Below are positions 1 to 64,000 of a DNA stretch of 64,000 nucleotides, piece by piece. Position 1 is the stretch's first letter; each line of letters starts with the position of its first letter. Origin of the DNA: an uncultured Chloroflexia bacterium. Lineage in GTDB: Bacteria; Chloroflexota; Limnocylindria; Limnocylindrales; CSP1-4. The stretch covers positions 1,760,001 to 1,824,000 of the forward strand of contig CAWEZH010000002.1 of NCBI GenBank assembly GCA_963813535.1, in the 5' to 3' direction. Position numbers and translations under genes: made by a program. The notes under the pieces were generated by a model, which did no database searches, was not told the origin of the DNA, and saw only the letters and a list, made by a program, of their open reading frames with translations.

Positions 1-593
1 TGGCCGAGGCCGGCGACCGCGTCGTCAAGACGTACTCGGGTGGCATGCGCCGCCGGCTCGACCTGGCGAGCGCGCTGATCGGCCGCCCGAGACTGCTCTT
101 CCTCGACGAGCCGACCACTGGCCTCGACCCGCGCAGTCGCCTGGGGATGTGGGATGTCATCCGAGGGCTCGTGCGCGAGGGCGTGACGTTGCTGCTCACG
201 ACCCAGTACCTCGAGGAAGCCGACGAGCTGGCCGACAGCATCGCCGTCGTCGACCACGGCAGGATCATCGCGAGCGGCACCGCGGACGACCTCAAGGCGG
301 AGGTCGGCGGCGAGCGGATCGAGGTCGTCATCCACGACCGCACGCGGATCGACGACGCCCGAGGGATGCTGGAGGGGATCGGCATCGGGGCCGCCACGAT
401 CGATGAGCACACCCGCCGGGTCACGGTGCCCTCGGAGGGCGGGGCGCAGCGCCTGGCGACGGTGATCCGCGACTTCGACGAAGCCGGCATAGCGATCGAC
501 GACATCGGCCTTCGACGTCCGACGCTCGATGACGTGTTCCTCAGCCTGACCGGGCACGTCGCCGTCGAGGAGCCAACGGAGACCGCTGCATGA
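1..593 (+). CDS. ABC transporter ATP-binding protein, DrrA-like (5' truncated)
   Basis: Signature YSGGMRRR, Walker B LLFLDEPTTGLD, TTQYLEEAD, C-terminal RRPTLDDVF; the frame runs off the window start. Confidence 0.93.
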   Translation, partial: AEAGDRVVKTYSGGMRRRLDLASALIGRPRLLFLDEPTTGLDPRSRLGMWDVIRGLVREGVTLLLTTQYLEEADELADSIAVVDHGRIIASGTADDLKAEVGGERIEVVIHDRTRIDDARGMLEGIGIGAATIDEHTRRVTVPSEGGAQRLATVIRDFDEAGIAIDDIGLRRPTLDDVFLSLTGHVAVEEPTETAA

Positions 594-1435
594 GCGCCAC
601 GACGTCCGCCCGACCCGCCCCTGCCGGAGGGACGCTGTCGTCTGCCGCCCGCGACGGCCTGATCATCATGTGGCGAAACCTGAAGCGCATCCCGCGCATC
701 CCGGAGCTCGCGCTGTTCGCGATCCTCCAGTCGATCATGTTCGTGCTGCTGTTCGCCTATGTCTTCGGCGGGGCGATCCCGCTGCCCGGCTACCCACCCG
801 ACCCGGTGTACTACCGCGAGTACCTGATGCCGGGCATCTTCGCCCAGACCATCGTCTTCGCCGCGGGCACCACCGCGATCGGCATGGCCGACGACATCGG
901 CAAAGGCATCATCGATCGGTTCCGCTCGCTGCCGATGGCGCGGTCCGCGGTGCTGTCAGGTCGATCGCTCGCCGACGTCATCTACAACGGCGGGATCCTG
1001 ATCGTGCTGATGGTGTCGGGCTTGTTCGTCGGCTGGACGGTCCACACCGGTTTCGGTGCACTGCTCGCCGGTGTCGGCCTGCTCCTGCTGTTCGCGTTCG
1101 CCATGTCGTGGCTGGGCATCTACCTCGGGCTGAGCGTTCCCACGGTGGAGGTCGCGCAGCAGGCCATCTTCACGGTGCTCTTCCCGATCACGTTCATCTC
1201 GAACGTGTTCGTCCCACCGACGACGCTGCCGGAATGGCTCCAACCCGTCGCGGAATGGAACCCGACCAGCACCCTGACGGGCTCGCTCCGCCAGTTGTGG
1301 GGGAACCCCAATCCCTATGTCACGGACAGCTTCCCGTCCCAGAACCCGGTGCTCGTGACGCTGGTCTGGGTCGCGGTCTTCCTCGTGGTCTTCGCGCCGC
1401 TCGGGATCCGCCGCTACCGGAGCATGAGCCGCTAG
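590..1435 (+). CDS. ABC-2 type transporter permease, DrrB-like
   Basis: About 6 TM segments, GIIDRFRSLPMARSAVL, PEWLQPVAEWNP; ATGA overlap with the ATPase gene. Confidence 0.92.
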   Translation: MSATTSARPAPAGGTLSSAARDGLIIMWRNLKRIPRIPELALFAILQSIMFVLLFAYVFGGAIPLPGYPPDPVYYREYLMPGIFAQTIVFAAGTTAIGMADDIGKGIIDRFRSLPMARSAVLSGRSLADVIYNGGILIVLMVSGLFVGWTVHTGFGALLAGVGLLLLFAFAMSWLGIYLGLSVPTVEVAQQAIFTVLFPITFISNVFVPPTTLPEWLQPVAEWNPTSTLTGSLRQLWGNPNPYVTDSFPSQNPVLVTLVWVAVFLVVFAPLGIRRYRSMSR

Positions 1436-1450
1436 GCCGCCGCCGCTGGA

Positions 1451-4202
1451 TCAGCCGGTGTTCTGCAGCCCGGCAGCGACACCGTTGACCGACAGCTGCA
1501 CGAGCCGCAGGTGGACGGCTCGGTCCGGACCGTCCTGGGAGAGGGCGCGTAGCCGTCGAAGCAGGCGGACCTGGACCTCGGACAGCGCATCGACATAGGG
1601 GTTGCGCAGCGCGATCGACCGCTGCAGGACGGGCGCTCCATCGAGCAGCCGCTCGCGACCGGTGATGCGCAGAAGCCACGCCACCGTGCGGTGGTACTCG
1701 GCTTCGATCATCGACCACCAGCGTTCGGCGTCATCGCCGCTCGTCAGCGACGCGTAGCGACGTCCGATGCCCATGTCAGCCTTGGCCAGGATCATCTCGG
1801 CGTTGTCGATGACGGACGCGAGGAACGGCCACGATCGGTACAGCCGGGTGATGTCGCGGATGCCCGTCTCACCGTGGCCAGCGGCGTACGCCTCGAGGGC
1901 CGAGCCGAGGCCGTACCAGCCGGGCAGGTTGATCCTCGACTGCGACCAGGCAAAGGTCCACGGGATCGCCCGCAGGGCGTCGATGGGTGGTGCCTCGTCG
2001 GCGGTGCTGCCGGCCCGCCCGCGGGCCGCCGGTCGCGACCCGAGGCGCAGGTCAGACAGCTCGGCGATCGGTGTGATCTGCCGGAAGAACGTTGCGAACC
2101 CCGGGTCGTCGTGGACGAGCGCCCGGTACGCGCTGCGGGCGATCGCCGACAGCTCGGCCATCAATGCGCCGCCCGTCTCGAGGGCGGCTGCTGCCGCAGC
2201 ATCGTGTTCGGGCGTGGAAGCGATCAGGACCGCACCGGTGAGTTGCTCGAGGTGGCGGCGGGCGATCGCTGGGTCGCCGTAGTTGGCGAAGATCACCTCG
2301 CCCTGCTCGGTCAGCTTGAGCCGACCGTCGACCGATCCGGGTGCGCCGCCGACGATGGCGCGATTGGCGGGGCCTCCACCACGTCCGATGGCGCCGCCTC
2401 GACCGTGAAAGAGCGTCAGCTCGACGTCGTGTGCCCGCGCCGCCTCGACCAGCGCCGCCTGTGCCTGGTGAAGCATCCAGGCGGCAGCGAGGAAGCCCGA
2501 CTCCTTGTTCGAGTCCGAGTAGCCGAGCATCACCTCCTGGCGGTCGCCACGCGCGGCCACGTGGCGGCGGTACGCCGGATCGCGCAGGACGGCGTCGAGG
2601 ATCTTCCCGCCGGCGGTCAGCGCCTCGGACGACTCGAACAACGGGACGACGTCGATCGCGGTGGTCCCATCGGCCCGCACCGCGAGCTCCAGGACATCGG
2701 TGACGTCGCGGGGCTCGGCCGTGAACGAGACCACCACGCGCCTGGATGCCTCCGGCCCGTAGCGCTCCTGTGCCTCGCCGATCGAGCGGAACGTGGCGAG
2801 GACCTCGGCTGTGGACACGCCGGGGGCGAGCTCGGCGGCCGGATCGCCACCCGCCTCCAGCGTGTCGAGCGCCTGTCGGTGCACGGCGCTGTGCTGACGG
2901 ATCTCGAGCGACGCGAGGTGGAATCCGAACGTCGCCACCTGCCAGCGGAGCTCGGCGACCTCGCCCCAGGCGACGCGCTCCAGACCGTCGTCGACGAGCG
3001 CGTCCTGGATCTCGCCGAGCTCGGTGTCGAGTGCGTCGGCATCCTCGTAGTGACCCGCGCGCGGTCCGGTCTCACCGGTCACCACGGCGCGGGTCCGGCG
3101 CAGTCGCTCGGCGATGAACCCGAATCGCTGGCGGTACGGCTCGTCGGGGAATCGTCGTCGCAATTGGCGGTCGGTCTCGGGCAGCTCCTCGGCGTCGCGG
3201 GCCAGTCGCGTGGCGAGCGGGCGGGCGACGCGGTCGTGGGACGTCGTGGCCGATACGGTCTGCATCAGGCGCATGGCCACGGCCTCGTAGCCATGGAGGA
3301 CGTGATCCGCCTGGATGCGCAGCGTCCGGGAGGTCAGATCCGCCGTGACCGCCGGGTTACCGTCCCGGTCGCCACCGACCCACGTGCCGAAGCGGAGGAA
3401 CGCTGCGACCCGTGGCGCCCGAGCGCCCGACTCCGGGTCGAGCACCGCGTCGACGGCCCGGTACAGCCGTGGCGCCAGCTGGAAGAGCGTGGCGTCGAAG
3501 ATGGCCATGGCCGTGCGAACCTCGTCGAGCGGCTCCGGCGAGACCGCGCGCAGGTCCGACGTCCGCCACAGGACCGAGATCTCCTCGCGCAGCCGACGAC
3601 GGGTCTCGCGATCCTCCGACGGGGTCAGCCGAGTATCGTCGAAGCGTTCCAGGAGGACGGCGCAGCGTCGGAGCGCCACGAGCGTCGTGCGGCGGCGCGC
3701 TTCGGTCGGGTGGGCGGTGAGCACGGGCGTGATTCGCAGCCGCTCCATGATCGCGTCGAGTTCGGCGTCGGTGCGACCGGCGCGTCGGAGCCGGGCGACC
3801 GCCTCGGCCACCGAGTCGTCGAGCAGCCCGTCACGCGCCGCCCGCTCCCGACGGCGGAGGGCGCGGACGCGGGCCCGGGCCTCGGCCAGGTTGACCAGCT
3901 GGAAGTACAGCGAGAAGGCGGTGATGACGGCCTCGGCGTCCTCGAGCTCGAGAGCATCGAGCTCTGCATCGAGCCGCTCGCGGACCTCCGGCTGCTCGTC
4001 GTGACGGGACGCGATAGCTGCCAGGCGCAGCCGTTCGACGAGGTCGTAGATCCCCTCGCCCGGCCTGTTCCGTGATGACCTGTCCGAGCAGCGCACCGAG
4101 CAACCGGACCTCGAGCGCCAGCGGATCGCGCGCGTGGGCAGACCCGATACCCGACGGTTCGGCCGCCCGGGCCGAGCGTGCGCGGGGGCGGGTTGGGCTC
4201 AT
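1451..4202 (-). CDS. ppc: Phosphoenolpyruvate carboxylase (one frameshift near 4062)
   Basis: VLTAHPTE, WVGGDRDGNP, QEVMLGYSDSNKE, FHGRGGAIGRGG, LRAIPW, C-terminal GLQNTG. The N-terminus (DPLALEVRLLGALLGQVITEQAG) is in the adjacent frame from 4202. Confidence 0.95.
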
Positions 4203-4297
4203 CGGGCCCAGCGTGACGGGCGGTACCGCAACCGAGCGGCCACCGCGTCACAACCTTCTTCCGACCGTGCCGTTCCTACCCTTGTAAGGTGGTAGGC

Positions 4298-5617
4298 GTG
4301 GCGCCGCAGGGATCCAGCGTGCAGGACCGACGTCGACGTGCAGCCAGGCGCACGGACGACGTCGTCGAGACGCGCCCCGAGAGCGATCAGCTCGACCAGC
4401 TCCGGTTCATCCACGACGTCGCCCGCCTTGCGACGACGGCGCGCACATGGGACGAGCTGCTGGGGACGGTCGTCGACGGGACGCGGGACGCCCTCCATGC
4501 GGATGTCTCCTCGCTCTACCTCCTCGACCGGGATGGAGCGTACCTGACGCTCGCCGCGACGAACGGGCTCGACCGTTTCCAGATCGGTCGTGCGCGGGTC
4601 CCGTTCGGCGAGGGCGTGACGGGCTCCGTCGCCGCCAGCCAGCAACCGCTGGTCATCCCGGACGTGAAAGAGGACCAGCGCTTCCTGTGGGTGCGCGGTA
4701 TCGACCAGCGCCGCTTCGTGACATCGATGCTCAGCGTCCCGCTGACCTGGCACGACCAGACGATCGGGGTGCTCAACGTCCAGACAGAGCGACCGAGGGA
4801 CTTCAGCACATCCGATGTCGCGCAGCTGAGCGCCGTCGCGGACTTGCTGGCCGGGATCGTCGAAAAGGGCCGCCAGCAATCCGAGGCGGAGGCTCGGGTC
4901 GAGGCGCTCAAGGCGATCGACGAAGCACGGAGCGAGCTGATCGCCCTGGTCACGCACGAGCTCCGGACGCCGCTGGCGGTCGTCCGCGCCTACACCGACC
5001 TCCTGGCCGACGAACCGGCACTCGTCGGCCGCGAATCGCGCGACATCGAGCGTCGGAAGACGCGCGCCGAGTGGCACGACGCGACGCTCGAGCAGATCGA
5101 GCGGCTGGATCGCCTCGTCGACTCGATCCTTGCGTCCGTCCGGGTCGTGCCCGAGGATGCGGCGACACTCGAACCGGCGGATGTCGAGGCGCTCGTGCGC
5201 GAGGTGCTGCATTCCCTGACGCCCCTGCTCGGGAGGCACCAGGTCGTCGCCGAGGGCATGTCCCGACTGCACGGCCTGACCGATCCGTCGCGGCTGCGCC
5301 AGATCGTCGAGCACCTCGTCGAGAACGCCGTGAAGTACGCGCCATCGGACACGATGATCCGCATCGATTGGCAGCTCGTCGAAGGCTTCGTCCACCTCGG
5401 CGTCACCGACGAGGGACCCGGTATCCCCGATGAGTGGCGCGAGCGCATCTTCGAGCCGTATGCCCGCCGCGATACCCATACCGCCCGCGGCTCGGGGATC
5501 GGGCTCTATGCCGCGAAGCGTCTCGGCGAATCGATGGGCTGCCACCTGTGGTGCGAGCCGGCCCGACCGCACGGCGCACGGTTCGTGGTGGCCGTCCCGG
5601 CGGCGGCGGCGATCTGA
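4298..5617 (+). CDS. Cytoplasmic GAF-domain sensor histidine kinase
   Basis: GAF domain (GEGVTG..., LSVPL..IGVLNV), H-box THELRTPL, N-box NAVKY, G boxes DEGPGI and GSGIGL; TAAGGT 7 nt before the GTG. Confidence 0.92.
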   Translation: MAPQGSSVQDRRRRAARRTDDVVETRPESDQLDQLRFIHDVARLATTARTWDELLGTVVDGTRDALHADVSSLYLLDRDGAYLTLAATNGLDRFQIGRARVPFGEGVTGSVAASQQPLVIPDVKEDQRFLWVRGIDQRRFVTSMLSVPLTWHDQTIGVLNVQTERPRDFSTSDVAQLSAVADLLAGIVEKGRQQSEAEARVEALKAIDEARSELIALVTHELRTPLAVVRAYTDLLADEPALVGRESRDIERRKTRAEWHDATLEQIERLDRLVDSILASVRVVPEDAATLEPADVEALVREVLHSLTPLLGRHQVVAEGMSRLHGLTDPSRLRQIVEHLVENAVKYAPSDTMIRIDWQLVEGFVHLGVTDEGPGIPDEWRERIFEPYARRDTHTARGSGIGLYAAKRLGESMGCHLWCEPARPHGARFVVAVPAAAAI

Positions 5618-5620
5618 CCG

Positions 5621-6349
5621 ATGGCCACCATGAGCAGTCGACCACTGCGCATCCTCGTCGTCGACGACGACCCGGCCATGGTCGGAGCCATCACCGCGCT
5701 CGTCGGGACCGAGGGTCACCAGGTCATCACGGCGTATGACGGACTGACCGCGGTCAAGCGCTTCCGCGAGGAGCACCCCGACCTCGTCCTGCTCGATCTG
5801 GCCATGCCCGGCCCGGATGGCTTCTCCGTCGCGGGCCAGATGCGCGCCGTCGGCCAGGCGCCGATCCTCGTGGTGTCCGGCGAGAGCGGCGAGGCCGCCA
5901 AGGTGCGGGCGCTCGGCATCGGCGCCGATGACTACCTGACAAAGCCATTCGGCAAGGCCGAGCTGCTGGCACGGATCGCGGCGATCATGCGCCGCGTCGA
6001 TCGCTCCTCGGCCGGGACCGGGGCTCCCGCCGGACCGCTCGAGGCCGGCGCCCTGGTCCTCGAGCCCGGTCGCCACGAGGCGCGGGTCGGCGATCACGCG
6101 CTGTCGCTCACGCCGACGGAGTTCCGCTTGCTCGAGGCCCTCGTCCGCGCGCGTGGCGATATCGTCCCGCACCTGCAGCTCGCACGGGCCGGCTGGCCCG
6201 CCGAGACGGACCCGGACCTGCTGTGGCTCAAGCCGCATCTGGCCCGGCTGCGGGCCAAGGTCGAAGATGCCGGCGGCCCGCACGTGGTGGCGGTCCGTGG
6301 TGTCGGCTATCGGATCGTGGCGGACGAAGCGGCTCCCGCCGACGGCTAG
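5621..6349 (+). CDS. OmpR-family response regulator
   Basis: ILVVDDD, LLDLAMP, DDYLTKPF, wHTH LTPTEFRLL...VRGVGYR. Confidence 0.93.
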   Translation: MATMSSRPLRILVVDDDPAMVGAITALVGTEGHQVITAYDGLTAVKRFREEHPDLVLLDLAMPGPDGFSVAGQMRAVGQAPILVVSGESGEAAKVRALGIGADDYLTKPFGKAELLARIAAIMRRVDRSSAGTGAPAGPLEAGALVLEPGRHEARVGDHALSLTPTEFRLLEALVRARGDIVPHLQLARAGWPAETDPDLLWLKPHLARLRAKVEDAGGPHVVAVRGVGYRIVADEAAPADG

Positions 6350-6386
6350 CCTGGCCGGTGCGCGGTGACGGGAGCGACCCGGACCG

Positions 6387-6608
6387 CTAGACCGCGATCG
6401 AGACGGCGCGTCCTGTCGCGTCGTGGGCGGCGTCGGCGCAGGTGACCCGGCACCCGCGTGCATCGCGGCCGGCGATCGGGTTGAAATGGAACCAGGCATC
6501 GCCGCTCTGGGCGAGGCGGCATCGACACGACGCACAGGTGACGGGCGCGCTCATGCCATCGCGCACGGCCGATGGCCGGTGGGACCCGGATCCGGTCGGA
6601 TGCAGCAT
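6387..6608 (-). CDS. Small Cys/His-rich hypothetical protein (73 aa)
   Basis: Strong SD AGGAGG before the ATG at 6608; CASCRC...C..C...H pattern. Confidence 0.6.
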   Translation of the reverse strand: MLHPTGSGSHRPSAVRDGMSAPVTCASCRCRLAQSGDAWFHFNPIAGRDARGCRVTCADAAHDATGRAVSIAV

Positions 6609-6825
6609 CGCGGTCTCCTCCTGGCTCGTCGGCTTCGCGGATGCGCCCATGGTCGTGCCAGGGAGACGCTTCCCCATCATGGCCGGAGGGTAGTCCGGTG
6701 GGCTGCCCGCCTTCGGCGGCATCACGGGGGCGCCTCGGTTGCATGTCGGTATCGCGGCTGTGGTCCATGTCGATGGCCTCGGACCGGACCTGTCACGCCG
6801 GCGCCCGTTCGTGCACCATGCGGAT

Positions 6826-7356
6826 ATGGCCCAGACCCTGATCGACCCGATGGAGGCCGCCGAGGCCTACCGCCGGCAGCTGCTCGACCTCCTCGGACCG
6901 GATGACCCGGCCGTCGCCCAGTCGGCGACGGTCGATCGGATGCGCGAGCTCGCGGCACGTGCGGGGGACGACATACGGACGCGCCCGGAGCCCGGGGAGT
7001 GGTCGGTCGTGGAATGCCTGGGCCATCTCGTCGATTCCGAGCTCACGACGGCGGCGCGCGTCCGGTGGATCATCGCCGAGGATGAGCCCGACATCGTCGC
7101 CTACGACCAGGCCCTGTGGGTCGATCGGCTGCGGCACGGCGATGACGATCCCGATGACCTCATCGGATTGTTCGAAGCGCTCCGGACGGCGAACCTGCGC
7201 CTGTGGGCCGCTCGCCCGACCGCGGACCGATCTCGCGTGGGTCTTCACCGCGAGCGTGGGCCGGAGAGCTACGAGATGATCGTGCGACTCGCCGCTGGCC
7301 ACGACCGGCTCCATATCGCCCAGGCGGAGAGGGCTCTCGCGGCCGTACGCCGCTGA
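6826..7356 (+). CDS. DinB family protein
   Basis: RPEPGEWSVVECLGHL...GHDRLHIAQ metal-binding His pattern. Confidence 0.88.
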   Translation: MAQTLIDPMEAAEAYRRQLLDLLGPDDPAVAQSATVDRMRELAARAGDDIRTRPEPGEWSVVECLGHLVDSELTTAARVRWIIAEDEPDIVAYDQALWVDRLRHGDDDPDDLIGLFEALRTANLRLWAARPTADRSRVGLHRERGPESYEMIVRLAAGHDRLHIAQAERALAAVRR

Positions 7357-7359
7357 GCC

Positions 7360-10300
7360 TCAGGCCCGGATCGGTACGCCGGCGGCGAGGTCGGCCCCGA
7401 CCACGGCGGTCGCCTGCGTCGTCGCCGCGACCGGGGTGACCGGCTCGACCAGCCAGGTATCGGCGGCCAGCGATTCCGACAGGATCAGCCGCCGAGCGAG
7501 CGTCGACCCGGCCGCGGCCTGATCCTGCAGCAGTCCGAACAGCTCGTCGAAGCGCTCGGTGCCGTCCGCTCGTGACCGGAGCGCCTCACCCAGCCTGATC
7601 GCGGCGACGCTCTCGCCGTGCAGCGCGGCTGCGTGCCGGCCGTTCGGGTCGTAGAGATACGCGCGTCCGCCCGTCATCCCGGCGCCGAAGTTCGCACCGA
7701 TCGGACCAAGGACCACCACCACGCCACCCGTCATGTACTCGCATCCGTGCGCGCCGATGCCCTCGACGACCGCCGAGGCCCCGCTGTTGCGGACCGCGAA
7801 GCGCATCCCGGCACGGCCGACCAGATGGACGCGACCGGCGGTCGCGCCGTAGAGCACGGTGTTCCCCGCGATCGCCTCGCCCCCGGCCAGTACCGGGAGG
7901 TCGGCCTCGGGACGGACGACGATCCGCCCACCGGACAGGCCCTTGGCCACGTAGTCGTTCGCCTGGCCCACCAGTGTCAGCTCGATGGCGCCGGAGGCGA
8001 ACGCGCCGAACGACTGGCCTGCGGCGCCGCGAACCTCGAGCCTCACCGGGCCACGGAGCTCGCCGCGCTCGATGGCGCCCGTCAGACCCGCACCGAACGA
8101 CCGGTCGGCCGTGGACAAGCGAAGCCCCGACGCGGCGACCGGCCCCTGGTCGCGGAAGGCCGCCGCGACCCGGACCTCGAGCGGGGATGCGGGAGCGTGG
8201 CGCGCGGTCCTTGCCGGTATGGCCGGATCGGCTCGGCGGGCGTCATCGGCCGACCATCTCGCGGCGCCCACCACCTGGGCCAGCTCGATCGCGGCGGCAC
8301 GGACCGGCCGCAGCGCCCGCCGGCTCTCCCCGACGACCTCGCCGACCGAGCGTGCGCCGACGGCAGCCAGCTCACGACGCAGGTCCTCGGCCAGGGCCAG
8401 GAAGAACGTCTCGACCATCTCGGGCGTGCCCCGGAACTTGGCCCGCAGGTCCTCGCGCTGCGTCGCGATACCCGTCGGACAGGTGTCGAGGTGGCACTGG
8501 CGCGCCATGTCGCAACCGATCGCGACCAGCGCCGACGTGCCGAACGCGAATTCCTCCGCGCCAAGGAGCGCGGCGACCAGCAGGTCCCGACCGGTCTGGA
8601 GCCCTCCATCCGTCCGCACGGCCACGCGATCGCGCAAGTCGTTCCGGAGCAGGACCTGGTGGACCTCGGCGAGACCGAACTCCCAGGGCGCACCGACATG
8701 CTTGATCGATGACAGCGGCGACGCCCCCGTACCGCCGGCGTGGCCGGACAGGTGGATGTACCCGGCACCAGCCTTGGCGACGCCCGCCGCGATGGTCCCG
8801 ACGCCGCGCGACGCGACGAGCTTCACGCCGATCCGCGCACCGGGATTGATCGCCCGCAGGTCGGCGATGAGCTGCGCCAGGTCCTCGATCGAGTAGATAT
8901 CGTGGTGCGGCGGCGGGCTGATGTAGCTCTGCCCGGCCTGCCCACGGCGCAACGCCGCGATGTACGCGGTCGCCTTGCGACCGGGCAGCTGACCGCCTTC
9001 GCCGGGCTTGGAGCCCTGGGCGATCTTGATCTCGAGCTGATCGGCCCGTGCCAGGTACGTGGCGGTGACCCCGAACCGCGCGGAGGCGACCTGCTTGATC
9101 CGGGCGTCGCGGCGTCGGCCGTCCGGGCCAGCGGCGTACCACGCCGGGTCCTCGCCACCCTCGCCGGTGTTCGCGGCACCACCCGCGCGCTGGATGCCGA
9201 TCGTCAGCGCCTGGTGCGCTTCCGGCGAGAGGGCCCCGACGCTCATGGCCGAGACGACGAACCTGTGGGCGATCGACCGCGCGCTCTCGACCGAATCGAC
9301 CGTCACGGGAGGGCCGAGCCGACGTAGCCGAAGCTCGTCCCGAGGCGTCGATGGCGCGCCGGCGGGCCGCGACAGCGCGGTCCGATACCGCTCGAGCGCG
9401 CCGTCCAGTCGCGGCTCGCCCTCGACCGTCGGCGTCGCGCCCGACAGGACCTGGATCTCGCTCGCGATCCGCGGTGCGAAGAGGTGGGCCTCGCCGTCGG
9501 CGCGGAACCGCGCGAATCCCGGATCGGGGAGTCGAGGCTCGCGGCCGGGGATGAGTGCCGGGAGGGCCAGCGCTGCATCGCGGCGACGGACGACACGCGC
9601 CCCGATGTCGTCGAGCGTCGTCCGACCGGGCCACGCCGCGACGGTCGGGAAGCAGCGCGCGATCGCGTCCGGCGCCAGATCCACCGTGTCCACGAGGGCG
9701 CCGCCGATGTAGCTGGCGATCGCGCTGATGCCCATCCGCGCGAGGGTCTTCCGCAGGCCTGCGGCGAAGGCGTCGACGAGGTTCTCGATCGCGTCTGCCG
9801 GCGTGAGCTCCTCGGCACCGCGCGACCCGGCAAGCTCGGCCGCGACCTCGAGGGCAAGGCGAGGGTGGACGACCGTGGCGCCCACGGCGAGGGTCATGGC
9901 CATCGCGTGGACATCGAGGACGTCGGCGGCGTCGACCACGAGGTCCGTGCGGCCACGCAGGCCGGCGTCGGTCAGCGCGGTGTGCACCGCCCCGACGGCA
10001 AGGATCGACGGCACGGGCAGGCGATCGGTCGATGTCGACGAATCGCTGATCAGCAGGATCTCGATGCCCGCCTCGCTCGCGGCGACGGCCTCGGCTGCCA
10101 GGCGCTCGAGGCGACGCGGGAGCCCCTCGGCGCCGTCGTCGACCGGCCACGTCGCGTCCAGCACGCGCACCCTGCGCCCGCCGGCGAGCGCCACCTCGAG
10201 GAGACCGTCGAGGTCGGCCACGATCGGGCGCTCGAGGCGCAGCGTGCGTGGCCCTCGAGGGGGTCCGCCCAGCAGTGCCGGGCGCCGCCCGAGCTCGACT

Positions 10301-11925
10301 CGAAGGTCCATGACGACCCGCTCGCGCTCCGGGTCGATGGCCGGGTTGGTCACCTGTGCGAAGGCCTGGCGAAGGTGGTCGGCCACCGGCCGGTCCACGC
10401 GACCGCGGCCGGCCGTGGGCGTGTCGTCGCCCATGCTCCACAACGGCTCGTGCCCCTCGAGCGCCATGGTCTTGATATCGAGCCGTGCCTTTTCGGCGTC
10501 GAGCCCGGCGAGGTAGCGCAAGCTGTGATCGAGCGGACCGCGACCCTCGATCACCGCCGCCGCGACCTCGGCACTGTCCTCGTGGAGCGGCCGTGGTGCG
10601 TCGTGGATCGGCAATCGACGCAGGACGTGTGCCTTCGCGTCGGTGTCCTCGAGGATCGCCCGCCGCGCCGGCTCGACGAGGAGCAGCTCGCCGGGGCCGA
10701 GCCGGCCCCGCCGGATCGTGTCGCGCGCTTCGAACGGCACGGCGCCGGCCTCGGAGGCGACGGCGACGAGCCGGTCTCGGGTGACGGCGAAGGCGGCGGG
10801 CCGGAGGCCATTGCGATCGACCAGGGCGCCCACCCGTCGACCGTCGGCGAAGACGATCGCTGCCGGCCCGTCCCACGGCGCGAGCATCCCGGCCGCTCGA
10901 CGCCGGAGCGTGGCGACGTGCGGGTGTGGCGCACGACGCAGACCGACGGCCTCGGGGATGGCCGCCAGCAGCGCCGGCGCGAGGTCCCAGCCGGTCGTGG
11001 TCAGGAGCTCGAGCCCCTCGTCCAGGGACAGCGAATCCGAGCCGTCCGCGGTCAGCAGCGGACCGGCATCGAGCAACTCGGCGGCGATGGGCTTCGCGCC
11101 GCGGTCGCGCGTCCGCCCGCGGACCTGCTCGCGGTTTCCGCGGACCGTGTTGATCTCGCCGTTGTGGGCGATCGACCGGAACGGCTGGGCCAGCCGCCAG
11201 ATCGGTGTCGTGTTCGTGGCATACCGCTGGTGGAACACGGCGTAGGTGACGTCGAGCTCGGCTCGGAGATCCGGATACAGGTCCGCCAGGCGTGTTCCGG
11301 CGACGAGGCCCTTGTAGACGACCGTCCGGCACGAGGCCGATGGGATCGATAGGCCGGCGATGCTGCCACGCGCTACGCGAGCGGCGGTCTCCAGTCGGCG
11401 TCGAGCGACGACCAACCGGCGCTCGAATGCCCTATCGGTCAGCCCGTCCGGCCGGATCACGATCGCCTGCGCCACGAACGGGCGCGAGGCCGACGCCACC
11501 GCACCCAGCGCGATCGGCTCGAACGGCACGGATCGCCAGGCCACTACGGGGAGACCGCTCTGTGCGAACACGTCCTCGACGAGGCCTCGGCTTGCACGAC
11601 GTGCAGCCGCCCCACGCGGCAGGAATGCCATCACGACGCCCGGCCGATCCACCGCCCGGGGGCCGGCGATCAGCGCGAGCACCGACGAGGTCAGCGGGAG
11701 CGCGACACCCGCCCCATCGCTGGACTCGCCGTCAGCCGCGAACGCCCCACGATGGGCGAGTGCCGCCAGACCGGCCAACGCGAGTGGAAGGACCTTCCCC
11801 GCGGAGCGCCCGCCGGCATCGGCGACGAACCCCACGCCGCACGCGTCGTGTTCGAACCGCGAGTCGTAGAGCGGTGCACGCGTGTCGCGGCGGTCGGATC
11901 GATCGCGTCGGTCGGTGGCGTCCAT
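7360..11925 (-). CDS. gltB: Glutamate synthase large subunit
   Basis: HDACGVGF (Ntn Cys), HNGEINT, AMSVGALS, IKQVASARFGV, QGSKPGEGGQLPG, PPPHHDIYSIEDL, CHLDTCPTGI, GCEYMTGG. Confidence 0.97.
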   Translation of the reverse strand: MDATDRRDRSDRRDTRAPLYDSRFEHDACGVGFVADAGGRSAGKVLPLALAGLAALAHRGAFAADGESSDGAGVALPLTSSVLALIAGPRAVDRPGVVMAFLPRGAAARRASRGLVEDVFAQSGLPVVAWRSVPFEPIALGAVASASRPFVAQAIVIRPDGLTDRAFERRLVVARRRLETAARVARGSIAGLSIPSASCRTVVYKGLVAGTRLADLYPDLRAELDVTYAVFHQRYATNTTPIWRLAQPFRSIAHNGEINTVRGNREQVRGRTRDRGAKPIAAELLDAGPLLTADGSDSLSLDEGLELLTTTGWDLAPALLAAIPEAVGLRRAPHPHVATLRRRAAGMLAPWDGPAAIVFADGRRVGALVDRNGLRPAAFAVTRDRLVAVASEAGAVPFEARDTIRRGRLGPGELLLVEPARRAILEDTDAKAHVLRRLPIHDAPRPLHEDSAEVAAAVIEGRGPLDHSLRYLAGLDAEKARLDIKTMALEGHEPLWSMGDDTPTAGRGRVDRPVADHLRQAFAQVTNPAIDPERERVVMDLRVELGRRPALLGGPPRGPRTLRLERPIVADLDGLLEVALAGGRRVRVLDATWPVDDGAEGLPRRLERLAAEAVAASEAGIEILLISDSSTSTDRLPVPSILAVGAVHTALTDAGLRGRTDLVVDAADVLDVHAMAMTLAVGATVVHPRLALEVAAELAGSRGAEELTPADAIENLVDAFAAGLRKTLARMGISAIASYIGGALVDTVDLAPDAIARCFPTVAAWPGRTTLDDIGARVVRRRDAALALPALIPGREPRLPDPGFARFRADGEAHLFAPRIASEIQVLSGATPTVEGEPRLDGALERYRTALSRPAGAPSTPRDELRLRRLGPPVTVDSVESARSIAHRFVVSAMSVGALSPEAHQALTIGIQRAGGAANTGEGGEDPAWYAAGPDGRRRDARIKQVASARFGVTATYLARADQLEIKIAQGSKPGEGGQLPGRKATAYIAALRRGQAGQSYISPPPHHDIYSIEDLAQLIADLRAINPGARIGVKLVASRGVGTIAAGVAKAGAGYIHLSGHAGGTGASPLSSIKHVGAPWEFGLAEVHQVLLRNDLRDRVAVRTDGGLQTGRDLLVAALLGAEEFAFGTSALVAIGCDMARQCHLDTCPTGIATQREDLRAKFRGTPEMVETFFLALAEDLRRELAAVGARSVGEVVGESRRALRPVRAAAIELAQVVGAARWSADDARRADPAIPARTARHAPASPLEVRVAAAFRDQGPVAASGLRLSTADRSFGAGLTGAIERGELRGPVRLEVRGAAGQSFGAFASGAIELTLVGQANDYVAKGLSGGRIVVRPEADLPVLAGGEAIAGNTVLYGATAGRVHLVGRAGMRFAVRNSGASAVVEGIGAHGCEYMTGGVVVVLGPIGANFGAGMTGGRAYLYDPNGRHAAALHGESVAAIRLGEALRSRADGTERFDELFGLLQDQAAAGSTLARRLILSESLAADTWLVEPVTPVAATTQATAVVGADLAAGVPIRA

Positions 11926-12063
11926 CGATGTGGCGTCTCCGCGAGGCGGTGGAGCGGCCGCCGCCCGGTCCGGACGGGGGCCGCATGTGTGTGGGAACGC
12001 CGGGGAGCTTCGGCCGATCGAGTGCCGGGAGGAGCCGTTCCCGACCGGCCGTTGCCCCTGCGG

Positions 12064-13284
12064 CTAGGACTGGTAGGCGACCTCGCCGTGGGTCGCGAGG
12101 TCGATGCCGATCTCCTCGTCGCTGGCCGACACGCGGATGCCAAGGACCAGGTCGACGACCTTGACGATGACGAACGTCGAGACGACCGCGTAGGCGACCG
12201 TCGCGACGACGGCGATCAGCTGGTTGACGAGCTGCTGGGCGTTGCCTTCGAGCAGGCCCGTGTAGGCCTCCTGGATGGCAGCGGACGCGAACACGCCCGT
12301 CGCGATCGCGCCGAACATGCCACCCACCCCGTGGACCGCGAAGACGTCGAGCGCGTCGTCGATCTTGAGGCGGGATCGGAGGAGCGTCGCGCTGTAGCAC
12401 AGCCCGCCGACGACGAGGCCGATGATCAGCGCGCCGCCGACGCCGACGAAGCCGGACGCCGGGGTGATGGCGACGAGGCCCGCCACGGCACCGCACGCGG
12501 CACCGATGACGCTGACCTTGCCCTTGTGCAGGTAGCTGGCGAGGACCCAGGTGATCGTCGCCGCTGCCGCGGCCGTGTTGGTGACCATGAACGCGTTGGC
12601 GGCGAGGCCGTTGGCGGCCACCGCCGAGCCGGCGTTGAAGCCGAACCAGCCGAACCACAGCAGTCCCGCGCCGAGCACGGTCATCGGCACGTCGTGCGGC
12701 TCCATCGGCTCGCCGTTGACCGCCCGTCGGCCGATCAGCAGCGCGACGATCAGGGCCGAGACGCCCGAGCTGATATGGACGACGGTCCCGCCGGCGAAGT
12801 CGAGCGCACCGAGCTTGAAGAGCCAGCCGTCGACCGACCAGACCCAGTGGGCCAGCGGCGAGTACACGAGGATCGACCAGAGGATCGTGAACAGCACGAA
12901 CGCGCCGAAGCGCTTGCGCTCGGCGAAGGCGCCCGTGATGAGTGCCGGCGTGATCGCCGCGAACATCAGCTGGAACGCAGCGAACAGGACGAAGGGGACG
13001 GTCGTCGCGTATGTCGCCGACGGTTCGAGTCCGACGCCGTTGAACATCGCGAAGTCGAGACCGCCGATCAGCCCGAGGCCGGCGACGTCAGGCCCGAACG
13101 CGAGCGTGAACCCGACGATCACCCAGACGACGCTGACCAGGGCAAGGCCGAAGAAGCTGTGCATGATCGTCGAGAGCACGTTCTTGCGGCGGACGAGGCC
13201 GCCATAGAACAGAGCGAGCCCCGGCAACATGATCATCACCAGGGCTGTCGACATCAGGAGCCACGCGGTATCGCCAGTGTCCAT
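12064..13284 (-). CDS. amtB: Ammonium transporter
   Basis: MDTGDTAW, DFAGGTVVH, WFGWFGFNAGS, DDALDVFAVHG (twin His conserved). Confidence 0.97.
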   Translation of the reverse strand: MDTGDTAWLLMSTALVMIMLPGLALFYGGLVRRKNVLSTIMHSFFGLALVSVVWVIVGFTLAFGPDVAGLGLIGGLDFAMFNGVGLEPSATYATTVPFVLFAAFQLMFAAITPALITGAFAERKRFGAFVLFTILWSILVYSPLAHWVWSVDGWLFKLGALDFAGGTVVHISSGVSALIVALLIGRRAVNGEPMEPHDVPMTVLGAGLLWFGWFGFNAGSAVAANGLAANAFMVTNTAAAAATITWVLASYLHKGKVSVIGAACGAVAGLVAITPASGFVGVGGALIIGLVVGGLCYSATLLRSRLKIDDALDVFAVHGVGGMFGAIATGVFASAAIQEAYTGLLEGNAQQLVNQLIAVVATVAYAVVSTFVIVKVVDLVLGIRVSASDEEIGIDLATHGEVAYQS

Positions 13285-13334
13285 CCATTCCTCCCGGCAA
13301 GATCCGGACACCCGGTCCGACGGGTGTGGATGGA

Positions 13335-13389
13335 ACGCTACGGTCAGGCGGGGCTGCCGGTCGGCCCCACGACAGGACCGACAATGTCG
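13335..13389 (-). promoter_or_regulatory. Putative amtB-gltB promoter (-10 TAGCGT) with upstream palindrome CGACAATGTCG
   Basis: TAGCGT at 13340-13335 on the minus strand; palindrome 13379-13389 with an extra CGACA half-site at 13370. Confidence 0.35.
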
Positions 13390-13483
13390 CGGTTCGGGCG
13401 CGGCGTCGGTAGCGAGCGGGCCACAGGGTTGCGGCTGGGGGTCGCCCGTGTGCGCGCCGTCGACTACCCTCCGGAGCTGAACG

Positions 13484-14104
13484 ATGTCTGATCAGCTGCT
13501 GGCCTTCATCGGCGTCGCGATCGCGGTCGTGGTGATCCCCGGACCGGACATGGCCCTCGTGGCACGCAACGTGTACCGGCACGGGCGGTCGGCCGGCTTC
13601 GCCACCTCGCTCGGCATCTGCACGGGGATCCTCGGTTGGGCGGTCGCGGCTGCGCTCGGTGTCGCGACGCTGCTCGCGACGTCGTCCGTCGCCTTCACGG
13701 TCCTCAAGCTGGCCGGTGCGGCGTACCTGATCTACCTCGGCATCACCACTCTTCGATCGCGCGACGCCTTCGAGGCGACGAGCGGGAGCCGGACGTCGTC
13801 GATCCCGTGGCACCGGGCCTGGCTCCAGGGCCTGCTGTCGGCGCTGCTGAACCCGAAACTCGGGGTGTTCTTCCTGACGTTGCTGCCGCAGTTCATCGAG
13901 GTGGGGCAGCCGCCGGCCGTCCGGTTGCTCCAGCTCGCCGTCGTCTTCGACCTGATCGGTCTCGCGTGGCTGATGGCGTACACGGCGCTGCTCGCCGCGG
14001 CGGGGCATGCCCTCGGCCGTGGCGGTGCACGGCGCCTGGTCCGCTGGCTGAGCGGGACGGTCCTCATCGCCCTCGGTCTGCGCGTCGCCGTCGAGCGGAC
14101 CTGA
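13484..14104 (+). CDS. LysE/RhtB family translocator
   Basis: IPGPDMALV, LKLAGAAYLIYLG, LLNPKLGVFF. Confidence 0.93.
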   Translation: MSDQLLAFIGVAIAVVVIPGPDMALVARNVYRHGRSAGFATSLGICTGILGWAVAAALGVATLLATSSVAFTVLKLAGAAYLIYLGITTLRSRDAFEATSGSRTSSIPWHRAWLQGLLSALLNPKLGVFFLTLLPQFIEVGQPPAVRLLQLAVVFDLIGLAWLMAYTALLAAAGHALGRGGARRLVRWLSGTVLIALGLRVAVERT

Positions 14105-14237
14105 ACGAGCGCTTGGATCACGGTCGAGGCTCCGCGGATCGGCGGTTGCGTGGTACGAACGTCGGGGGGTCCGAACCCTCGTGCCCGGGCTACGCTTCCG
14201 GCACAGGTGTTGACGCCTGTCAACGAGGGGAGCCCAC

Positions 14238-15134
14238 ATGCGCAGAGGCCTGACATTCGGCCTGTCATTCTTCGCGGCGACGATCGCCGCCATCGCGATC
14301 CTGCCCGTCACCGCCATCGGCGCAAGCTCGATCGTCGAATGCGGACAGCTGTCGAGCTATGTCGCCCCGGATCCGGTCGCCCCGACTGACGGGAGCCTGC
14401 AGCTCGGCGCGCTCGATCCCTGGGTCGTTCTCGCCACGGCGACGGTCTCCCCGGCCGCAACGACGGCCCTGCCCGCCCTCGCTGGCTCCGGACCGACCTG
14501 CGTCGCGCTGGATCTCGATGACTTCGGAGCCGTCACCGCGATCGACGTCGCGCCGACCGGTCATATCAGCGGTCACGTCGACTTCGACGCCGGATCCGGG
14601 TTCTACCTCTTCGCCGATCGGCTCATCATCCCGACGTTCGTCACCGACCCGTACCCGGGCCTCGCGGCGCTCGTCGTGACGAGCTACCAGGCGGGGACCG
14701 TGCTCGACATGACCTTCACGGTCGACACGACGACCGCGCAATTCACGGGTTTTGACGGACGAGCCGCGTTCTGCGGCCACGGTTCGATGACCGCGTCTGG
14801 CGATGGCCGCGTCGGTGACGCGGTGCTCCCTGCCGAGGTCCTCGATGGCACCGATCGGTCGAGACTCGAAAACGCCGGCAACCGCACGGCGTGCGCAGCC
14901 GTGCACTCCGCAGGGACGATCGATCCCGGATCCGGGAATTTGTCGATCACCACGAGCGTCGACATCGATGTCGCAGCGGGATCGGTCGCCCTGACGCCGC
15001 CGCCGACGTCCACGGTCGTCGCCGATATACCGGCGACGCCACCCGATCTCTCGTCCGTGGTCGCGCTGCTGATCGGGGCGTGCATCGCGCTGGTGGCCGC
15101 CACCCTGGCGATGCGACCCCGCTTCGAGGACTGA
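14238..15134 (+). CDS. Secreted protein with C-terminal membrane anchor, unknown function
   Basis: SD GAGGGGAG, signal peptide, 4 Cys, C-terminal PPPTST + TM + RPR tail. Confidence 0.75.
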   Translation: MRRGLTFGLSFFAATIAAIAILPVTAIGASSIVECGQLSSYVAPDPVAPTDGSLQLGALDPWVVLATATVSPAATTALPALAGSGPTCVALDLDDFGAVTAIDVAPTGHISGHVDFDAGSGFYLFADRLIIPTFVTDPYPGLAALVVTSYQAGTVLDMTFTVDTTTAQFTGFDGRAAFCGHGSMTASGDGRVGDAVLPAEVLDGTDRSRLENAGNRTACAAVHSAGTIDPGSGNLSITTSVDIDVAAGSVALTPPPTSTVVADIPATPPDLSSVVALLIGACIALVAATLAMRPRFED

Positions 15135-15143
15135 GCGGGTCCC

Positions 15144-16112
15144 CTACCCCTCCCCGCGGACGCGGACCGATCCGACGCCGCCGTTGATGGCGATGTCCAC
15201 GCGGTTCGTCGCGGATCCATAGTCGGCCGACTGGTAGTCGTTGCCGAAGCGCGGGAAACGACCCTCGTCGACATTGACGCTCCCGAGCGCGACGGTGCTG
15301 CGGATCCGCGCGGCGACGCCGTTGGGGACGATGAACGTGAGACTGGCCGCCCCTGCCTCGGCCTTGACGTCGGTCATTCCGGCGGCGCGCGACAGGGTCA
15401 CGGTGGTCTCGCTGGCGCCGGTCTTGATGTGCAAGCGTCGAACGCGCAACTCGGCCAGGTCGAGCCGGGTCCGGCTGGCCCCGCCCTCGACCGTCAGCTC
15501 GAGCGGCACCTCGCGGGTCAGGCCGACGGTCCACGCCGATTCCCGTTGGAGCCACGGCATCCCGTACGACGTGTCCTGCTCGAGCTCCACGACGCCGCGC
15601 GTTTGCTCATGATGGTCGACGCCGCCCCGGAACTCGCCATCGAGCAGGTTCCCGGGCGCCGCCGGCACGGTCTGGAGCGTGCCTGCGCCGAACCGGATCC
15701 TGACGGCCGCCTGCTGAACGTCTCCCAACGGGATGACGAGCTGCTCGAGCGGACGGCGACCGCCCGGGACGAACGCGCCGATCAGGAACCAGACGCCAAG
15801 CCCGACGAACAGCCACGGCCAGCCTTGGGCGATCAGCTCGATCGGGCCGGTGCCGAGACGGCCCGTCGTGCTCAGCAACAGCACGACGCCCACCACGATC
15901 CAGAGGATGGGCCAGGTCAGCGACCAGAAGCTCCAGCTCCCGGGTCGCCGGTCGATGAGGGTCGTGACGAACGACGCGACGCCCACGAGGATCACGAACA
16001 GCGGCCATGCCTCGTTCCACGAGAGGTCCATGGTCTGGCGGACGAGGAAGACGAGCCCAAGACCGATCAGCCACGTGCCACCGATCAGCGCGCCGCGGTT
16101 CGGCCGGTTCAT
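15144..16112 (-). CDS. LiaF/DUF5668-like membrane protein with C-terminal beta-solenoid (toast-rack-like) domain
   Basis: Repeated WP(L/I) TM motifs, then GAG/GGAS/GASE repeats; true start MNRPNRG overlaps the upstream stop. Confidence 0.75.
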   Translation of the reverse strand: MNRPNRGALIGGTWLIGLGLVFLVRQTMDLSWNEAWPLFVILVGVASFVTTLIDRRPGSWSFWSLTWPILWIVVGVVLLLSTTGRLGTGPIELIAQGWPWLFVGLGVWFLIGAFVPGGRRPLEQLVIPLGDVQQAAVRIRFGAGTLQTVPAAPGNLLDGEFRGGVDHHEQTRGVVELEQDTSYGMPWLQRESAWTVGLTREVPLELTVEGGASRTRLDLAELRVRRLHIKTGASETTVTLSRAAGMTDVKAEAGAASLTFIVPNGVAARIRSTVALGSVNVDEGRFPRFGNDYQSADYGSATNRVDIAINGGVGSVRVRGEG

Positions 16113-16660
16113 GACGTGCCGTCTGGCGGCGGACCGCCGCTTGGCTCTGGTTCGTCCGGTCGCGGGCGGCCGGATCGCAGGCCGCCGGATCGCGGGCCCC
16201 GGCCCATCGCTGAGGCGATCAGCACCACACCGATGGCGACCAAAACCAGCGGCCAGACCCAGTCGAAGTCGATCTGCGGCAGGAATTCGCGAACGAGGAA
16301 GAACGCGCCGAGCAGGACGAGGAATCCACCGAACAGCACGCCCATCGGCAGGCCGCCCCGATCCGTCCTGGCGGGCGGCCGGCTCGGGCGGGCCACGGCT
16401 CCGGTCGAGTCCGCGGCTTGGCTCGTCTCGGCGAGCGCCCGCGATCCGCTGCCTGCGTCCGGGCCGAAGACCTCGTCCTCGTCCGGCACGACGACGGCCA
16501 TGATGATGTACACGATCAGGGCGATGCCACCGGTGAAGATCACGAGGAGTGCCCACAGGACCCGGACCAGCGAGGGGTCGGCTCCCCACATCTCGGCAAG
16601 GCCGCCGGCGACGCCAGCGAGCATGCGGTCGCGGCGCGAGCGATAGAGTCGCTTCGACAT
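16109..16660 (-). CDS. PspC domain-containing membrane protein
   Basis: KRLYRSRRDRMLAGVAGGLAE PspC signature plus a C-terminal WP-type TM pair. Confidence 0.9.
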   Translation of the reverse strand: MSKRLYRSRRDRMLAGVAGGLAEMWGADPSLVRVLWALLVIFTGGIALIVYIIMAVVVPDEDEVFGPDAGSGSRALAETSQAADSTGAVARPSRPPARTDRGGLPMGVLFGGFLVLLGAFFLVREFLPQIDFDWVWPLVLVAIGVVLIASAMGRGPRSGGLRSGRPRPDEPEPSGGPPPDGTS

Positions 16661-17613
16661 CAGCAGCCACCTGCCGGGTCGAGCGTGAAGTTCGCGGCGT
16701 TGCCCTCGATCGAGAGATCGATCACCGGAGCTCCGACCGCGCCCTCACGGGTCCAGACGTCGCCGCTCCGGACGAGGCCGCGGTCGTCGAGGTCGTGGGC
16801 GAACGTCAGCTGCTCTTCGACGCGGAAGCGAAGCGTGGCGTCGGGCGGCACGCACAGCTCCATGGCGCCCGCGTTGGCCGACATCGACCCAGTCGTATCT
16901 GCGTCGACGCGCAAACGGATGCGCCCGGCGTTGGTCGAGACGTCGATCCGACCAAGGCTGCCATCCGTCCCGTCGATACGGGCTTCACCTGCATTCAGGT
17001 CCACGACCAGGGTCGTCAACTCCGCCCCAGCCAGGCTGGCCGTCACCGAGCTGGCATTGGCGTCGAGCTCGAGCTCCTGAAGCTGGTCGGCCGGCAAGGC
17101 GACGGTCCATTCCTGCCGACGCAGTCCGAAGCCATCGGGCGAGCGCAGGCCCAGTGCCTGATCGGACAGCTCGAGCGTGGGTGGTTCGTCCTGGTAGTCG
17201 GCCTGGACGCGCCAATCGCTGCCGGATCGGACGGATAGGTCGAGCGAGCCGCAGTCAAGATCCATGTGCGAGGTCATCCGACCTGAGAACGTGCCTGCCT
17301 GCTCGAACGTCTGGTCCGTCCCGGAGCCACCCGCGCCACAGCCACCGGCGTTGCCGATCCAGTTCGCCCCGGAGGCGAGGACGCCACCGGCGGCCAGCCC
17401 GAGCACCACCGCAGCGACGACCGTGCCGAGGATGCCGGCTGAGGTCCGCCCGAGGATCAGGGAGATGCCGAGGGCGACGAGCAATAGCGGCCAGAGGCGC
17501 CACAGGTCTGCGAGCGCATTCGGGTCGAGCACGCCGGCCCGTACGAGCAGGGGCAGACCACCAAGCAGGAGGAAGAAGATGCCCCAAAACAGGAGGCCGG
17601 GTCGGATCCGCAT
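16660..17613 (-). CDS. LiaF/DUF5668-like membrane protein with beta-solenoid domain
   Basis: LFWG...LWPLLL TM segments; repeated (D/S)xNAG beta-solenoid units. Confidence 0.72.
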   Translation of the reverse strand: MRIRPGLLFWGIFFLLLGGLPLLVRAGVLDPNALADLWRLWPLLLVALGISLILGRTSAGILGTVVAAVVLGLAAGGVLASGANWIGNAGGCGAGGSGTDQTFEQAGTFSGRMTSHMDLDCGSLDLSVRSGSDWRVQADYQDEPPTLELSDQALGLRSPDGFGLRRQEWTVALPADQLQELELDANASSVTASLAGAELTTLVVDLNAGEARIDGTDGSLGRIDVSTNAGRIRLRVDADTTGSMSANAGAMELCVPPDATLRFRVEEQLTFAHDLDDRGLVRSGDVWTREGAVGAPVIDLSIEGNAANFTLDPAGGC

Positions 17614-17731
17614 CTCGAGCGTCCCTTCGTGATGTCGTCTCGACCATGATGCGTCCACGCACCGGAGCGACGTCAAGGGCAGAGGGCACGAGCTCGTCGT
17701 TTTGCGTATCGGCCGGCGATCCTCATCAGCC

Positions 17732-17806
17732 TGGCGAGCCGGGTGGGATTCGAACCCACGACCAAAGGATTAAAAGTCCCCTGCTCTGCCACTGAGCTAC
17801 CGGCCC
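17732..17806 (-). tRNA. tRNA-Lys (UUU)
   Basis: GGGCCGGTAGCTCAGTGGCAGAGCAGGGGACTTTTAATCCTTTGGTCGTGGGTTCGAATCCCACCCGGCTCGCCA: cloverleaf, TTT anticodon, GTTCGAATC T-loop, encoded CCA. Confidence 0.97.
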
Positions 17807-17848
17807 GCGAGGGACCGTATCACGTCGTGCGGGCAGGGTTCGGTAGCG

Positions 17849-18382
17849 CTAGGACCGCTTCGAATCGATCGCTGAGATGGCCTCGGCGATGACCACGTCG
17901 AGCGGCTGACTCGCGTCGACCCTGACGCCACGCTCGCCCTCGCCGGGATGCTCGAGGGTCGCGAGTTGCGACTCGAGCAGGCTCGGCGGCATGTAGTGCC
18001 CGGTTCGCGCAGCCAGCCGATCGCGCAACGCGCCCTCGGCAGCGACGAGCTCGACGACGATCGACTCCTCGGGCGGGTTCGCGGAACGGAGCACGTCGCG
18101 GTAGGCGCGCCGCAGGGCTGAACAGGCAAGGACGGTGCTCTCGCCTCGTGCGTGGCGCTCCGCGATCAGCATCGCGAGCGCTTCGAGCCAGGGCCAGCGG
18201 TCGTCGTCGCTCAGGGGGATCCCGGCCGCCATCTTCGCGACGTTGGCTGGCGGGTGGTGGTCGTCACCCTCGATCATCTCGAGCCCCAGCTCACGCGAGA
18301 CGGCGGCCGCGACCGAGCTCTTGCCGCTCCCGGCGGGGCCCATGACGAGGATGTGGATGCAGCCTGGCGATCCGTCGCTCAC
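17849..18382 (-). CDS. gntK: Gluconokinase
   Basis: [59 protein letters not shown]. Confidence 0.93.
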
Positions 18383-19359
18383 GACGGCGGTGGCACCTCG
18401 GTCGGCAACGGTCGACCGCGCACGCCCGCTACGAGGTTCGCGGCGGCCATCTCGGCCATCTTGCCGCGCGTCGCCCGCGACGCCGACGCGATGTGGGGCA
18501 CGATCAGGCAGTTGGCCAGACCGACCAGCGGGTCATCCATAGGGATGGGCTCAGGATCCGTCACGTCCAGGCCGGCCGCCCAGATGTCGCCATCTCGCAG
18601 CGCTTTCGCCAGGGCGACCTGGTCCACCACCGGACCCCGTGATGTGTTCACCAGCACCGCCGTCGACTTCATCTGACCGAGCGTCTCGGCGTTGATCAGG
18701 TGCCGCGTCACCGGGGACAGGTTCACGTGGAGCGACACGAAATCGCTGCGCGGCAACAGCGCCTCGAGGGGCAGATACGTCGCGCCGAGTGGCTCGGTGA
18801 CGGACGCCGGCAGCGGTTCGAGGTCGTGGTACAGGATCTCCATCCCGAACCCCTGCGCCCGCCGCGCCAACGCCTGGCCGATCCGACCGAACCCGACGAT
18901 CCCGATCGTGGACCCGTGCACGTCCGGCCCGAGCAGCAGGAGCGGGCCCCACGTCTTCCACGACCCGGCGCGCACGAACCGATCGCCTTCGGGCACGCGA
19001 CGGGCGGCGGCCATGAGCAGCGCCCAGGCCAGATCAGCGGTCGTCTCGGTCAGGACGCCCGGTGTGTTGCCGACATGGACGCCGCGCCGCGCGCAGGCTG
19101 CGACGTCGACGTTGTCGAAGCCGACCGCATAGTTGCTCACGACCTTGAGCTGCGGGCCGGCCGCATCGAGGAACTCGTCGTCGACACGGTCGGTCAAGAG
19201 CGTCAGTGCGCCGTCGACACCCGCGATCCGGCGCAGCAGCTCGTCGCGTGGCGGCGGCAGCTCGTCCTCCCACAGGTCCATCTCGCACGCCGCGCGAACG
19301 AGATCGAGCCCCTCTTCGGGGATCCGCCGCGCGACGAATGCCTTCGGGCGGTCAGCCAC
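18379..19359 (-). CDS. D-glycerate dehydrogenase / glyoxylate reductase (D-2-hydroxyacid dehydrogenase family)
   Basis: [41 protein letters not shown]. Confidence 0.92.
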
Positions 19360-20545
19360 GCCCGAGGCCGGCAACGAAACGGCCCATCCGACCGAGCGCC
19401 TCGCTCAGGTTCTCGCGGGAATTGGCGTACGAGATCCGGATGTGATCGGTGCCGACCCCGCCGAACGCGGTGCCGGCAAGGACGCAGACGTCGTGATCGA
19501 CGAGGAGCCGCTCCGCGAATTCAGCCCCGGACAGGCCCGTGCCCGAGATGTCGGGGAAGGCATAGAAGGCCCCGAGCGGTGTCGCGCAACGGATCCCATC
19601 GATCTCGTTGAGGCCGTTGACGACCAGGTCACGTCGGGCCTTGAACTCCACGACCATCGCGTCCACGTCGTCCTGCGGCCCGACGAGGGCCTGGACCGCA
19701 CCGATCTGCGCGAACGTCGGCGCGCACGAGATCGTGTTGATGATCAGCTCGGAGTAGGTCGGGACGAGCGATTCGGGCACGACCGAATAGCCCAGCCGCC
19801 AGCCGGTCATCGCGAAGGTCTTCGAGAAGCCGTCGAGCAGGATGGTCCGCTCGGCCATACCGGGCAGCGACGCGATCGACACGTGCTCCTCGCCGTCGTA
19901 CAGGATCCGACCGTAGATCTCATCGGTCATGACCCACAGGTCGTGCTCCTGGGCGAGCTCGGCGATGCGCTGCAGGTCGGCCCGCGTCAGCACGCCACCC
20001 GTCGGGTTGGCCGGCGAGTTGATGATCAACAGCTTGGTCCGAGGCGTGATCAGGCGGGCCAGCTCCTCGACATCGAGACGGAAGCCGTTGTCCATCCGGA
20101 TCGGGATGGGCACAGGCGTCGCGCCGACGAAGCGCGTCAGCGACTCGTAGATCGGGTAGCCCGGGTCCGGAACGATCACCTCGTCGCCCGGATCGATCAG
20201 GCCGAGGATGGCGTACAGCATCACGCCCTTGCCGCCGACCGTGACGAACACCTGCGACGGGTCCGCCGGGAACCCCTTCCGCCGCGTCACGTCCTCGGCG
20301 ATCGCCGTGCGCAGCTCCGGGATGCCTGGGAACGGCGCGTAATGGGTGGCGCCGTCGTCGAGGGCTCGCTTGGCGGCCTCGCGGACGTGGGCGGGCGTGT
20401 CGAAGTCGGGCTCACCGATCTGGAGGTGGATCATCGGTCGGCCTTCGGCCTCGAGCGCGCGTGCCCGCGCGCTGACTGCGAACGCACCCTCGGTGCCGAT
20501 CGTGTTCATCCGAGCGGCGACCCCGCGGACTGACGAGACGGACAT
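19352..20545 (-). CDS. PLP-dependent class I aminotransferase (AspC-like)
   Basis: [35 protein letters not shown]. Confidence 0.93.
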
Positions 20546-20584
20546 CGGGTGGACCTCCCCGTTTGCGGTGACGGTGAAGCGGTT

Positions 20585-21502
20585 CTACGGCAGCAGCGAG
20601 CGGATCGCGAAGGCCACGTTCGCCGGGCGTTCGGCCAGCCGGCGCATGTACCACGGGTACCAGGCGTCGCCGTAGGCGATGAGCGTCTGGACCCGGTAGC
20701 CGGCCTTGGCGAGTCGATATTGCTCCCGTGACCGGATCCCGTACAGCATCTCGACCTCGAACCCATCCCGCGGGACACCCGCCGGGTCGACCTGCTCGGC
20801 GATCTGCTCGACCAGCGCGACGTCGTGGGTGCCCAGGCCGAGCCGGATCGACCGACCGCGGCCGGTCTTGAGGATGTCGACCGCGATCGACAGGTAGCTC
20901 GCATCGACCTGACGCTTGTCGCGATACGCGATCGACGCCGCCTCGTCGTAGGCGCCCTTCACGAGCCGGATCGAGGGGTCGAGCGGCCGCAACCGCTCGA
21001 CGTCCGATGGCGTGCGCTTGAGGTATGCCTGCAGGCAGATCCCCGTCCGCGGGTGCTCGGCTCGGAGCCGTTCATACAGGGCGATGGTGGCCTCGACGTA
21101 GTCGCTGCCCTCCATGTCGATCCAGAGGTACGACCCCGTCGCCTCCGCCTTCTGCGCGAGACGGACGAGGTGCGTCAGGGTCCGCTCCGGGTCGAGGTCG
21201 AGGCCCAGCTGGGTGGGCTTGACCGAGACTTCGCCCCGGTAGCCGCGAGCCGCGATCGCATCGAAGACACCGACATAGTGGTCGGCGACGGCATCGGCCT
21301 CCTCGAGATTGGTGAGGTTCTCACCCAGCCGCGTGTACATGGTCCCGATGCCTGCCGCCTCGAGCGGCGCGGCGGCGTCGAGTGCCGCTTCGAGGCTCTC
21401 ACCGGGCATGAAGCGCCGCACCGCCCGCTTCATGAATCGGAACTGCGGAAGGTGCTCCTTGAGCCAGCCGTTCCGCGCGGCCCACAGGAAGACGCGTCGC
21501 AT
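20585..21502 (-). CDS. Monofunctional proline dehydrogenase
   Basis: SVKPTQLG, WIDME, LQAYL, RLVKGAY, GTHD, EMLYG, WYMRRLAERPAN; true start MRRVFLW at 21502. Confidence 0.92.
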   Translation of the reverse strand: MRRVFLWAARNGWLKEHLPQFRFMKRAVRRFMPGESLEAALDAAAPLEAAGIGTMYTRLGENLTNLEEADAVADHYVGVFDAIAARGYRGEVSVKPTQLGLDLDPERTLTHLVRLAQKAEATGSYLWIDMEGSDYVEATIALYERLRAEHPRTGICLQAYLKRTPSDVERLRPLDPSIRLVKGAYDEAASIAYRDKRQVDASYLSIAVDILKTGRGRSIRLGLGTHDVALVEQIAEQVDPAGVPRDGFEVEMLYGIRSREQYRLAKAGYRVQTLIAYGDAWYPWYMRRLAERPANVAFAIRSLLP

Positions 21503-22275
21503 CAGGGCAGGCCCCGCACCATGCCGCCGTCGACCGGCACGATCGCGCCGGTCAGGTAGGACGCTGCCGGTGACAGCAGGAATGCGCCGACACGACCCAG
21601 CTCGGCCGGCTCGCCATAGCGACCGATCGGGATCCTGGCGATCGTCGCGGCGCGGACCTGGTCGGTCGACTGGCCGGTCCGCTTCGCGGTCGACTCCTCG
21701 ACCTCGATGATGCGCGGCGTCGTGAATCGGCCGGGCGCGAGTCCGTTGATCCGCACAGGGACGATCTCGGCGCTGAGCGACTTGATGAGGCCCATCAGGC
21801 CGGGGCGGATCGTGTTGGATGCGGTCAACCCGGGGATCGGCTCCCTGGCCGACGATGAGAGGATCACGAGGATCGACGGGCGGTCGCTCGCCCGCAGGTG
21901 TGGGAGCGCAGCACGAATGAGCCGGATCGCGCCCTTGAGCGTGCCATCGATCGCGCGCTCCCAGGCCGCCTCGTCCAGGTCGTTGAACGTTCCAGGAGAG
22001 GGCCCGCCGGAGTTCACGAGCACGAGGTCCAGGCCGCCGAATGCCGCGACGGACCGCTCGACCGCGTCCGCGGGGCCTTCGCGGCTTTCGAGATCGGCGC
22101 CGATGGCGATAGCACCGTCGACCCCTGACGCCGCGGTCTCGAGACGGTCGGATGGGCGAGCCACCAGGGCGACCCGGGCACCCTCTCCCGCCAGCGCAGA
22201 CCCGACGGCGAGTCCGAGTCCGCTCGACCCTCCCCCCACCAGCGCACGTGCACCGTCCAGACCCAGGTCCAACAC
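21502..22275 (-). CDS. SDR family oxidoreductase
   Basis: GGGSSGLG, VNSGGP, SNTIR (non-YxxxK subgroup), RIPIGRYG...VDGG. Confidence 0.9.
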   Translation of the reverse strand: MLDLGLDGARALVGGGSSGLGLAVGSALAGEGARVALVARPSDRLETAASGVDGAIAIGADLESREGPADAVERSVAAFGGLDLVLVNSGGPSPGTFNDLDEAAWERAIDGTLKGAIRLIRAALPHLRASDRPSILVILSSSAREPIPGLTASNTIRPGLMGLIKSLSAEIVPVRINGLAPGRFTTPRIIEVEESTAKRTGQSTDQVRAATIARIPIGRYGEPAELGRVGAFLLSPAASYLTGAIVPVDGGMVRGLP

Positions 22276-22365
22276 GCTCCTCCTGCCGCCCGATGGTACG
22301 CGACCGATACGTCCTCACGGGGCGTCGGCGCGGGGCTTCTGGGCGGCCGGGCTAGAATCACCGCG

Positions 22366-22773
22366 ATGACCACGTTCTTCGACATCGACGCGGCGAACCA
22401 GGCCCTCGAGGAAGTCGGGCCACTGCTGGCGACGCTCGCCGACCAGCGCGCGGAGCTCATCCGCCTGCGGGATCGGACCCTGGCGGCGCATGCATCGGCG
22501 ACCGGCGGCGGTCCCGATCTCGATCCCGAGGAGGCGCAGCGGATCCGCCTGCGGATGCAGGGCATCGTCGACCAGATGGCCGCCGCGGTCGCACGCATCG
22601 ACGCACTCGGCATCACCCTCCGCGATATCGAGCACGGCCTGATCGACTTCCCGGCACTCGTGAGCGGTCGTCAGGTCTGGCTGTGCTGGGAACTCGGCGA
22701 GGACGCCATCGGGTTCTGGCACGCGATCGACACCGGGTTCGAGTCGCGTCGACCGCTGGCCGAGCTCGTATGA
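22366..22773 (+). CDS. DUF2203 family protein
   Basis: FDIDAANQAL...LRDIEHGLIDFP...LCWELGE...WH...GFESRRP; leaderless TAGAAT. Confidence 0.85.
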   Translation: MTTFFDIDAANQALEEVGPLLATLADQRAELIRLRDRTLAAHASATGGGPDLDPEEAQRIRLRMQGIVDQMAAAVARIDALGITLRDIEHGLIDFPALVSGRQVWLCWELGEDAIGFWHAIDTGFESRRPLAELV

Positions 22774-23189
22774 CCGCCCGCCAGGTCGTCGTCGGCGAGG
22801 ACGGTCGGGCGAAGGTCTACCGGCCACTCCCCGACGAGGTCCGCATCGCCGCGGTCCGGGCCGGTCTCGAGGCGTATGGGGCGGGCGACTTCTTCGAGGC
22901 GCATGAACACATGGAACCGGCCTGGATGGGCACGGCCGACCTTGCCGAACGAAACCTCATCCAGGGACTCATCAAGGTCGCCGCCGCCGACGTGCATGCG
23001 GTGCGCGGCAACCCGCCCGGCATCCGCCGGAACCTCGAGGGCGCTCGCGACCGATTGCGCTCCGGCGTCGGTGGGTCGATCACCGGCGTCGACCTCGACG
23101 TCGATGGTCTTCTTGCCGCGATCGACACGAGACTGGCGGGCACGACTGACCTGTCCACGCCCATCACCATCGGATGGAGGATGCGATGA
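22770..23189 (+). CDS. DUF309 family protein
   Basis: FFEAHEHMEPAW...QGLIKVAAA..H. Confidence 0.85.
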   Translation: MTARQVVVGEDGRAKVYRPLPDEVRIAAVRAGLEAYGAGDFFEAHEHMEPAWMGTADLAERNLIQGLIKVAAADVHAVRGNPPGIRRNLEGARDRLRSGVGGSITGVDLDVDGLLAAIDTRLAGTTDLSTPITIGWRMR

Positions 23190-23554
23190 CCGCAGGCCCC
23201 GGGACCCCATCGATCGACGCGACGGAGGCCGAGCGCCGCCTGCGCGAGGACCCCGATCAACCGCTACTGGTCGATGTGCGTGAGCAGCACGAGTTCGACG
23301 AGGTCCGCGCGCCGGGCGCGGTGTTGATGCCGATGTCGACGTTCGCGACACGGGCCGGCGAGCTGCCGACGGACCGGCCGCTGATGATCGTGTGTCACAC
23401 GGGCGCCCGATCCTCGGCCGTCACCGGCTTCCTCGTGCGCTCGGGCCGGACCGATGTGGTCAACGTCGCCGGCGGGATGGAGGCGTGGGAGCGCGGCGGG
23501 TTGCCGGTCAGGCATGGCACACCGGAAGCCGGCGAGGGCGCCCTGCCAGGTTGA
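23186..23554 (+). CDS. Single-domain rhodanese
   Basis: LVDVREQHEF, active-site CHTGARS, NVAGGMEAW. Confidence 0.9.
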   Translation: MTAGPGTPSIDATEAERRLREDPDQPLLVDVREQHEFDEVRAPGAVLMPMSTFATRAGELPTDRPLMIVCHTGARSSAVTGFLVRSGRTDVVNVAGGMEAWERGGLPVRHGTPEAGEGALPG

Positions 23555-23585
23555 CTCGGAGTCGCCCGGCCGGCGCAGCGGCGGG

Positions 23586-25049
23586 CTAGCGGACCCGCCG
23601 GATGACGCGGGAGACGAGGGCGCGAGCCTGCGGCTTGTGCGCGTACGCCCAGCCGATGATGATCAGGATGATGAAGTTGACCGTGCCCACGCCGGCAGCG
23701 TTCAAGTAGCCGAGCTGCTGGCCGATCTCGCCGTCGATCTTGAGCCCCGGGACGGTGGCGCCGAACGGACCGAGCTGGAAGAACGGCGAGGTCGGTGAGG
23801 TGTTCGACCGCAGGCTCGACGTCAGGATCTCGTCGGCCGACTCGCCGCCGACGAGGACGGCGTTCGGGCCGGTCACGAGGGCGCTGGATCCTGTCAAGCC
23901 ATACGGGAGGTCACTCTGTGGCAGGTGGGTCCACTCGAGGACCGTACCGTCGCTCGTCGGGATCGACCAGAAGACCTCGGGCCGGGGGCCTTCGCTGTCG
24001 GCCCCGCCCATGATGTAGAGCGTCCCGTTGGCGGTGTATCCAGCAGCGTCGTCACGTGCAGCCGGCAGGTTCCACGCGTTGTCGATGTCCCAACCGATGA
24101 CCTTGCCCTGCTCCGGGTTCTCCGGGAAGCCCTCGGGGGCCTCGAGCCCGATCCTGCCGCGCTGGACCGCCCCGACGGGACCGGCTTCGTCATGGCCGCC
24201 ATACAGCCAGATGAAGTCGCCGACGACCGCTCCGAGAGCGTCGGCCTGCGGGCGCGCGAGCGGAGCCTCCACTTCCCACTCACCGAGCGCACCCTGGGCA
24301 TCCAGCGGGCTCTTGTACGTCGTGGTGACCGGGCCGTTCTCGCCTTCCCCGCCGACCACGACCAGGCCGTCGGCCGTAGAGAGCGCCACGGCCTGGGCGA
24401 GCGGTTCGGGCAGGGCCAGATCATCGACCGGCTGCCATTCCCCGAGGACGCTCGTGGCCGGATCGGCGGCGATCGAGAAGACGGTCGTTGTCGGTGCGCC
24501 GTCGGCGTCGTAGCCGCCGATCACGTACACCGTGCCGGACACCGACGTCACGGCTGCATCGCTGCGCGGCTCGGGCAGCTCCGGCCCCGGCTGCCACGTG
24601 TCGAAGTTGCCGGTGCCCGACGTCTGCGCGACATACACCGTGGAGGTGGCGGCCTCGCCGTCCGATCCGCCGATGTACAGGATCTGCGCGCCGAGCTGGA
24701 GCGCCGTCCCGTCGGTCCGCGGTTCGGGCAGTGCGAGCTCGGAGGGGGACGGATGCCATGGCACCAGGGCCCCGCGCGGCGCCGGGCACGGCAGCGTCTC
24801 GTTCTCCGACGAGCAGAGATTGATCGGGGACCAGACGAGCAGACCGAGATCGACGGTCCGGTTCACCGTGAAGTAGTAGGCGCGGTCTGGGAGGTAGCCC
24901 AGCATCAGGAGGATGATGATCAGCCAGACGAACGACTTGAGGCTCGCCCACGCCCAGCCGTCTGCGTCGAGCAACCCGAACATCGCGCGCCGCTTGGGCA
25001 CGACCAGCCCTGGCCCGAGGGCGGGACGCGTGGTCCCTGCGGCGCTCAT
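23586..25049 (-). CDS. Membrane-anchored Kelch-repeat beta-propeller protein
   Basis: Six GG blades (YIGG, VIGGY, VVGGE, LYGGH, IMGGA, LVGGE) between N- and C-terminal TM helices; ATGA overlap with the cytochrome c gene. Confidence 0.8.
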   Translation of the reverse strand: MSAAGTTRPALGPGLVVPKRRAMFGLLDADGWAWASLKSFVWLIIILLMLGYLPDRAYYFTVNRTVDLGLLVWSPINLCSSENETLPCPAPRGALVPWHPSPSELALPEPRTDGTALQLGAQILYIGGSDGEAATSTVYVAQTSGTGNFDTWQPGPELPEPRSDAAVTSVSGTVYVIGGYDADGAPTTTVFSIAADPATSVLGEWQPVDDLALPEPLAQAVALSTADGLVVVGGEGENGPVTTTYKSPLDAQGALGEWEVEAPLARPQADALGAVVGDFIWLYGGHDEAGPVGAVQRGRIGLEAPEGFPENPEQGKVIGWDIDNAWNLPAARDDAAGYTANGTLYIMGGADSEGPRPEVFWSIPTSDGTVLEWTHLPQSDLPYGLTGSSALVTGPNAVLVGGESADEILTSSLRSNTSPTSPFFQLGPFGATVPGLKIDGEIGQQLGYLNAAGVGTVNFIILIIIGWAYAHKPQARALVSRVIRRVR

Positions 25050-26116
25050 CCGGCGGTCAGGGTGCCGGTCATGTTCGGATGGACGGAACAGTTGAACGGG
25101 TAGTCACCGGCGTCGAGCGCGGGCACGGAGTAATCGACCTCGGTCGGGCCAGTGACGATCTCGCCGGTGAACACGCTCGTCCCGCTGCCGTCCTTGATCT
25201 CGACGTTGTGGGGGACACCGTCCTCCGTGTTGGCGAAGTGGATGACAAAGGCCTCGCCGGCCGGTGCGGTCGCTTCCGACTGGTCGAACGCGCTGCTCGA
25301 GCTCGCCGAGATATCGACGACCTGGGCGTTCGGATCGATCGACTGCGCCGGGCCCGGACTCTGGCTGCTGCCGCCGGTCAACTCGTCCGTCCAGCAGTCC
25401 GGGAATGGGGTGGCCCCCGGCTCGGGCAGGTAGTTCGGATCGCGCCACCCGGTGAACGTCAGGACCTTCCCGGTCTGCGGGTCGATCTTCGGGTCGAGCA
25501 GGTGCTCGTCGCGGACGATGTACTCGCGGTCGTTCGTCGCCAGGAGGAACGCGACGAGCTCCTCGACCTGACGATAGTTCAGCGGTCCGGGCGGATTGCC
25601 CTCGTTCGACCAGACGGGCATCTTCGACTTCGGGTCACCACAGACGTACCGACCACCGACGGTCAGCACGTTCCGGATATAGGCCTCGCTCAGGTGGGCG
25701 AAGAGCTTGTCCTGACGGTTCAGGGTCGGCCCCTCCCCGCCCTCGCCGTCCACCCCGTGGCACCGCGCGCAGTTCGCCTGATAGACGTTGTATCCACGCT
25801 CGACTCGTGAGACCTGCTGGGCATCGATCTCCTGGGCCTGTCGGGCCACGGTCAGCCCGCCCGGGGCACCCAGCTCATAGAACCAGTACAGCGAGATGAA
25901 CAGGATGATGACGATGACCGCCAGGAACCCGACCCACCGAGCGTTCGCCGACTGGCGGACGACCTGGGCCGCGCGCTCCGGCGTGAACTCGGTCTTGCGC
26001 ACCGGCGGTGGCGAGGTGAACCGTTCGACGAGCGAGCGATCCTCGGGCGGGCGCACGGCTGGCAGACGCTGCTCGGGCGCGCCTTCCTCCGGCTCCCGTC
26101 CGGGCGTATCGGTCAT
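25046..26116 (-). CDS. Membrane-anchored cytochrome c fused to a type-1 copper cupredoxin
   Basis: TM helix, CARCH heme motif, distal KMP Met; C-terminal HNV...FNCSVHPNM (His/Cys/His/Met). Confidence 0.9.
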   Translation of the reverse strand: MTDTPGREPEEGAPEQRLPAVRPPEDRSLVERFTSPPPVRKTEFTPERAAQVVRQSANARWVGFLAVIVIILFISLYWFYELGAPGGLTVARQAQEIDAQQVSRVERGYNVYQANCARCHGVDGEGGEGPTLNRQDKLFAHLSEAYIRNVLTVGGRYVCGDPKSKMPVWSNEGNPPGPLNYRQVEELVAFLLATNDREYIVRDEHLLDPKIDPQTGKVLTFTGWRDPNYLPEPGATPFPDCWTDELTGGSSQSPGPAQSIDPNAQVVDISASSSSAFDQSEATAPAGEAFVIHFANTEDGVPHNVEIKDGSGTSVFTGEIVTGPTEVDYSVPALDAGDYPFNCSVHPNMTGTLTAG

Positions 26117-26155
26117 CGGTCTCCTCGATCGACGATGGGTCGCGTCACGGCACGC

Positions 26156-26830
26156 TCAGATGCAGCCGGTCGGGGTAAGGGGCGGGATGATGCCGGGCTG
26201 GCCGAGCGCCACGGGAAGCGGTCCGAGCGTGATCTTGCCGGTGTCGATATGGAGGGATCCGTTGCCGTCGACCATGATCGAGAAGCGGTCCATGCCGCGC
26301 GGCGCCGGACCGTATTGCGCGCCGTCGGCCTTGATCCCCAGTCGGTCGTACCGGGAGCCGTGGCAGGGGCATTCCATCCAGAAGTTCTTCAGGCACGGAT
26401 TGGGCTTACAGCCGAGGTGCGGGCAGCGCTGGTAGAGCGCGCGCACGTTGAGCGCCGATCCATCGCCCGTCGTGTCCTCACCCGGCGTGAAGCGCTGCTG
26501 GGAGGGGTCCTTCAGGACGACGAACGCGCGTGCCTCGGCGTAGTACGCGGGGAACCCTTCGGCGATCGGCAACACGCTGTTCGCGGTCTTGACGTCATCC
26601 AGGGTCCCGATCTCGAGGACGGCCCCGAATCCCTTCCGGAGGCTCGGCCAGGCGAACGCGAGCGTGCCGGCGAGCGCCTCGACGGTCGCGAGGCCGATGC
26701 CGGCCCCGAGGGCGACACGCATCAGCTGGCGACGGGACATCCCCTGGACCTGCTCCTTGCGGAGGGCCTTGATCGCCTGCGGTGTCAGGGCAGCGGGCTT
26801 GTCGATCGATTCGACGTGGTAGTTGCTCAT
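26156..26830 (-). CDS. Rieske [2Fe-2S] subunit of a Rieske/cytochrome b complex
   Basis: Tat motif SRRQLM, TM helix, CPHLGC and CPCHGS boxes, GPAPR. Confidence 0.95.
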   Translation of the reverse strand: MSNYHVESIDKPAALTPQAIKALRKEQVQGMSRRQLMRVALGAGIGLATVEALAGTLAFAWPSLRKGFGAVLEIGTLDDVKTANSVLPIAEGFPAYYAEARAFVVLKDPSQQRFTPGEDTTGDGSALNVRALYQRCPHLGCKPNPCLKNFWMECPCHGSRYDRLGIKADGAQYGPAPRGMDRFSIMVDGNGSLHIDTGKITLGPLPVALGQPGIIPPLTPTGCI

Positions 26831-26835
26831 GGTCC

Positions 26836-27441
26836 CTACAGCGAGAAGTACATGCCGGGTGCGGTCACGAACGGGATGATGAAGGTGTACCCGGGGCCGC
26901 GGAAGAAGATCCCGACGAAGGTCAGGACGAGCCCGAGGATGCAGAACAGCGTGAACAGCACGACCGCTGTCTTCCGCTGCGAGGGGCGAGTGGCCAGGAT
27001 GTCACCGCGGTCCACATACGGGATGAGCGCCGCTCCGACGAGCACGAAGGTCGGCGCGAGGACGCCTGCAACGACCGGGTGCAGGTAGGCCAGCAGCTCC
27101 TGCAATCCAAGGAAGTACCAGGGCGCCTTGGCGACGGCAGGCGTGATGTTGCCGTTCGCAAGCTCCTCCAGGGGCGCGTTGATGAACAGGCCCATCAGCA
27201 AGAGGAAGATCGACATCACGCCGGCCGCAAGGAACTCGATCGACAGCAGGTGCGGCCAGGTCATGACCGTGTCGTCGGGTTCCTTCTGGACGCGGACGAC
27301 GGCGTCCTGCTTGACCAGCGCGAGCAGCCGATACGGCCGCGCCGACATCGGCACGCGCTGCTTATCGATCTCGGTCCGCCGCGCCGGATCGACGGGCAGC
27401 ACCTCCCGCCGCGTGGTGGTCGGATCCTTCGTATCGGTCAC
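26836..27441 (-). CDS. Cytochrome b C-terminal subunit (subunit IV/PetD-like)
   Basis: WPHLL, APLEELAN, AKAPWYF (PEWY-equivalent), IPYVDR, 3 TM. Confidence 0.9.
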   Translation of the reverse strand: MTDTKDPTTTRREVLPVDPARRTEIDKQRVPMSARPYRLLALVKQDAVVRVQKEPDDTVMTWPHLLSIEFLAAGVMSIFLLLMGLFINAPLEELANGNITPAVAKAPWYFLGLQELLAYLHPVVAGVLAPTFVLVGAALIPYVDRGDILATRPSQRKTAVVLFTLFCILGLVLTFVGIFFRGPGYTFIIPFVTAPGMYFSL

Positions 27442-27466
27442 GTCGAACTACCTTGCGGGCCGATAG

Positions 27467-27562
27467 GAGCGCCCAGCGCAAGGCGGCGGCGAGCACGCGA
27501 CCGAGCGCACCTCAAGGTGCGTGAGGGAGCGCGCGCAGGCAACAACGCCGCGATGGGTGCTC
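27467..27562. repeat. ~96-bp imperfect palindrome (REP/MITE-like) between the cytochrome b genes
   Basis: Ends GAGCGCCCA / TGGGTGCTC; central hairpin GCGCACC-TCAA-GGTGCGT. Confidence 0.5.
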
Positions 27563-28289
27563 ATAGCGGCCCGCTTATCCCACCGTCTTTGCGAATGCGC
27601 CAGAAGTGCACCGTCAGGAAGATGGCCGCGATGAGCGGCAAGAACACGACATGCCCCACATAGAACCGGATCAATGTGTTCTGGCCGACCTCGACGCCGC
27701 CGAGAAGGATCCGGTTCACCGGTGTGTTGAAGATCGGGACGTAGCCACCCATGTTCGTGCCGATGGTGATCGCCCAGAAGGCGATCTGGTCCCACGGCAG
27801 CAGGTAGCCCGTGAAGCTGAGCATGATGGTCAGGAAGAGCAGCACGACCCCGACGACCCAGTTGAACTCGCGGGGCGGCTTGTAGGCTCCGTGGTAGAAG
27901 ACCCGCATCATGTGCAGGAACACGAAGAACACCATGAGGTGGGCGCCCCACCGGTGGACGTTGCGTGTCAGCAGCCCGAACGCCACCTCGCTCTGGATCT
28001 CGAGGATGTTCGTATAGGCGAGCGTCGCCGACGGGACGTAGAAGAACATCAGGTAGACGCCCGTCACCGTCAGCACCAGGAACAGGAAGAAGGACAGTCC
28101 GCCGAGACAGAAGGTGTAGGCGAATTTGACCGCGTGCTGGCGGACACGGACCGGGTGGATATGCAGGAAGACGTTGTTCATGACCGCGTACGCGCGCGAT
28201 CGTTCGTCCCGCGGGTAGGGCTGCCGGAAGAGGGATCGCCAGACCGGGCTACGCCGGATCGTCTGGTCGACCCGCTCCAGGAAACTCAC
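27561..28289 (-). CDS. Cytochrome b6-type N-terminal subunit
   Basis: FCLGG (heme ci Cys), HRWGAH...LH, GYLLPWDQ, H-x14-H in helix D, C-terminal GISGPL. Confidence 0.95.
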   Translation of the reverse strand: MSFLERVDQTIRRSPVWRSLFRQPYPRDERSRAYAVMNNVFLHIHPVRVRQHAVKFAYTFCLGGLSFFLFLVLTVTGVYLMFFYVPSATLAYTNILEIQSEVAFGLLTRNVHRWGAHLMVFFVFLHMMRVFYHGAYKPPREFNWVVGVVLLFLTIMLSFTGYLLPWDQIAFWAITIGTNMGGYVPIFNTPVNRILLGGVEVGQNTLIRFYVGHVVFLPLIAAIFLTVHFWRIRKDGGISGPL

Positions 28290-30121
28290 CGGGCTCCTCC
28301 TGCCACGCCGGGGGTCCCGGCCAGCTGCGCATCCCGGTACGACTCCTTGTAGAGCCGACCGTCGGTCGAGATCTCCTGCAACTCGAACCGCTCCATCGTA
28401 ATGGCGTCGAACGGGCAGCGCTTGACGCAGAGTGCGCAGCGGATGCAGCGCTCCTCATCGAGGATCATCGCCCCGCCGTTCTCCCAGCCGTAGGCCTCGT
28501 CGAGCTCCGGGAGGAGGCCCTCCGACTTGAGCGTATTGATGTCGACCATGTGGATGACGCCCTCGGGACAGACATCCGCGCAGGCGCCGCACAGGACGCA
28601 GCGGAACGGGTCGAACCAGATGTTGTAGTTGCACATCAGGCAGCGCGTCGACTCGGCGACGGCGCCCGTCGCGTCGTACCCGAGCTCGACCGGCGTGTTG
28701 AAGTTGACGATCGGGTCGGTCGACGGCATGCGCGCCTGAAGCGGGACCATCGGGATGTGCTGGCGTGGCAGTACGTCGTACAGCTCCGGCATGTCATGGC
28801 GCCACGAGCTCGTGACCTTCACGTTGGCGGCCACACTGACGTCCGCCCGGCCGGCGAGGTAGCGGTCGATGGCATAGGCCGCCTTCTTGCCGTGGCCGGC
28901 GGCCTCGATCAGGGTCGTGGGTCCGGTCACGAAGTCGCCGCAGGCGAAGACGCCCCGGACGTTCGTCGCGTATGTGGCGGGGTCGACCTTCACGCGGCCG
29001 CGGTTGATCTCGAAGCTCGCCTCGACCGGAAGGAACGTGAGGTCGGCCGCCTGCGACACGGCTGGGATGACGGTCTGGGCGGCAACGACGAACTCCGACC
29101 CCTCGATGGGGATCGGCGACCGACGTCCCGAGGCGTCGGGCTCGCCCAGCCGGTTGCGGATGAAGCGGACGCCCGTGACCTTGCCGTCCTCACCGAGGAC
29201 CTCGATCGGGCTGGCGAGGAACTCCATGCGAACGCCCTCGCGCTCGGTCTCACCGAGCTCCTCCTCGTCGACGACCAGCTCGGAGCGCGTGCGTCGATAG
29301 GCGATGGTGACGTTCTCGGCACCGTGCCGAAGGCTGGTCCGCGAGCAGTCCATCGCGGTGTAGCCACCGCCGATGACGACGACGTCGTTGCCGACTTCGA
29401 TCGGTTGACCGAGGTTCGCCCGCTTCATGAAGTCGACGCCGTAGTCGACACCCTCGAGGTCGGCGCCCGGGATGTCGAGAGCGACCGCGTCCATGGCGCC
29501 GGCCGTGATGGCGATCGCGTCGAAGTCGCGCTGCAGCTCCTCGAACGGAAGGTCCGGCCCGACCGACGTGTCGTAGACGAACGTGACGCCGAGCCGCTCG
29601 ACCAGCCGGACGTCCATCTCGATGGCCTCGCGCGGCAGCCGGAACGCGGGGACGCCGATGAGCATGGTCCCGCCGCCATACGGAAGGCTGTCGAAGACCG
29701 TGCACCGATAGCCCTTCACTGCGAGCTCGCGCGCGACGGCGAGTCCCGCCGGGCCGGCGCCCACGATCGCGACGCGCTCCTCGCGCGGCGTGATGTCGGG
29801 CATGACGTCCGGGATGCCCGATGCCTCGTGCCACTCGACGAGGAACCGCTTCATGGCCCGGATGGCGAGCGGCCGATCGATATCACCGCGGCGACATGCC
29901 CGCTCGCACGGGGCCGAACAGACGTACGAGCACATCGCCGCGACCGGGTTCGGCTCGCGCGACAGGATGTACCCCTCCTCGAACCGCCCCTCGGCGGCGA
30001 GATTGAGGTAGCCGCGGCAGTTGGTGCCGACCGGACACGCTTCCTGGCACTCGATGTTGCACTGCAACCAGGAGGCGTCGACAGGCTGGACGAGGAATTC
30101 CTGGGCGGGATCGATTGCCAA
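28286..30121 (-). CDS. GltD/NfnB/DsrL-like NAD(P)H:acceptor Fe-S flavoprotein with C-terminal 2x[4Fe-4S] ferredoxin
   Basis: CxxxCxxxCP, CSYVCSAPCERAC, GAGPAG, GGGYTAMD, YRRT, GDFVTGP, RCLMC, CVLCGACADVCP, CIRCALCVKRCP; TTG start after SD GGAAAGG. Confidence 0.9.
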   Translation of the reverse strand: MAIDPAQEFLVQPVDASWLQCNIECQEACPVGTNCRGYLNLAAEGRFEEGYILSREPNPVAAMCSYVCSAPCERACRRGDIDRPLAIRAMKRFLVEWHEASGIPDVMPDITPREERVAIVGAGPAGLAVARELAVKGYRCTVFDSLPYGGGTMLIGVPAFRLPREAIEMDVRLVERLGVTFVYDTSVGPDLPFEELQRDFDAIAITAGAMDAVALDIPGADLEGVDYGVDFMKRANLGQPIEVGNDVVVIGGGYTAMDCSRTSLRHGAENVTIAYRRTRSELVVDEEELGETEREGVRMEFLASPIEVLGEDGKVTGVRFIRNRLGEPDASGRRSPIPIEGSEFVVAAQTVIPAVSQAADLTFLPVEASFEINRGRVKVDPATYATNVRGVFACGDFVTGPTTLIEAAGHGKKAAYAIDRYLAGRADVSVAANVKVTSSWRHDMPELYDVLPRQHIPMVPLQARMPSTDPIVNFNTPVELGYDATGAVAESTRCLMCNYNIWFDPFRCVLCGACADVCPEGVIHMVDINTLKSEGLLPELDEAYGWENGGAMILDEERCIRCALCVKRCPFDAITMERFELQEISTDGRLYKESYRDAQLAGTPGVAGGAR

Positions 30122-30364
30122 GCGGGGCGTGCCTTTCCGTGAGGTGGTCGGGCGCGACGTGATGATCGGCGGGCGCCGACGGTCCGAATCTACCATCGGC
30201 CTCGTAAGCGCTGCAAAACGGGATGACCGGCGCGCGCTCCCTCGGGCGCCCACCGGCGATCGCCGCGACGGCCGCCGGAAAGTTGACGTTCGCTACGATC
30301 CGCAGCTACGCTGCGGACCGCACGTGCTCGGTGAGGAGCACGATCGGATGGAGTTGGCCACGGC

Positions 30365-32140
30365 GTGACCGGGAGCGAGCTCGCCTTCCTGGCGATAGGG
30401 CTGATCCTGGGCGTTGCCGCCTGCGCCGTGCTGATCGCGATCCTCCGGTCGCTCCTTTCGCGTCCGCGTGGTGTGCGTGTCACGGTGGTCCCGGATGCCG
30501 TCCCGAGGCGTCGCCCCGCGACCCTCGCGAACGACGCCTTCACGGAATCCCCGACCGCCGCTCGCCCGGCCTTTCGCGGTCCGGCAGACCGCCGCGGGTA
30601 CGCCGACGAGTCCGGCGGCTCGACGCCGGCGACTCGAACGCCTGTTCTCCCACCCCAGCCCGGGACGATCATGGAGCCTGCGTTCCGACTGGTCGGGCCC
30701 TCGTCGGACGTCCAGGGTCCGGTACCGGCGGCGGGGCAGGCACGGATCGCGACGGCACAGGGAGTCCCGGTCGCGACCGGGATCGACCCGATGCTCACGG
30801 CCCTGCGAGCGAGCGCCGACGCACCCGACTCCCCGGCGGGCGGGGGGCCAGGTGACAGCGGTGCCTTGGTCGGCGCCACCGTCCGTCCGCTCGCGCTGGC
30901 GTCGCCGGCTTCCAGCGCACGCACGCGGACCGCGAAGCCAGGTGACCGATCCGCGTCGAGGACGGCCAAAGCTGCCGCCACGGCGACGATACCGACCACC
31001 CCAGGCACGCCGACCGATGCAGGGGGCGGACCCTGCGGCGATGTGCGCCGTCTCGCCGACGAGCGCTGTGAGCTCGCCACCCGGGCGCGCGCCCAGGCAG
31101 GCGAAGCAGAAGAGGTGCATCGAGTCGCCCGACGGGCGTACGACGCGAACGCAGCGGAGATGACCGCGGCAGCCGCGGCCGTGGACGCGCGAAGTGTCCG
31201 CGACGAGAAGGACTTCGTGCAGGCCAGGTTCCGCGCGGGCCGGGCCGGCGCCCGAACGGCCGAAGACATCGAGGCGGCGGCCCGAGACTGGCTCCACGAG
31301 ATCAATCGGATCAACGCCGGCACCACCGACGCGACGGCCACCCTGCAGAGGACGCGGGCGGAGGCGCCCGAGATGGGCGCCCAGCTCGAGCGGACGGCAC
31401 TCGCGCTGGACCACGCACGGCTCGGGGCCGAGGCTGCCGAGGCGGCATGCCTGGCCGCGCGCCAGGCGCTCGCGGAGTGCGAGGAGCGCGCCGCCGGTCG
31501 GACGCCGAGCGCAGTACCGACCGGGCCCGGACCGGATCAGGACCGGATCGACACGACATCCGACACCCTCATCGCAGCGCTCCGAGCCGGTGCGTCGCCG
31601 AGGATCGTGCGGCTCCTCGGCGGCGATCGTGACGCGATGCATGAGGCGGTCAATGTCCTGGCCGGAGACGATGCCACCGAGCGCCGTCGCTGGCAGGTCG
31701 CGATGTCCGATCTGGTCGATGCCATCCTCGCCGACGCGATCGCGGCGTCGGCGCTCGAGTTCCCGGCGGATCATCCGTTCTGGGGGCCGTTCAGTCGGAC
31801 GCAGGCGCGCGACATCGCTGCTGCGCTGTCATCGCTGGGCTACCGGTTCGACGGCCTTGGGGGCTGGGTCGACGATCGGCACCCATCCCAGCGTGACCTG
31901 TCGCTGGCGCTGGGCTATGCCGGCCTGGACCCGATGCGGATGCGCACGTGGCCGAACGACGCCGAGATGGCAGGCCTGTTCAGCGAGGTCCAGGTCGCCG
32001 CGACGGAACACCTGGCGAGTGCCGCGGGCGACCTAACGCTGGGCGAACTCGTGACGATGCTCGGGCGACGAGCCGATGGCCTGGCCGAGATCTGGAACGC
32101 CTGGGGTCGCGTCCGGCCCGTCCTCCTCGACGGGTCCTGA
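30365..32140 (+). CDS. Hypothetical membrane-anchored protein with Pro/Ala linker and coiled-coil
   Basis: Long ORF with an N-terminal TM helix, Ala/Glu/Arg-rich helical middle and a globular C-terminus. Confidence 0.7.
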   Translation: MTGSELAFLAIGLILGVAACAVLIAILRSLLSRPRGVRVTVVPDAVPRRRPATLANDAFTESPTAARPAFRGPADRRGYADESGGSTPATRTPVLPPQPGTIMEPAFRLVGPSSDVQGPVPAAGQARIATAQGVPVATGIDPMLTALRASADAPDSPAGGGPGDSGALVGATVRPLALASPASSARTRTAKPGDRSASRTAKAAATATIPTTPGTPTDAGGGPCGDVRRLADERCELATRARAQAGEAEEVHRVARRAYDANAAEMTAAAAAVDARSVRDEKDFVQARFRAGRAGARTAEDIEAAARDWLHEINRINAGTTDATATLQRTRAEAPEMGAQLERTALALDHARLGAEAAEAACLAARQALAECEERAAGRTPSAVPTGPGPDQDRIDTTSDTLIAALRAGASPRIVRLLGGDRDAMHEAVNVLAGDDATERRRWQVAMSDLVDAILADAIAASALEFPADHPFWGPFSRTQARDIAAALSSLGYRFDGLGGWVDDRHPSQRDLSLALGYAGLDPMRMRTWPNDAEMAGLFSEVQVAATEHLASAAGDLTLGELVTMLGRRADGLAEIWNAWGRVRPVLLDGS

Positions 32141-32161
32141 ACCGCCTCGTCACGGCTCGAC

Positions 32162-32974
32162 CTAGCGGCCGGTGAGGTCCTCGGTCACCTCGCCATCCGA
32201 GGCAGTCTCGGCCTCCTCGGCGACATCGTCGGGCTCGTCCTCGTCGATGACGATGAGGCGCAACGCCTCTGCGGCAGCCGCGCCGATGGGCTCACCCTCC
32301 TCGGCGGCCCAGGATCGGATCCGCTCGTTGAGTCGCTCCGGCTCGCGGATCTGGCTGCGATGCTCGGCCAGGGCTGCCAGCTTCCGGTCGAGCGTCTCGC
32401 TGATGTCGACCCAGACGTCCGGGCGTTCCGACCAGAAGAGGTACAGGCGGCGCACGGCGTGGGCGGCGAGACCGCGCCGTGCGAGCGCCGGAAAGGCCAT
32501 CGGGTTGCGGGAGGCCGGATACACGGCGTCGACGGCGGCGATGCCGGCGGCTCGATGATCGGTGTGGTTCACGCCACCGCCGCGGTGGAAGACGGCCTCG
32601 GGGTCGGTGCACAGGACCGCGTCGGGCCGGAACGTCCGGATCTCGCGGACGAGCTGCTCGCGCAGCGGCAGGTCGTTGGCGAGTGCCCCATCCGGCTGGT
32701 GCAGGAAGGTCACGCCTTCGTAGCCGATGACGGCCGCAGCGGCGCGCTGCTCGCGCTCGCGTACCGCGGCGAGCTCGAGCGGGTCGGCGTCCGGGTCCTC
32801 TCCGCCCTGGTCGCCGGAAGTGCAGCACACCAGCCAGCCGCTCGAGCCGGCGTCGATCCAGCGCGCTGCCGTGCCGGCCGGGCCGAAGTCGGCGTCGTCG
32901 GGATGCGCCGCGATCAACATGAACCGCCCCGGCCGCCAGTCATGGGCCGTCGTGGGCTCGCCCGACGTCGTCAT
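32162..32974 (-). CDS. PIG-L/LmbE family deacetylase
   Basis: AAHPDD, TSGDQG, HTDH, HRSQ. Confidence 0.92.
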   Translation of the reverse strand: MTTSGEPTTAHDWRPGRFMLIAAHPDDADFGPAGTAARWIDAGSSGWLVCCTSGDQGGEDPDADPLELAAVREREQRAAAAVIGYEGVTFLHQPDGALANDLPLREQLVREIRTFRPDAVLCTDPEAVFHRGGGVNHTDHRAAGIAAVDAVYPASRNPMAFPALARRGLAAHAVRRLYLFWSERPDVWVDISETLDRKLAALAEHRSQIREPERLNERIRSWAAEEGEPIGAAAAEALRLIVIDEDEPDDVAEEAETASDGEVTEDLTGR

Positions 32975-33007
32975 CGCGCGGGTGCGATGACGGTGGCGCG
33001 TGACTGG

Positions 33008-33128
33008 CGCAGCAAGGTACTCTCCTTGCGGCCCTTATGGCGTGCGCGTACGCTTGCGGCCGAGGCTTCGCTCGTCTCCCCCCACGAGCGAAGCCTCTTG
33101 CATGCCTGGGACCCTGGCATGCGCTCCC
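33008..33128. other. Multi-hairpin structured intergenic element
   Basis: Stems 33012-17/33024-29, perfect 14-bp 33062-75/33084-97, and 33100-06/33116-22. Confidence 0.55.
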
Positions 33129-33611
33129 TCATGCAGGTGCGGTCTGGAGCTCGTCGAGCGCCGTCAGGACCGCCGCCGCGTGCCCCTCGGGCTTCACCTT
33201 CTCCCAGACACGCGCGATGCGTCCATCGGGATCGACCAGGAACGTCCGCCGCGCGGTGCCCATGTAGGTCTTGCCGTAGTTCTGCTTCTCGACCCACGAG
33301 CCGTAGGCATCGGACACGGCGTGGTCCTCGTCGGCCAGCAAGGTGAACGGCAGGCCGAATTTCTCGCTGAACTTGCGCTTGCTCTCGGCGCCCTGCGGAC
33401 TGATGCCCCAGACGTCCGCGCCACGCTCGGTGATGGTCTCGTTCGCATCCCGGAACTCACACGCCTCGACCGTGCAGCCCGGCGTGTCGTCCTTGGGATA
33501 GAAGTAGAGGACGGTCCATCGGCCGCGCTGGTCGGCCAGGTCGTGGACGGTGCCCGTTGCGTCGGGAAGTGCGACCCGCGGAGCGCGGTCGCCGACGGCC
33601 GGGATGCTCAT
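33129..33611 (-). CDS. bcp: Thioredoxin-dependent thiol peroxidase
   Basis: LYFYPKDDTPGCTVEAC, RTFLVD, VKPEGHA. Confidence 0.95.
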   Translation of the reverse strand: MSIPAVGDRAPRVALPDATGTVHDLADQRGRWTVLYFYPKDDTPGCTVEACEFRDANETITERGADVWGISPQGAESKRKFSEKFGLPFTLLADEDHAVSDAYGSWVEKQNYGKTYMGTARRTFLVDPDGRIARVWEKVKPEGHAAAVLTALDELQTAPA

Positions 33612-33613
33612 GG

Positions 33614-34306
33614 TCAGAGCGTAGCAGGGGTCTCCACGACGAGGAGCCGGCCACGCTCCACGCTCACGGCACAGGTCGGTGAGATCCGCCGGTTCGAGAG
33701 CCCGCGCGATCTGCCGACCAGGAGCGTCTCCCCGTCGAGCGGGTAGGCCAGGCCCGTGGTCGTGACACCGATCGCGTCCGCACCGACCGGTAGCAGCGTC
33801 ACCAGGTCGCCGGCACGGCCCGTCAACTCGACCGACGCCGATCCCCCACCGTCACTCGTCGTCTGGAGCAGGCGGATCCGGACATCCGCAGCGACCAGGC
33901 GGACGTCGACATCGTGTAGCTCGGGCAAGGTCAACAGCGCGAGGTTTGCCAGCGCATGGTCGAGGCGCGGACCGCCGAGCGCACCGAGGATGGCGATCGC
34001 CGACGGGCGACCGGCAAGGGCCGCTCGCACGGCGAGTTCCGTATCCGATTCGTCCTTGTCGAATGGCGCCCGCTCGATGGGGACCCCTTCGGCCTCGAGG
34101 GCGGCGATCCCCTCCTCGCCGAGCGAGTCGCCATCACCCACCCAACGATCGATCCGGAGTCGCAACGACGGGGCGTGTCGCGCTCCACCGTCCGCCGCCA
34201 CGACGTATGGATCGTCCGCACACCAGCCGGGCCACGCGACATCGATGGCTTCGCGCGGACCGACGGCGCCGTCGGCGAGGACGATGGCCTGCGCGCTCGA
34301 GTCCAT
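33614..34306 (-). CDS. thiN: Thiamine diphosphokinase
   Basis: AADGGA, VGDGDS, KDESDTELA, GGPRLDH, GLAYPL, GLSN. Confidence 0.92.
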   Translation of the reverse strand: MDSSAQAIVLADGAVGPREAIDVAWPGWCADDPYVVAADGGARHAPSLRLRIDRWVGDGDSLGEEGIAALEAEGVPIERAPFDKDESDTELAVRAALAGRPSAIAILGALGGPRLDHALANLALLTLPELHDVDVRLVAADVRIRLLQTTSDGGGSASVELTGRAGDLVTLLPVGADAIGVTTTGLAYPLDGETLLVGRSRGLSNRRISPTCAVSVERGRLLVVETPATL

Positions 34307-34355
34307 GGCGTGGATGCTAGCGGTCCGCTATCGGCCCGATGCTAGACTCCGGCCC

Positions 34356-34973
34356 GTGCCCGCCCCGATCGACCACCCCGCAGTCCGACGCGTCCTCGCC
34401 GCCGCAGAGCGCAAGGGCATCGACCTCGAGGTCGTGACCTTCGACGAGTCGACCCACACCGCCGAGCAGGCGGCAGCGGCAGTGGGTGGCGAGCTCGGCC
34501 AGATCGTGAAGTCGCTGGTATTCGTCGCCCCGTCCGACGACGGCCTCGATCCGATCGTCTGTCTCGTGTCCGGTCAGAACCGCGTCGACGTCGCGCGGCT
34601 GGCGGCCGTCACGGGCGAGCCGGACATCCGCCGGGCGACCGCCCGAGAGGCGAACGACCTCGTCGGCTTCACCATCGGCGGCATCCCGCCGATCGGCTTC
34701 GAGCGGACGATCCGCGTCGTCATGGATCCGGACCTGGGCCGCTACGCCACGGTGTGGGCCGCGGCCGGGTTGCCGACGGCGGTCTTCGAGGTGCCGCCGG
34801 CCACGCTTCGGACGCTCGCCAACGCGACCGTCGCCCCGATCTCGGAGGATCGCCGCGCGGCCGATGTGGACGCCGAGGCTGCGCAGCCGGTCGGGCAGGA
34901 TGCGGGCCACTCGATCGACGCCGACGCCGATGACGGCGCAGCGTCCGGCCGACTCGCTTCGACGGGAGCGTGA
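34356..34973 (+). CDS. YbaK/EbsC family aminoacyl-tRNA deacylase
   Basis: THTAEQAA, QIVKSLVF, GFTIGGIPPIG, VWAAAG; GTG 7 nt after TAGACT. Confidence 0.9.
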   Translation: MPAPIDHPAVRRVLAAAERKGIDLEVVTFDESTHTAEQAAAAVGGELGQIVKSLVFVAPSDDGLDPIVCLVSGQNRVDVARLAAVTGEPDIRRATAREANDLVGFTIGGIPPIGFERTIRVVMDPDLGRYATVWAAAGLPTAVFEVPPATLRTLANATVAPISEDRRAADVDAEAAQPVGQDAGHSIDADADDGAASGRLASTGA

Positions 34974-35569
34974 CCGGAGCCACCGGAGGGAGCCGATCGG
35001 CGCCCGAGCCGCGCAACGCGTCGATCACCTATCCGGGTGGTCTCCGCGCTCGCTGGCGATGGGCAGGCAGCGGTCAGGCTGCCGCGGTGTTCGCCCTCTC
35101 GGAATCCGGCGGTACCCTCGTCGACCTCGGTGATCGGGTGAGTGCCGATCCGGATGCGCTGTGCCGCGCCGAGCTCCGGCTGGAAGGTCCCCGTGGATCG
35201 TGGTCGGCACGCTTCGCATCGACGATCTTCGACGAGCCCCGGGCGCTCTACTGGGATACCGAGGGGCTGCTGGTCGTGTCCTACGGCTTCCATACCTATG
35301 GACTCGACGCGGTGAGCGGGAACGCGGGCTGGGAGCATCGCTCGGCGACACCGATCGTCGCGCTCCTCGGCTCGCCGCGGTTGCGGCACGTCATCGTCCA
35401 GTCCGAGATCGAGACGTTCGCCCTCGAGCCGGATGGGAGCGTCGGCTGGCGGGTCGCGCACTCGGACGTCGTCACGGCGGCCGAGCTCGTCGGCGGGAGA
35501 TTGGTGCTGACCGGGTTCGACGGCCAGGTCAATTCGCTCGACCCGGCGACCGGTCGATCCGCGGCCTGA
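34970..35569 (+). CDS. Hypothetical protein, partial PQQ-like beta-propeller repeats
   Basis: GLDAVSGNAGW, ALEPDGSVGW, SLDPATG repeats; GTGA overlap with ybaK. Confidence 0.7.
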   Translation: MTGATGGSRSAPEPRNASITYPGGLRARWRWAGSGQAAAVFALSESGGTLVDLGDRVSADPDALCRAELRLEGPRGSWSARFASTIFDEPRALYWDTEGLLVVSYGFHTYGLDAVSGNAGWEHRSATPIVALLGSPRLRHVIVQSEIETFALEPDGSVGWRVAHSDVVTAAELVGGRLVLTGFDGQVNSLDPATGRSAA

Positions 35570-35584
35570 CGCGCGCGAGTCAAC

Positions 35585-35689
35585 CGTGGACGGCCTGGCC
35601 GCTGTGGACGAGTGGTGGATAACTCGGTTGGGCGGAGCTACATTCGTGGACGACCGCCGTTGACCCCGCCCGCGCCGCCCCCGTAGCGT
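35585..35689 (+). promoter_or_regulatory. Four co-oriented DnaA-box-like sites followed by a sigma70-type promoter
   Basis: CGTGGACGG 35585, TGTGGACGA 35603, GGTGGATAA 35614, CGTGGACGA 35645; TTGACC(35660)-N18-TAGCGT(35684). Confidence 0.55.
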
Positions 35690-35695
35690 ATCGGT

Positions 35696-35778
35696 CAGCC
35701 CGGAGGGGCCGAACGATACTAACGGCGGAGATCGCATCAACGCCCACGTGTCGTGGAGGTTCCTTCGGGCCCTTCCAT
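35696..35778 (+). ncRNA. Candidate small structured RNA (~80 nt)
   Basis: Directly after the promoter; nested stems GGAGGGGCCGAA/TTCGGGCCCTTCC, ACGATAC/GTGTCGT and GGCG/CGCC; no credible ORF. Confidence 0.45.
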
Positions 35779-35817
35779 GCCCGGGGCCAAACCCGAGCAG
35801 CGGGTATAGTCGCCGCC

Positions 35818-36717
35818 GTGACACCCCTGATCCCGATCGCCGTGGGCCTGGTCGCGCTCGCCGTCGGGATCGCGATCCTCCGCTCGTTCGGACCGCGCTT
35901 CCGCGTCGGTCGGATCCTCGCGGTGGCCCCGGTCGTCTCGATCGCCGAGGCGCGGGCGCTGGCCGACGGGCCGCCCCGGTTCATCGCGATCCAGGGCCGC
36001 ATCGACGCCGAGGACGAGTTCGAGGACGAAGCGCATCGACCGCTCGTGCTCCGGCGCGTGCGGATCCAGCTGCGTCAGCGGGGTGGCTGGGCCACCATCG
36101 ACGAACAGCGCCAGGCGGTCGACTTCGAGGTCCGCGAGGGTCTCGACGCGATCGCCATCGACCAAGCGTCCCTGGGTGACGGGCTCGTCGTGCTGCCGCG
36201 CGAGTCGAGCGGGACGGCTGGCGATGCGCCGGACCGCGTCGCACCGGACACGCCCCCAACGACGCCGCTGCGTCTGCGGATCGAGCAGGTGTCGTCGGTG
36301 GAGCACGCGCTCGTCGCCGGCGTGCCGACAGCGGACACGGCGACGGGCGCCATTCGCATGACGGCCGGGCTCGGGCGACCGCTGATCCTGACGACGCTTG
36401 CCCGCGACGAGGCGATGCGGGTGCTCGCTGCGGACGCGCCGCGCCGACCGATGCTCGCCGTCATCGCCCTCGTGGTGGGCATGATCAGCATCACCGTGGG
36501 GCTGCTGTGGGCCGTGGCTGGGGCCGTGACGCGCACGGCGCTCGCCGCCTCACCCGATCCGAGCGGCGTCCTCGGCGGTGACCCGCGCAGCAGCGGCGAG
36601 GGACCCGGTCTCGTCGGCGACCCGCTGATGGCGATCGTGCTCGTGCTGGGGATCGGCCTCGGCACGGTGCTGGCGACCCTCGTCTACGTCCGGTTCACGG
36701 GTGGCCGGCGCAGCTGA
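35818..36717 (+). CDS. Hypothetical membrane protein (possible GIDE-like domain)
   Basis: N-terminal TM, soluble domain, two C-terminal TMs; leaderless TATAGT-N7-GTG. Confidence 0.72.
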   Translation: MTPLIPIAVGLVALAVGIAILRSFGPRFRVGRILAVAPVVSIAEARALADGPPRFIAIQGRIDAEDEFEDEAHRPLVLRRVRIQLRQRGGWATIDEQRQAVDFEVREGLDAIAIDQASLGDGLVVLPRESSGTAGDAPDRVAPDTPPTTPLRLRIEQVSSVEHALVAGVPTADTATGAIRMTAGLGRPLILTTLARDEAMRVLAADAPRRPMLAVIALVVGMISITVGLLWAVAGAVTRTALAASPDPSGVLGGDPRSSGEGPGLVGDPLMAIVLVLGIGLGTVLATLVYVRFTGGRRS

Positions 36718-36763
36718 CGCGTTGTCGGGTGCCGGGTCGCGCGTGCACCGGACCTTCGGACTA

Positions 36764-36816
36764 TTGGCAAGAACTGTGAGAACGGTAGGCTCGGGCCCGT
36801 GGACTTCACAGTTCTT
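36764..36816 (+). promoter_or_regulatory. Promoter with an 11-bp inverted repeat (operator-like)
   Basis: TTGGCA-N16-TAGGCT; AAGAACTGTGA (36769-79) ... TCACAGTTCTT (36806-16); AGAAC repeated at 36770 and 36779. Confidence 0.55.
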
Positions 36817-36827
36817 CCATACGAGGG

Positions 36828-39752
36828 ATGACCGCACAGCTCCCGCCTCGGCCCATCGACGCGACGCTCTCCGTCACCAAAGCGGCGCGTCTGCTCGGCG
36901 TGCATCCGAACACGGTCCGCGCCTGGAGTGATGCCGGACGGCTGCGCTTCTATCGGATCAACCCGCGGGGCGATCGACGCTATCGGTTGAGTGACCTCCA
37001 GCGGTTCCTCGCGGTCGCCGAACGGAGCGCCATCGAGTCGCCCCGGCGTCACCAGGTGGGGCGGCGGTCCGTCGATACCGATCCAGGCGGCGACGCTCAC
37101 CTGGACCTCGGCCACCTCGAGACGGCCGACACGTCCCGCCATCGACGCGACCTTGCGCTGCTGGACGCCATCGCCCGCGAGCCGTTCGGCCAGACGACCA
37201 TCCAGGAGGACCTCGACCGCGTCGCCGATCACATGCGGGAGGCGGGCGACCGAGCCCTCGTCGCGATCTGGGAGCGACGCGACGAGCGACTGGCGCCCGT
37301 GGCGATCGCCGTACCGCCGGGGGTCACACCGCCGCGACTGCTCGACCTCCCGAAGGGCTTCGGGGTGCTCGGTCAGGCCATCGAGTTCGCGACCGGACGC
37401 GGGACGCGGGACGCGGAATCGGCGCCCGGCGCGTCGGCAGTGATCGCCGGTGGCAGCGACCGCGTCACCACCACGGTCCTGCCCGGTGATCGCGAGGAAT
37501 TGGCGGCGGCCATCCCCGGCCGCGACGGGCCGTGGGGCGCCGTGCTCGTCGTCGCGGCACCTGGCGAACGCTTCGATCCGGCCGACCGCGACCTCGCCAC
37601 CGTGATGGCCGACGCGATCGGCGCCATCGTCGGCGTCGTCCGACGCGAGGAGGAGGTCGCCCACCTGCTCCACCGGGCCGAGGCGCTGCGGCGGGTGGCG
37701 GGCGACATCGGCAGCGGGCTGGACCTCGATCGGATCCTGGCCGGCCTCGTCGGCCACGCGATGGTGTTGTTCGAGGGCGACCGCGCCGCCGTGTTCCTGC
37801 GCCAGCCCGACGGCAGGGTCGTCGCCGAGGTCAGTCGAGGCCTGTCGGCCGCCTACCTTGCGGCCGTCCGCGATTTCCCGGCACGAAGCCTCCCGAACGA
37901 CGCGATCGCTGCCCGCCGTCCGCTGTTCTCGACCGACTATCGCAACGACCCGCGCGGCTCCGACGTCCGCGCGGCCGTGGTGCAGGAGGGCTTCGACACG
38001 ATGTGCACCGCGCCGCTGCTCGACGGCGACGAGGTGCTCGGCCTCCTCAACGTGTACCACGACACCGCGCACGAATGGACCGGCGACGAGCTCGAAACGA
38101 TCACCGCCCTCGCCACCCAGGCCAGCGTCGCGATCCGAACGGCGCAGAACTTCGAACAGATGGCGACATGGGCAGCACAGCTCCAGTCGATCCAGCAGCT
38201 CGGGGCGCGGCTGAACCACCTCTCCAACGTCCAGGACATCGGTCTTGCGATCGGGACCGAGCTCCGGCAGCTCATCGACTACCACAACGTCCGCGTCTAC
38301 CGCCGCTTCGGTGACGAGCTGGCACCCGTCGCCTTCCGTGGGCAGGTCGGCGAATACATCGACGAGACACCGGATCAGCTCAAGGTGGCCATGGGCGAAG
38401 GCATCACCGGCTGGGTCGCCGAGCACCGGATCGCCCAGTACCTGCCAGACGCCAGCACCGACCCGCGCGCGAACACCATCCCTGGCACCGAGGACGACCT
38501 CGACGAATCGATGCTGCTCGCGCCGATGCTGTTCGAGGACGACGTCCTCGGCGTGCTCGTCCTGTCGAAGCTCGGTCTCCACCAGTTCAGCGACGACGAC
38601 CTTCGCCTGCTGGTGATCTACGCGAGCTTCGCGGCGCAGGCCATGGCCAATGCCGACGCGACCGAGCGGCTCCGCCAGCAGTCGGCCGCCCTCGAGCAGC
38701 AGCTCCGTAGCCAGCGGGCGCTGCTGCAGATCACCGAGTCGATCCTGACGACGCTCGACGGCAAGGCCGTCCTCGAGGGCATCACCGAGCGCCTCGGCGG
38801 GCTGATCGCCTGCGACAACGTCGCGATCGAGGTGATCGATCCGACGACCGGCCTCCTGACGCCACTGACCGCGCGTGGCGTCCACGCCGAGGCGTACATG
38901 GAGCCGTGGGAGCCCGGCGAGACCGGTGTCGCGACGTGGGTGGTCGAGCACAACGAGCCGGTCTATGTCGAGGATGAGCGCCACGATCCACGGGTCAACC
39001 ACTTCCGCGGCCCCGACGTCGATGAATCGTCGATGGACGGCAGCCTGATCGGCGTGCCGCTGCGTGGCCGGTCCGGCGCCATCGGCGTCATGACGATCGA
39101 GCGGCTCGGCGTCGGCAATACGTTCACCGCCGAGGAGTTCGACCTCGTGAAGCTCTTCGCGGCGCAGGTATCGATCGCGCTCCAGAACGCCGAGGTCTAC
39201 CGCGATATCGAGATCCGGGCGCAGACCGACGGGTTGACCGACCTGCTGAACCACGCGACGTTCGAGGAGCACATCGGTCGTGCGGTCCGTGACGGCGGCG
39301 CATTCGGCCTGATCATGCTCGACCTCGACGACTTCCGCGATGTCAACAACCGGATGGGCCACCAGGCTGGCGACGGGGAGCTGCGACGCATCGCGAGCGC
39401 GCTCACGCGTTCGGGTCGCGACACGGACCTCGTGTTCCGCTACGGTGGCGACGAGTTCGCCTTCCTGCTGCCAGGCGCCGACGCAGCCGGCGCGCAACGG
39501 GCGGCCGAGCGTGCCTGCGCCGCGGTGCGTGGACTCGGTGGCCCCGTGACGGCGTCGGTCGGCGTCGCGACGTTCCCGGCCGACGGGGACACCGCCGCTG
39601 AGGTGTTGCTCGCCGCCGACCGGGCATGCTTCGTCGCCAAGCGCGGTGGCCGCGACCGGGTGGCGACCGCCGCCGAAGGTCTCGCGCTCGCCGCCGAGTT
39701 CCGGCCGCAGGCGCCGACGCCGGTCGACTCGGAGGTCGAGTCCGCACTCTGA
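36828..39752 (+). CDS. MerR/BldC-like HTH + multiple GAF + GGDEF diguanylate cyclase
   Basis: LSVTKAARLLGVHPNTVRAWSDAG...GDRRY; at least 3 GAF domains; TDGLTDLLN, RDTD I-site, YGGDEF. Confidence 0.92.
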   Translation: MTAQLPPRPIDATLSVTKAARLLGVHPNTVRAWSDAGRLRFYRINPRGDRRYRLSDLQRFLAVAERSAIESPRRHQVGRRSVDTDPGGDAHLDLGHLETADTSRHRRDLALLDAIAREPFGQTTIQEDLDRVADHMREAGDRALVAIWERRDERLAPVAIAVPPGVTPPRLLDLPKGFGVLGQAIEFATGRGTRDAESAPGASAVIAGGSDRVTTTVLPGDREELAAAIPGRDGPWGAVLVVAAPGERFDPADRDLATVMADAIGAIVGVVRREEEVAHLLHRAEALRRVAGDIGSGLDLDRILAGLVGHAMVLFEGDRAAVFLRQPDGRVVAEVSRGLSAAYLAAVRDFPARSLPNDAIAARRPLFSTDYRNDPRGSDVRAAVVQEGFDTMCTAPLLDGDEVLGLLNVYHDTAHEWTGDELETITALATQASVAIRTAQNFEQMATWAAQLQSIQQLGARLNHLSNVQDIGLAIGTELRQLIDYHNVRVYRRFGDELAPVAFRGQVGEYIDETPDQLKVAMGEGITGWVAEHRIAQYLPDASTDPRANTIPGTEDDLDESMLLAPMLFEDDVLGVLVLSKLGLHQFSDDDLRLLVIYASFAAQAMANADATERLRQQSAALEQQLRSQRALLQITESILTTLDGKAVLEGITERLGGLIACDNVAIEVIDPTTGLLTPLTARGVHAEAYMEPWEPGETGVATWVVEHNEPVYVEDERHDPRVNHFRGPDVDESSMDGSLIGVPLRGRSGAIGVMTIERLGVGNTFTAEEFDLVKLFAAQVSIALQNAEVYRDIEIRAQTDGLTDLLNHATFEEHIGRAVRDGGAFGLIMLDLDDFRDVNNRMGHQAGDGELRRIASALTRSGRDTDLVFRYGGDEFAFLLPGADAAGAQRAAERACAAVRGLGGPVTASVGVATFPADGDTAAEVLLAADRACFVAKRGGRDRVATAAEGLALAAEFRPQAPTPVDSEVESAL

Positions 39753-39804
39753 CGTCGCGGGCCTGCCGACTGCACGGATACGCGATCCCGGTGACGATGG
39801 TCCG

Positions 39805-40269
39805 ATGAGCGGATGGCTGGGACGCGTCGCCGCCCTCGGCGCGGTCGCGATGTTGGCCGCGTCGTGCATCCCATCCACGGCGCAGCGCCCGCCGACGGCC
39901 GGTACGGGATCGTCGGCCGGGCCGTCGATCGTCCAGGAGTCGCCGGTGGCCTCGGCATCCAGCCCGTCGACCAGGCCGTCATTCGTCCGGCCGACCCCGA
40001 CCCCCTTGCCGACATTCCTCGTCTACATGGTCAGGCCGGGGGACACGCTGACGTCGATCGCCCGTACCCATGGCACGACGGCACGCAGCATCGCGTTCTG
40101 GAACCGGACTCGCTACCCATCCCTCGATCCCGACTCGCCGACGTACTCGCCGAACCGCATCGAGGTGGGCTGGGAGCTTGTCCTGATCCCGGACGTGGAG
40201 CTCGACCCCGAGGAGCTGCCCGAGCCGTCGCCGTCGATCCCGCCTCCGTCGGCGTCGCCGTCGGGTTGA
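39805..40269 (+). CDS. LysM domain lipoprotein
   Basis: Lipobox-like LAASC, Pro/Ser linker, YMVRPGDTLTSIA...N...IEVGWEL. Confidence 0.82.
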   Translation: MSGWLGRVAALGAVAMLAASCIPSTAQRPPTAGTGSSAGPSIVQESPVASASSPSTRPSFVRPTPTPLPTFLVYMVRPGDTLTSIARTHGTTARSIAFWNRTRYPSLDPDSPTYSPNRIEVGWELVLIPDVELDPEELPEPSPSIPPPSASPSG

Positions 40270-40301
40270 CCAACGCCGCAGGGCTCGAGCGCGGCCGGTC
40301 G

Positions 40302-41159
40302 TCAGCCGCCGGCGAGGTCGATGAGGAACGGGAAGACGTACAGCTTCGAGGTGATCCCGGCAAAACCAAGGGCCGTGAACGCGGCCAACTGCGCGGCGAA
40401 AGCGAGCAGAAGGAGTCGGTCGGCCGGGTCGTACCTGAGTTCGCGCAGCCATGACCGGCGGCCGGTCCCGAACGCACGCAGGTCCATCGCGTCGATCGTG
40501 TCCTCGGCGCCGGCGATCGCGTTGACGACCGTCGGCACCACCACGGGCGTCGACCGCCGGAGCCGCGACAGGAAGCCGGTCGCACCCGCCGACCAGTCGA
40601 AGCCGCGGATACGCTGCGCGTCGACCGTCGTCTGGAAATCTGCGGCAAGCGACGGCAGGAACCGGAACGTCAGGTCGATGCCGAACGCGAACTTCTCGGG
40701 GACACCGAGACGTCGGAAGGCGACGCCGAAGTCGGACGGCGCGATCGCGAAGGCCACCGGGAAGCCGATCGTCGCCATCGCGAGATAGCGCGTGAATTGG
40801 GTCACCGCAAGGCTCACCGACTCCGCGGTGATCGGCGTCCCGAGGATCGGCAGGGTGAACAGCAGGTGGTGCTCGGTCGGCGGCAGGCCCTGGACGTCAC
40901 CGCCGAAGACGAACAGGTTCACGCTGACCAGCAGGCCGATGAACACGAACACGACCGTCCAATTGCGCCGGATGTGCTTCCAGGGGATGCCGGCGGACCG
41001 GTAGTACACGACGGCCACGCCGAGGAGCAGGAGCAGGAAGCGTTCGTCCCAGACCTGCAGGACCGTGAAGATGTAGAGCGCGACGACGAGGATCAGGACG
41101 CGGGGATCGCGACGTGCAAGCCACGATCCCCGGCCCAGATACCGCGGGGCGATGTTCAC
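40302..41159 (-). CDS. ECF transporter transmembrane T component
   Basis: RDPRV, RFLPSL, AQRIRG, AMDLRAFG. Confidence 0.93.
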   Translation of the reverse strand: MNIAPRYLGRGSWLARRDPRVLILVVALYIFTVLQVWDERFLLLLLGVAVVYYRSAGIPWKHIRRNWTVVFVFIGLLVSVNLFVFGGDVQGLPPTEHHLLFTLPILGTPITAESVSLAVTQFTRYLAMATIGFPVAFAIAPSDFGVAFRRLGVPEKFAFGIDLTFRFLPSLAADFQTTVDAQRIRGFDWSAGATGFLSRLRRSTPVVVPTVVNAIAGAEDTIDAMDLRAFGTGRRSWLRELRYDPADRLLLLAFAAQLAAFTALGFAGITSKLYVFPFLIDLAGG

Positions 41160-41190
41160 GAGTCGGCCCCGCGATGCGTGCGCCCAGCGC

Positions 41191-41757
41191 CTAGCGGCCC
41201 AGCTGGGCCTTCACCGGCTCCCAGGCGTAGACGAGGATCGGCACGAGGATGATCGTCCCGATCAGGTCGCCGACGATGACCGGGATGTACAGGGTCGTGA
41301 GGATCGTCCCGATGTCCATGCCCTGGAGGATCGCGTCGGTGAACACGAACAGGAAGCCGATCACCACCGCGATGGAGCCGGCCACGGCGCCGCCGATCGC
41401 GCGGTCGCGGAGCGAGCCGTTCGTCCAGCGGGCGAGATACACGGGGGCGAGGCCGGCGATCAGGCCGACCAGGCCGTTGGCGATGCTCCAGTTCCAGGAC
41501 GTCAGTGCGCCCCAGCCGGAGATCTGGTCTCCGATGGCGTTTCCGACCAGTCCGGTGAAGAAGCCGACGATCGGGCCGAACGCGTAGCCGAAGAACGGCA
41601 CGAGCGCGAACGCCGGTCGGACCGAAACGGTGCTGCCGGGGATCGGCACCTGGGCGACGAGCAGGATGCCGTACAGCGCCGCGCCGATGGCGGAGTAGAC
41701 GATGGTCCGCGACGTGACCTCCCAGAGGCGATCGCGATCCATGGTTGTGGTCGTCAT
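41191..41757 (-). CDS. ECF transporter S component (UPF0397/MtsT-like)
   Basis: IVYSAIGAALY, FGPIVGFFTGLVGNAIGD, WNW; about 6 TM. Confidence 0.85.
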   Translation of the reverse strand: MTTTTMDRDRLWEVTSRTIVYSAIGAALYGILLVAQVPIPGSTVSVRPAFALVPFFGYAFGPIVGFFTGLVGNAIGDQISGWGALTSWNWSIANGLVGLIAGLAPVYLARWTNGSLRDRAIGGAVAGSIAVVIGFLFVFTDAILQGMDIGTILTTLYIPVIVGDLIGTIILVPILVYAWEPVKAQLGR

Positions 41758-41800
41758 GGTTTCCATTCCCTCCTGTGACACAAGCGTGAAAGCTTCCGAT

Positions 41801-43535
41801 TCAGTGCTCGGTCAACAGTTCACCTGCCGCGGCCTCCCTTCCGGGCCCTCGTCGTCGTCCCGGGTCCTGGGCGATGACCCGGCGCGCAAGCGATTCAGCA
41901 TCGAGGAACTTCCCATCCCTCGCGCCATACCGTGTGTTCGCCTCCATCAGCGAGGTCACTCGCAGATCGCACGCCCTCCAGCGCGCCGTGTCGGCGATCA
42001 CGTCCATCGGGGCTCCGTCGGCGATCACCCGACCGTCCCGAAACAGGAGGATACGGTCTGCATGCGTCAATGCAAGGTCCACGTCATGCGTGACGAAGTA
42101 CAGACTCTCCAGACCCGGGATGGCCACGACCTCGCGCATGAACGCGTGGGCCGTCCGGTGATCCTGTCCTGCTGACGGCTCGTCGAGGATGAGCGTCGCC
42201 GGCCGGAGGGCCAGGGCGATGGCCAGCGCGAGGCGTTTCTGCTGGCCGAACGACATCGCGAGCGGAGGCCGCTCGCGCACGTCTTCGAGGTCGGCGAGGG
42301 ACGTCCGCCGCAACACATCCTCGACCAGCGCCTCGAATGTTTCTGGATCGCGCCCGAGCATGCGTGGTCCGAAGAGCAACTCCTCTTCGACCGTCCGAGC
42401 GAACAGCATCTGGCTCGGGCTCTGGAACACGTAGCCGAACGTTTCGACCAGGTCGGTCGTGCGCCGGTCGGCGATCGTCCGGCCGTCGACGAGGACCGCT
42501 CCGCCGCTGATGCCGAGCAGTCGCATGGCCGTGCGGAACAGGGTGGTCTTGCCCGAGCCGTTCGGCCCGAGGACCGCGACGGTCTCCGTGGCGCCCAGCC
42601 TGGCATCGACCCCGAGCAGGATCTCGGTATCCATGATCGAGGCCGTGACATCCCGGAATTCGAGACGTGGCGGACGCTCGTCCTGCTTCTCGGGGAGCTG
42701 GCTGCGGCGTCCCCGGCCGCGGTTCTGGTGCCGTCGGTGGTCTGTCGTCCGGTGATGTCTCGGCGAGCCGTCGCACGACCACCTCGAACGGCAGCTTGAC
42801 CGACTCCGGGTCGGCGACCTCGAGGAACCCCGCCACGGGACCGATGTAGCGGGTCGATCCGGTTTCGAGATACAGGACCCGGTCGGGCCGCAGGTCGAGC
42901 GACTCCTCGACGCGGTGCTCGACGATCACGATGGCGCTGCCCTCGTCGGCGAGCGATCGCAGCAACGCCAGCAGGCGCTCGGCCGTCGCCGGATCGAGAT
43001 TCGCGAGCGGCTCGTCGACCACGAACAGGCGCGGGCGCAGCATCAGGATCCCGGCCACGGCGAGCAGCTGTCGCTCGCCGCCCGACAGCGCGCTCGTCTC
43101 GCGACCGAGCAGCCGGTGGATGCCGGCCTGGTCGGCGACCTCGCGGATCCGTTCGCGGATCTCCTCGCGCGGGATGCCGAAGTTCTCCGGCCCGAACGCC
43201 AGCTCCGCCTCGACCGTCGCCCCGACGATCTGCTTGGCCGGGTCCTGCAGCACCGTCCCGACCGTCCTGGCCAGATCGCGCAAGCGCAACTCCCGCGTGT
43301 CCTGCCCGTCGACCAGGATCGAGCCGCTGAGCTCGCCCGAGTAGGCGTGCGGGATCAGGCCGTTGATGGCCCGGATGAGCGTGCTCTTGCCGCAACCCGA
43401 CGGACCCGCCACCAGGACGACCTCGCCGGGCGACACGTCGAGCGAGACGTCGCGGATCGCCGGCTCCGAGGCGCGCCGGTAGCGAAAGGTCAGGCTGTCG
43501 ATCGCCACGATCGGCGTCGAACCAGGGTCGGTCAC
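41801..43535 (-). CDS. ECF transporter dual ATPase (frameshift near 42700)
   Basis: GPSGCGKS/LSGGE/DEPLANLD in the first half; GPNGSGKT/MSFGQ/DEPSAGQD in the second half in another frame. Confidence 0.9.
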
Positions 43536-44378
43536 GCCTCGAGGACCTCGATGCGGATCGGCGTATCGATCTGGAGCCCGAAACGCTCCGCGGCCGAACC
43601 CTGGTTGACGGCGATCCCGAGGCCGCCGTAGTCGGCGTCCTCGTACAGGAGCGGCTCGCCGGCTGCGACCTCGCCGAACGTGACGTGCCACGGGACCACG
43701 ACGCCCGGCTCCGGGATCGCTCCGCCGGTCACCAGGAACCACCGACCCGCAAGCGACGCCGCATCCGGCGCGATCCCCGCGGCGCGTGCGAGGTCCTCCG
43801 GCCGGCCCGCCAGCCGGGCATTCCCGAACGAATCGATGAACAGCACGGCCGTCTCGAGGATGCCCTCGCCGACCCGCGGCTCCGGGAAGGTGATGTCGGT
43901 CAACGTCGCGGGATCGACCGCGGGACCCACGCCCTCCAACGACAGCCCGACGGCGAGATGCGCGGCGATGGGCGAGAAGATGTCTCGCCCGTGGAACGTC
44001 GATGAGACGGGGTCCAGGAAGAGCTCGGAGGACGTGATCTCATGGGCGGCCTCGAGGCCCCCGAGGGCGCGGGCGGCCGGCATCAGCAGGCCGTTGTCGG
44101 GCCCGACCAGCACGTCGCCGCGCCGTGCCCGGACCGCGATCGGCCGCCGTGCGGTCCCGACACCGGGGTCCACCACGGCCAGGTGGACGCCCACGGGCAG
44201 GTAGCCGACCATCCGCGCCAGCAGGAACGCGCCGTCACGCACTGCGTGCTTGCGGACCCCGTGGGTCAGGTCGAGGATGCGCGCGTCGGGCGCGATGCCC
44301 CACATCACGCCGCGGCACACGGCGGGTGCCGATTCGCGGGCCGAAATCGGTCAGGAACGAGATCAGTGGGCCGGCCAT
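43532..44378 (-). CDS. SAM hydroxide adenosyltransferase (DUF62) paralog 2 (frameshift near 44337)
   Basis: ISFLTDFG, VVDPGVGTAR, GPDNGLL, STFHGRDIF, IDSFGN, IAVNQGSA. Confidence 0.88.
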
Positions 44379-44400
44379 TCGGGTCGGTCTGGGTGGGCGT

Positions 44401-45225
44401 CTAGGCCGCGCGGATCCGCGCCGGTCGATCGAGCTCCAGGCCGAGCCGGCGCGCGGCGTCGCCCTGGTTGTCGGCCAGCGACAGCTGCCCCTCCGAGTCC
44501 GCCATCAGCAGCGACGAGCCGACCGGCACGCGCCCGAACGTGCGCTCCCAGACGGTCCGTTCCTGGATCGGCCCCGAGCCGTCGTACGCGGGGAAATCGA
44601 TGACGAGATCGCGACCCGGCTCGAGGGGTCCGACCGCGGCGACGAGATCATCCGGCGTGCCCGCAAGCGTGACGTTCCCGAAGATCAGGATGTTCGTGAT
44701 CGATGTGTCGAGCACGCCATCGCCCACCGTCGGGCGGATGTCGGGCAGCCGGACCAGGTCGTCGATCGGCACGGTCGGTCCGACCGACTCGAATGGCACC
44801 CCGTTGGCGAGGTGGGCGGCCATCGGCGAGAAGATGTCTCGGCCGTGGAAGCTCGACGTGATGACGGGCAGCATCAGGGCGCGGTTCTCCAGGACACGCG
44901 CCTCGACGATCCCGCCGAGGGTCTCGGCGGCGCTCACCAGCAATCCGTTGTCGGGACCGATGAGGACGTCGCCTCGGGCGACGCGCAGCGCAACGGGTAG
45001 CCGCTCCGTACCGACACCCGGATCGACGACGGCGACGTGGACGCCGACCGGCATGTGCTTCAGGGCGAAGTCGAGGGAGCGGGCACCGGAACGGATCGAG
45101 TACCGCGGCACCTGGTGGTTGATGTCGATGATGTTGGCGTCCGGGGAGATGCCGAACATCACGCCGCGGCAGACGGCCGGCGCCGACGGCCCGAAATCCG
45201 TGAGGAACGTGATGACCGGGCGCAT
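44401..45225 (-). CDS. SAM hydroxide adenosyltransferase (DUF62) paralog 1
   Basis: ITFLTDFG, VVDPGVGTER, GPDNGLL, SSFHGRDIF; leaderless TACCAT-N6-ATG. Confidence 0.9.
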   Translation of the reverse strand: MRPVITFLTDFGPSAPAVCRGVMFGISPDANIIDINHQVPRYSIRSGARSLDFALKHMPVGVHVAVVDPGVGTERLPVALRVARGDVLIGPDNGLLVSAAETLGGIVEARVLENRALMLPVITSSFHGRDIFSPMAAHLANGVPFESVGPTVPIDDLVRLPDIRPTVGDGVLDTSITNILIFGNVTLAGTPDDLVAAVGPLEPGRDLVIDFPAYDGSGPIQERTVWERTFGRVPVGSSLLMADSEGQLSLADNQGDAARRLGLELDRPARIRAA

Positions 45226-45347
45226 CGGCGGATGGTACCAAGGCCCCGGACGCGTCGAAGCGGTGCCGGGAGGAGGTTCGGCACCGCTTCGACTTTCGAC
45301 CGTTCGGACCGATGAGGACGGGCCGGACGACCGGGATGTAATCGCGA

Positions 45348-45720
45348 TCAGTGCGGTCGGGCGCGGCCCTCCGTCGGACGGTCCGAAACGACCGGCCTGG
45401 ACGAGCGCCCGCAGGAACAGCAGGTCATTCACCTGGCGGAGGGACCAGTGGACCTCCGCGATCGGGATGCCGCACATGAATGCGGTCAGCGTTGCGGCCT
45501 CGTCAGGCGCGAGACCCCGACTCACGAGATGGCGGTAGGTCGAGCGCGTCACCAGCTGGGTCGTCTCGTCCCTGGCCTGTGTCGAGCTCGCGGAGCGCTT
45601 CGGGATCGTGGCCGCGGAGCCACGTCCTGCCGAGGACGCCGCCCCTGCCGACGATGCCGACGAAGCGCGGCGAAGCGATCGCCCGCGTTCCCGTGAACCT
45701 CGCTGCACCGGCCCGGCCAT
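45348..45720 (-). CDS. Small hypothetical protein (apparent read-through into DUF62, probably from one extra G)
   Basis: Protein-like core TYRHLVSRGLAPDEAATLTAFMCGI...WSLRQVNDLLFLR; removing one G near 45367 gives ...RARPH-stop at 45348. Confidence 0.55.
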
Positions 45721-45902
45721 GTCCCACAGGACCCTCGTGTCTCTTGGTTCCGCCACGGACAGTCCGGTGCGGTACGGGGCATGCTGGTCGCGAGGCTGTC
45801 GGGTCGGCATGACCCATCGGTCCTATGCCGACGGTACTTCCGGCGACGACCCCGGGATGGTGACCTCGGGCAACGGACCGAGGGGTCGGTAGACTCCGCG
45901 CT

Positions 45903-47099
45903 GTGCGTGTACGACGGCTGGGATTGCGACTCATCGGGCTCGGCCTGGTCGGCGCGTGGGGCCTGGCCGCCGCGCTGATCCTCCTCGCGTATCGACCTGG
46001 TGGGCCACTCGACGTGGCGGTGGGGATCACGATGCTGGTCCCGCTCGGCATCGCCGCTGCCAGCGTGGTCTGGCCGCCGCTGACGCGGCGCGAGATCACC
46101 CACGCGGCGATCGTCGTGCTCGGCCTGGCGACGCTGCTCGTCCTGCTGCCGTCCATCGGCGGTGTGTGGAACCAGCTCCAGGCGCTGGGCTCGCAGACGC
46201 TGATGCCCTCGCTCGAGGCGGCGTACCCCTGGCTGCTCGCGCTCATCGGGACGAGTCTCTACACCGGGTTCGGGCAGGCGCGCAGGATGATCAGCGGCAC
46301 CGCCGGCCGTCGGCGCCGGATCCGCGTCGGGGTCGGGATCGCGGCCGCCCTGACGCTGCTGGCCGGGACCGCGTTCGGTGGCGCCGCCATCGCCAACGAG
46401 CTGACGCTGCGCGACCTCGATCGGCCGACACGAGCGTCGCGGTTCGGGCCGACGGAGCTCGGTGCCGGTACCGAGCCGCCGCACTGCGATGGCCGCCTCG
46501 TCGCCGGTCTGACGTCCCGCCTGACCGCCCATTTCGCCGGTTCGATCGACGGCCGCCAGAGCGGGACGGTCGACCTCGCCGGCCAGCGCGCCGCGTCTGA
46601 CTTCCGCTGGCTGGCCTACGTCGCTACCAACCGCGAGCTCGGACAGTACGGCCAGGCCCGGCACGGCGACGTCGCCTGGATCCGTACGCCGGTCGGCGGT
46701 TGGCAGCGCGCCACGGTGGCGTCGGTGGCCGATTCCACGCTCGACCTCCAGACCGTCCGCCACGCCCTCAACCCGGGGGCGCGGGCAGCCGCCGAGGACT
46801 ATGGCATCGAGGTCATCGAGCGGGCGCCGGCGAGGCGTTGTCGCGTATCGGTCGATGGACCGATATTCCGGGCCAGCTTCCCTCAGGTTCGGTGGCTCGT
46901 CGGCGATGACGACCTCGAGCACTGGCGTGGCCAGCTCGACTACTGGGTCTTCCTCGACGGCGCGCTCGGACAGGTGGCGGGGTCCGTCAACGGTGAGGGC
47001 GGCGGCCTCGAGGACGAGGCCATCCAGGGTCGAGTCGAGGTCTTCCTCACCGCCACGGATCGGGGCCGCGACAGCGTCATCCACGCGCCGGCGCCATGA
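45903..47099 (+). CDS. Hypothetical membrane protein (about 5 TM + C-terminal soluble beta-rich domain)
   Basis: Hydrophobic N-half; leaderless TAGACT-N7-GTG; ATGA overlap with the WYL gene. Confidence 0.75.
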   Translation: MRVRRLGLRLIGLGLVGAWGLAAALILLAYRPGGPLDVAVGITMLVPLGIAAASVVWPPLTRREITHAAIVVLGLATLLVLLPSIGGVWNQLQALGSQTLMPSLEAAYPWLLALIGTSLYTGFGQARRMISGTAGRRRRIRVGVGIAAALTLLAGTAFGGAAIANELTLRDLDRPTRASRFGPTELGAGTEPPHCDGRLVAGLTSRLTAHFAGSIDGRQSGTVDLAGQRAASDFRWLAYVATNRELGQYGQARHGDVAWIRTPVGGWQRATVASVADSTLDLQTVRHALNPGARAAAEDYGIEVIERAPARRCRVSVDGPIFRASFPQVRWLVGDDDLEHWRGQLDYWVFLDGALGQVAGSVNGEGGGLEDEAIQGRVEVFLTATDRGRDSVIHAPAP

Positions 47100-48121
47100 C
47101 CTCCCGCTTCGACGATGACGTGATGGAACCCGAGGAGCGCCCGTTCGGCAAACGCGATCGGCTGGCTCGGATGCTCCGGGTGGTCGCCGTGCTACGCGGT
47201 CATCCTGAGGGCATCCGACCGGCCGAGATCGCTCGCCGTACGGGTGTGGCGACGCGGACCGTCTATCGCGACCTCCGCGCCCTCGAGACCGAGGTCGGCG
47301 TCGCCGTCTGGTCGGAGGACGGGCTGTGGGGCGTCGTCGGCGAGGAGTTCCTGCCGCCACTCAAGCTCACACTCGACGAGGCGATGGCCGTCGTCCTGTC
47401 GGCGCGGCTGATGGTCCGCTATGCCGACAAGTACGACCCCGATCTCGCGGCCGCCTTCGAGAAGCTCGAGGAGGTCCTCCCCCGACCCCTGGCAGAGCAC
47501 GTCGAACGGACGCTGGACGTGCTCGCCCAGCACCAGCGCGATCCCGCCTTCAGCGAACACGTCCATCGACTCACCCGGGCATGGGCCGAGCGCCGGGTGG
47601 TGACCCTCGAGTACGAGCCGGCCCGCTACGCACCGGAGTCCGCTGCCAGACGTGCCGTCGTGCGGCCGTACCTGATCGAGCCTTCGCTGCAGACGCACGC
47701 CCTCTACCTCATCGGCTGGGACGAGACGAAGGACGCGCTGCGGACGTTCAAGATCGAGCGCATCCGGGATGTGGCGCTGACCCCGCGGACCTTCGAGCTA
47801 CCCGAAGGCGACGGGGTCGAGAGCGCGCTTCGGCGGGCGTGGGACATCATCGCCGACCAGCCGGCGACCGACGTCGTCCTCCGATTCTCGCCCTCGGTCG
47901 CGGCTCGCGTCCAGGAAGCGACGTGGCATCCGACCCAGCGCGTGGCGGTCGCCAAGGACGGCTCGCTGACGTGGCGGGGCACCGTCGCGGGGACCATCGA
48001 GATCCGCCTCTGGATCCTGTCCTGGGGTGCGGATGTCGAGGTCCTCGAGCCCGAGTCGCTCCGATTTGACGTTGCGTCGACGCACCGTTCTGCGGCTTCG
48101 CAGTACGAGACGGCGGGATGA
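47096..48121 (+). CDS. HTH-WYL-WCX transcriptional regulator (YafY/PafC-like)
   Basis: RTVYRDLRAL HTH, LPPLKLTLDEA, LYLIGWD, RTFKIERI, WILSWGADVEVLEP. Confidence 0.93.
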   Translation: MTSRFDDDVMEPEERPFGKRDRLARMLRVVAVLRGHPEGIRPAEIARRTGVATRTVYRDLRALETEVGVAVWSEDGLWGVVGEEFLPPLKLTLDEAMAVVLSARLMVRYADKYDPDLAAAFEKLEEVLPRPLAEHVERTLDVLAQHQRDPAFSEHVHRLTRAWAERRVVTLEYEPARYAPESAARRAVVRPYLIEPSLQTHALYLIGWDETKDALRTFKIERIRDVALTPRTFELPEGDGVESALRRAWDIIADQPATDVVLRFSPSVAARVQEATWHPTQRVAVAKDGSLTWRGTVAGTIEIRLWILSWGADVEVLEPESLRFDVASTHRSAASQYETAG

Positions 48122-48188
48122 TGTTTGCCATGTGAGGTAGGGTTGGTGCTCGACACGCCACGTGATCCCCCACACGGAGGACGTGCCC

Positions 48189-48989
48189 ATGCACTCCACC
48201 TCACGCCGTCGGTGGCTGGCCGTCGCCATGCCCGCCGCACTGATCGCGGCCATCGCGATCACGGTCGTCGCCCCCACCGCGACCGGCACGTCTGCCTCGA
48301 CCGCCGAGTCATCCGTCATCGGATGGATCAACGCCGCGCGGTCGGCACGAGGCCTCGTCCCGCTCAGATATGACAGCGATCTCGCGTCGATCTCCGGGAT
48401 CCGCGCCAGCCGGATGGCGTCACGCAACGTGATGAGCCATACCGTCGGGGGCAACCTCACATCGCAGCTCAACGCCTATGGCGTGCAGTGGTTCCGCTAC
48501 GGCGAGGACATCGGCTGGTCGACCGCGTCGTGGCCGTCGACGTCGGCGAAGTCGATCTTCAATGCCTGGATGAGCAGCGCACCACACCGCGCGATGATCC
48601 TGAGCAACCGGTTCAACTACGTGGGCGTCGGGCTCGCCTATCGCTCGTCGGGTCACAGGACCTTCTCATCGGCGGTCTTCGCGGAGACGACCGACCACAC
48701 GAGGGCCGTCGCCCGGGTGACCCGCGCCACGCGATCCGGCAACGACGTCCGATGGTCGTGGAGCGGCTACGACCCGCGGCTGCAGACCCACACCGCCGGG
48801 CTGCGCAACTACGACGTGCAGTACCGCACGAATTACGGGGCGTGGCATCTGCTCCGGAACGACACGTCGCAGAGCTCGGTCACCATCTACAACAGGGGGA
48901 CCGGGACATACGCCGTCCGCGTGCGAGCCACCGACCGGCGTGGCAATGTGGGCGCATGGAGCAGCGAGGCTCGCATCCGGGTTCCCTGA
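48189..48989 (+). CDS. Secreted CAP/SCP domain protein with FN3-like C-terminus
   Basis: Signal peptide, INAARSARGL, GEDIG, WMSSAPHRAMIL, VGVG; YDVQYR...RVRATDRRGNVGAWS. Confidence 0.88.
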   Translation: MHSTSRRRWLAVAMPAALIAAIAITVVAPTATGTSASTAESSVIGWINAARSARGLVPLRYDSDLASISGIRASRMASRNVMSHTVGGNLTSQLNAYGVQWFRYGEDIGWSTASWPSTSAKSIFNAWMSSAPHRAMILSNRFNYVGVGLAYRSSGHRTFSSAVFAETTDHTRAVARVTRATRSGNDVRWSWSGYDPRLQTHTAGLRNYDVQYRTNYGAWHLLRNDTSQSSVTIYNRGTGTYAVRVRATDRRGNVGAWSSEARIRVP

Positions 48990-48996
48990 CCCGTCC

Positions 48997-50408
48997 ATGA
49001 GGCGGCACCCGTTTGCCGCCGTCAACCTGATCAGTGACCCGATCCACGGGTACATCGAGCTCACCAAGCGGCTGACGGCCGCCGAGTCGTCAGCCGCAGG
49101 TCTCCCGGCCGAGGACGTCGCCGAAGAGGACCTCCTCGACACGGCGTGGCTCCAGCGCCTTCGACGGATCAGCCAGCTGCAGAGTGCTCGGTGGGTCTTC
49201 CCGACCGCCGAGCATTCGCGCTTCACCCACGGTCTGGGCGTCATGCACGAGGCGGGCCTGTGGGCCCGCTCGCTCTATCCGAGCCTGCGCGCGGAGCTCG
49301 TGTCCGCGGGTGAGACCCCGATCCCCTCCGAGGGCCTGGTGACCGAGACGATGCGCATGGCCGGGCTGCTCCACGACGTCGGGCACGGGCCGTTCGCCCA
49401 CTTCTTCGACGACCACGTCCTGTCGGCGTTCGACGCACCCGATGATCCGCGCCGGCCCGACGCCAAGCGCCTCACCCACGAGGATCTCAGCGCCCGGATC
49501 ATCGGCGAGTCGGGCGACCTGCTGCGCGGGCTCCGACGCGCGCCGGGGGCGGTCGCCGAGCGCGACGCGCTAGCGGGACGATGAGGCGATCGACCCCGAC
49601 TGGGTCGCGTTCCTCATCGCCAAGCCTGCCCTCAGCGACCCGGGCATGCCGCGCTGGGTGCGCTGGCTGGCACCGCTGCTGTCTGGCGTGTTCACCGTCG
49701 ACAACCTCGACTACGTCCGGCGCGACGCGTACCTCACGGGGGTCACGGCGGGACCCGTCGACGTCGAGCGCCTGCGGCGCTACACGTTCATCGGCGCCGA
49801 GGGCCTGACGCTGTTCGAGCCCGGGCTCGGCGCCTTGGAGATGTTCCTGAGCTCCCGCCGGTTCATGTACCAGCAGGTGTACTTCCACCGGACGGTGCGG
49901 GCGATCGATCTCGATCTCGCGGACGTCTTCGGCCCGTCGATCGCGGCGATCTTCGGCGACGGCTCACCGGCCGACCGACTGCCGGCGTACGCCGACCTGG
50001 ACGAGTACGCACTCCTCCACCAGGCGGCGCGCTGGGCGCGCGGCCTCGACGTCGTCGACGCACGGGAGCGGTACTCCGGAGCCGGGTGACGGACGGGTGC
50101 AACGCCCGATCGCCGAAGCGTGGCGGGCGATCCTTCTCCGTCAGCCGACGTGGCGTGCGGAAGCCGAGGTCCGGTCGGAATACGAGGGCCGCGAGCCGCC
50201 GGCCCATGTCGTCGCGGCGCTCGGAGAGGCGGAGCCTGGTCGGGTCGCGATCGACCTGGCGGTCGTCGATGCGCGGCCCGCCGACGCGACCGCCACCGAC
50301 CGGCTGCTGGCCCTCGAAGGTCGCGACGGGCGGTCGATGTCGCTCGCCGCGGCGCTCGCCTCGATCCCGACGAACTGGCTGGTCGGCCGCCGCTACCGGC
50401 GGCGCTGA
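48997..50408 (+). CDS. HD-domain phosphohydrolase, SAMHD1-like dNTPase family (two frameshifts, ~49576 and ~50064)
   Basis: DPIHGYI, QRLRRISQL, EHSRFTH, LLHDVGHGPFAH, DNLDYVRRD, MYQQVYFH. Confidence 0.88.
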
Positions 50409-50418
50409 ACGGCGGCCA

Positions 50419-51339
50419 TCACGAGGGTCGAGGTGACGGCTGCGGACTCGTCTTGGGCTTCGGGGCGTGCTGGGGCAGCACGACCAGCGGGTCGATCCGG
50501 GCGATCTGGAAGGCCGGCACCTTCATCCGCTTCACGACGGCCGGGTCGATGGCGAACGTCGCGGTCTCGAGGGGGCTGAACAACCCGTAGTGGAGGTGGC
50601 AGCCGGATGCGCGACCGGTGGCACCCTCGAGACCGAGGAACTGGCCGGCCTTCACGTTCTGGCCCTTCTTGACGACGATCCTGCTGAAGTGGGCATAGAC
50701 ACTTCGGTAACCGTTGCCGTCGTCGATGACGACCGTGATCGGCAGCGTCTGCCACAGGTGCTTGCTATCGAGCCGATGGGTGTAGGGCTTCAGATCGCCG
50801 ACCCAGCCCATCGCCTGGTCGAACCGTCGGCCTGCCGCGACGACCCTGCCGGCATGCGCGGCGACCACCCGATCACCACAGAACGTCGCCAGGTCGATCC
50901 CGTCGTGGAAGCTCTTGCCCTCGACCAGTCGCGATCCCCACGGGGACGGACCGAAGGGCAGCGTCAGACGGCCGTGGGCCAGCGGCGACCGATAGCCCTC
51001 GAGCAACTCGGGCGCCACCGGGGTGGGTGCGAGCGACGGTGCCGAAACGCCGGGCGGCGACGGTCGTGCACTCGGGCGGACGACCGGCGCGGCCGGCGGG
51101 ACCGTCGTGAGCGCGGCGACCGGTTCGGGCGTCGCGATCGCACCCTGCACGTCGCCCGCCCTGCCGAATGGCCCGTTCGCGAGCGTCGACGCTATGGCCG
51201 CCGTGGCCGCCACGACCACGACGAGACTGGCAGCGCGGCGCACCCGACGTCGACGGCGACTGCCGTCGCGTTCATCGAGCGGGCGCGGGAGGTTGGCCAG
51301 AGGGCCCGGCTGGCGGCCGGTGTGACGGATCCCGGGCAT
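50419..51339 (-). CDS. M23 family metallopeptidase
   Basis: TM helix, HDGIDL, YAHF, GCHLHY. Confidence 0.9.
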   Translation of the reverse strand: MPGIRHTGRQPGPLANLPRPLDERDGSRRRRRVRRAASLVVVVAATAAIASTLANGPFGRAGDVQGAIATPEPVAALTTVPPAAPVVRPSARPSPPGVSAPSLAPTPVAPELLEGYRSPLAHGRLTLPFGPSPWGSRLVEGKSFHDGIDLATFCGDRVVAAHAGRVVAAGRRFDQAMGWVGDLKPYTHRLDSKHLWQTLPITVVIDDGNGYRSVYAHFSRIVVKKGQNVKAGQFLGLEGATGRASGCHLHYGLFSPLETATFAIDPAVVKRMKVPAFQIARIDPLVVLPQHAPKPKTSPQPSPRPS

Positions 51340-51371
51340 GGGCGGTCATGGTATGCGAACCTGACGTCGAT

Positions 51372-52163
51372 ATGGCCGAGAGCCCGATCCGACCGCCGCT
51401 CGACGCCCCGGCCTCGGCATACGACAGGCACTGGATCGCCGCGCATCTCGCCGAGGAGCGACGAGCAAGTTCCCTGCTCGGCGAGATCCGCGAAGTGGTC
51501 TTCGGTCTCCAGGACGGCCTGGTCTCGACGCTCGCTGTCGTCGCGACCGTCGCCGGTGCCACCGGAGGGGCATTCCCGGTCGTCGTCGCCGGCATCGCCA
51601 GCGCACTCGCCGGGGTCTTCTCGATGGCTGCCGGCGAGTACATCGGCAGCAAGAGCCAGCGCGAGATCTTCGACGCCCAGATCCACGAGGAGCGCCACGA
51701 GGTCGATGAGCGCCCGGGCGAGGCGGAGGCGGAGGTCGCCTTCATGCTCGCCGAGGAAGGGCTTGGCGATGAGGATGCGCAGCGCATCGCCGCCCTCATG
51801 GCTCGCCATCCCGAGGTGCTCCTTCGGACCATGGTGACCCGCGAGCTCGGCATCCAGGTCGACGACCGTGGAGGGACCGTGCTGCGCGGCGCCGTGTTCA
51901 TGGGGGCCGCCTTCGGCATCGGCGCGCTGGTGCCGATCCTCCCGTTCCTGCTGCTCCCGTTCTCCACGTCACTACCGGCGGCCGTGATCGCGACGGGCGC
52001 GGTCCTGTTCGGGATCGGCGTCGTGAAGAGTCGCTGGACGCACCGCTCTGCGGCCGCGTCGGGCCTGGAAGTGCTCGTACTCGCGGCCGTCGCGGGTGTC
52101 GCCGGCTACCTGTTCGGGACGGTCCTGCCGGAAATCCTGGGTGTCGCCGGGATCACCGGCTAG
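51372..52163 (+). CDS. VIT1/CCC1 family Fe/Mn transporter
   Basis: REVVFGLQDGLVS, SMAAGEYI, ELGI. Confidence 0.92.
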   Translation: MAESPIRPPLDAPASAYDRHWIAAHLAEERRASSLLGEIREVVFGLQDGLVSTLAVVATVAGATGGAFPVVVAGIASALAGVFSMAAGEYIGSKSQREIFDAQIHEERHEVDERPGEAEAEVAFMLAEEGLGDEDAQRIAALMARHPEVLLRTMVTRELGIQVDDRGGTVLRGAVFMGAAFGIGALVPILPFLLLPFSTSLPAAVIATGAVLFGIGVVKSRWTHRSAAASGLEVLVLAAVAGVAGYLFGTVLPEILGVAGITG

Positions 52164-54870
52164 GGGCGAGTCGCGCTCGAGCTGGCGCTGCGCCCACCCT
52201 GGCGGATCGCTGCCAGGACGCGGTCCGGCGTGGCCGGTACGACATCCATCCGGACGCCGGTCGCGTGGCGGATCGCGCCGAGGATCGCCGGTGCGGTCGG
52301 GATGAGGGCCGGCTCACCGACGCCCTTCGCGCCGAATGGCCCGGCCGGCTCGGCATCCTCCACGAGGATCGTCTCGATCGGCGGGATGTCGCCGATGGTC
52401 GGGATCAGGTAGTCGTGCAGGTTGTCGGTCCGGCCGGCCCGGTACTCCTCCATCAACGCGAACCCGAGGCCCTGGGCGATCCCGCCGTGGATCTGGCCCT
52501 CGACGAGCATCGGGTTGATGGCCCGACCGACGTCGTGCGCCGCGACGATCCGTCGGACGGACGTGGTGCCGAGCTCGAGGTCGACATCGACGACGGCGAT
52601 CTGCGCGCCGAACCCGTACGTCTCGTAGGGGATGCCCTGCCCGTCGGCATCGAGCGGCGTCGTCCGTGGATCGTAGCTCCCCTGCCCGACCAGGACGCAG
52701 CCGTCGGCGTCCTCGGGTAGCGCTCCGAGGTCCGGGCCGGCCATCTCGATCCGACGCAGCAGGTCGTCAGCCGCCAGCCGCGTCGCATTGCCCGACACGA
52801 ACGTCTGCCTCGACGCCGACGTCTTCCCGGCGTCGGCCGTACGGTCGGTGTCCCCGGTCACGAGATCGATCGTGGAGAGGGGGACGTCGAGTGCATCGGC
52901 CGCGATCTGACTCAAGATCGTCGACGAGCCCTGCCCGATATCCTGCGCGCCGCTGAACAGGACATAGCGACCATCGCGCCGGATGCCGATACGGATCGTC
53001 GATGGATTGGGCAGCGACGTGTTGCCGATGCCGTACCACATCGCCCCGATCCCGACGCCGCGCCGCGTGGGTCGGCCGGTCGCCGCCACCTCCGCATTCG
53101 AGCGTCGAGCGTCGTCGATCTCCTCCTGCCACGCCGGCCGCAGCGCCTCGAGGCACGGCGCCAGCCCGGCGCTGGCCTCCAGGACCTGGCCCGTGGCGGT
53201 CGTGGAACCGGCCCGCAGGACGTTCCGCAGGCGGATCTCGAGGCGGTCGAGACCGAGCTCCTCGGCGACATCGTCGATGAGCGCCTCGTGGGCGATCGCG
53301 GCCTGCGGGACGCCGAACCCGCGGAAGGCGCCACCGATCGGACCATTCGTGTAGATCGCGCGCGACGTGGCGCGCACCGCCGGCATGACGTAGGGGCCCG
53401 TCGCGTGCACGGGGACCCGGTTGGCCACGGTCGGTCCCCACGAGGCGTAGGCGCCCGTGTCGAAGTCGCCGTGGAAGTCGAAGGCGGTGAACCGACCGTC
53501 TGCGTCGGCACCGAGCGTGGCGGTCATCACGGCCGGGTGGCGCTTGGTCGTCGAACGCATCGATTCAGGACGCGTGTAGACGCATCGGACCGGTCGATCG
53601 AGCACCCACGCAGCGATCGCGACCAGCGGCTGGACCGCCATGTCGAGCTTGCCGCCGAACCCGCCACCACACGCCGTCGGTACGATGCGGACGCGCTCTG
53701 GAGCGATGCCCAGGACCAGCGCGACCTCGTCGCGGTCCATGTAGGGCGTCTGGGTCGAGACGACGACCGTGACCCGGTCACCTTCGCGCACCGCGTAGCC
53801 GGCTTCGGGCTCGATGTACGCGTGCTCGACGTGGCTCGTCCGGAACGTCCCGGTCGCGGTCGCTGACGAGCCGCGACAGGGCAGATGCGACGTCGCCGCG
53901 AGCGACCCGCCCGCTCGTCAGGACGTTGCCGGTCGACGCCTCGTGGAGCTGTCGCGCGCCGCCGGCGACGGCGTCGGCCGGGTCGATCAGCGGTTCGAGG
54001 GGTTCCCAGGCGATCGGCACCTCGTCGTCCGCGATGGCGGCGATCGTCGACGCGTCGCCGACCAGCGCCGCGACCGCCTCGCCGCGGTAGCGGACGTAGC
54101 CGTCGGCGAGCGCCGGCTGATCCTTGCCCGTCGCATAGATGCCGTAGCGGTTCTGGCCCGGGACATCGGCGGCGAGCAGGACCCGTTCGAGTCCGGGATG
54201 CGCGTCATGCAGCGTCGCCAGGTCGCCGACCGTGAACCGCGCGTGGGCGTGCGGCGAGCGCACCACCCGAAGATGCAGCACGCCGGCCGGGAGCACGATC
54301 CGCGCCGAACGCGCTGACGCCGGTGACCTGGTCGATCCCGTCGATGCGCGCGACGCGGGCACCGACCGCCGCGCCGGGTGGCGGGAGCGACGGCGCCTCG
54401 ACCCCATCGATCGACGTGACGGCGTCGATGATCTTGCGATAGCCGGTGCAGCGACACAGGACGCCGCCGAGCGCGGCCAAGACCTGGGCCTCGCCTGGCG
54501 CTGGTCGTGCGTCGAGCAATGCATCCGCGGCCATGAGCATGCCGGGTGTGCAGATCCCGCACTGTGCCCCGCCGGTCCGCACGAACGCGGCCTGGACGGG
54601 TGCCAGTTCGCCGTCCCGGGCCAGGCCCTCGACGGTCGCCACGTCGCGTCCGTCGACCTGGCCGAGGGGCACGAGACACGCGCACACCGGTTCGCCGTCG
54701 AGGCGCACCGTGCACGCCCCGCAGTCGCCGGCGTCACAGCCGACCTTCGTCCCGGTCATCCCGAGGTCATCCCGGAGGACGTCGCTCAGCCGCCGGATCG
54801 GATCGCCCGCCACGGCCACCTCCCGGCCGTTGACGAGAAAGGTCGTGGGGCGAGCGGCGACGTCGGTCAC
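52160..54870 (-). CDS. Xanthine-dehydrogenase-family molybdoprotein with fused 2x[2Fe-2S] domain, nicotinate dehydrogenase-like (frameshifts ~54300, ~53860)
   Basis: GCDAGDCGAC, QCGICTPG, CRCTGY, HAYIEPE, GGGFGGK, AFRGFGVPQ, WYGIGNTSLPNPS, GAKGVGE. Confidence 0.9.
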
Positions 54871-55703
54871 GCCAGGAGCTCCGCGACGGCGCGGCGGACC
54901 AGGGTCAGCGCCGCGTCGCGTCGATAGGTCCCGGTCCCACGGACGTCATCGATCGGCGTTAGGCCTGCGAGGTCGTCATCGACGATCCGTGCCGCCAGTG
55001 ACGGCGCCGCGACCTGACCGGCGAGGCGAGCCTCGACCGCCTCGACCCGCATCGGCACTTCGGAACAGGCGCCTACCACGATCCGTGCCGCTGCCACGCG
55101 CCCGCTCTGGTTGACGTCCACGACCGCGGCGATGCTGGCGATCGAGATCACGAGGTACTTCCGCGACCCGAGTTTGAGGAAGGTGGAGCGGGCGGTCGCC
55201 GATGGTTCGGGGACGATGATCGCCGTCACGAGTTCATCCCCGCGCCGGGCCGTCCTGCGATTGCCTTCCACGAAGTCGCCGACGGGCATCTCCCGCCGCC
55301 CGGCCCGTGAGGACAGCTCGACGCGCGCGTCGAGCGCCATCAGGTTCGGCAGCCCATCGGCCGCCGGCGACGCGTTGCACAGGTTGCCGACCACGGTCCC
55401 GCGATTCTGGATCTGGACCCCGCCGATCGAGCGCGCCGCGGCCTTCAGGCCATCGAAAGCCGCTGACAGCTCGGCGCGCACCAGGTCGGTCCAGGTGGCG
55501 AGGGCCGGGATCCGGACGACGCCGTCAGATATGGATATCGCGCGCAGCTCAGGCAGGGCGCTGACGTCGAGGACGTCATCCGCGATCGGTCGGCCGACGT
55601 TCGCGGGATACACGTCGGTCCCGCCGGCGAGCATCGTCCACGGCCGCTCAGCGAGCGCCCCGAGCGCCTCGTCGAGGCTGGTCGGTCGCAGGTAATCGGC
55701 CAT
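54867..55703 (-). CDS. FAD-binding subunit of the XDH-family molybdoenzyme
   Basis: YLRPTSLDEAL, AGGTD, QIQNRGTVVGNLCNASPAADG, PIDDVRGT. Confidence 0.92.
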   Translation of the reverse strand: MADYLRPTSLDEALGALAERPWTMLAGGTDVYPANVGRPIADDVLDVSALPELRAISISDGVVRIPALATWTDLVRAELSAAFDGLKAAARSIGGVQIQNRGTVVGNLCNASPAADGLPNLMALDARVELSSRAGRREMPVGDFVEGNRRTARRGDELVTAIIVPEPSATARSTFLKLGSRKYLVISIASIAAVVDVNQSGRVAAARIVVGACSEVPMRVEAVEARLAGQVAAPSLAARIVDDDLAGLTPIDDVRGTGTYRRDAALTLVRRAVAELLA

Positions 55704-55708
55704 GGCCG

Positions 55709-56692
55709 TCAGTCGTGCAGCCGCGGCAGGACGTCGGACGCGATGCGCTCGAGCGTCTCGGGGCTCCAGTCGAGCGGGTTGAGGATCACGTGCTCGACGC
55801 CACCGAGCGCCTCGATCTTGCCGCGGATCCGGTCGGCCAGTGCCTCGGCCTCGCCGAGCAGATAGAACTCCTGCCAGTAATCGAGGTCCATACCCGAGAA
55901 GACGCGGAACCTCGGGGCTGCACTCTCCGGCGATTCGCCGGGCCCGAGGACGTGGATGAAATTCGAGTAGACCTTGGTCATCTCGTCGGGGTCGCGCCCG
56001 AGGCCGGCCATCTCTTCCCGGATGATCGCCCAATCCCCGGCGACCATCTCGGCCGTCGCCGACGAGTGGGGTACCCACGTCGATGCGTACTTGGCGATGC
56101 GCCGGAGTACGGGCCGGATCGTATCGACCGACTGGCCGTAGATCTTCTCGGACGGCTGGGTCCCGCCGCCGATCCAGATCGGCGGATGCGGTCGCTGGGC
56201 CGGCTTCGGCTCGATCGTCAGGTGTTCGAACCGGTAGAACTGTCCCTCGTAGCTCACGTCGTCACCCGCCCACAACGCGGTGATCGCCTCGAGCATCTCG
56301 TTCATCCGGCGACCCCGCTCACGAAGCGGGATGCGCAGCGCCTCGAATTCGCCGGGGTGCCATCCGACACCGACCCCGAGGATCGAGCGTCCGCCGGACA
56401 GCACGTCGAGCGTCGCCCACTCCTTGGCGAACGCGACCGGATCGCGGAAGGGGAGCACCAGGACGAGGGTCCCGAGTCGGATCGTCCGGGTGACGCCGGC
56501 CAAGCCCGACAGCAACGACACCGGCTCCAGCCAAGTCGTTCGATAGGCCGGCGGCGCGACGAGCAGGTGGTCGATGAGGAGCGCGCTCTCGAAGCCGAGG
56601 TCCTCCGCCCGTCGCAGGTAGGCCCCCATGTCGGCAAGGCTCGCCGTCTCCGAACCGAGCGCGAAGCTGGGGAGCCGGAGGCCGAAGCGCAT
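55709..56692 (-). CDS. LLM-class flavin (possibly F420)-dependent oxidoreductase
   Basis: AEDLGFES...DH, TIRLGTLV, TLDVLSGGR..LGVGVGW, PPIWIGG. Confidence 0.88.
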   Translation of the reverse strand: MRFGLRLPSFALGSETASLADMGAYLRRAEDLGFESALLIDHLLVAPPAYRTTWLEPVSLLSGLAGVTRTIRLGTLVLVLPFRDPVAFAKEWATLDVLSGGRSILGVGVGWHPGEFEALRIPLRERGRRMNEMLEAITALWAGDDVSYEGQFYRFEHLTIEPKPAQRPHPPIWIGGGTQPSEKIYGQSVDTIRPVLRRIAKYASTWVPHSSATAEMVAGDWAIIREEMAGLGRDPDEMTKVYSNFIHVLGPGESPESAAPRFRVFSGMDLDYWQEFYLLGEAEALADRIRGKIEALGGVEHVILNPLDWSPETLERIASDVLPRLHD

Positions 56693-57876
56693 CAGTGACC
56701 GCCGCCGGCGACCGCGATGCCCTTGACGACCTCCGCCATCCGCGTCGCTGGGGCGGTGTTCCGGCTCCGGCCGATGAGCGGCGTCCCATCGACGAGCACC
56801 ATCGAGACGCCCGGGATGTCGCCGTTCGTCAATGCCTCCAGTGCGGTCGTGCCGACCGACCCGACCGGAGCATCGACGATGCACAGGTCGGCGGCCTTTC
56901 CCGGCGCGATCACGCCGGTGTCGAGCCGATGCACGCGGGCGGTGTTTCCGGTCGCGAACGCGACGACGGACTCGGGCGCAACGGCGCCGAGCGACGCGAG
57001 GTGGGCCATCAGCCGCAGGATGCCCAGCGGGATCACGCCCGTTCCGGACGGCGCGTCGTTGCCCAGGATCACGCGCCCGAGCGATCCGGCGTCCGCAGCC
57101 ATGCGCAGCGCGTAGAGCGCGGTCCGGCCGTTGCCGCAATGGACGAGCTCCAAGGCGATCCCCGTGTCGGCGGCGACGAGCCGGTCGATGTCCGATTCCG
57201 GCAACGAGGTCGTCCCGCCGTTGATGTGGCCGGCCACGTCCGGGTCGGCCTCGAGGACCACGTCGGCGCCGATCGCCCCCGACCCGGGTAGCGACGGACC
57301 ACCCGTATGGAACGTCGAGACCATGCCGTGTGCGCGGGCCCAGGCCACCATCGGCGCGGCATCCGCGCCGGACCTCACGGACCCGAGCCCGATCTCACCG
57401 ATCAGCGTGACGCCACCGGCGGCCATCTCGGCGAAGTCGGCCTCGACCAGTCCGTGCTCGAGGATCGGTGCTCCGGCCCGGACCTTCACGCCACCCGGCC
57501 GGAACGTGGCATACGCACGGGCGATGGCGATGGCCAGCGCCTTCAGGCCGACGATGTCCTTGGGCCGGCCCGGCACGTGCGGCTCACCGGCCGAGATCAT
57601 CGTCGTGACCCCACCGTGGAGCGACGACTCGATGAAGTCGATCGTCCGCTGGCGCGGCGTGAAGTCGCCGACCGTCGGGTGCGCGTGTGAGTCGATGAGG
57701 CCGGGTATGACCGTCGTCCCGCCCGCGTCGATGACGACGTCGGCCGACTCGCTGTCGAGGTTGCGTCCCACCGCCTCGATTCGACCGTCGATGATCGATA
57801 TCGAGTCGCCGTCGAGCAGCGGCGCGTCGATGTCGCCCGAGACGACCTGGCCGATGCCGGTGATCAGCGTCCGCAC
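56692..57876 (-). CDS. Enamidase-like amidohydrolase
   Basis: PGLIDSHAH, GDFTPRQ, LHGGVTTMISAG, PGRPKD, HTGGPS, HINGG, NDAPSGTG closely match the remembered Eubacterium barkeri enamidase pattern. Confidence 0.85.
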   Translation of the reverse strand: MRTLITGIGQVVSGDIDAPLLDGDSISIIDGRIEAVGRNLDSESADVVIDAGGTTVIPGLIDSHAHPTVGDFTPRQRTIDFIESSLHGGVTTMISAGEPHVPGRPKDIVGLKALAIAIARAYATFRPGGVKVRAGAPILEHGLVEADFAEMAAGGVTLIGEIGLGSVRSGADAAPMVAWARAHGMVSTFHTGGPSLPGSGAIGADVVLEADPDVAGHINGGTTSLPESDIDRLVAADTGIALELVHCGNGRTALYALRMAADAGSLGRVILGNDAPSGTGVIPLGILRLMAHLASLGAVAPESVVAFATGNTARVHRLDTGVIAPGKAADLCIVDAPVGSVGTTALEALTNGDIPGVSMVLVDGTPLIGRSRNTAPATRMAEVVKGIAVAGGGH

Positions 57877-57886
57877 GATCGATGCC

Positions 57887-58459
57887 TCAGCGCAGGCCGT
57901 CCTCGCCCACGGCGTCGGATGCCGCGAGCCCTCCGATCCGTGCATGTGGCCGGCCGGCATTGGTGACAGCCAGCGCGAGCAGCAGCTCGTCGGCCCCCGG
58001 CGCGTCCGGTACGGAGATGGTGACCGCATCGAAATGGGAGCGGACGAGCATCGCCTTGATGTGGTGGACCGGGATGTCGAGCGTTGCGCCCATCGCGGCA
58101 CGCTTCTTGACCGACGGCAGGATCGACACGCCGTTCGTGCGGGTACGGGTCGGCTGCCCGAACTTGGGGTGAAGGACCGCGGCGACGTGCTCGAGCTCGC
58201 CGTGCTCACCGACGATGCCGCCCTTGCCATACGCCTCGACCGGTCCTTCGAGCGCCTCCTGGCAGCGACGGGTCAGCTCGTCGCCGAGGTACTCGCCGAA
58301 GTCGATGAGCTCCGCCAGGTCATCCGACCACGTGCCGGCATACGGGTTGGTGCAGATGACCGCGACGGCGACGCGCCGAAGCGGACGCTCGAGATCGCGC
58401 TCGCCATCGACCACGATCTCCTCGCGGAACGTCGCCCATTTGCGGATCCTGATGGCCAC
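57887..58459 (-). CDS. DUF1185 (amino acid synthesis family) protein
   Basis: NPYAG, YGKGGIVG, GELEH, RSHFD, PDAP, GRPHARIGG. Confidence 0.88.
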   Translation of the reverse strand: MAIRIRKWATFREEIVVDGERDLERPLRRVAVAVICTNPYAGTWSDDLAELIDFGEYLGDELTRRCQEALEGPVEAYGKGGIVGEHGELEHVAAVLHPKFGQPTRTRTNGVSILPSVKKRAAMGATLDIPVHHIKAMLVRSHFDAVTISVPDAPGADELLLALAVTNAGRPHARIGGLAASDAVGEDGLR

Positions 58460-58560
58460 GGTGCTCCTCCTCCGACCAGTCCGCCGTCGCTCCCTACCCG
58501 CACAGACTAGAATGTCCACGCCAACGGCCGGTGGCAAACCGACCTGGCGAGGATGGTCGC

Positions 58561-59355
58561 GTGGAAGAATCACACGCTGATTCCCGAAGGGCGCTCGTGC
58601 TCCACGATCGATCGATGGTGGTCGATCTCATCCAGCTCACGCTGAATCACGGCCTGTTCATCGTGAGTGCGGCCCGGGACCTCGCCGAGGCACAGGCGAT
58701 CATCGCTCGATGGCGTCCGCACATCGGCGTCGTCGACATGGACCATGCCGACAGCGCGCGATTGCTGCGTGTGCTCGGCGTCTCGAGCACCCTGGACAGG
58801 AGCGTGACGCCGGTCCTCGGCCTGACGCGTCGCGGCGACCTCTCCACCAAACTCCGCGCCTTCGATCTGGGCGTGGACGACATCCTGACGGTGCCCTTCT
58901 CGCCGGAGGAGCTGCTGGCTCGGTGCGTCGTCATCGCTCGGCGTTCGACGGGGAATGAGCGGCCGATCGTGCCGACGATCACCATCGGCGAGATCGAGAT
59001 CGACATCGTCAATCGACAGGTTCGAGCGGGGGACTCGGTCATCCACCTGAGCGGGATCGAGCAAAGCCTGCTGTACCTCCTCGCGAGTCGGAGCGGCCGC
59101 GTGCTCACGCGCGACGACATCCTGGACGCGATCTGGGGGACGGATTTCGTCGCCGAAAGCAACATCGTCGATCGCCACATCCGGAGTCTGCGCATCAAGC
59201 TCCAGAACGACTACCGGCACCCTCGCTTCATCGCGACCGTCCCCGGTGTCGGATACCGGTTCATCCCGACCTTCTCGAACCAGGGATGGCAGGACGGTGT
59301 GGCCGCCGGTGGAGGAGATCCCGAGTCTTCCACAGGAGATGACGAGTCGTCATGA
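58561..59355 (+). CDS. Orphan OmpR-family response regulator with atypical receiver
   Basis: wHTH LTRDDIL..IWG...SNIVDRHIRSLR...TVPGVGYRF; receiver has LHD and LTVPF. Confidence 0.88.
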   Translation: MEESHADSRRALVLHDRSMVVDLIQLTLNHGLFIVSAARDLAEAQAIIARWRPHIGVVDMDHADSARLLRVLGVSSTLDRSVTPVLGLTRRGDLSTKLRAFDLGVDDILTVPFSPEELLARCVVIARRSTGNERPIVPTITIGEIEIDIVNRQVRAGDSVIHLSGIEQSLLYLLASRSGRVLTRDDILDAIWGTDFVAESNIVDRHIRSLRIKLQNDYRHPRFIATVPGVGYRFIPTFSNQGWQDGVAAGGGDPESSTGDDESS

Positions 59356-59385
59356 CGAGGGGCGCATGGCGGCACAGAGTAGTCT

Positions 59386-59446
59386 GAGGCACCCGCTGCG
59401 GAGTGGTGTCTCGTGAAGGGGGCGGCGCCACTCCGCGCGTGCCCTC
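59386..59446. terminator. Long hairpin between convergent genes
   Basis: GAGGCAC/GTGCCCTC outer and GCGGAGTGGTGTC/GGCGCCACTCCGC inner stems. Confidence 0.4.
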
Positions 59447-59491
59447 TCCGACGGTCGCGGGGCGGGACTCCCGACGACCACCTGCAGCTGG

Positions 59492-60448
59492 TCAGGCGGT
59501 GATCGCCACCGGGCCACGCAGCCGCGCCAGGATCTCGCTCAGGCTCGCCTCGGCCATCCCGACGACCTGGTCGGCGGCGCCGTAGTAGACCAGCAGTCGC
59601 TCACCATCGTCGTCGAGCGTCCAGCCGCACGGGAACACGACCCGCCCGACATCCCCGATGATCTCGTATGGTGCCGCGGGCCCGAAGGCCCACTCGTCCA
59701 TCCGACCCACGACCACGCTGGGGTCATCGAGATCGAGGAGCGCGAACCCAGCCCGATAGATGGGTCCGTCCGAGGTCGTATGTACGCCGTGATACATCAC
59801 GAGCCAACCGGCCGACGTCTCCAATGGCGGCGGCCCCAGACCGATCTTCCCGGCATCCCACCAGGCGCCGTCACGCGCCTCGAGCAACAGGGTGTGATCG
59901 CCCCAATGCCGCAGGTCCGGTGAGAACGACAGCCACATGTGCGCGCCGCCGCGCAGCGGGGACGGTCGATGGATCATCGCCCAGCGGCCGTCGAAGCGGC
60001 GCGGGAACAACGCCGCGTCCTTGTCCTCGGGCGGCATCACCGGCCCCAGACGCCGCACCGTATGGAAGTCTCGCGTCATCGCGAGCGACACGAGGGGGCC
60101 ACGTCGGCTGTACGCGGTGTAGGCGATCGCCCACTCTTCGAGCTCGGGCAGCCACGTCAGCCGCGGATCCTCGCAGCCCCAGATCTCCTCTGGATAGTGC
60201 TCGACGTCGGGTCGCAGCAGTGGCTCCGGATCGAACCCCCAGTCCGCGACGCCATCCGGACTTCTCGCGACATGGAGCGCGGAGATGCCCCGCATGTCCT
60301 CGATGCGTGTCAGCAGGATGGTCTCGTTCCCGACGCGAGCCGCCCCAGGGTTGAAGACGGAGTTGGCGGGGTAGGGAACGTCAGCAGCGGTGAGGATCGG
60401 GTTGGCGGGGGAACGTTCGAATAGCGTGGCGCTCTTCGGACCCGTCAC
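59492..60448 (-). CDS. GH130 (PH1107-like) glycosidase/phosphorylase
   Basis: NPIL, VFNPGA, GCEDPR, DKDAALFP, HRP, KIGLG, YHGV, VVFPCG, YYGAAD. Confidence 0.92.
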   Translation of the reverse strand: MTGPKSATLFERSPANPILTAADVPYPANSVFNPGAARVGNETILLTRIEDMRGISALHVARSPDGVADWGFDPEPLLRPDVEHYPEEIWGCEDPRLTWLPELEEWAIAYTAYSRRGPLVSLAMTRDFHTVRRLGPVMPPEDKDAALFPRRFDGRWAMIHRPSPLRGGAHMWLSFSPDLRHWGDHTLLLEARDGAWWDAGKIGLGPPPLETSAGWLVMYHGVHTTSDGPIYRAGFALLDLDDPSVVVGRMDEWAFGPAAPYEIIGDVGRVVFPCGWTLDDDGERLLVYYGAADQVVGMAEASLSEILARLRGPVAITA

Positions 60449-61539
60449 GCGATCGCGCCGATCACAGCCGCATCTCTTGCCCGGGCAACGGTCTCCCCGT
60501 CGCGCCGCAGCTCGCGGATGTGCTCCAACGCCATCAGCCACATCAGCGTCGACTCAGCCCCCTGGTTGATGTTTGCCCCGGTGGGCGTGAGACCGTCGTA
60601 GCTTGTACCGCGGTCCGCGTCGGCCAGGTCCAGGCCAAGGTCATTGCGCCCGAGGAACCACCCGTAGGCACGCTCCATCGCGGCTCGGTACTTCACGTCC
60701 CCGGTATGCCGATACGCAGTCTCCGAAGCCAGCACGATAGCCGTCGCTTCGATCGGTTGCTGGTCGAACTGTGGCTTGGTCCCGCCGGCCGGCCACCACG
60801 TATTGCCCACTGGCGAGAAATGGCCGGCAGGTGCCGTCTGGGCCACGATGAGCCAGTCCAACGTATCCAAGCCGGTCTGGATCATGGCGGGCGAGTCGAG
60901 CTGGATCCCGGCTCGGAGCAGCGCGTGCACCGGCAACGCGTTCTCATAGGTCACTCGAGCCTCGGGCCAGGGCCACGCGGACCCAGCCGTTCGATCGAAT
61001 GCCGTTCGCAGCTGGCGCGCGATCGAGCGGTGCGCCAGCGTCGTCGGTCCGTTCGCCAGGGCCGGGAGGGCTGCCTGGCAACCGAGGAGCACGGATGACT
61101 TCGCCCGGAGCGCGGCGACGTCCTGGGCCGCTGGCAGTGCGCGCAGGAACAACAGCGACGCCCGCTCGGTCATCTGCTCATCCGTGGCGCCGCTGACGGT
61201 CTCGCCCAGCGCGAGCATGGCTCGTCCCTGGGAGTCCTCGGAGGCCGTGCCGTCCAGCCACGTCCCATCGACTCGGCGGAAGTTCCGGAATCGCCCGCTG
61301 GTGCCGTCGAAGGCGTCCTCGAGGAATCGGAGGCTGCGCCAGGCGCTCGTCGCGACGGCATCCCAGCCGAGCTCCCGCTGATGCAGGAGGTCGACCTGGA
61401 GCGCCCGGGCGACGTCGTCCACGCAGTAGCCGTGGTCGGGATCGGGTCGACTCCCGATCGCGTGCTGCATGATGCCGATCCCGTCGGTGAGGACGTCCAG
61501 ATGGACGCGACTCACGGGATGGAGCGGTGCCTCAAGCAT
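60445..61539 (-). CDS. GT4-associated conserved protein (HGYCxDD / FDQQP / NQGAES family)
   Basis: GIMQHA, HGYCVDDVARAL, SEDSQGR, WPE..TYENA, FDQQPIE, NQGAEST. Confidence 0.82.
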   Translation of the reverse strand: MLEAPLHPVSRVHLDVLTDGIGIMQHAIGSRPDPDHGYCVDDVARALQVDLLHQRELGWDAVATSAWRSLRFLEDAFDGTSGRFRNFRRVDGTWLDGTASEDSQGRAMLALGETVSGATDEQMTERASLLFLRALPAAQDVAALRAKSSVLLGCQAALPALANGPTTLAHRSIARQLRTAFDRTAGSAWPWPEARVTYENALPVHALLRAGIQLDSPAMIQTGLDTLDWLIVAQTAPAGHFSPVGNTWWPAGGTKPQFDQQPIEATAIVLASETAYRHTGDVKYRAAMERAYGWFLGRNDLGLDLADADRGTSYDGLTPTGANINQGAESTLMWLMALEHIRELRRDGETVARARDAAVIGAIA

Positions 61540-62695
61540 TGATCGCGGCCAGCGACTCAGCACGCACGTGCTGCGGGACCCTGGTGGCGACTCGCTCGAA
61601 GACGCCCTGGTATCGGGCGCCGACGGCCGGCCACACCATCTCGCGGCTGTAGGCATAGGCTCGACGCCCAAGGCTCGTCCGCAACTCGTCGTCGCCGAGG
61701 ACTCGGTCGAGGGCCCCGGCCAGCGCCGTCGCCGAATGTGGTTCGACCAACAGGCCTCGGCCGTCTGCCAGCAGCTCGGTCGCGTAGGTGTACGGCGTCG
61801 AGACGATCGCGCATCCGGCGCCCATCGCATACGACAGCGTCCCCGACACGATCTGGTCGAGCTTCGGGTAGGGCGTGACGAACACGTCGGCCGCCTCCAA
61901 CCAGCGCGTCAGCTCGACGCGGCCGAGGAATCGGTCGACGAACCGGACGTGCCCTTGCATCCCCAGCCTGCTCACCTGGGCCTCGAGGCGCTGGCGATAG
62001 GCCTCGCCCTCCGTTCGGATCAGATCCGGGTGGGTGGCTCCGACCATGACGTAGCACGCTGCCGGGTTCGCCGCCACGACCGCGGGGAGTGCCTCGAGCA
62101 CGAGCTCATAGCCCTTGCCTGGGCCTAACAGACCGAAGCTCAGGATGACGTCCCGGCCGGCGACGCCGAGCGAAGCCTTGACCGTCTCGGGCTTGACGAG
62201 CGGCAGATTCGGCACGCCGTGCGGGATGACATCGAGGCGACCCTCGTCGACACCATAAGCGTCGGCCAGCAGCGATGCCGCCGATCGCGACATGACGACG
62301 GTCGCTGCACTCCGGGCGACGAGCTCCGAAAGGATCGACCGCTGCGAATCAGAGGGATCGGGCAGCACGGTGTGGAGCGTCGTGACCGCCGGCACATGCA
62401 GCGAGCGGACGAAGTCGATCACGTAGGCGCCGTCATCGCCGCCCCAGATCCCGTACTCATGCTGGATCGAGACGACGTCGACGCACTGTTCGATGGATCG
62501 TGCGACCTGACCGTAGTCGCCATGCTCGTCCCGCCGGATCCGGTGATGGACCTCGAGCGGATAGGGCGCCGACTGTCCGGGTGGATGCAGCGCGACGATC
62601 TCGCGGCTACCCGTGGCTGACGCCAGGTCCTGGGTGAACGACGCGATGCCGCATCGTCGGGGTGGATACGTGGAAACGAATGCCGTCCGTACGAT
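61532..62695 (-). CDS. GT4 glycosyltransferase (apparent ATC start)
   Basis: STYPPRRCGIASF, QHEYGIWGG, TTLHTV, IPHGVP, FGLLGPGKG, SGTLSYA; frame open from 62695 with SD AGGAGG 6 nt upstream. Confidence 0.9.
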   Translation of the reverse strand: MVRTAFVSTYPPRRCGIASFTQDLASATGSREIVALHPPGQSAPYPLEVHHRIRRDEHGDYGQVARSIEQCVDVVSIQHEYGIWGGDDGAYVIDFVRSLHVPAVTTLHTVLPDPSDSQRSILSELVARSAATVVMSRSAASLLADAYGVDEGRLDVIPHGVPNLPLVKPETVKASLGVAGRDVILSFGLLGPGKGYELVLEALPAVVAANPAACYVMVGATHPDLIRTEGEAYRQRLEAQVSRLGMQGHVRFVDRFLGRVELTRWLEAADVFVTPYPKLDQIVSGTLSYAMGAGCAIVSTPYTYATELLADGRGLLVEPHSATALAGALDRVLGDDELRTSLGRRAYAYSREMVWPAVGARYQGVFERVATRVPQHVRAESLAAINA

Positions 62696-62787
62696 GACGG
62701 ACCTCCTCTCGATCGCGCACGCCGGCGACCGGAACGGGTCGGTCGGCTCATACCGACCGACCGGACACGATCGCCGGGAACACGTGA

Positions 62788-62832
62788 GTCGGGCTCGGCA
62801 CCGCTCCGGGTGGGACCGGTGCGAGTCCCGAC
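62788..62832 (-). terminator. Hairpin downstream of csp
   Basis: GTCGGGCTCGGCACCG...CGGTGCGAGTCCCGAC imperfect stem right after the csp stop. Confidence 0.4.
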
Positions 62833-62839
62833 GGCGTGG

Positions 62840-63043
62840 TTAGGCGGATCGCACCTGTGTGGCGCGCGGGCCCTTGGGGCTGGTCTCGATCTCGAACTGG
62901 ACGCGCTCGCCGCCGACGAGGCGGTCGAAATCCAGCGAGCCGTCGAGGCCGCCGCGATGGAAGAAGTATTCCTTCTCGTCCTCGGCTGCGATGAAGCCGA
63001 AGCCACGGTCGGATACGACCTTCTTGATGGTACCGGTGGTCAT
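62840..63043 (-). CDS. Cold-shock domain protein
   Basis: MTTGTIKK, RGFGFI (RNP1), YFFH (RNP2), KGPRA. Confidence 0.95.
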   Translation of the reverse strand: MTTGTIKKVVSDRGFGFIAAEDEKEYFFHRGGLDGSLDFDRLVGGERVQFEIETSPKGPRATQVRSA

Positions 63044-63156
63044 GAGGACCTCCAAAACTTCCCGAACCTGGCTTGCAAGACGCACGGCCCGTCCGAGAAG
63101 GAGGTCGACCACGCGGAGCATCGCCGCGAGTCGCAGCGAAGTCACTCATCATAGCA
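63044..63156 (-). promoter_or_regulatory. csp extended -10 promoter (TGnTATGAT) and ~100-nt 5' UTR
   Basis: TGCTATGAT at 63156-63148; long leader ending in SD GGAGG. Confidence 0.55.
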
Positions 63157-63253
63157 CATTTGTTCCACACGGCCCCGCAGAAGAGGCCCCCGCGGGTGGA
63201 CGCTCGGGGTATCCTGAGGTCGGAGGGGGTATCGAAAAGCGGGGGCGCTATCG

Positions 63254-64000
63254 ATGCCACGATCACGCTCGACCAAGGCCGCAGTCATCACCGCGGTCCT
63301 CCTGCTGCTCACGCTCGCAGGAGTCGTCCTGGCACAGTCGGCCAGGGAGAAGCTCCGCACCGGAAACACCGTGACCGTCGCCGCAGGCGAGACCGTCGCG
63401 AGTGACCTCTACGCGTTCGCCGGGACGGTCCGGATCGACGGCACCGTCGACGGCGACCTCATCGCCACGGGCGGATCGATCGATGTGACGGGCTCCGTGA
63501 CCGGCGACGTGCTCGCGGCCGGGGGCAACGTATCCATCGACGGCACGGTCGATGGCGATGTGCGGATGGCCGGTGGGACGCTCACGGTCGGCGGTTCGGT
63601 GGCCGAGGATGTCGTCGCCGCCGGCGGCCAGCTGACGCTCGCCTCGTCGGGTTCGATCGGCGAGGACCTGTTCGCCTCGACGGGCCGGTTGTCCATCGAT
63701 GGCGCCGTGACCGGCGACGTCCTGGCGAGCACCGGTGCCTACGCCAAGACGGGAACGGTCGGTGGCAGCGAGGACGTCCGGATCACCTCCGCACCCACGA
63801 CACCCAGCGGTCCTGCGGCCGCGCCGACACCCATCGACCAGGTGATCGACGCCATCCGCCATTTCCTCGTCGTCCTGCTCGTCGGCGCCATCCTGATCTG
63901 GTTGGCGCCGCGCGCCTACGAGGCCATGAAGGTAGCCGTCCAGAAGAGGCCACTCCCGGCCCTTGGCTGGGGCATCGCGGCGTTCTTCGGCTTCATCGCG
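63254..64000 (+). CDS. Exported beta-helix (bactofilin/polymer-forming-like) membrane protein, 3' truncated
   Basis: Signal peptide then repeated xxGxVxGDxxAxGG units, followed by TM helices; missing from the ORF track because it has no stop in the window. Confidence 0.8.
   Translation, partial: MPRSRSTKAAVITAVLLLLTLAGVVLAQSAREKLRTGNTVTVAAGETVASDLYAFAGTVRIDGTVDGDLIATGGSIDVTGSVTGDVLAAGGNVSIDGTVDGDVRMAGGTLTVGGSVAEDVVAAGGQLTLASSGSIGEDLFASTGRLSIDGAVTGDVLASTGAYAKTGTVGGSEDVRITSAPTTPSGPAAAPTPIDQVIDAIRHFLVVLLVGAILIWLAPRAYEAMKVAVQKRPLPALGWGIAAFFGFIA

Follow-up and report, generated by a model that had tools for sequence, protein, structure and literature searches.

To our knowledge, two questions more than a decade old have been argued from anammox bacteria alone: the role of heme cn, and the reduction of NAD(P)+ by Rieske/cytochrome b complexes. 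Anammox bacteria are hard to handle. It was there that the NAD(P) flavoprotein design of complex III was first noticed. The comparators, taken from passages of PMC12954380, are the Rieske/cytochrome b complexes Kuste4569-4574 and Kustd1480-1485 of Kuenenia stuttgartiensis, and Kartal 2013 and de Almeida 2016 are cited there for the anammox complexes. In Kuenenia, and in no other case, the flavoprotein is reported to co-migrate with the membrane core, in work cited in those passages. Outside anammox, passages of Dibrova 2017 (PMC5600118) and Kao and Hunte 2014 (PMC4122944) describe cytochromes b paired with NAD(P)-binding Fe-S proteins, and the latter include Chloroflexi in an 'APWY clade' of cytochromes b. 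FNR co-purifies with the cyanobacterial b6f complex (Zhang 2001, as cited in PMC5600118).

The locus compared with these systems belongs to an uncultured soil Candidatus Limnocylindrales bacterium (Chloroflexota). The window, the whole stretch of 64,000 nucleotides that was analysed, carries six co-oriented ORFs on the minus strand at 23586-30121, all at the places given in an earlier note on this DNA. They encode a flavoprotein, cytochrome b6, subunit IV, a Rieske protein, a fusion of cytochrome c with a cupredoxin, and a membrane Kelch protein. Every one of these labels was confirmed by Pfam and NCBIfam. The GC3 of the six frames was 0.83-0.91. The flavoprotein stop and the cytochrome b6 start overlap by 4 nt (GTGA, 28286-28289, minus strand), with GGAGG just 5' of the junction, and this adjacency was also found in relatives. 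A second 4 nt overlap (ATGA, 25046-25049, minus strand) joins the cytochrome c-cupredoxin stop to the Kelch start. The other three junctions leave 119, 5 and 39 nt between the genes. The flanking genes are a convergent rhodanese gene (23174-23554, plus strand) and a divergent gene (30365-32140, plus strand), and the six genes between them thus make up a single unit. Chance can hardly account for this arrangement, which recurs in the same order in 5/5 wider loci of relatives (families f1 and f2). ORFs, domain matches and junctions all agree with the six-gene operon that the earlier note had described.

Cytochrome b is split between two genes. Cytochrome b6 (27561-28289, minus strand, 242 aa) matched Pfam Cytochrome_B (1.7e-46) and passed the NCBIfam ExtP model with 293.3 bits against a cut-off of 290. 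The separate subunit IV (26836-27441, minus strand, 201 aa) matched Cytochrom_B_C. The heme ligands of cytochrome b6, His112/126 and His213/228, were invariant in 9/9 aligned sequences. There are 14 residues between the helix-D histidines, which is the b6 type. Cys61 in CxGG (FCLGG), the heme cn (heme ci) site, was present in 8/9 aligned sequences. Motif scan and alignment bore out both this cysteine and the histidine spacing as the earlier note had read them. An N-terminal LHxHP motif contains His43 and His45. Subunit IV has a cytoplasmic N-terminal extension of ~60 aa and three hydrophobic segments by hydropathy. Its Qo motif is APWY, and APWYFLGLQE was invariant in 8/8 aligned subunit IV sequences, as was Glu69 in the alignment. 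The Rieske [2Fe-2S] protein (26156-26830, minus strand, 224 aa) was identified by Pfam, alignment and motifs. It has a twin-arginine signal anchor (RR 33), the boxes CPHLGC 136 and CPCHGSRY 154, and Ser159 and Tyr161. These motifs place the predicted complex in the 'APWY clade' (Dibrova's subfamily G) as a b6c-type Rieske/cytochrome b complex.

The cytochrome c-cupredoxin fusion (25046-26116, minus strand, 356 aa) is a membrane-anchored monoheme protein that matched Pfam Cytochrom_C (6.3e-9) and Cupredoxin_1 (1.9e-8). It has one hydrophobic segment (55-86), a single CxxCH (CARCH 116) and a type-1-copper-like cupredoxin domain in which a His is followed by CSVHPNM 343. The Kelch beta-propeller protein (23586-25049, minus strand, 487 aa; Pfam Kelch families) has a hydrophobic segment at either end by hydropathy (31-55 and 446-470). 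The Kelch gene was present in 5/5 wider loci of f1/f2 and was found neither in f3 nor in other classes. It was seen in the order alone (families f1 and f2).

The flavoprotein (28286-30121, minus strand) is an NADP(H)/FAD Fe-S protein of 611 aa, NfnB/GltD-like by Pfam, NCBIfam and motifs. It starts with TTG at 30121, and an alternative GTG upstream at 30253 would give 655 aa. Most of the 120 homologues listed were also 611 aa long. The Pfam domains were Fer4_20, Pyr_redox_2 and two Fer4. They correspond to an N-terminal 2x[4Fe-4S] domain, FAD and NADPH Rossmann folds, an RCxxC motif and a C-terminal 2x[4Fe-4S] ferredoxin domain. This last domain is presumably similar to that of DsrL. Residues 590-611 form a disordered tail, and no transmembrane segment was found by hydropathy. 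The motif scan located GAGPAG 121, GGGYTAMD 251, YRR 275, RCLMC 493 and CxxCxxCxxxCP at 508 and 559, matching the FAD site, GGGYTAMD, YRR, RCxxC and 2x[4Fe-4S] tail named in the earlier note. Cys25, 29, 68, 72 and 76, Cys508-514 and 559-569 were invariant in an alignment of 34 sequences. The protein is predicted to carry four Fe-S sites plus FAD and NAD(P) sites.

The AF2 model of the flavoprotein had a pLDDT of 87.2. The nearest solved folds were all NADPH-binding subunits, those of NfnABC, StnC, NfnB and GltD (TM 0.79-0.82 by target, rmsd 2.2-2.6 A). Foldseek gave NfnABC 9bov_A with E 8e-51 and NfnI 5jca_L with TM 0.82 by target. The best structure and sequence matches were the bifurcating subunits of NfnABC, StnABC and NfnI. 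This would suit an FAD that bifurcates as in NfnB, splitting NADPH between the n-side haems or quinone and ferredoxin via the C-terminal dicluster domain, and such a complex would produce reduced ferredoxin. That reading is very unlikely here. The fold of these subunits is common to GltD and DPD, which do not bifurcate. The flavoprotein has one linear set of four cluster sites, no NfnA or NuoE/F-like partner is present in the operon, and nothing in the operon of this aerobic heterotroph calls for ferredoxin.

Of 41 relatives, 36 carry an orthologue of the flavoprotein with 81% identity or more. Cytochrome b6 stood directly after it in 27 of the 29 loci of relatives, and the remaining two loci end with the contig. 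The class Limnocylindria sample held 26 genomes with both genes, six with neither and none with one alone, and cytochrome b6 adjoined the flavoprotein in 24/24 loci. In this class the flavoprotein and cytochrome b6 are thus strictly kept together and lost together. The earlier note had named a flavoprotein not co-conserved with cytochrome b as grounds for refutation, and this result does not refute it. Product identity across the five wider loci was 83-91% for the flavoprotein, 81-92% for cytochrome b6, 62-80% for Rieske and 41-64% for Kelch. The flavoprotein was reckoned the best-conserved operon product on these loci. It was retained even in genomes of 1.1 Mb.

From this gene pattern the flavoprotein is very probably a docked partner of the complex. 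It could instead act outside the complex as a soluble co-transcribed NADPH oxidoreductase, for example the missing GltD or a reductase of ferredoxin or another acceptor. GltB (window 7360-11925, 1521 aa; NF008730 1232 bits, cut-off 1047) is encoded in an amtB-gltB unit 16 kb from the flavoprotein and has no adjoining gltD. Only two GltD-like regions occur in the genome, both of them in respiratory operons. These facts speak for a GltD role, but the flavoprotein fell below all GltD cut-offs (TIGR01317, 198.7 vs 447.7; TIGR01318, 262.3 vs 482.95; TIGR01316, 325.4 vs 471.75). The tree set it apart from the short GltD-like rows, and it has an extra ferredoxin domain as well. GltB was present in 2/2 genus-g5 genomes with neither the flavoprotein nor cytochrome b6. 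The 4 nt overlap and the co-loss with cytochrome b6 also argue against a soluble enzyme, which is considered highly improbable.

In other Chloroflexota classes the flavoprotein orthologue was unlinked to cytochrome b6 and stood alone among unrelated genes, which is a point in favor of the soluble enzyme. No gltB adjoined these unlinked orthologues in the six loci scanned. The genomes with an orthologue also held cytochrome b6 of the same type in 35/37 cases (34/36 without the unpublished G081), 34 of these matches being at 59-64% identity and one being split in two pieces. In a further 12 Chloroflexota genomes with the close cytochrome b6 type no flavoprotein was matched at E<=1e-95, and therefore the core works without the flavoprotein. 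The cytochrome b6 of these 12 retains the LHxHP motif, so His43 is not specific to the flavoprotein. No natural fusion of the flavoprotein to cytochrome b or Rieske was found among 13 longer homologues.

In the cytochrome b6 tree exactly the flavoprotein-bearing lineages were grouped (support 97). The flavoprotein tree had a 25-row clade of cytochrome b-associated flavoproteins (support 100/98; 94/90 with Brocadia added). GltD-like, Nfn-like and complex-I-fused homologues fell outside it. The Brocadia cluster has the order Rieske-flavoprotein-cytochrome b6-subunit IV, and its flavoprotein was 39% identical over residues 14-578. The link to anammox complexes drawn in the earlier note is upheld by this identity and the shared clade, and the flavoprotein counts as orthologous to the anammox Kuste4570-type subunit. 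The pairing of flavoprotein and cytochrome b6 was also found in Acidobacteriota, Nitrospirota and Eisenbacteria (7/80 sampled loci). A Chloracidobacterium MAG has it too. One clade member, L047 (an Alphaproteobacteria MAG on a long branch), comes from a genome without a close cytochrome b6. The heme cn cysteine is missing in two flavoprotein-bearing lineages, Eisenbacteria L042 (linked) and Chloroflexota f15 L182 (unlinked). The earlier note had proposed a wire between NADP(H) and the Qi/heme ci site, and these two lineages leave a wire specifically to heme ci unsupported.

This genome has one cytochrome b match and one COX1, and the NrfD/ACIII family gave no match in the genome, which is 93% complete. 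The operon encodes the sole quinol:cytochrome c oxidoreductase (complex III) of this aerobic bacterium. In the proposed mechanism quinol would be oxidised on the outer side at the Qo site with the APWY motif. One electron would pass to the high-potential-type Rieske, the membrane-anchored cytochrome c-cupredoxin and the single haem-copper oxidase. The likely extra subunit, at the cytoplasmic face, is the NfnB/GltD-like flavoprotein. Its FAD and four [4Fe-4S] sites would connect NADP(H) with the n-side haems (bH, heme cn at Cys61 and perhaps a His43 haem). If the quinone pool is reduced while O2 keeps the high-potential chain oxidised, the second quinol electron would leave via the flavoprotein to NADP+ rather than re-reducing quinone. 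The ordinary Q cycle would stay available. This anammox-type direction, in which quinone-based bifurcation would make NADPH, is tentatively favored.

Electrons may also flow the other way through the docked flavoprotein, from NADPH to FAD, the four Fe-S clusters, the n-side haems and quinone at Qi. The complex would then have an NADPH dehydrogenase built into it, comparable to the FNR-b6f route put forward for cyclic electron flow, and the net reaction would be NADPH:cytochrome c oxidoreduction using the Q cycle. Transfer from NADPH to quinone should be strongly downhill and would make special potentials unnecessary. The complex I operon holds a 1313-aa fusion (NuoF, 2Fe-2S, GltD-like and ferredoxin), that is, a second GltD/NfnB-like NADPH module wired into the chain. 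Second matches to the flavoprotein search, at 36-41% identity, were found in nearly all relatives. The fusion and these matches suggest NADPH as a respiratory donor in the class. G6PD is present, so NADPH is produced catabolically, and the co-purification of FNR with cyanobacterial b6f cited in PMC5600118 is a further point for this direction. Reverse flow would however waste energy compared with the cell's proton-pumping complex I, as argued for anammox in passages of PMC12954380. It would also leave unexplained a Rieske with both high-potential determinants, and PntAB could already balance NADPH. Reverse flow is possible but rather unlikely.

A rough energy balance would place NADP+ reduction near equilibrium against the normal membrane potential, which counts against the NADPH-making direction. 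PntB and G6PD were each found in 38/41 relatives, including 15/16 of the 1.1-Mb genomes, and therefore NADPH can be made by other routes. None of the known quinone pathway markers MenD, MqnA/D, MenA and UbiD was above cut-off in this genome. The quinone of this bacterium may be unusual because no known quinone-pathway marker was detected. The energetic case for NADP+ reduction requires a low-potential quinone, and no known-pathway marker passed the cut-off. L047, the cytochrome b6 genomes without flavoprotein, the missing heme cn cysteines, the other NADPH sources and the lack of fusions also count against the best explanation.

Across Chloroflexota this type of cytochrome b6 goes together with the flavoprotein family, linked and in trans, and the pairing is kept in streamlined genomes of 1.1 Mb. 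The Chloracidobacterium genus has a cultured member. The pairing across Chloroflexota and in the Chloracidobacterium MAG makes the question testable outside anammox. It is doubtful, though conceivable, that the anammox hypothesis generalises to aerobes, so that the whole class, along with lineages from four or more other phyla, would use its only complex III as a quinone-based electron-bifurcating NADP+ reductase. If so, NADPH rather than NADH would, together with the Nfn-type complex I, be the hub of the respiratory chain in a class of abundant soil and freshwater bacteria. The matter bears on NADPH balance in dominant uncultured bacteria of soils and lakes. A flavoprotein that merely feeds NADPH to the quinone pool would be a modest variation, while NADPH made from quinol in aerobes would be a new mode of respiration-coupled reductant supply.

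The locus shares with the anammox complexes, as given in passages of PMC12954380, a split b6-like cytochrome b with the CxGG cysteine, subunit IV, the Rieske Ser/Tyr and an NAD(P)/FAD flavoprotein with four Fe-S sites encoded directly upstream of cytochrome b6. His43 of cytochrome b6 aligns with the extra-haem ligand proposed in the anammox models of those passages, Glu69 of subunit IV is shared with the models, and Rieske Ser159/Tyr161 match the +303 mV Kuste4569 type. The acceptor side differs, being a monoheme cytochrome c-cupredoxin and Kelch protein here and hexa/octahaem cytochromes with an HAO-like protein in the anammox passages. Subunit IV ends here after the third hydrophobic segment, without the two extra C-terminal helices of anammox (five in total); the Brocadia and Nitrospirota proteins have a C-terminal extension of ~70 aa relative to Limnocylindria. 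Rieske follows subunit IV, unlike in anammox clusters, and the host is unlike anammox in being an aerobe with a haem-copper oxidase and a single cytochrome b. The APWY Qo motif, the short cytochrome b with CxGG and the ExtP match are common to the APWY clade/subfamily G, including the Geobacter ExtP-type, as far as the cited passages describe it. Limnocylindria, trans-encoded orthologues and the co-loss pattern are not described in the passages of PMC4122944 and PMC5600118. Cyanobacterial/chloroplast b6f with FNR likewise joins a b6-type cytochrome with heme cn to an n-side NADP(H) flavoenzyme, a functional parallel without a claim of membership, but FNR is of unrelated fold, lacks an Fe-S wire and has its gene apart from petB. 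The N-terminal dicluster and two Rossmann domains are shared with NfnB, NfnABC, StnC and GltD (5jca, 4ylf, 9bov, 9n5u, 8oh5 and 6s6s), and the NADPH site YRR/GGGxTAxD is common to the NfnB/GltD family. Unlike those systems the operon has no NfnA, NuoF-type or GltB partner, and the C-terminal ferredoxin domain of the flavoprotein is an addition to the shared fold. The earlier note had not recognised the six-subunit combination as described. This stands for the cytochrome c-cupredoxin and Kelch add-ons and for the role as an aerobe's only complex III, neither of which a literature search found in print. It does not stand for the core combination, which is already published, and the locus is an additional case of the anammox-type design.

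The window has a G+C content of 69-70% and comes from a source genome (G000) of 3.28 Mb in three contigs, 93% complete. An operon of six genes had been claimed at 23586-30121. All six ORFs, on the minus strand, proved to be real, carrying the codon-position G+C signature of genes, and all matched the families named in the earlier note when searched against Pfam and NCBIfam profiles. The unit encodes an NfnB/GltD-like flavoprotein (28286-30121, minus strand; Fer4_20, Pyr_redox_2 and two Fer4 domains), cytochrome b6, subunit IV, a Rieske protein, a cytochrome c-cupredoxin fusion, and a Kelch propeller bearing hydrophobic segments at both ends. The sequence motifs that had been quoted for these proteins were all located, each at a definite residue. 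Two gene junctions overlap: the flavoprotein stop codon and the cytochrome b6 start share GTGA, and the cytochrome c stop and Kelch start share ATGA. The flavoprotein starts with TTG at 30121, giving a protein of 611 aa, which agrees in size with the majority of the 120 homologues listed; the named ones among these were from 'Candidatus Limnocylindrales bacterium' MAGs (Chloroflexota). One flanking gene is convergent with the operon and the other divergent. The divergent upstream neighbor (30365-32140, plus strand) is an Ala/Arg-rich ORF of 591 aa with no Pfam match at 1e-5.

A promoter and terminator scan of the operon found 0 promoter-like and 2 terminator-like sites, compared to 0.5 and 2.0 expected. 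Two sequencing runs tagged as metatranscriptomic cDNA, the tag being the tool's guess, gave short near-identical contigs for which DNA carry-over is possible. One such contig spans the flavoprotein/cytochrome b6 overlap (28182-28379, 1 mismatch) and another the cytochrome c/Kelch overlap (24965-25150, 1 mismatch). None of the runs was recorded as RNA. The contigs are a weak hint of expression at most.

In 36 of 41 relatives the flavoprotein had an orthologue with 81% identity or more, either complete or in pieces on contigs. G001 had an interrupted copy at 55-68% identity, and none was found in four relatives with genomes 59-77% complete. The G001 copy (G001:C15:162689-164532) is in pieces, one with two TGA codons, and may be a pseudogene or an assembly error. 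Cytochrome b6 directly followed the flavoprotein in 27/29 loci of the relatives; the remaining two stop at a contig end. Gene order was identical for all six genes in 5/5 wider loci, including those of two 1.1-1.4 Mb genomes of a second family. In these loci the flavoprotein was the best-conserved product of the operon (83-91% identity vs 41-64% for the Kelch protein). No cytochrome b or Rieske domain was fused to any of 13 longer flavoprotein homologues.

The same 301 Chloroflexota genomes were drawn twice to form the phylum sample. Within its Limnocylindria, 26 genomes had both flavoprotein and cytochrome b6, six had neither and none had only one, counts which overstate independence as the sampled genomes are kin from about six families. 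The two proteins are thus co-conserved, as the earlier note's linking of them required, and their genes adjoined in 24/24 Limnocylindria loci. The genomes lacking both (G193, G211, G220, G229, G247 and G279) are 93-95% complete and belong to genera g5 and g6 of family f1.

Outside Limnocylindria, full-length flavoprotein homologues of 40-45% identity were surrounded by unrelated genes, and cytochrome b6 was beside the homologue in 0/17 loci (14 genomes, including the unpublished G081). This type of cytochrome b6 was encoded elsewhere in 35/37 homologue-bearing genomes (34/36 without G081), at 59-64% identity in 34 and in two pieces in one. The latter (G275:C5:53396-54114) consists of two overlapping pieces and may be a pseudogene or an assembly error. 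In 3/3 genomes examined (G154, G207 and G069) the unlinked type lies within an operon of cytochrome b6, subunit IV, Rieske and cytochrome c genes. Both exceptions to the 35/37 belong to another Chloroflexota family, f58. In 12 genomes a close cytochrome b6 was present but no flavoprotein matched at E<=1e-95. From this distribution the flavoprotein appears to be an accessory partner dependent on the complex, not vice versa. Across phyla the pairing was found in 7 of 80 loci listed, a sample count that should not be read as a frequency. The seven were from two additional Limnocylindria, three Acidobacteriota (among them one Chloracidobacterium MAG with a fused long cytochrome b), one Nitrospirota and one Eisenbacteria. 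In G286, the one of the two f58 exceptions that was examined, a 1,004-aa fusion of NuoH (NADHdh) with GltD-like Fer4_20 and Pyr_redox_2 domains lies between nuoD and nuoL (L168:6393-9407). This is a different attachment of an NADPH-type module to complex I.

To place the flavoprotein a tree was constructed from 43 flavoprotein and GltD-like sequences, hand-picked from the loci already collected, with 0 rows dropped after building. One clade (UFBoot/SH-aLRT 100/98) took in every linked non-anammox sequence (12), every unlinked Chloroflexota orthologue (12) and a single sequence from an Alphaproteobacteria MAG. The alphaproteobacterial member is an exception, as its genome holds ordinary cytochromes b alone (25-34% identity). 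The protein of a Brocadia cluster was the next to join (94/90 in the careful tree and SH-aLRT 96 in a quick version). Short GltD-like proteins, two complex-I-fused forms, and full-length proteins with the same domain order from Bacillota, Chlorobium and a delta-proteobacterium fell outside. In a cytochrome b6 tree of 22 rows, Limnocylindria grouped with exactly the three other sampled flavoprotein-bearing Chloroflexota families (support 97), and two sampled families without the flavoprotein were placed apart. The cytochrome b6 tree is congruent with joint inheritance.

By sequence and fold the nearest solved proteins were the NADPH-binding subunits of NfnABC, StnABC, NfnI and Xfn, followed by GltD and DPD. 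The flavoprotein scored below every curated GltD cut-off. An amtB-gltB unit (7360-13311, minus strand) encodes a GltB large subunit of 1,521 aa, above cut-off for NF008730; gltB lies 16 kb from the flavoprotein gene, behind amtB. No free-standing gltD was found beside gltB or elsewhere in G000, and apart from the flavoprotein gene the genome has just one GltD-like region, within a 1,313-aa ORF of the nuo operon. A role for the flavoprotein as partner of this glutamate synthase is unlikely: it is coupled to cytochrome b6 and lost together with it, and GltB persists in two flavoprotein-less genomes from the g5/g6 set without cytochrome b6. Partnership with the cytochrome b complex is the preferred reading.

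G000, at 93% completeness, has one cytochrome b, a nuo operon and a single haem-copper oxidase subunit I, located 12 kb upstream of the window. No NrfD-family protein, and hence no sign of an alternative complex III, was found in it. With a single cytochrome b and no NrfD family, this genome offers no candidate quinol:cytochrome c oxidoreductase other than the complex, which must sustain normal aerobic electron flow beside any other role. Dependence of NADPH supply on the complex was ruled out as PntB and G6PD are retained. The 1,313-aa ORF (G000:C3:917946-921887, minus strand; L135:7946-11887) comprises NuoF (FMN, 4Fe-4S), a NuoG-type 2Fe-2S domain, a GltD/NfnB-like NADPH flavoprotein and a ferredoxin dicluster; a NuoE-like gene precedes it and nuoJ, K, L, M and N follow. 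Second matches at 36-41% identity in nearly all of 40 relatives suggest that this ORF is conserved. Quinone markers were searched for in seven genomes (G000, G001-G004, G025 and G026). MenD and UbiD were each above cut-off in 1/7, in both cases G002, and MqnA/D and MenA in 0/7, with sub-threshold UbiA-like matches in 6/7. None of these curated markers thus reached its cut-off in G000, even though the genome encodes complex I, a haem-copper oxidase and a Rieske/cytochrome b complex.

Gene content, motifs, co-inheritance and orthology are established for the complex, and the flavoprotein very probably docks on its cytoplasmic side and passes electrons to or from the n-side haems. Electrons would then pass from quinol to NADP+ via the flavoprotein, a direction proposed tentatively and with a little less than an even chance. 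It is favored by orthology with the anammox subunit, a Rieske sequence of high-potential type and by how extremely conserved the flavoprotein is. It is weakened by PntAB and G6PD, which are kept in nearly all relatives, by an energy balance roughly estimated as near equilibrium and, most of all, by the failure of every quinone marker searched for (MenD, MqnA/D, MenA, UbiD) to reach its cut-off in G000 or most of the six relatives. Flow from NADPH to quinone is rather unlikely, with easy thermodynamics and a second NADPH-type module on complex I in its favor. Other readings of the direction share the remaining probability.

According to the accessible part of Dibrova et al. 2017 (PMC5600118), subfamily G cytochromes b are found together with large NAD(P)-binding Fe-S proteins, 'in many other cases' on their tree. 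The corresponding APWY clade was defined, in the portion available of Kao and Hunte 2014 (PMC4122944), with Chloroflexi among its members and none characterized. The pairing is already in print, and the complex is therefore of a known, uncharacterized kind. The flavoprotein link was absent from the available parts of PMC6037941, PMC8097209, PMC13053071 and PMC3578206. The literature search, to which supplementary material may add, found no paper on the complex in Limnocylindria and nothing on the cytochrome c-cupredoxin and Kelch add-ons, or on trans-encoded flavoprotein orthologues or co-loss.

The complex was compared to the anammox Rieske/cytochrome b complexes of Kuenenia stuttgartiensis (Kuste4569-4574 and Kustd1480-1485). 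One Brocadia genome has two cytochrome b6 genes, with identities of 53-57% (HMMER) and 49-55% (tblastn). The first is in a Rieske-flavoprotein-cytochrome b6-subunit IV cluster with the order of Kuste4569-4572 and the second is in a Kustd1480-like cluster. The available part of PMC12954380 gives anammox Rieske potentials of +303 and +335 mV and models subunit IV with five helices. The cytochrome b6 His43 position aligns exactly and is invariant in 9/9 sequences. His43/His45 was ruled out as a marker of flavoprotein-bearing complexes as the motif occurs equally in cytochrome b6 of flavoprotein-less genomes. Subunit IV Glu69 and the APWY motif are common to both systems (invariant in 8/8). The Limnocylindria Rieske protein shares Ser159 and Tyr161 with the Kuste4569-type Brocadia protein, whereas the Kustd1480-type has Phe. 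In contrast, the two extra anammox subunit IV helices are absent from Limnocylindria, and the acceptor side of the Limnocylindria complex is entirely different.

Follow-up and report, generated by a model that had tools for sequence, protein, structure and literature searches.

An enamidase operon of an uncultured Chloroflexia bacterium in which a putative F420-dependent LLM oxidoreductase may replace 6-hydroxynicotinate reductase

The upper part of the fermentation of nicotinate (vitamin B3) in Eubacterium barkeri consists of nicotinate dehydrogenase (NdhFSLM), 6-hydroxynicotinate reductase (Hnr) and enamidase (Ena), as reportedly described by Alhapel and colleagues in 2006. The nicotinate dehydrogenase of this organism has four subunits. 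Reductive pyrimidine catabolism, which is made up of dihydropyrimidine dehydrogenase and dihydropyrimidinase, shares the logic of this route, in that a conjugated C=C bond of a lactam ring is reduced and the ring then opened by a cyclic amidohydrolase that shares a superfamily with enamidase; the two routes differ in substrate, reductase family and products, and the likeness is one of analogy only. Proteobacterial clusters of the Hnr type are linked in the portion of PMC3511419 used here to the breakdown of nicotinate by way of THON. Reduction of rings and conjugated bonds is also found among the F420H2-dependent luciferase-like hydride transferases (the LLHT family), which pass a hydride to an aromatic ring (the picrate reductase Fht) or reduce cyclic imines (Apd6/Fps), with F420 reduction of enones and enoates also on record in the sections of PMC8498797 drawn on here.

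The operon described here lies in a window of 64,000 nucleotides, the whole stretch of DNA that was analysed, from an uncultured Chloroflexia bacterium of soil. It was predicted to consist of five tightly coupled genes, and their content, order and coordinates are borne out, with all of them on the minus strand (Table 1). DUF1185 is the first gene, with a GTG start downstream of GGAGGAGGAG, and is separated by a gap of 10 nt from the enamidase gene, the stop of which overlaps the start of the LLM gene by 1 nt (TGATG); a 5-nt gap then precedes the FAD subunit, which in turn overlaps the FeS-Mo gene by GTGA. An OmpR-type response regulator, a possible regulator of the operon, starts 72 nt away from the DUF1185 start, and no downstream fermentation genes are found near the operon.

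Table 1. Features of the operon and its upstream neighbour, with positions counted from the first letter of the window
Feature	Position	Strand	Basis
DUF1185/AA_synth, 190 aa	57887..58459	-	PF06684 E 6e-63, full profile
Enamidase homologue (amidohydrolase), 394 aa	56692..57876	-	phmmer against PDB 2VUN
Luciferase-like (LLM) oxidoreductase, 327 aa	55709..56692	-	PF00296 E 5e-49
FAD-binding subunit, XDH-family Mo hydroxylase, 278 aa	54867..55703	-	FAD_binding_5 E 6e-39 and CO_deh_flav_C E 3e-16
Fused [2Fe-2S]-molybdopterin subunit, ~900 aa if read through	52160..54870	-	Fer2/Fer2_2, Ald_Xan_dh_C, MoCoBD_1, MoCoBD_2
First +1 frameshift site (one base more than in genus-mates), FeS-Mo gene	54288..54298	-	DNA alignment with L031 and L032
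Second +1 frameshift site, FeS-Mo gene	53870..53878	-	DNA alignment
OmpR-type response regulator, divergent	58531..59355	+	Trans_reg_C E 5e-23 and Response_reg E 2e-7

The operon shares with E. barkeri the predicted route of hydroxylation, reduction and hydrolysis, a close homologue of the enamidase and a Mo hydroxylase of the XDH family with FAD and 2Fe-2S modules. It differs in that the hydroxylase is encoded by two genes (FAD and fused FeS-Mo) and in that neither Hnr nor an ApbE-like gene is present, with an LLM TIM-barrel enzyme in that place. The aerobic clusters of the Azorhizobium/Bradyrhizobium type have in common with it the enamidase, DUF1185 and the Mo hydroxylase, which in those clusters serve the first three steps via THON (that portion of PMC3511419), and for the Mo, FAD and FeS parts found here the identity to some of these clusters reaches 60-72%. 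However, the latter also contain Hnr together with an ApbE-like gene, a Liv-type ABC transporter, a MarR or TetR regulator and in many cases an FNR-like reductase, none of which is found here, and they usually carry two copies of DUF1185 whereas this operon carries one.

The reading that we prefer, to which we give a probability of about 0.55, is that the operon encodes the ring-opening upper part of a reductive nicotinate pathway in which an F420H2-dependent LLM replaces Hnr. Going by homology, the FAD and FeS-Mo subunits would first hydroxylate nicotinate to 6-hydroxynicotinate. The displacement of genes suggests that the LLM would then pass a hydride from F420H2 to C4 of the 6-oxo-1,6-dihydropyridine ring, with protonation of C5, so that the C4=C5 bond would become saturated and 1,4,5,6-tetrahydro-6-oxonicotinate be formed; elsewhere this step belongs to the Fe-S flavoenzyme Hnr and an ApbE-like gene, plus an FNR-like gene in about half of Hnr loci. 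Finally the enamidase, for which the homology is strong, would hydrolyse the cyclic enamide, with 2-formylglutarate and ammonia as the products. The LLM is plausibly a new enzyme for a known step, the reduction of the ring. There is precedent for such chemistry among the LLHTs (Fht, Apd6/Fps, Mer), which share the fold and superfamily of the LLM, in the transfer of hydride from F420H2 to electron-poor ring carbons or conjugated double bonds (PMC8498797, in the sections drawn on here), although the LLM is just 16-24% identical to any solved member. Reduction of a pyridone or of nicotinate by an LLHT is not reported in those sections of PMC8498797, where "nicotin" refers to nicotinamide cofactors, and a literature search found no paper on a swap of Hnr for an LLM, nor one combining F420 with 6-hydroxynicotinate.

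The FAD and FeS-Mo genes are presumed from their sequences to encode the nicotinate hydroxylase, with the parts of the enzyme 55-72% identical to their counterparts in Hnr-type clusters. The FAD subunit, the best NCBIfam matches of which are XdhB-like and all under the cut-off, is 46-60% identical to those of several Hnr-type clusters, and the C-terminal part of the FeS-Mo gene shows 58-72% identity to the Mo subunits of six Hnr-type loci. The fused FeS-Mo subunit that was predicted has the expected domains, but as assembled it is not one ORF, since two single-base insertions, near 54292 and 53874, spread it over three frames. It is possible that these frameshifts are real and that the operon is decaying in this strain, with nicotinate hydroxylation lost: both insertions fall in one 2.7-kb gene, neither is in a long homopolymer, rpoB, rpoC, dnaE, polA, gyrA and uvrA have long open frames and the metagenome run X3, which has depth at 54292, holds no contig with the deletion. 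We consider this unlikely, as the three-frame translation shows no stop or other lesion apart from the two extra bases, and in near-identical contigs from metagenomes the extra base at 53874 is missing in all three runs that cover the site (X1, X2, X3) and that at 54292 in one contig (X1) and so in one of two runs. Across 212 segments (254 kb) compared with genus-mates, 9 frame junctions affect 7 genes and each is net +1, a second gene, of 1.1 kb, likewise has two +1 junctions, and with a further case elsewhere in the genome 10 of 10 frameshifts are +1. Because of this uniformity, and because the gene is a single uninterrupted ORF in 5/5 family-mates, the two frameshifts are most probably assembly errors, and the organism itself therefore probably has an intact operon.

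The original prediction built on the absence of hnr, and named a co-regulated copy elsewhere in the genome as evidence against it. With the Hnr family set by the source names "6-hydroxynicotinate reductase / hnr", a search with 41 Hnr proteins by tblastn and with an Hnr profile found no Hnr core in the window or in the genome (93% complete), only a ferredoxin motif of ~50 residues (48 aa, 23 bits), and the same holds for nine more genomes with an LLM-type cluster, so that all ten give just ferredoxin-motif matches of 15-23 bits. The expected mutual exclusivity is also seen. Among 100 enamidase loci the LLM adjoins the enamidase without Hnr in 11, Hnr is present without the LLM in 46 and no locus has both, whilst 7 have LLM-B, and 36 have neither gene nearby, so clustering is not obligatory. 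LLM-B is a separate LLM lineage and offers a parallel case, as 7 of the 9 loci of a distant enamidase-like clade have it close by. If only the 58 loci flanked by 4 kb or more to either side are considered, 7 have the LLM, 32 have Hnr, none has both, 5 have LLM-B and 14 have neither. A lack of conservation of the LLM in such clusters was also named as counting against the prediction, and the LLM proved to be conserved there: of 401 Chloroflexota genomes, precisely the 6 with the close enamidase hold orthologues of the LLM (at least 73% identity), which adjoin the enamidase in each; the next best matches are 36-39% identical.

It is apparent from the enamidase tree that this exclusivity reflects about one evolutionary event and not 11, as all the LLM-type enamidases fall in one clade of 15 rows with SH-like support of 98. 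The clade is nested among Hnr-type enamidases when the tree is midpoint-rooted, and the pattern suggests essentially one displacement event common to Limnocylindrales-like Chloroflexota and Methylomirabilota. Comparative genomics, the one line of support, favours the non-orthologous replacement that was predicted, with the LLM an analogue only: it is a PF00296 TIM barrel and was rejected as a member of the Hnr family, as Hnr is an unrelated protein of ~500 aa with Fe-S motifs. The suggestion that oxygen tolerance was the motive for the swap is not supported, since Hnr clusters are abundant in aerobes, Bradyrhizobium, Acidovorax, Variovorax and Aquabacter among them.

It might be assumed instead that the LLM acts after ring opening, as an F420-dependent reductase or dehydrogenase on 2-formylglutarate or glutarate semialdehyde, leaving the reduction of the ring to some unlinked enzyme, for example an ene-reductase of the OYE or FDOR type. 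Alcohol and carbonyl groups are the substrates of several characterised F420-dependent LLMs, with FGD1, FGD2 and hydroxymycolate dehydrogenase among the PDB matches of the LLM, and a downstream redox step can be clustered, as an aldehyde dehydrogenase (L036) or a ketopantoate-reductase-like gene (L085) is part of some Hnr-type clusters. This is distinctly unlikely, however, as LLM-type clusters differ from Hnr-type clusters in lacking Hnr and the ApbE-like and FNR-like genes rather than an aldehyde enzyme, and the reduction of the ring would be left without a candidate in all ten LLM-type genomes without Hnr.

The enamidase matches the E. barkeri enamidase (PDB 2VUN) over residues 2-383 of 394 with an E value of 1.1e-131 (443 bits, phmmer), with the next PDB match at only 2e-6 and hydantoinase and dihydropyrimidinase being weak matches. 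Its close relatives bear the name enamidase in their sources and the His and Asp columns are invariant in the alignment, and it is predicted to hydrolyse 1,4,5,6-tetrahydro-6-oxonicotinate (EC 3.5.2.18). The same logic of hydroxylation, reduction and hydrolysis could apply to another N-heterocycle, for example another pyridine carboxylate, with the LLM reducing that ring; the LLM-type enamidases do form their own clade, and in the LLM loci of Methylomirabilota (L067, L068, L074) the hydroxylase is merely 30-31% identical or missing nearby. Another substrate is nevertheless very unlikely given the match to 2VUN, which hydrolyses THON, the 54-59% identity of the enamidase to those of Hnr-type clusters, the similarity of the Mo subunits and the nested position of the clade.

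In the preferred reading the LLM is probably F420-dependent. It scores 202.1 bits against TIGR03619 (F420-dependent LLM, Rv2161c family), above the curated NCBIfam cut-off of 166.9, and NCBI names its close relatives likewise; this family is one defined by comparative genomics, and no characterised member was among the matches of the LLM searches. The AF2 model is a TIM barrel (pLDDT 86.8) with fold matches at TM 0.65-0.79 and 16-24% identity, and as the FMN monooxygenases SfnG, RslO1 and RutA rank in Foldseek on a par with the F420 enzymes Mer, FGD1 and FGD2, the fold search does not separate the two cofactors. A search of the genome for F420 biosynthesis, proposed along with the original prediction, found cofD (297 bits) and cofE (248 bits) above their cut-offs, but cofG and cofH (FO synthase) gave no match in this 93% complete genome, and cofH none in the 31 genomes of the host's family. 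In comparison, cofE is present in 5/5 other LLM-type genomes against 1/5 Hnr-type genomes, and the F420 assignment fits this distribution, the presence of cofD and cofE and the membership of TIGR03619. Instead of being a reductase, the LLM could oxygenate the ring or an intermediate, as a two-component monooxygenase that uses FMNH2 and resembles RutA, SfnG or SsuD, and SfnG, RslO1, SsuD and RutA are among its top Foldseek and PDB sequence matches. This is highly improbable, however, as the FMN-type NCBIfam models are far under their cut-offs (SfnG 81 against 383, SsuD 52 against 518 and RutA 35 against 498 bits) and no flavin reductase gene is present in the operon, so that the LLM was rejected as a member of this group, and as cofE is found in all six LLM-type genomes checked. 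The LLM is also the most conserved protein of the operon among relatives (67-88% identity), more so than the enamidase in 11/11 LLM loci, and has 1102 cluster representatives in public data at E <= 1e-40.

The DUF1185 protein is a clear member of PF06684 (211.9 bits against a gathering score of 27) and matches PDB entries 2QTP (E 3e-49) and 3BYQ (E 1e-25). It is found in 11/11 LLM-type and 43/46 Hnr-type enamidase loci, and an accessory role in both types of cluster is proposed; as the family goes along with enamidase clusters, its Pfam name, "amino acid synthesis", looks like an artefact of context. More tentatively, the LLM clade could be the first F420H2-dependent pyridone-ring reductase, a single hydride-transfer enzyme in place of a three-gene Fe-S system (Hnr, ApbE-like and an FNR-like electron feeder), which together with the pairs of LLM-B and enamidase-like proteins would point to a wider, hitherto unrecognised module of F420-LLM plus cyclic amidohydrolase for opening N-heterocycles in Chloroflexota and Methylomirabilota. 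Within such a module DUF1185 might handle the enamine or imine freed at ring opening.

Should the LLM prove to reduce 6-hydroxynicotinate, pathway annotation would need correction, because tools that seek hnr would report an incomplete nicotinate pathway for LLM-type organisms. The LLHT family would gain a new type of reaction, pyridone ene-reduction, and the LLM would offer a simple, single-subunit biocatalyst free of Fe-S for the reduction of 2-pyridones. F420, for its part, would gain a defined catabolic role in abundant uncultured soil lineages.

The five minus-strand genes described in the original prediction were found exactly where it placed them, and their tight coupling was confirmed, the first and third junctions being gaps of 10 and 5 nt, the second and fourth overlaps of 1 nt and of GTGA. 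The flanks of the operon are unrelated to it and hold a VIT1-family gene, an M23 peptidase and an OmpR-type response regulator, together with a GH130 phosphorylase, glycosyltransferases, and WYL and HD proteins, thus the operon stands alone, without transporter or downstream pathway genes. No promoters or terminators were detected in a scan of positions 51000-59600 of the window. The closest named protein relatives are labelled Candidatus Limnocylindrales or Chloroflexota by their sources.

Features of the window, of the source genome (G000; contigs C2 and C3) and of one comparison locus (L036)
Feature	Position	Strand	Remark
DUF1185/AA_synth	58459..57887	-	First of five operon genes
Amidohydrolase (enamidase homolog)	57876..56692	-	
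Luciferase-like (LLM) protein	56692..55709	-	PF00296
FAD subunit	55703..54867	-	
Fused 2Fe-2S/molybdopterin (FeS-Mo) subunit	54870..52160	-	
VIT1-family gene	51168-52163	+	Convergent with Mo gene, both ending at the same point
HD-domain ORF and 'HD associated region' ORF	48940-49584, 49646-50089	+	Neighbours in different frames; may be another split gene
Ten +1 frameshifts in G000	C2:115405, 142680, 142849, 696415, 1875308, 1876919; C3:98864; C3:933421-933464; window 53874, 54292		Against genus-mate proteins or family models
cofD and cofE	C2:1316047-1318371		Adjacent, LLM paralogs on flanks
Hnr with inserted module (genome G186)	L036:3269-6202	-	977 aa

The amidohydrolase matches 2VUN, the solved enamidase of E. 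barkeri, with an E of 1.1e-131 (residues 2-383), and the runner-up PDB match has an E of 2e-6. The hydroxylase carries every module of the XDH family and its parts are 55-72% identical to counterparts in clusters that carry Hnr, the Fe-S flavoenzyme 6-hydroxynicotinate reductase; the reading that the substrate is another heterocycle was weighed beside these matches. The DUF1185 protein, which matches two structural-genomics entries, is found in all 11 LLM-type and 43 of the 46 Hnr-type enamidase loci. The Pfam label 'amino acid synthesis' derives from neighbouring Liv-type ABC genes, from which the structural paper (PMC2954203) inferred 'amino-acid metabolism', and an account of nicotinate clusters treats the Liv-type ABC genes of such clusters as part of them (PMC3511419).

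The replacement of Hnr by the LLM was predicted from the absence of hnr, and this absence was upheld, as 41 Hnr proteins searched by tblastn against the source genome (3.28 Mb in 3 contigs, 69.5% G+C, 92.9% complete) gave a single 48-residue match to an Fe-S motif. With an eight-row profile the Hnr core was not found in any of ten LLM-type genomes (G000, G124, G261, G221, G373 and G425-G429), which gave only 15-23 bits at profile positions 2-58. The two enzymes were also never found together in the loci surveyed, in line with the mutual exclusivity that the original prediction had put forward for testing. Among 100 enamidase loci (20 from Chloroflexota and 80 from named public genomes) 11 have the LLM without Hnr, 46 have Hnr without the LLM and none has both, the remainder having either LLM-B, a separate LLM lineage (7), or neither (36). 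Restricting the survey to the 58 loci whose flanks each extend to 4 kb or more gives LLM only (7), Hnr only (32), both (0), LLM-B (5) and neither (14). Conservation of the LLM in enamidase clusters was borne out as well, with matches of 73-100% identity in 6 of 401 Chloroflexota genomes, the same six holding an enamidase at least 69% identical that adjoins the LLM in each; the next LLM matches among the 401 are 36-39% identical. In every one of the 11 LLM loci conservation is higher for the LLM than for the enamidase. The suggested motive of oxygen tolerance is unsupported, given how often Hnr clusters occur in aerobic genera.

Clustering of ORFs from the 100 loci and the window's own flank gave a family of ~500 aa in 41 loci, without a Pfam or NCBIfam match at the thresholds used, whose close relatives NCBI, UniRef and JGI annotate as '6-hydroxynicotinate reductase' or 'hnr'. 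It nearly always adjoins a ~300-aa ApbE-like gene (NF003322, with a weak match to Pfam ApbE; loci L076, L116 and 33 further loci), which may encode a flavin transferase for the maturation of Hnr. In 21 Hnr loci there is also an FNR-like reductase, likely the NAD(P)H entry point there. The account of these clusters (PMC3511419) places the reductive route via 1,4,5,6-tetrahydro-6-oxonicotinate (THON) in E. barkeri and the aerobic Azorhizobium, and reports a conserved proteobacterial cluster that covers the first three steps and includes an hnr homolog. At L036 a ~430-aa GltD-like NAD(P)H/Fe-S/FAD module is inserted in Hnr between residues ~184 and ~150-499, and further genes of the cluster encode a nicotinamidase-like isochorismatase, an SSF transporter and an aldehyde dehydrogenase.

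6-Hydroxynicotinate belongs to the alpha,beta-unsaturated lactams. We infer that addition of a hydride to C4 and a proton to C5 would give THON, the substrate of enamidase. In a review (PMC8498797), F420H2-dependent LLHT enzymes are described as adding hydride to the picrate ring and reducing cyclic imines, and F420 as reducing enones and enoates. A literature search returned no paper combining F420 with 6-hydroxynicotinate and none joining F420, nicotinate, luciferase-like and catabolism, and the titles and abstract openings of papers on enamidase or tetrahydro-6-oxonicotinate contain no such enzyme (the full-text term search covered PMC3511419 only). A role of the LLM downstream, on an aldehyde, was also weighed.

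The further possibility that the LLM is an FMN-dependent monooxygenase was weighed against family models. The protein reaches 202.1 bits with TIGR03619 'F420-dependent LLM class oxidoreductase, Rv2161c family', whose curated cut-off is 166.9 bits, and scores far under every cut-off of the FMN-type models. An AF2 model of the LLM (pLDDT 86.8) matches FMN and F420 TIM barrels alike, and the fold search was dropped as a means of deciding between the two as it does not discriminate. The expectation of F420 biosynthesis genes held in part, with cofD (297 bits) and cofE (248 bits) over their cut-offs in the source genome, but cofG and cofH not found there. The same genome has 23 LLM-family matches. 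All five other LLM-type genomes have cofE (four over the cut-off, one cut at a contig end), as does one of five Hnr-type genomes. cofH was found in none of 31 genomes of the family, and the lineage may import FO or have a different way of making it.

As assembled the FeS-Mo gene spans three reading frames, which the original prediction missed, with single extra bases near 54292 and 53874 when aligned with two genus-mates; it is a single ORF in all five family-mates. The base at 53874 is missing from metagenome contigs in all three runs with cover and that at 54292 in one of two, run X3 covering the site without the deletion, these contigs being relatives 90-99% alike that cover the operon stretch piecewise and cannot prove the source reads. 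The best public run has at most 0.31 of the operon's words, so no run is established as the source sample.

The frequency of frameshifts was gauged with 456 ORFs from two genus-mates, each 180 aa or longer and with coding-like GC3 and GC2. Keeping those with a best match at least 65% identical gave 212 segments totalling 254 kb. Against these there are 9 frame junctions in 7 genes, every one net +1, with two junctions also within another gene (1.1 kb), and a tenth +1 case occurs in an FGD-like LLM; a smaller earlier sample had frameshifts in 3 of about 42 genes. The shared direction of all ten is a sign of systematic error in the consensus and suggests that the assembly carries about one inserted base in every 28 kb of coding sequence. 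The FeS-Mo frameshifts are probably an assembly artefact. That they are real and the operon is decaying in this strain seems unlikely; six long housekeeping genes are open in the genome, and as six intact essential genes are expected at ~1 frameshift per 28 kb this gauge is indecisive between error and decay. A 'TCG' beside the inserted base at four sites was dropped as a shared context, the motif being too common in 70% G+C DNA to be meaningful.

Other arrangements occur around enamidases. LLM-B lies within 3 kb of a distant enamidase-like clade (41-44% identical) in seven of nine loci (L043-L049 among L042-L050), mostly adjoining it, and best matches F420-type models (TIGR03842, Mer), none reaching the cut-off; this looks like a second pairing of an LLM with a cyclic amidohydrolase. 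In Kaistia and Bosea (L085, L114, L143) the enamidase is accompanied by a pair of DUF1185 genes, by genes for a ketopantoate-reductase-like protein and a Pyr_redox_3 flavoprotein, and by a VIT1 gene, with Hnr and LLM not found within 10 kb of it, and these clusters may be a third variant. The VIT1 gene shared with the window may reflect chance or a link.

Three Methylomirabilota/Rokubacteria genomes also combine an enamidase, DUF1185 and the LLM, the last at 67-73% identity. The genes stand there in another order (enamidase, DUF1185, LLM), which rules out the position of the LLM gene between the two steps as functional evidence. In a FastTree phylogeny of 101 enamidase rows all LLM-type enamidases fall in a single 15-row clade (SH-like support 98), in which 12 rows are LLM-type and, of the other three, two have the relevant flank cut short; under midpoint rooting this clade is nested among the Hnr-type enamidases. 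The tree thus shows about one displacement, maintained through long divergence in two phyla, rather than many independent swaps. The exchange of Hnr for the LLM would be a new form of the known nicotinate pathway, a proposal that is well supported by comparative genomics.
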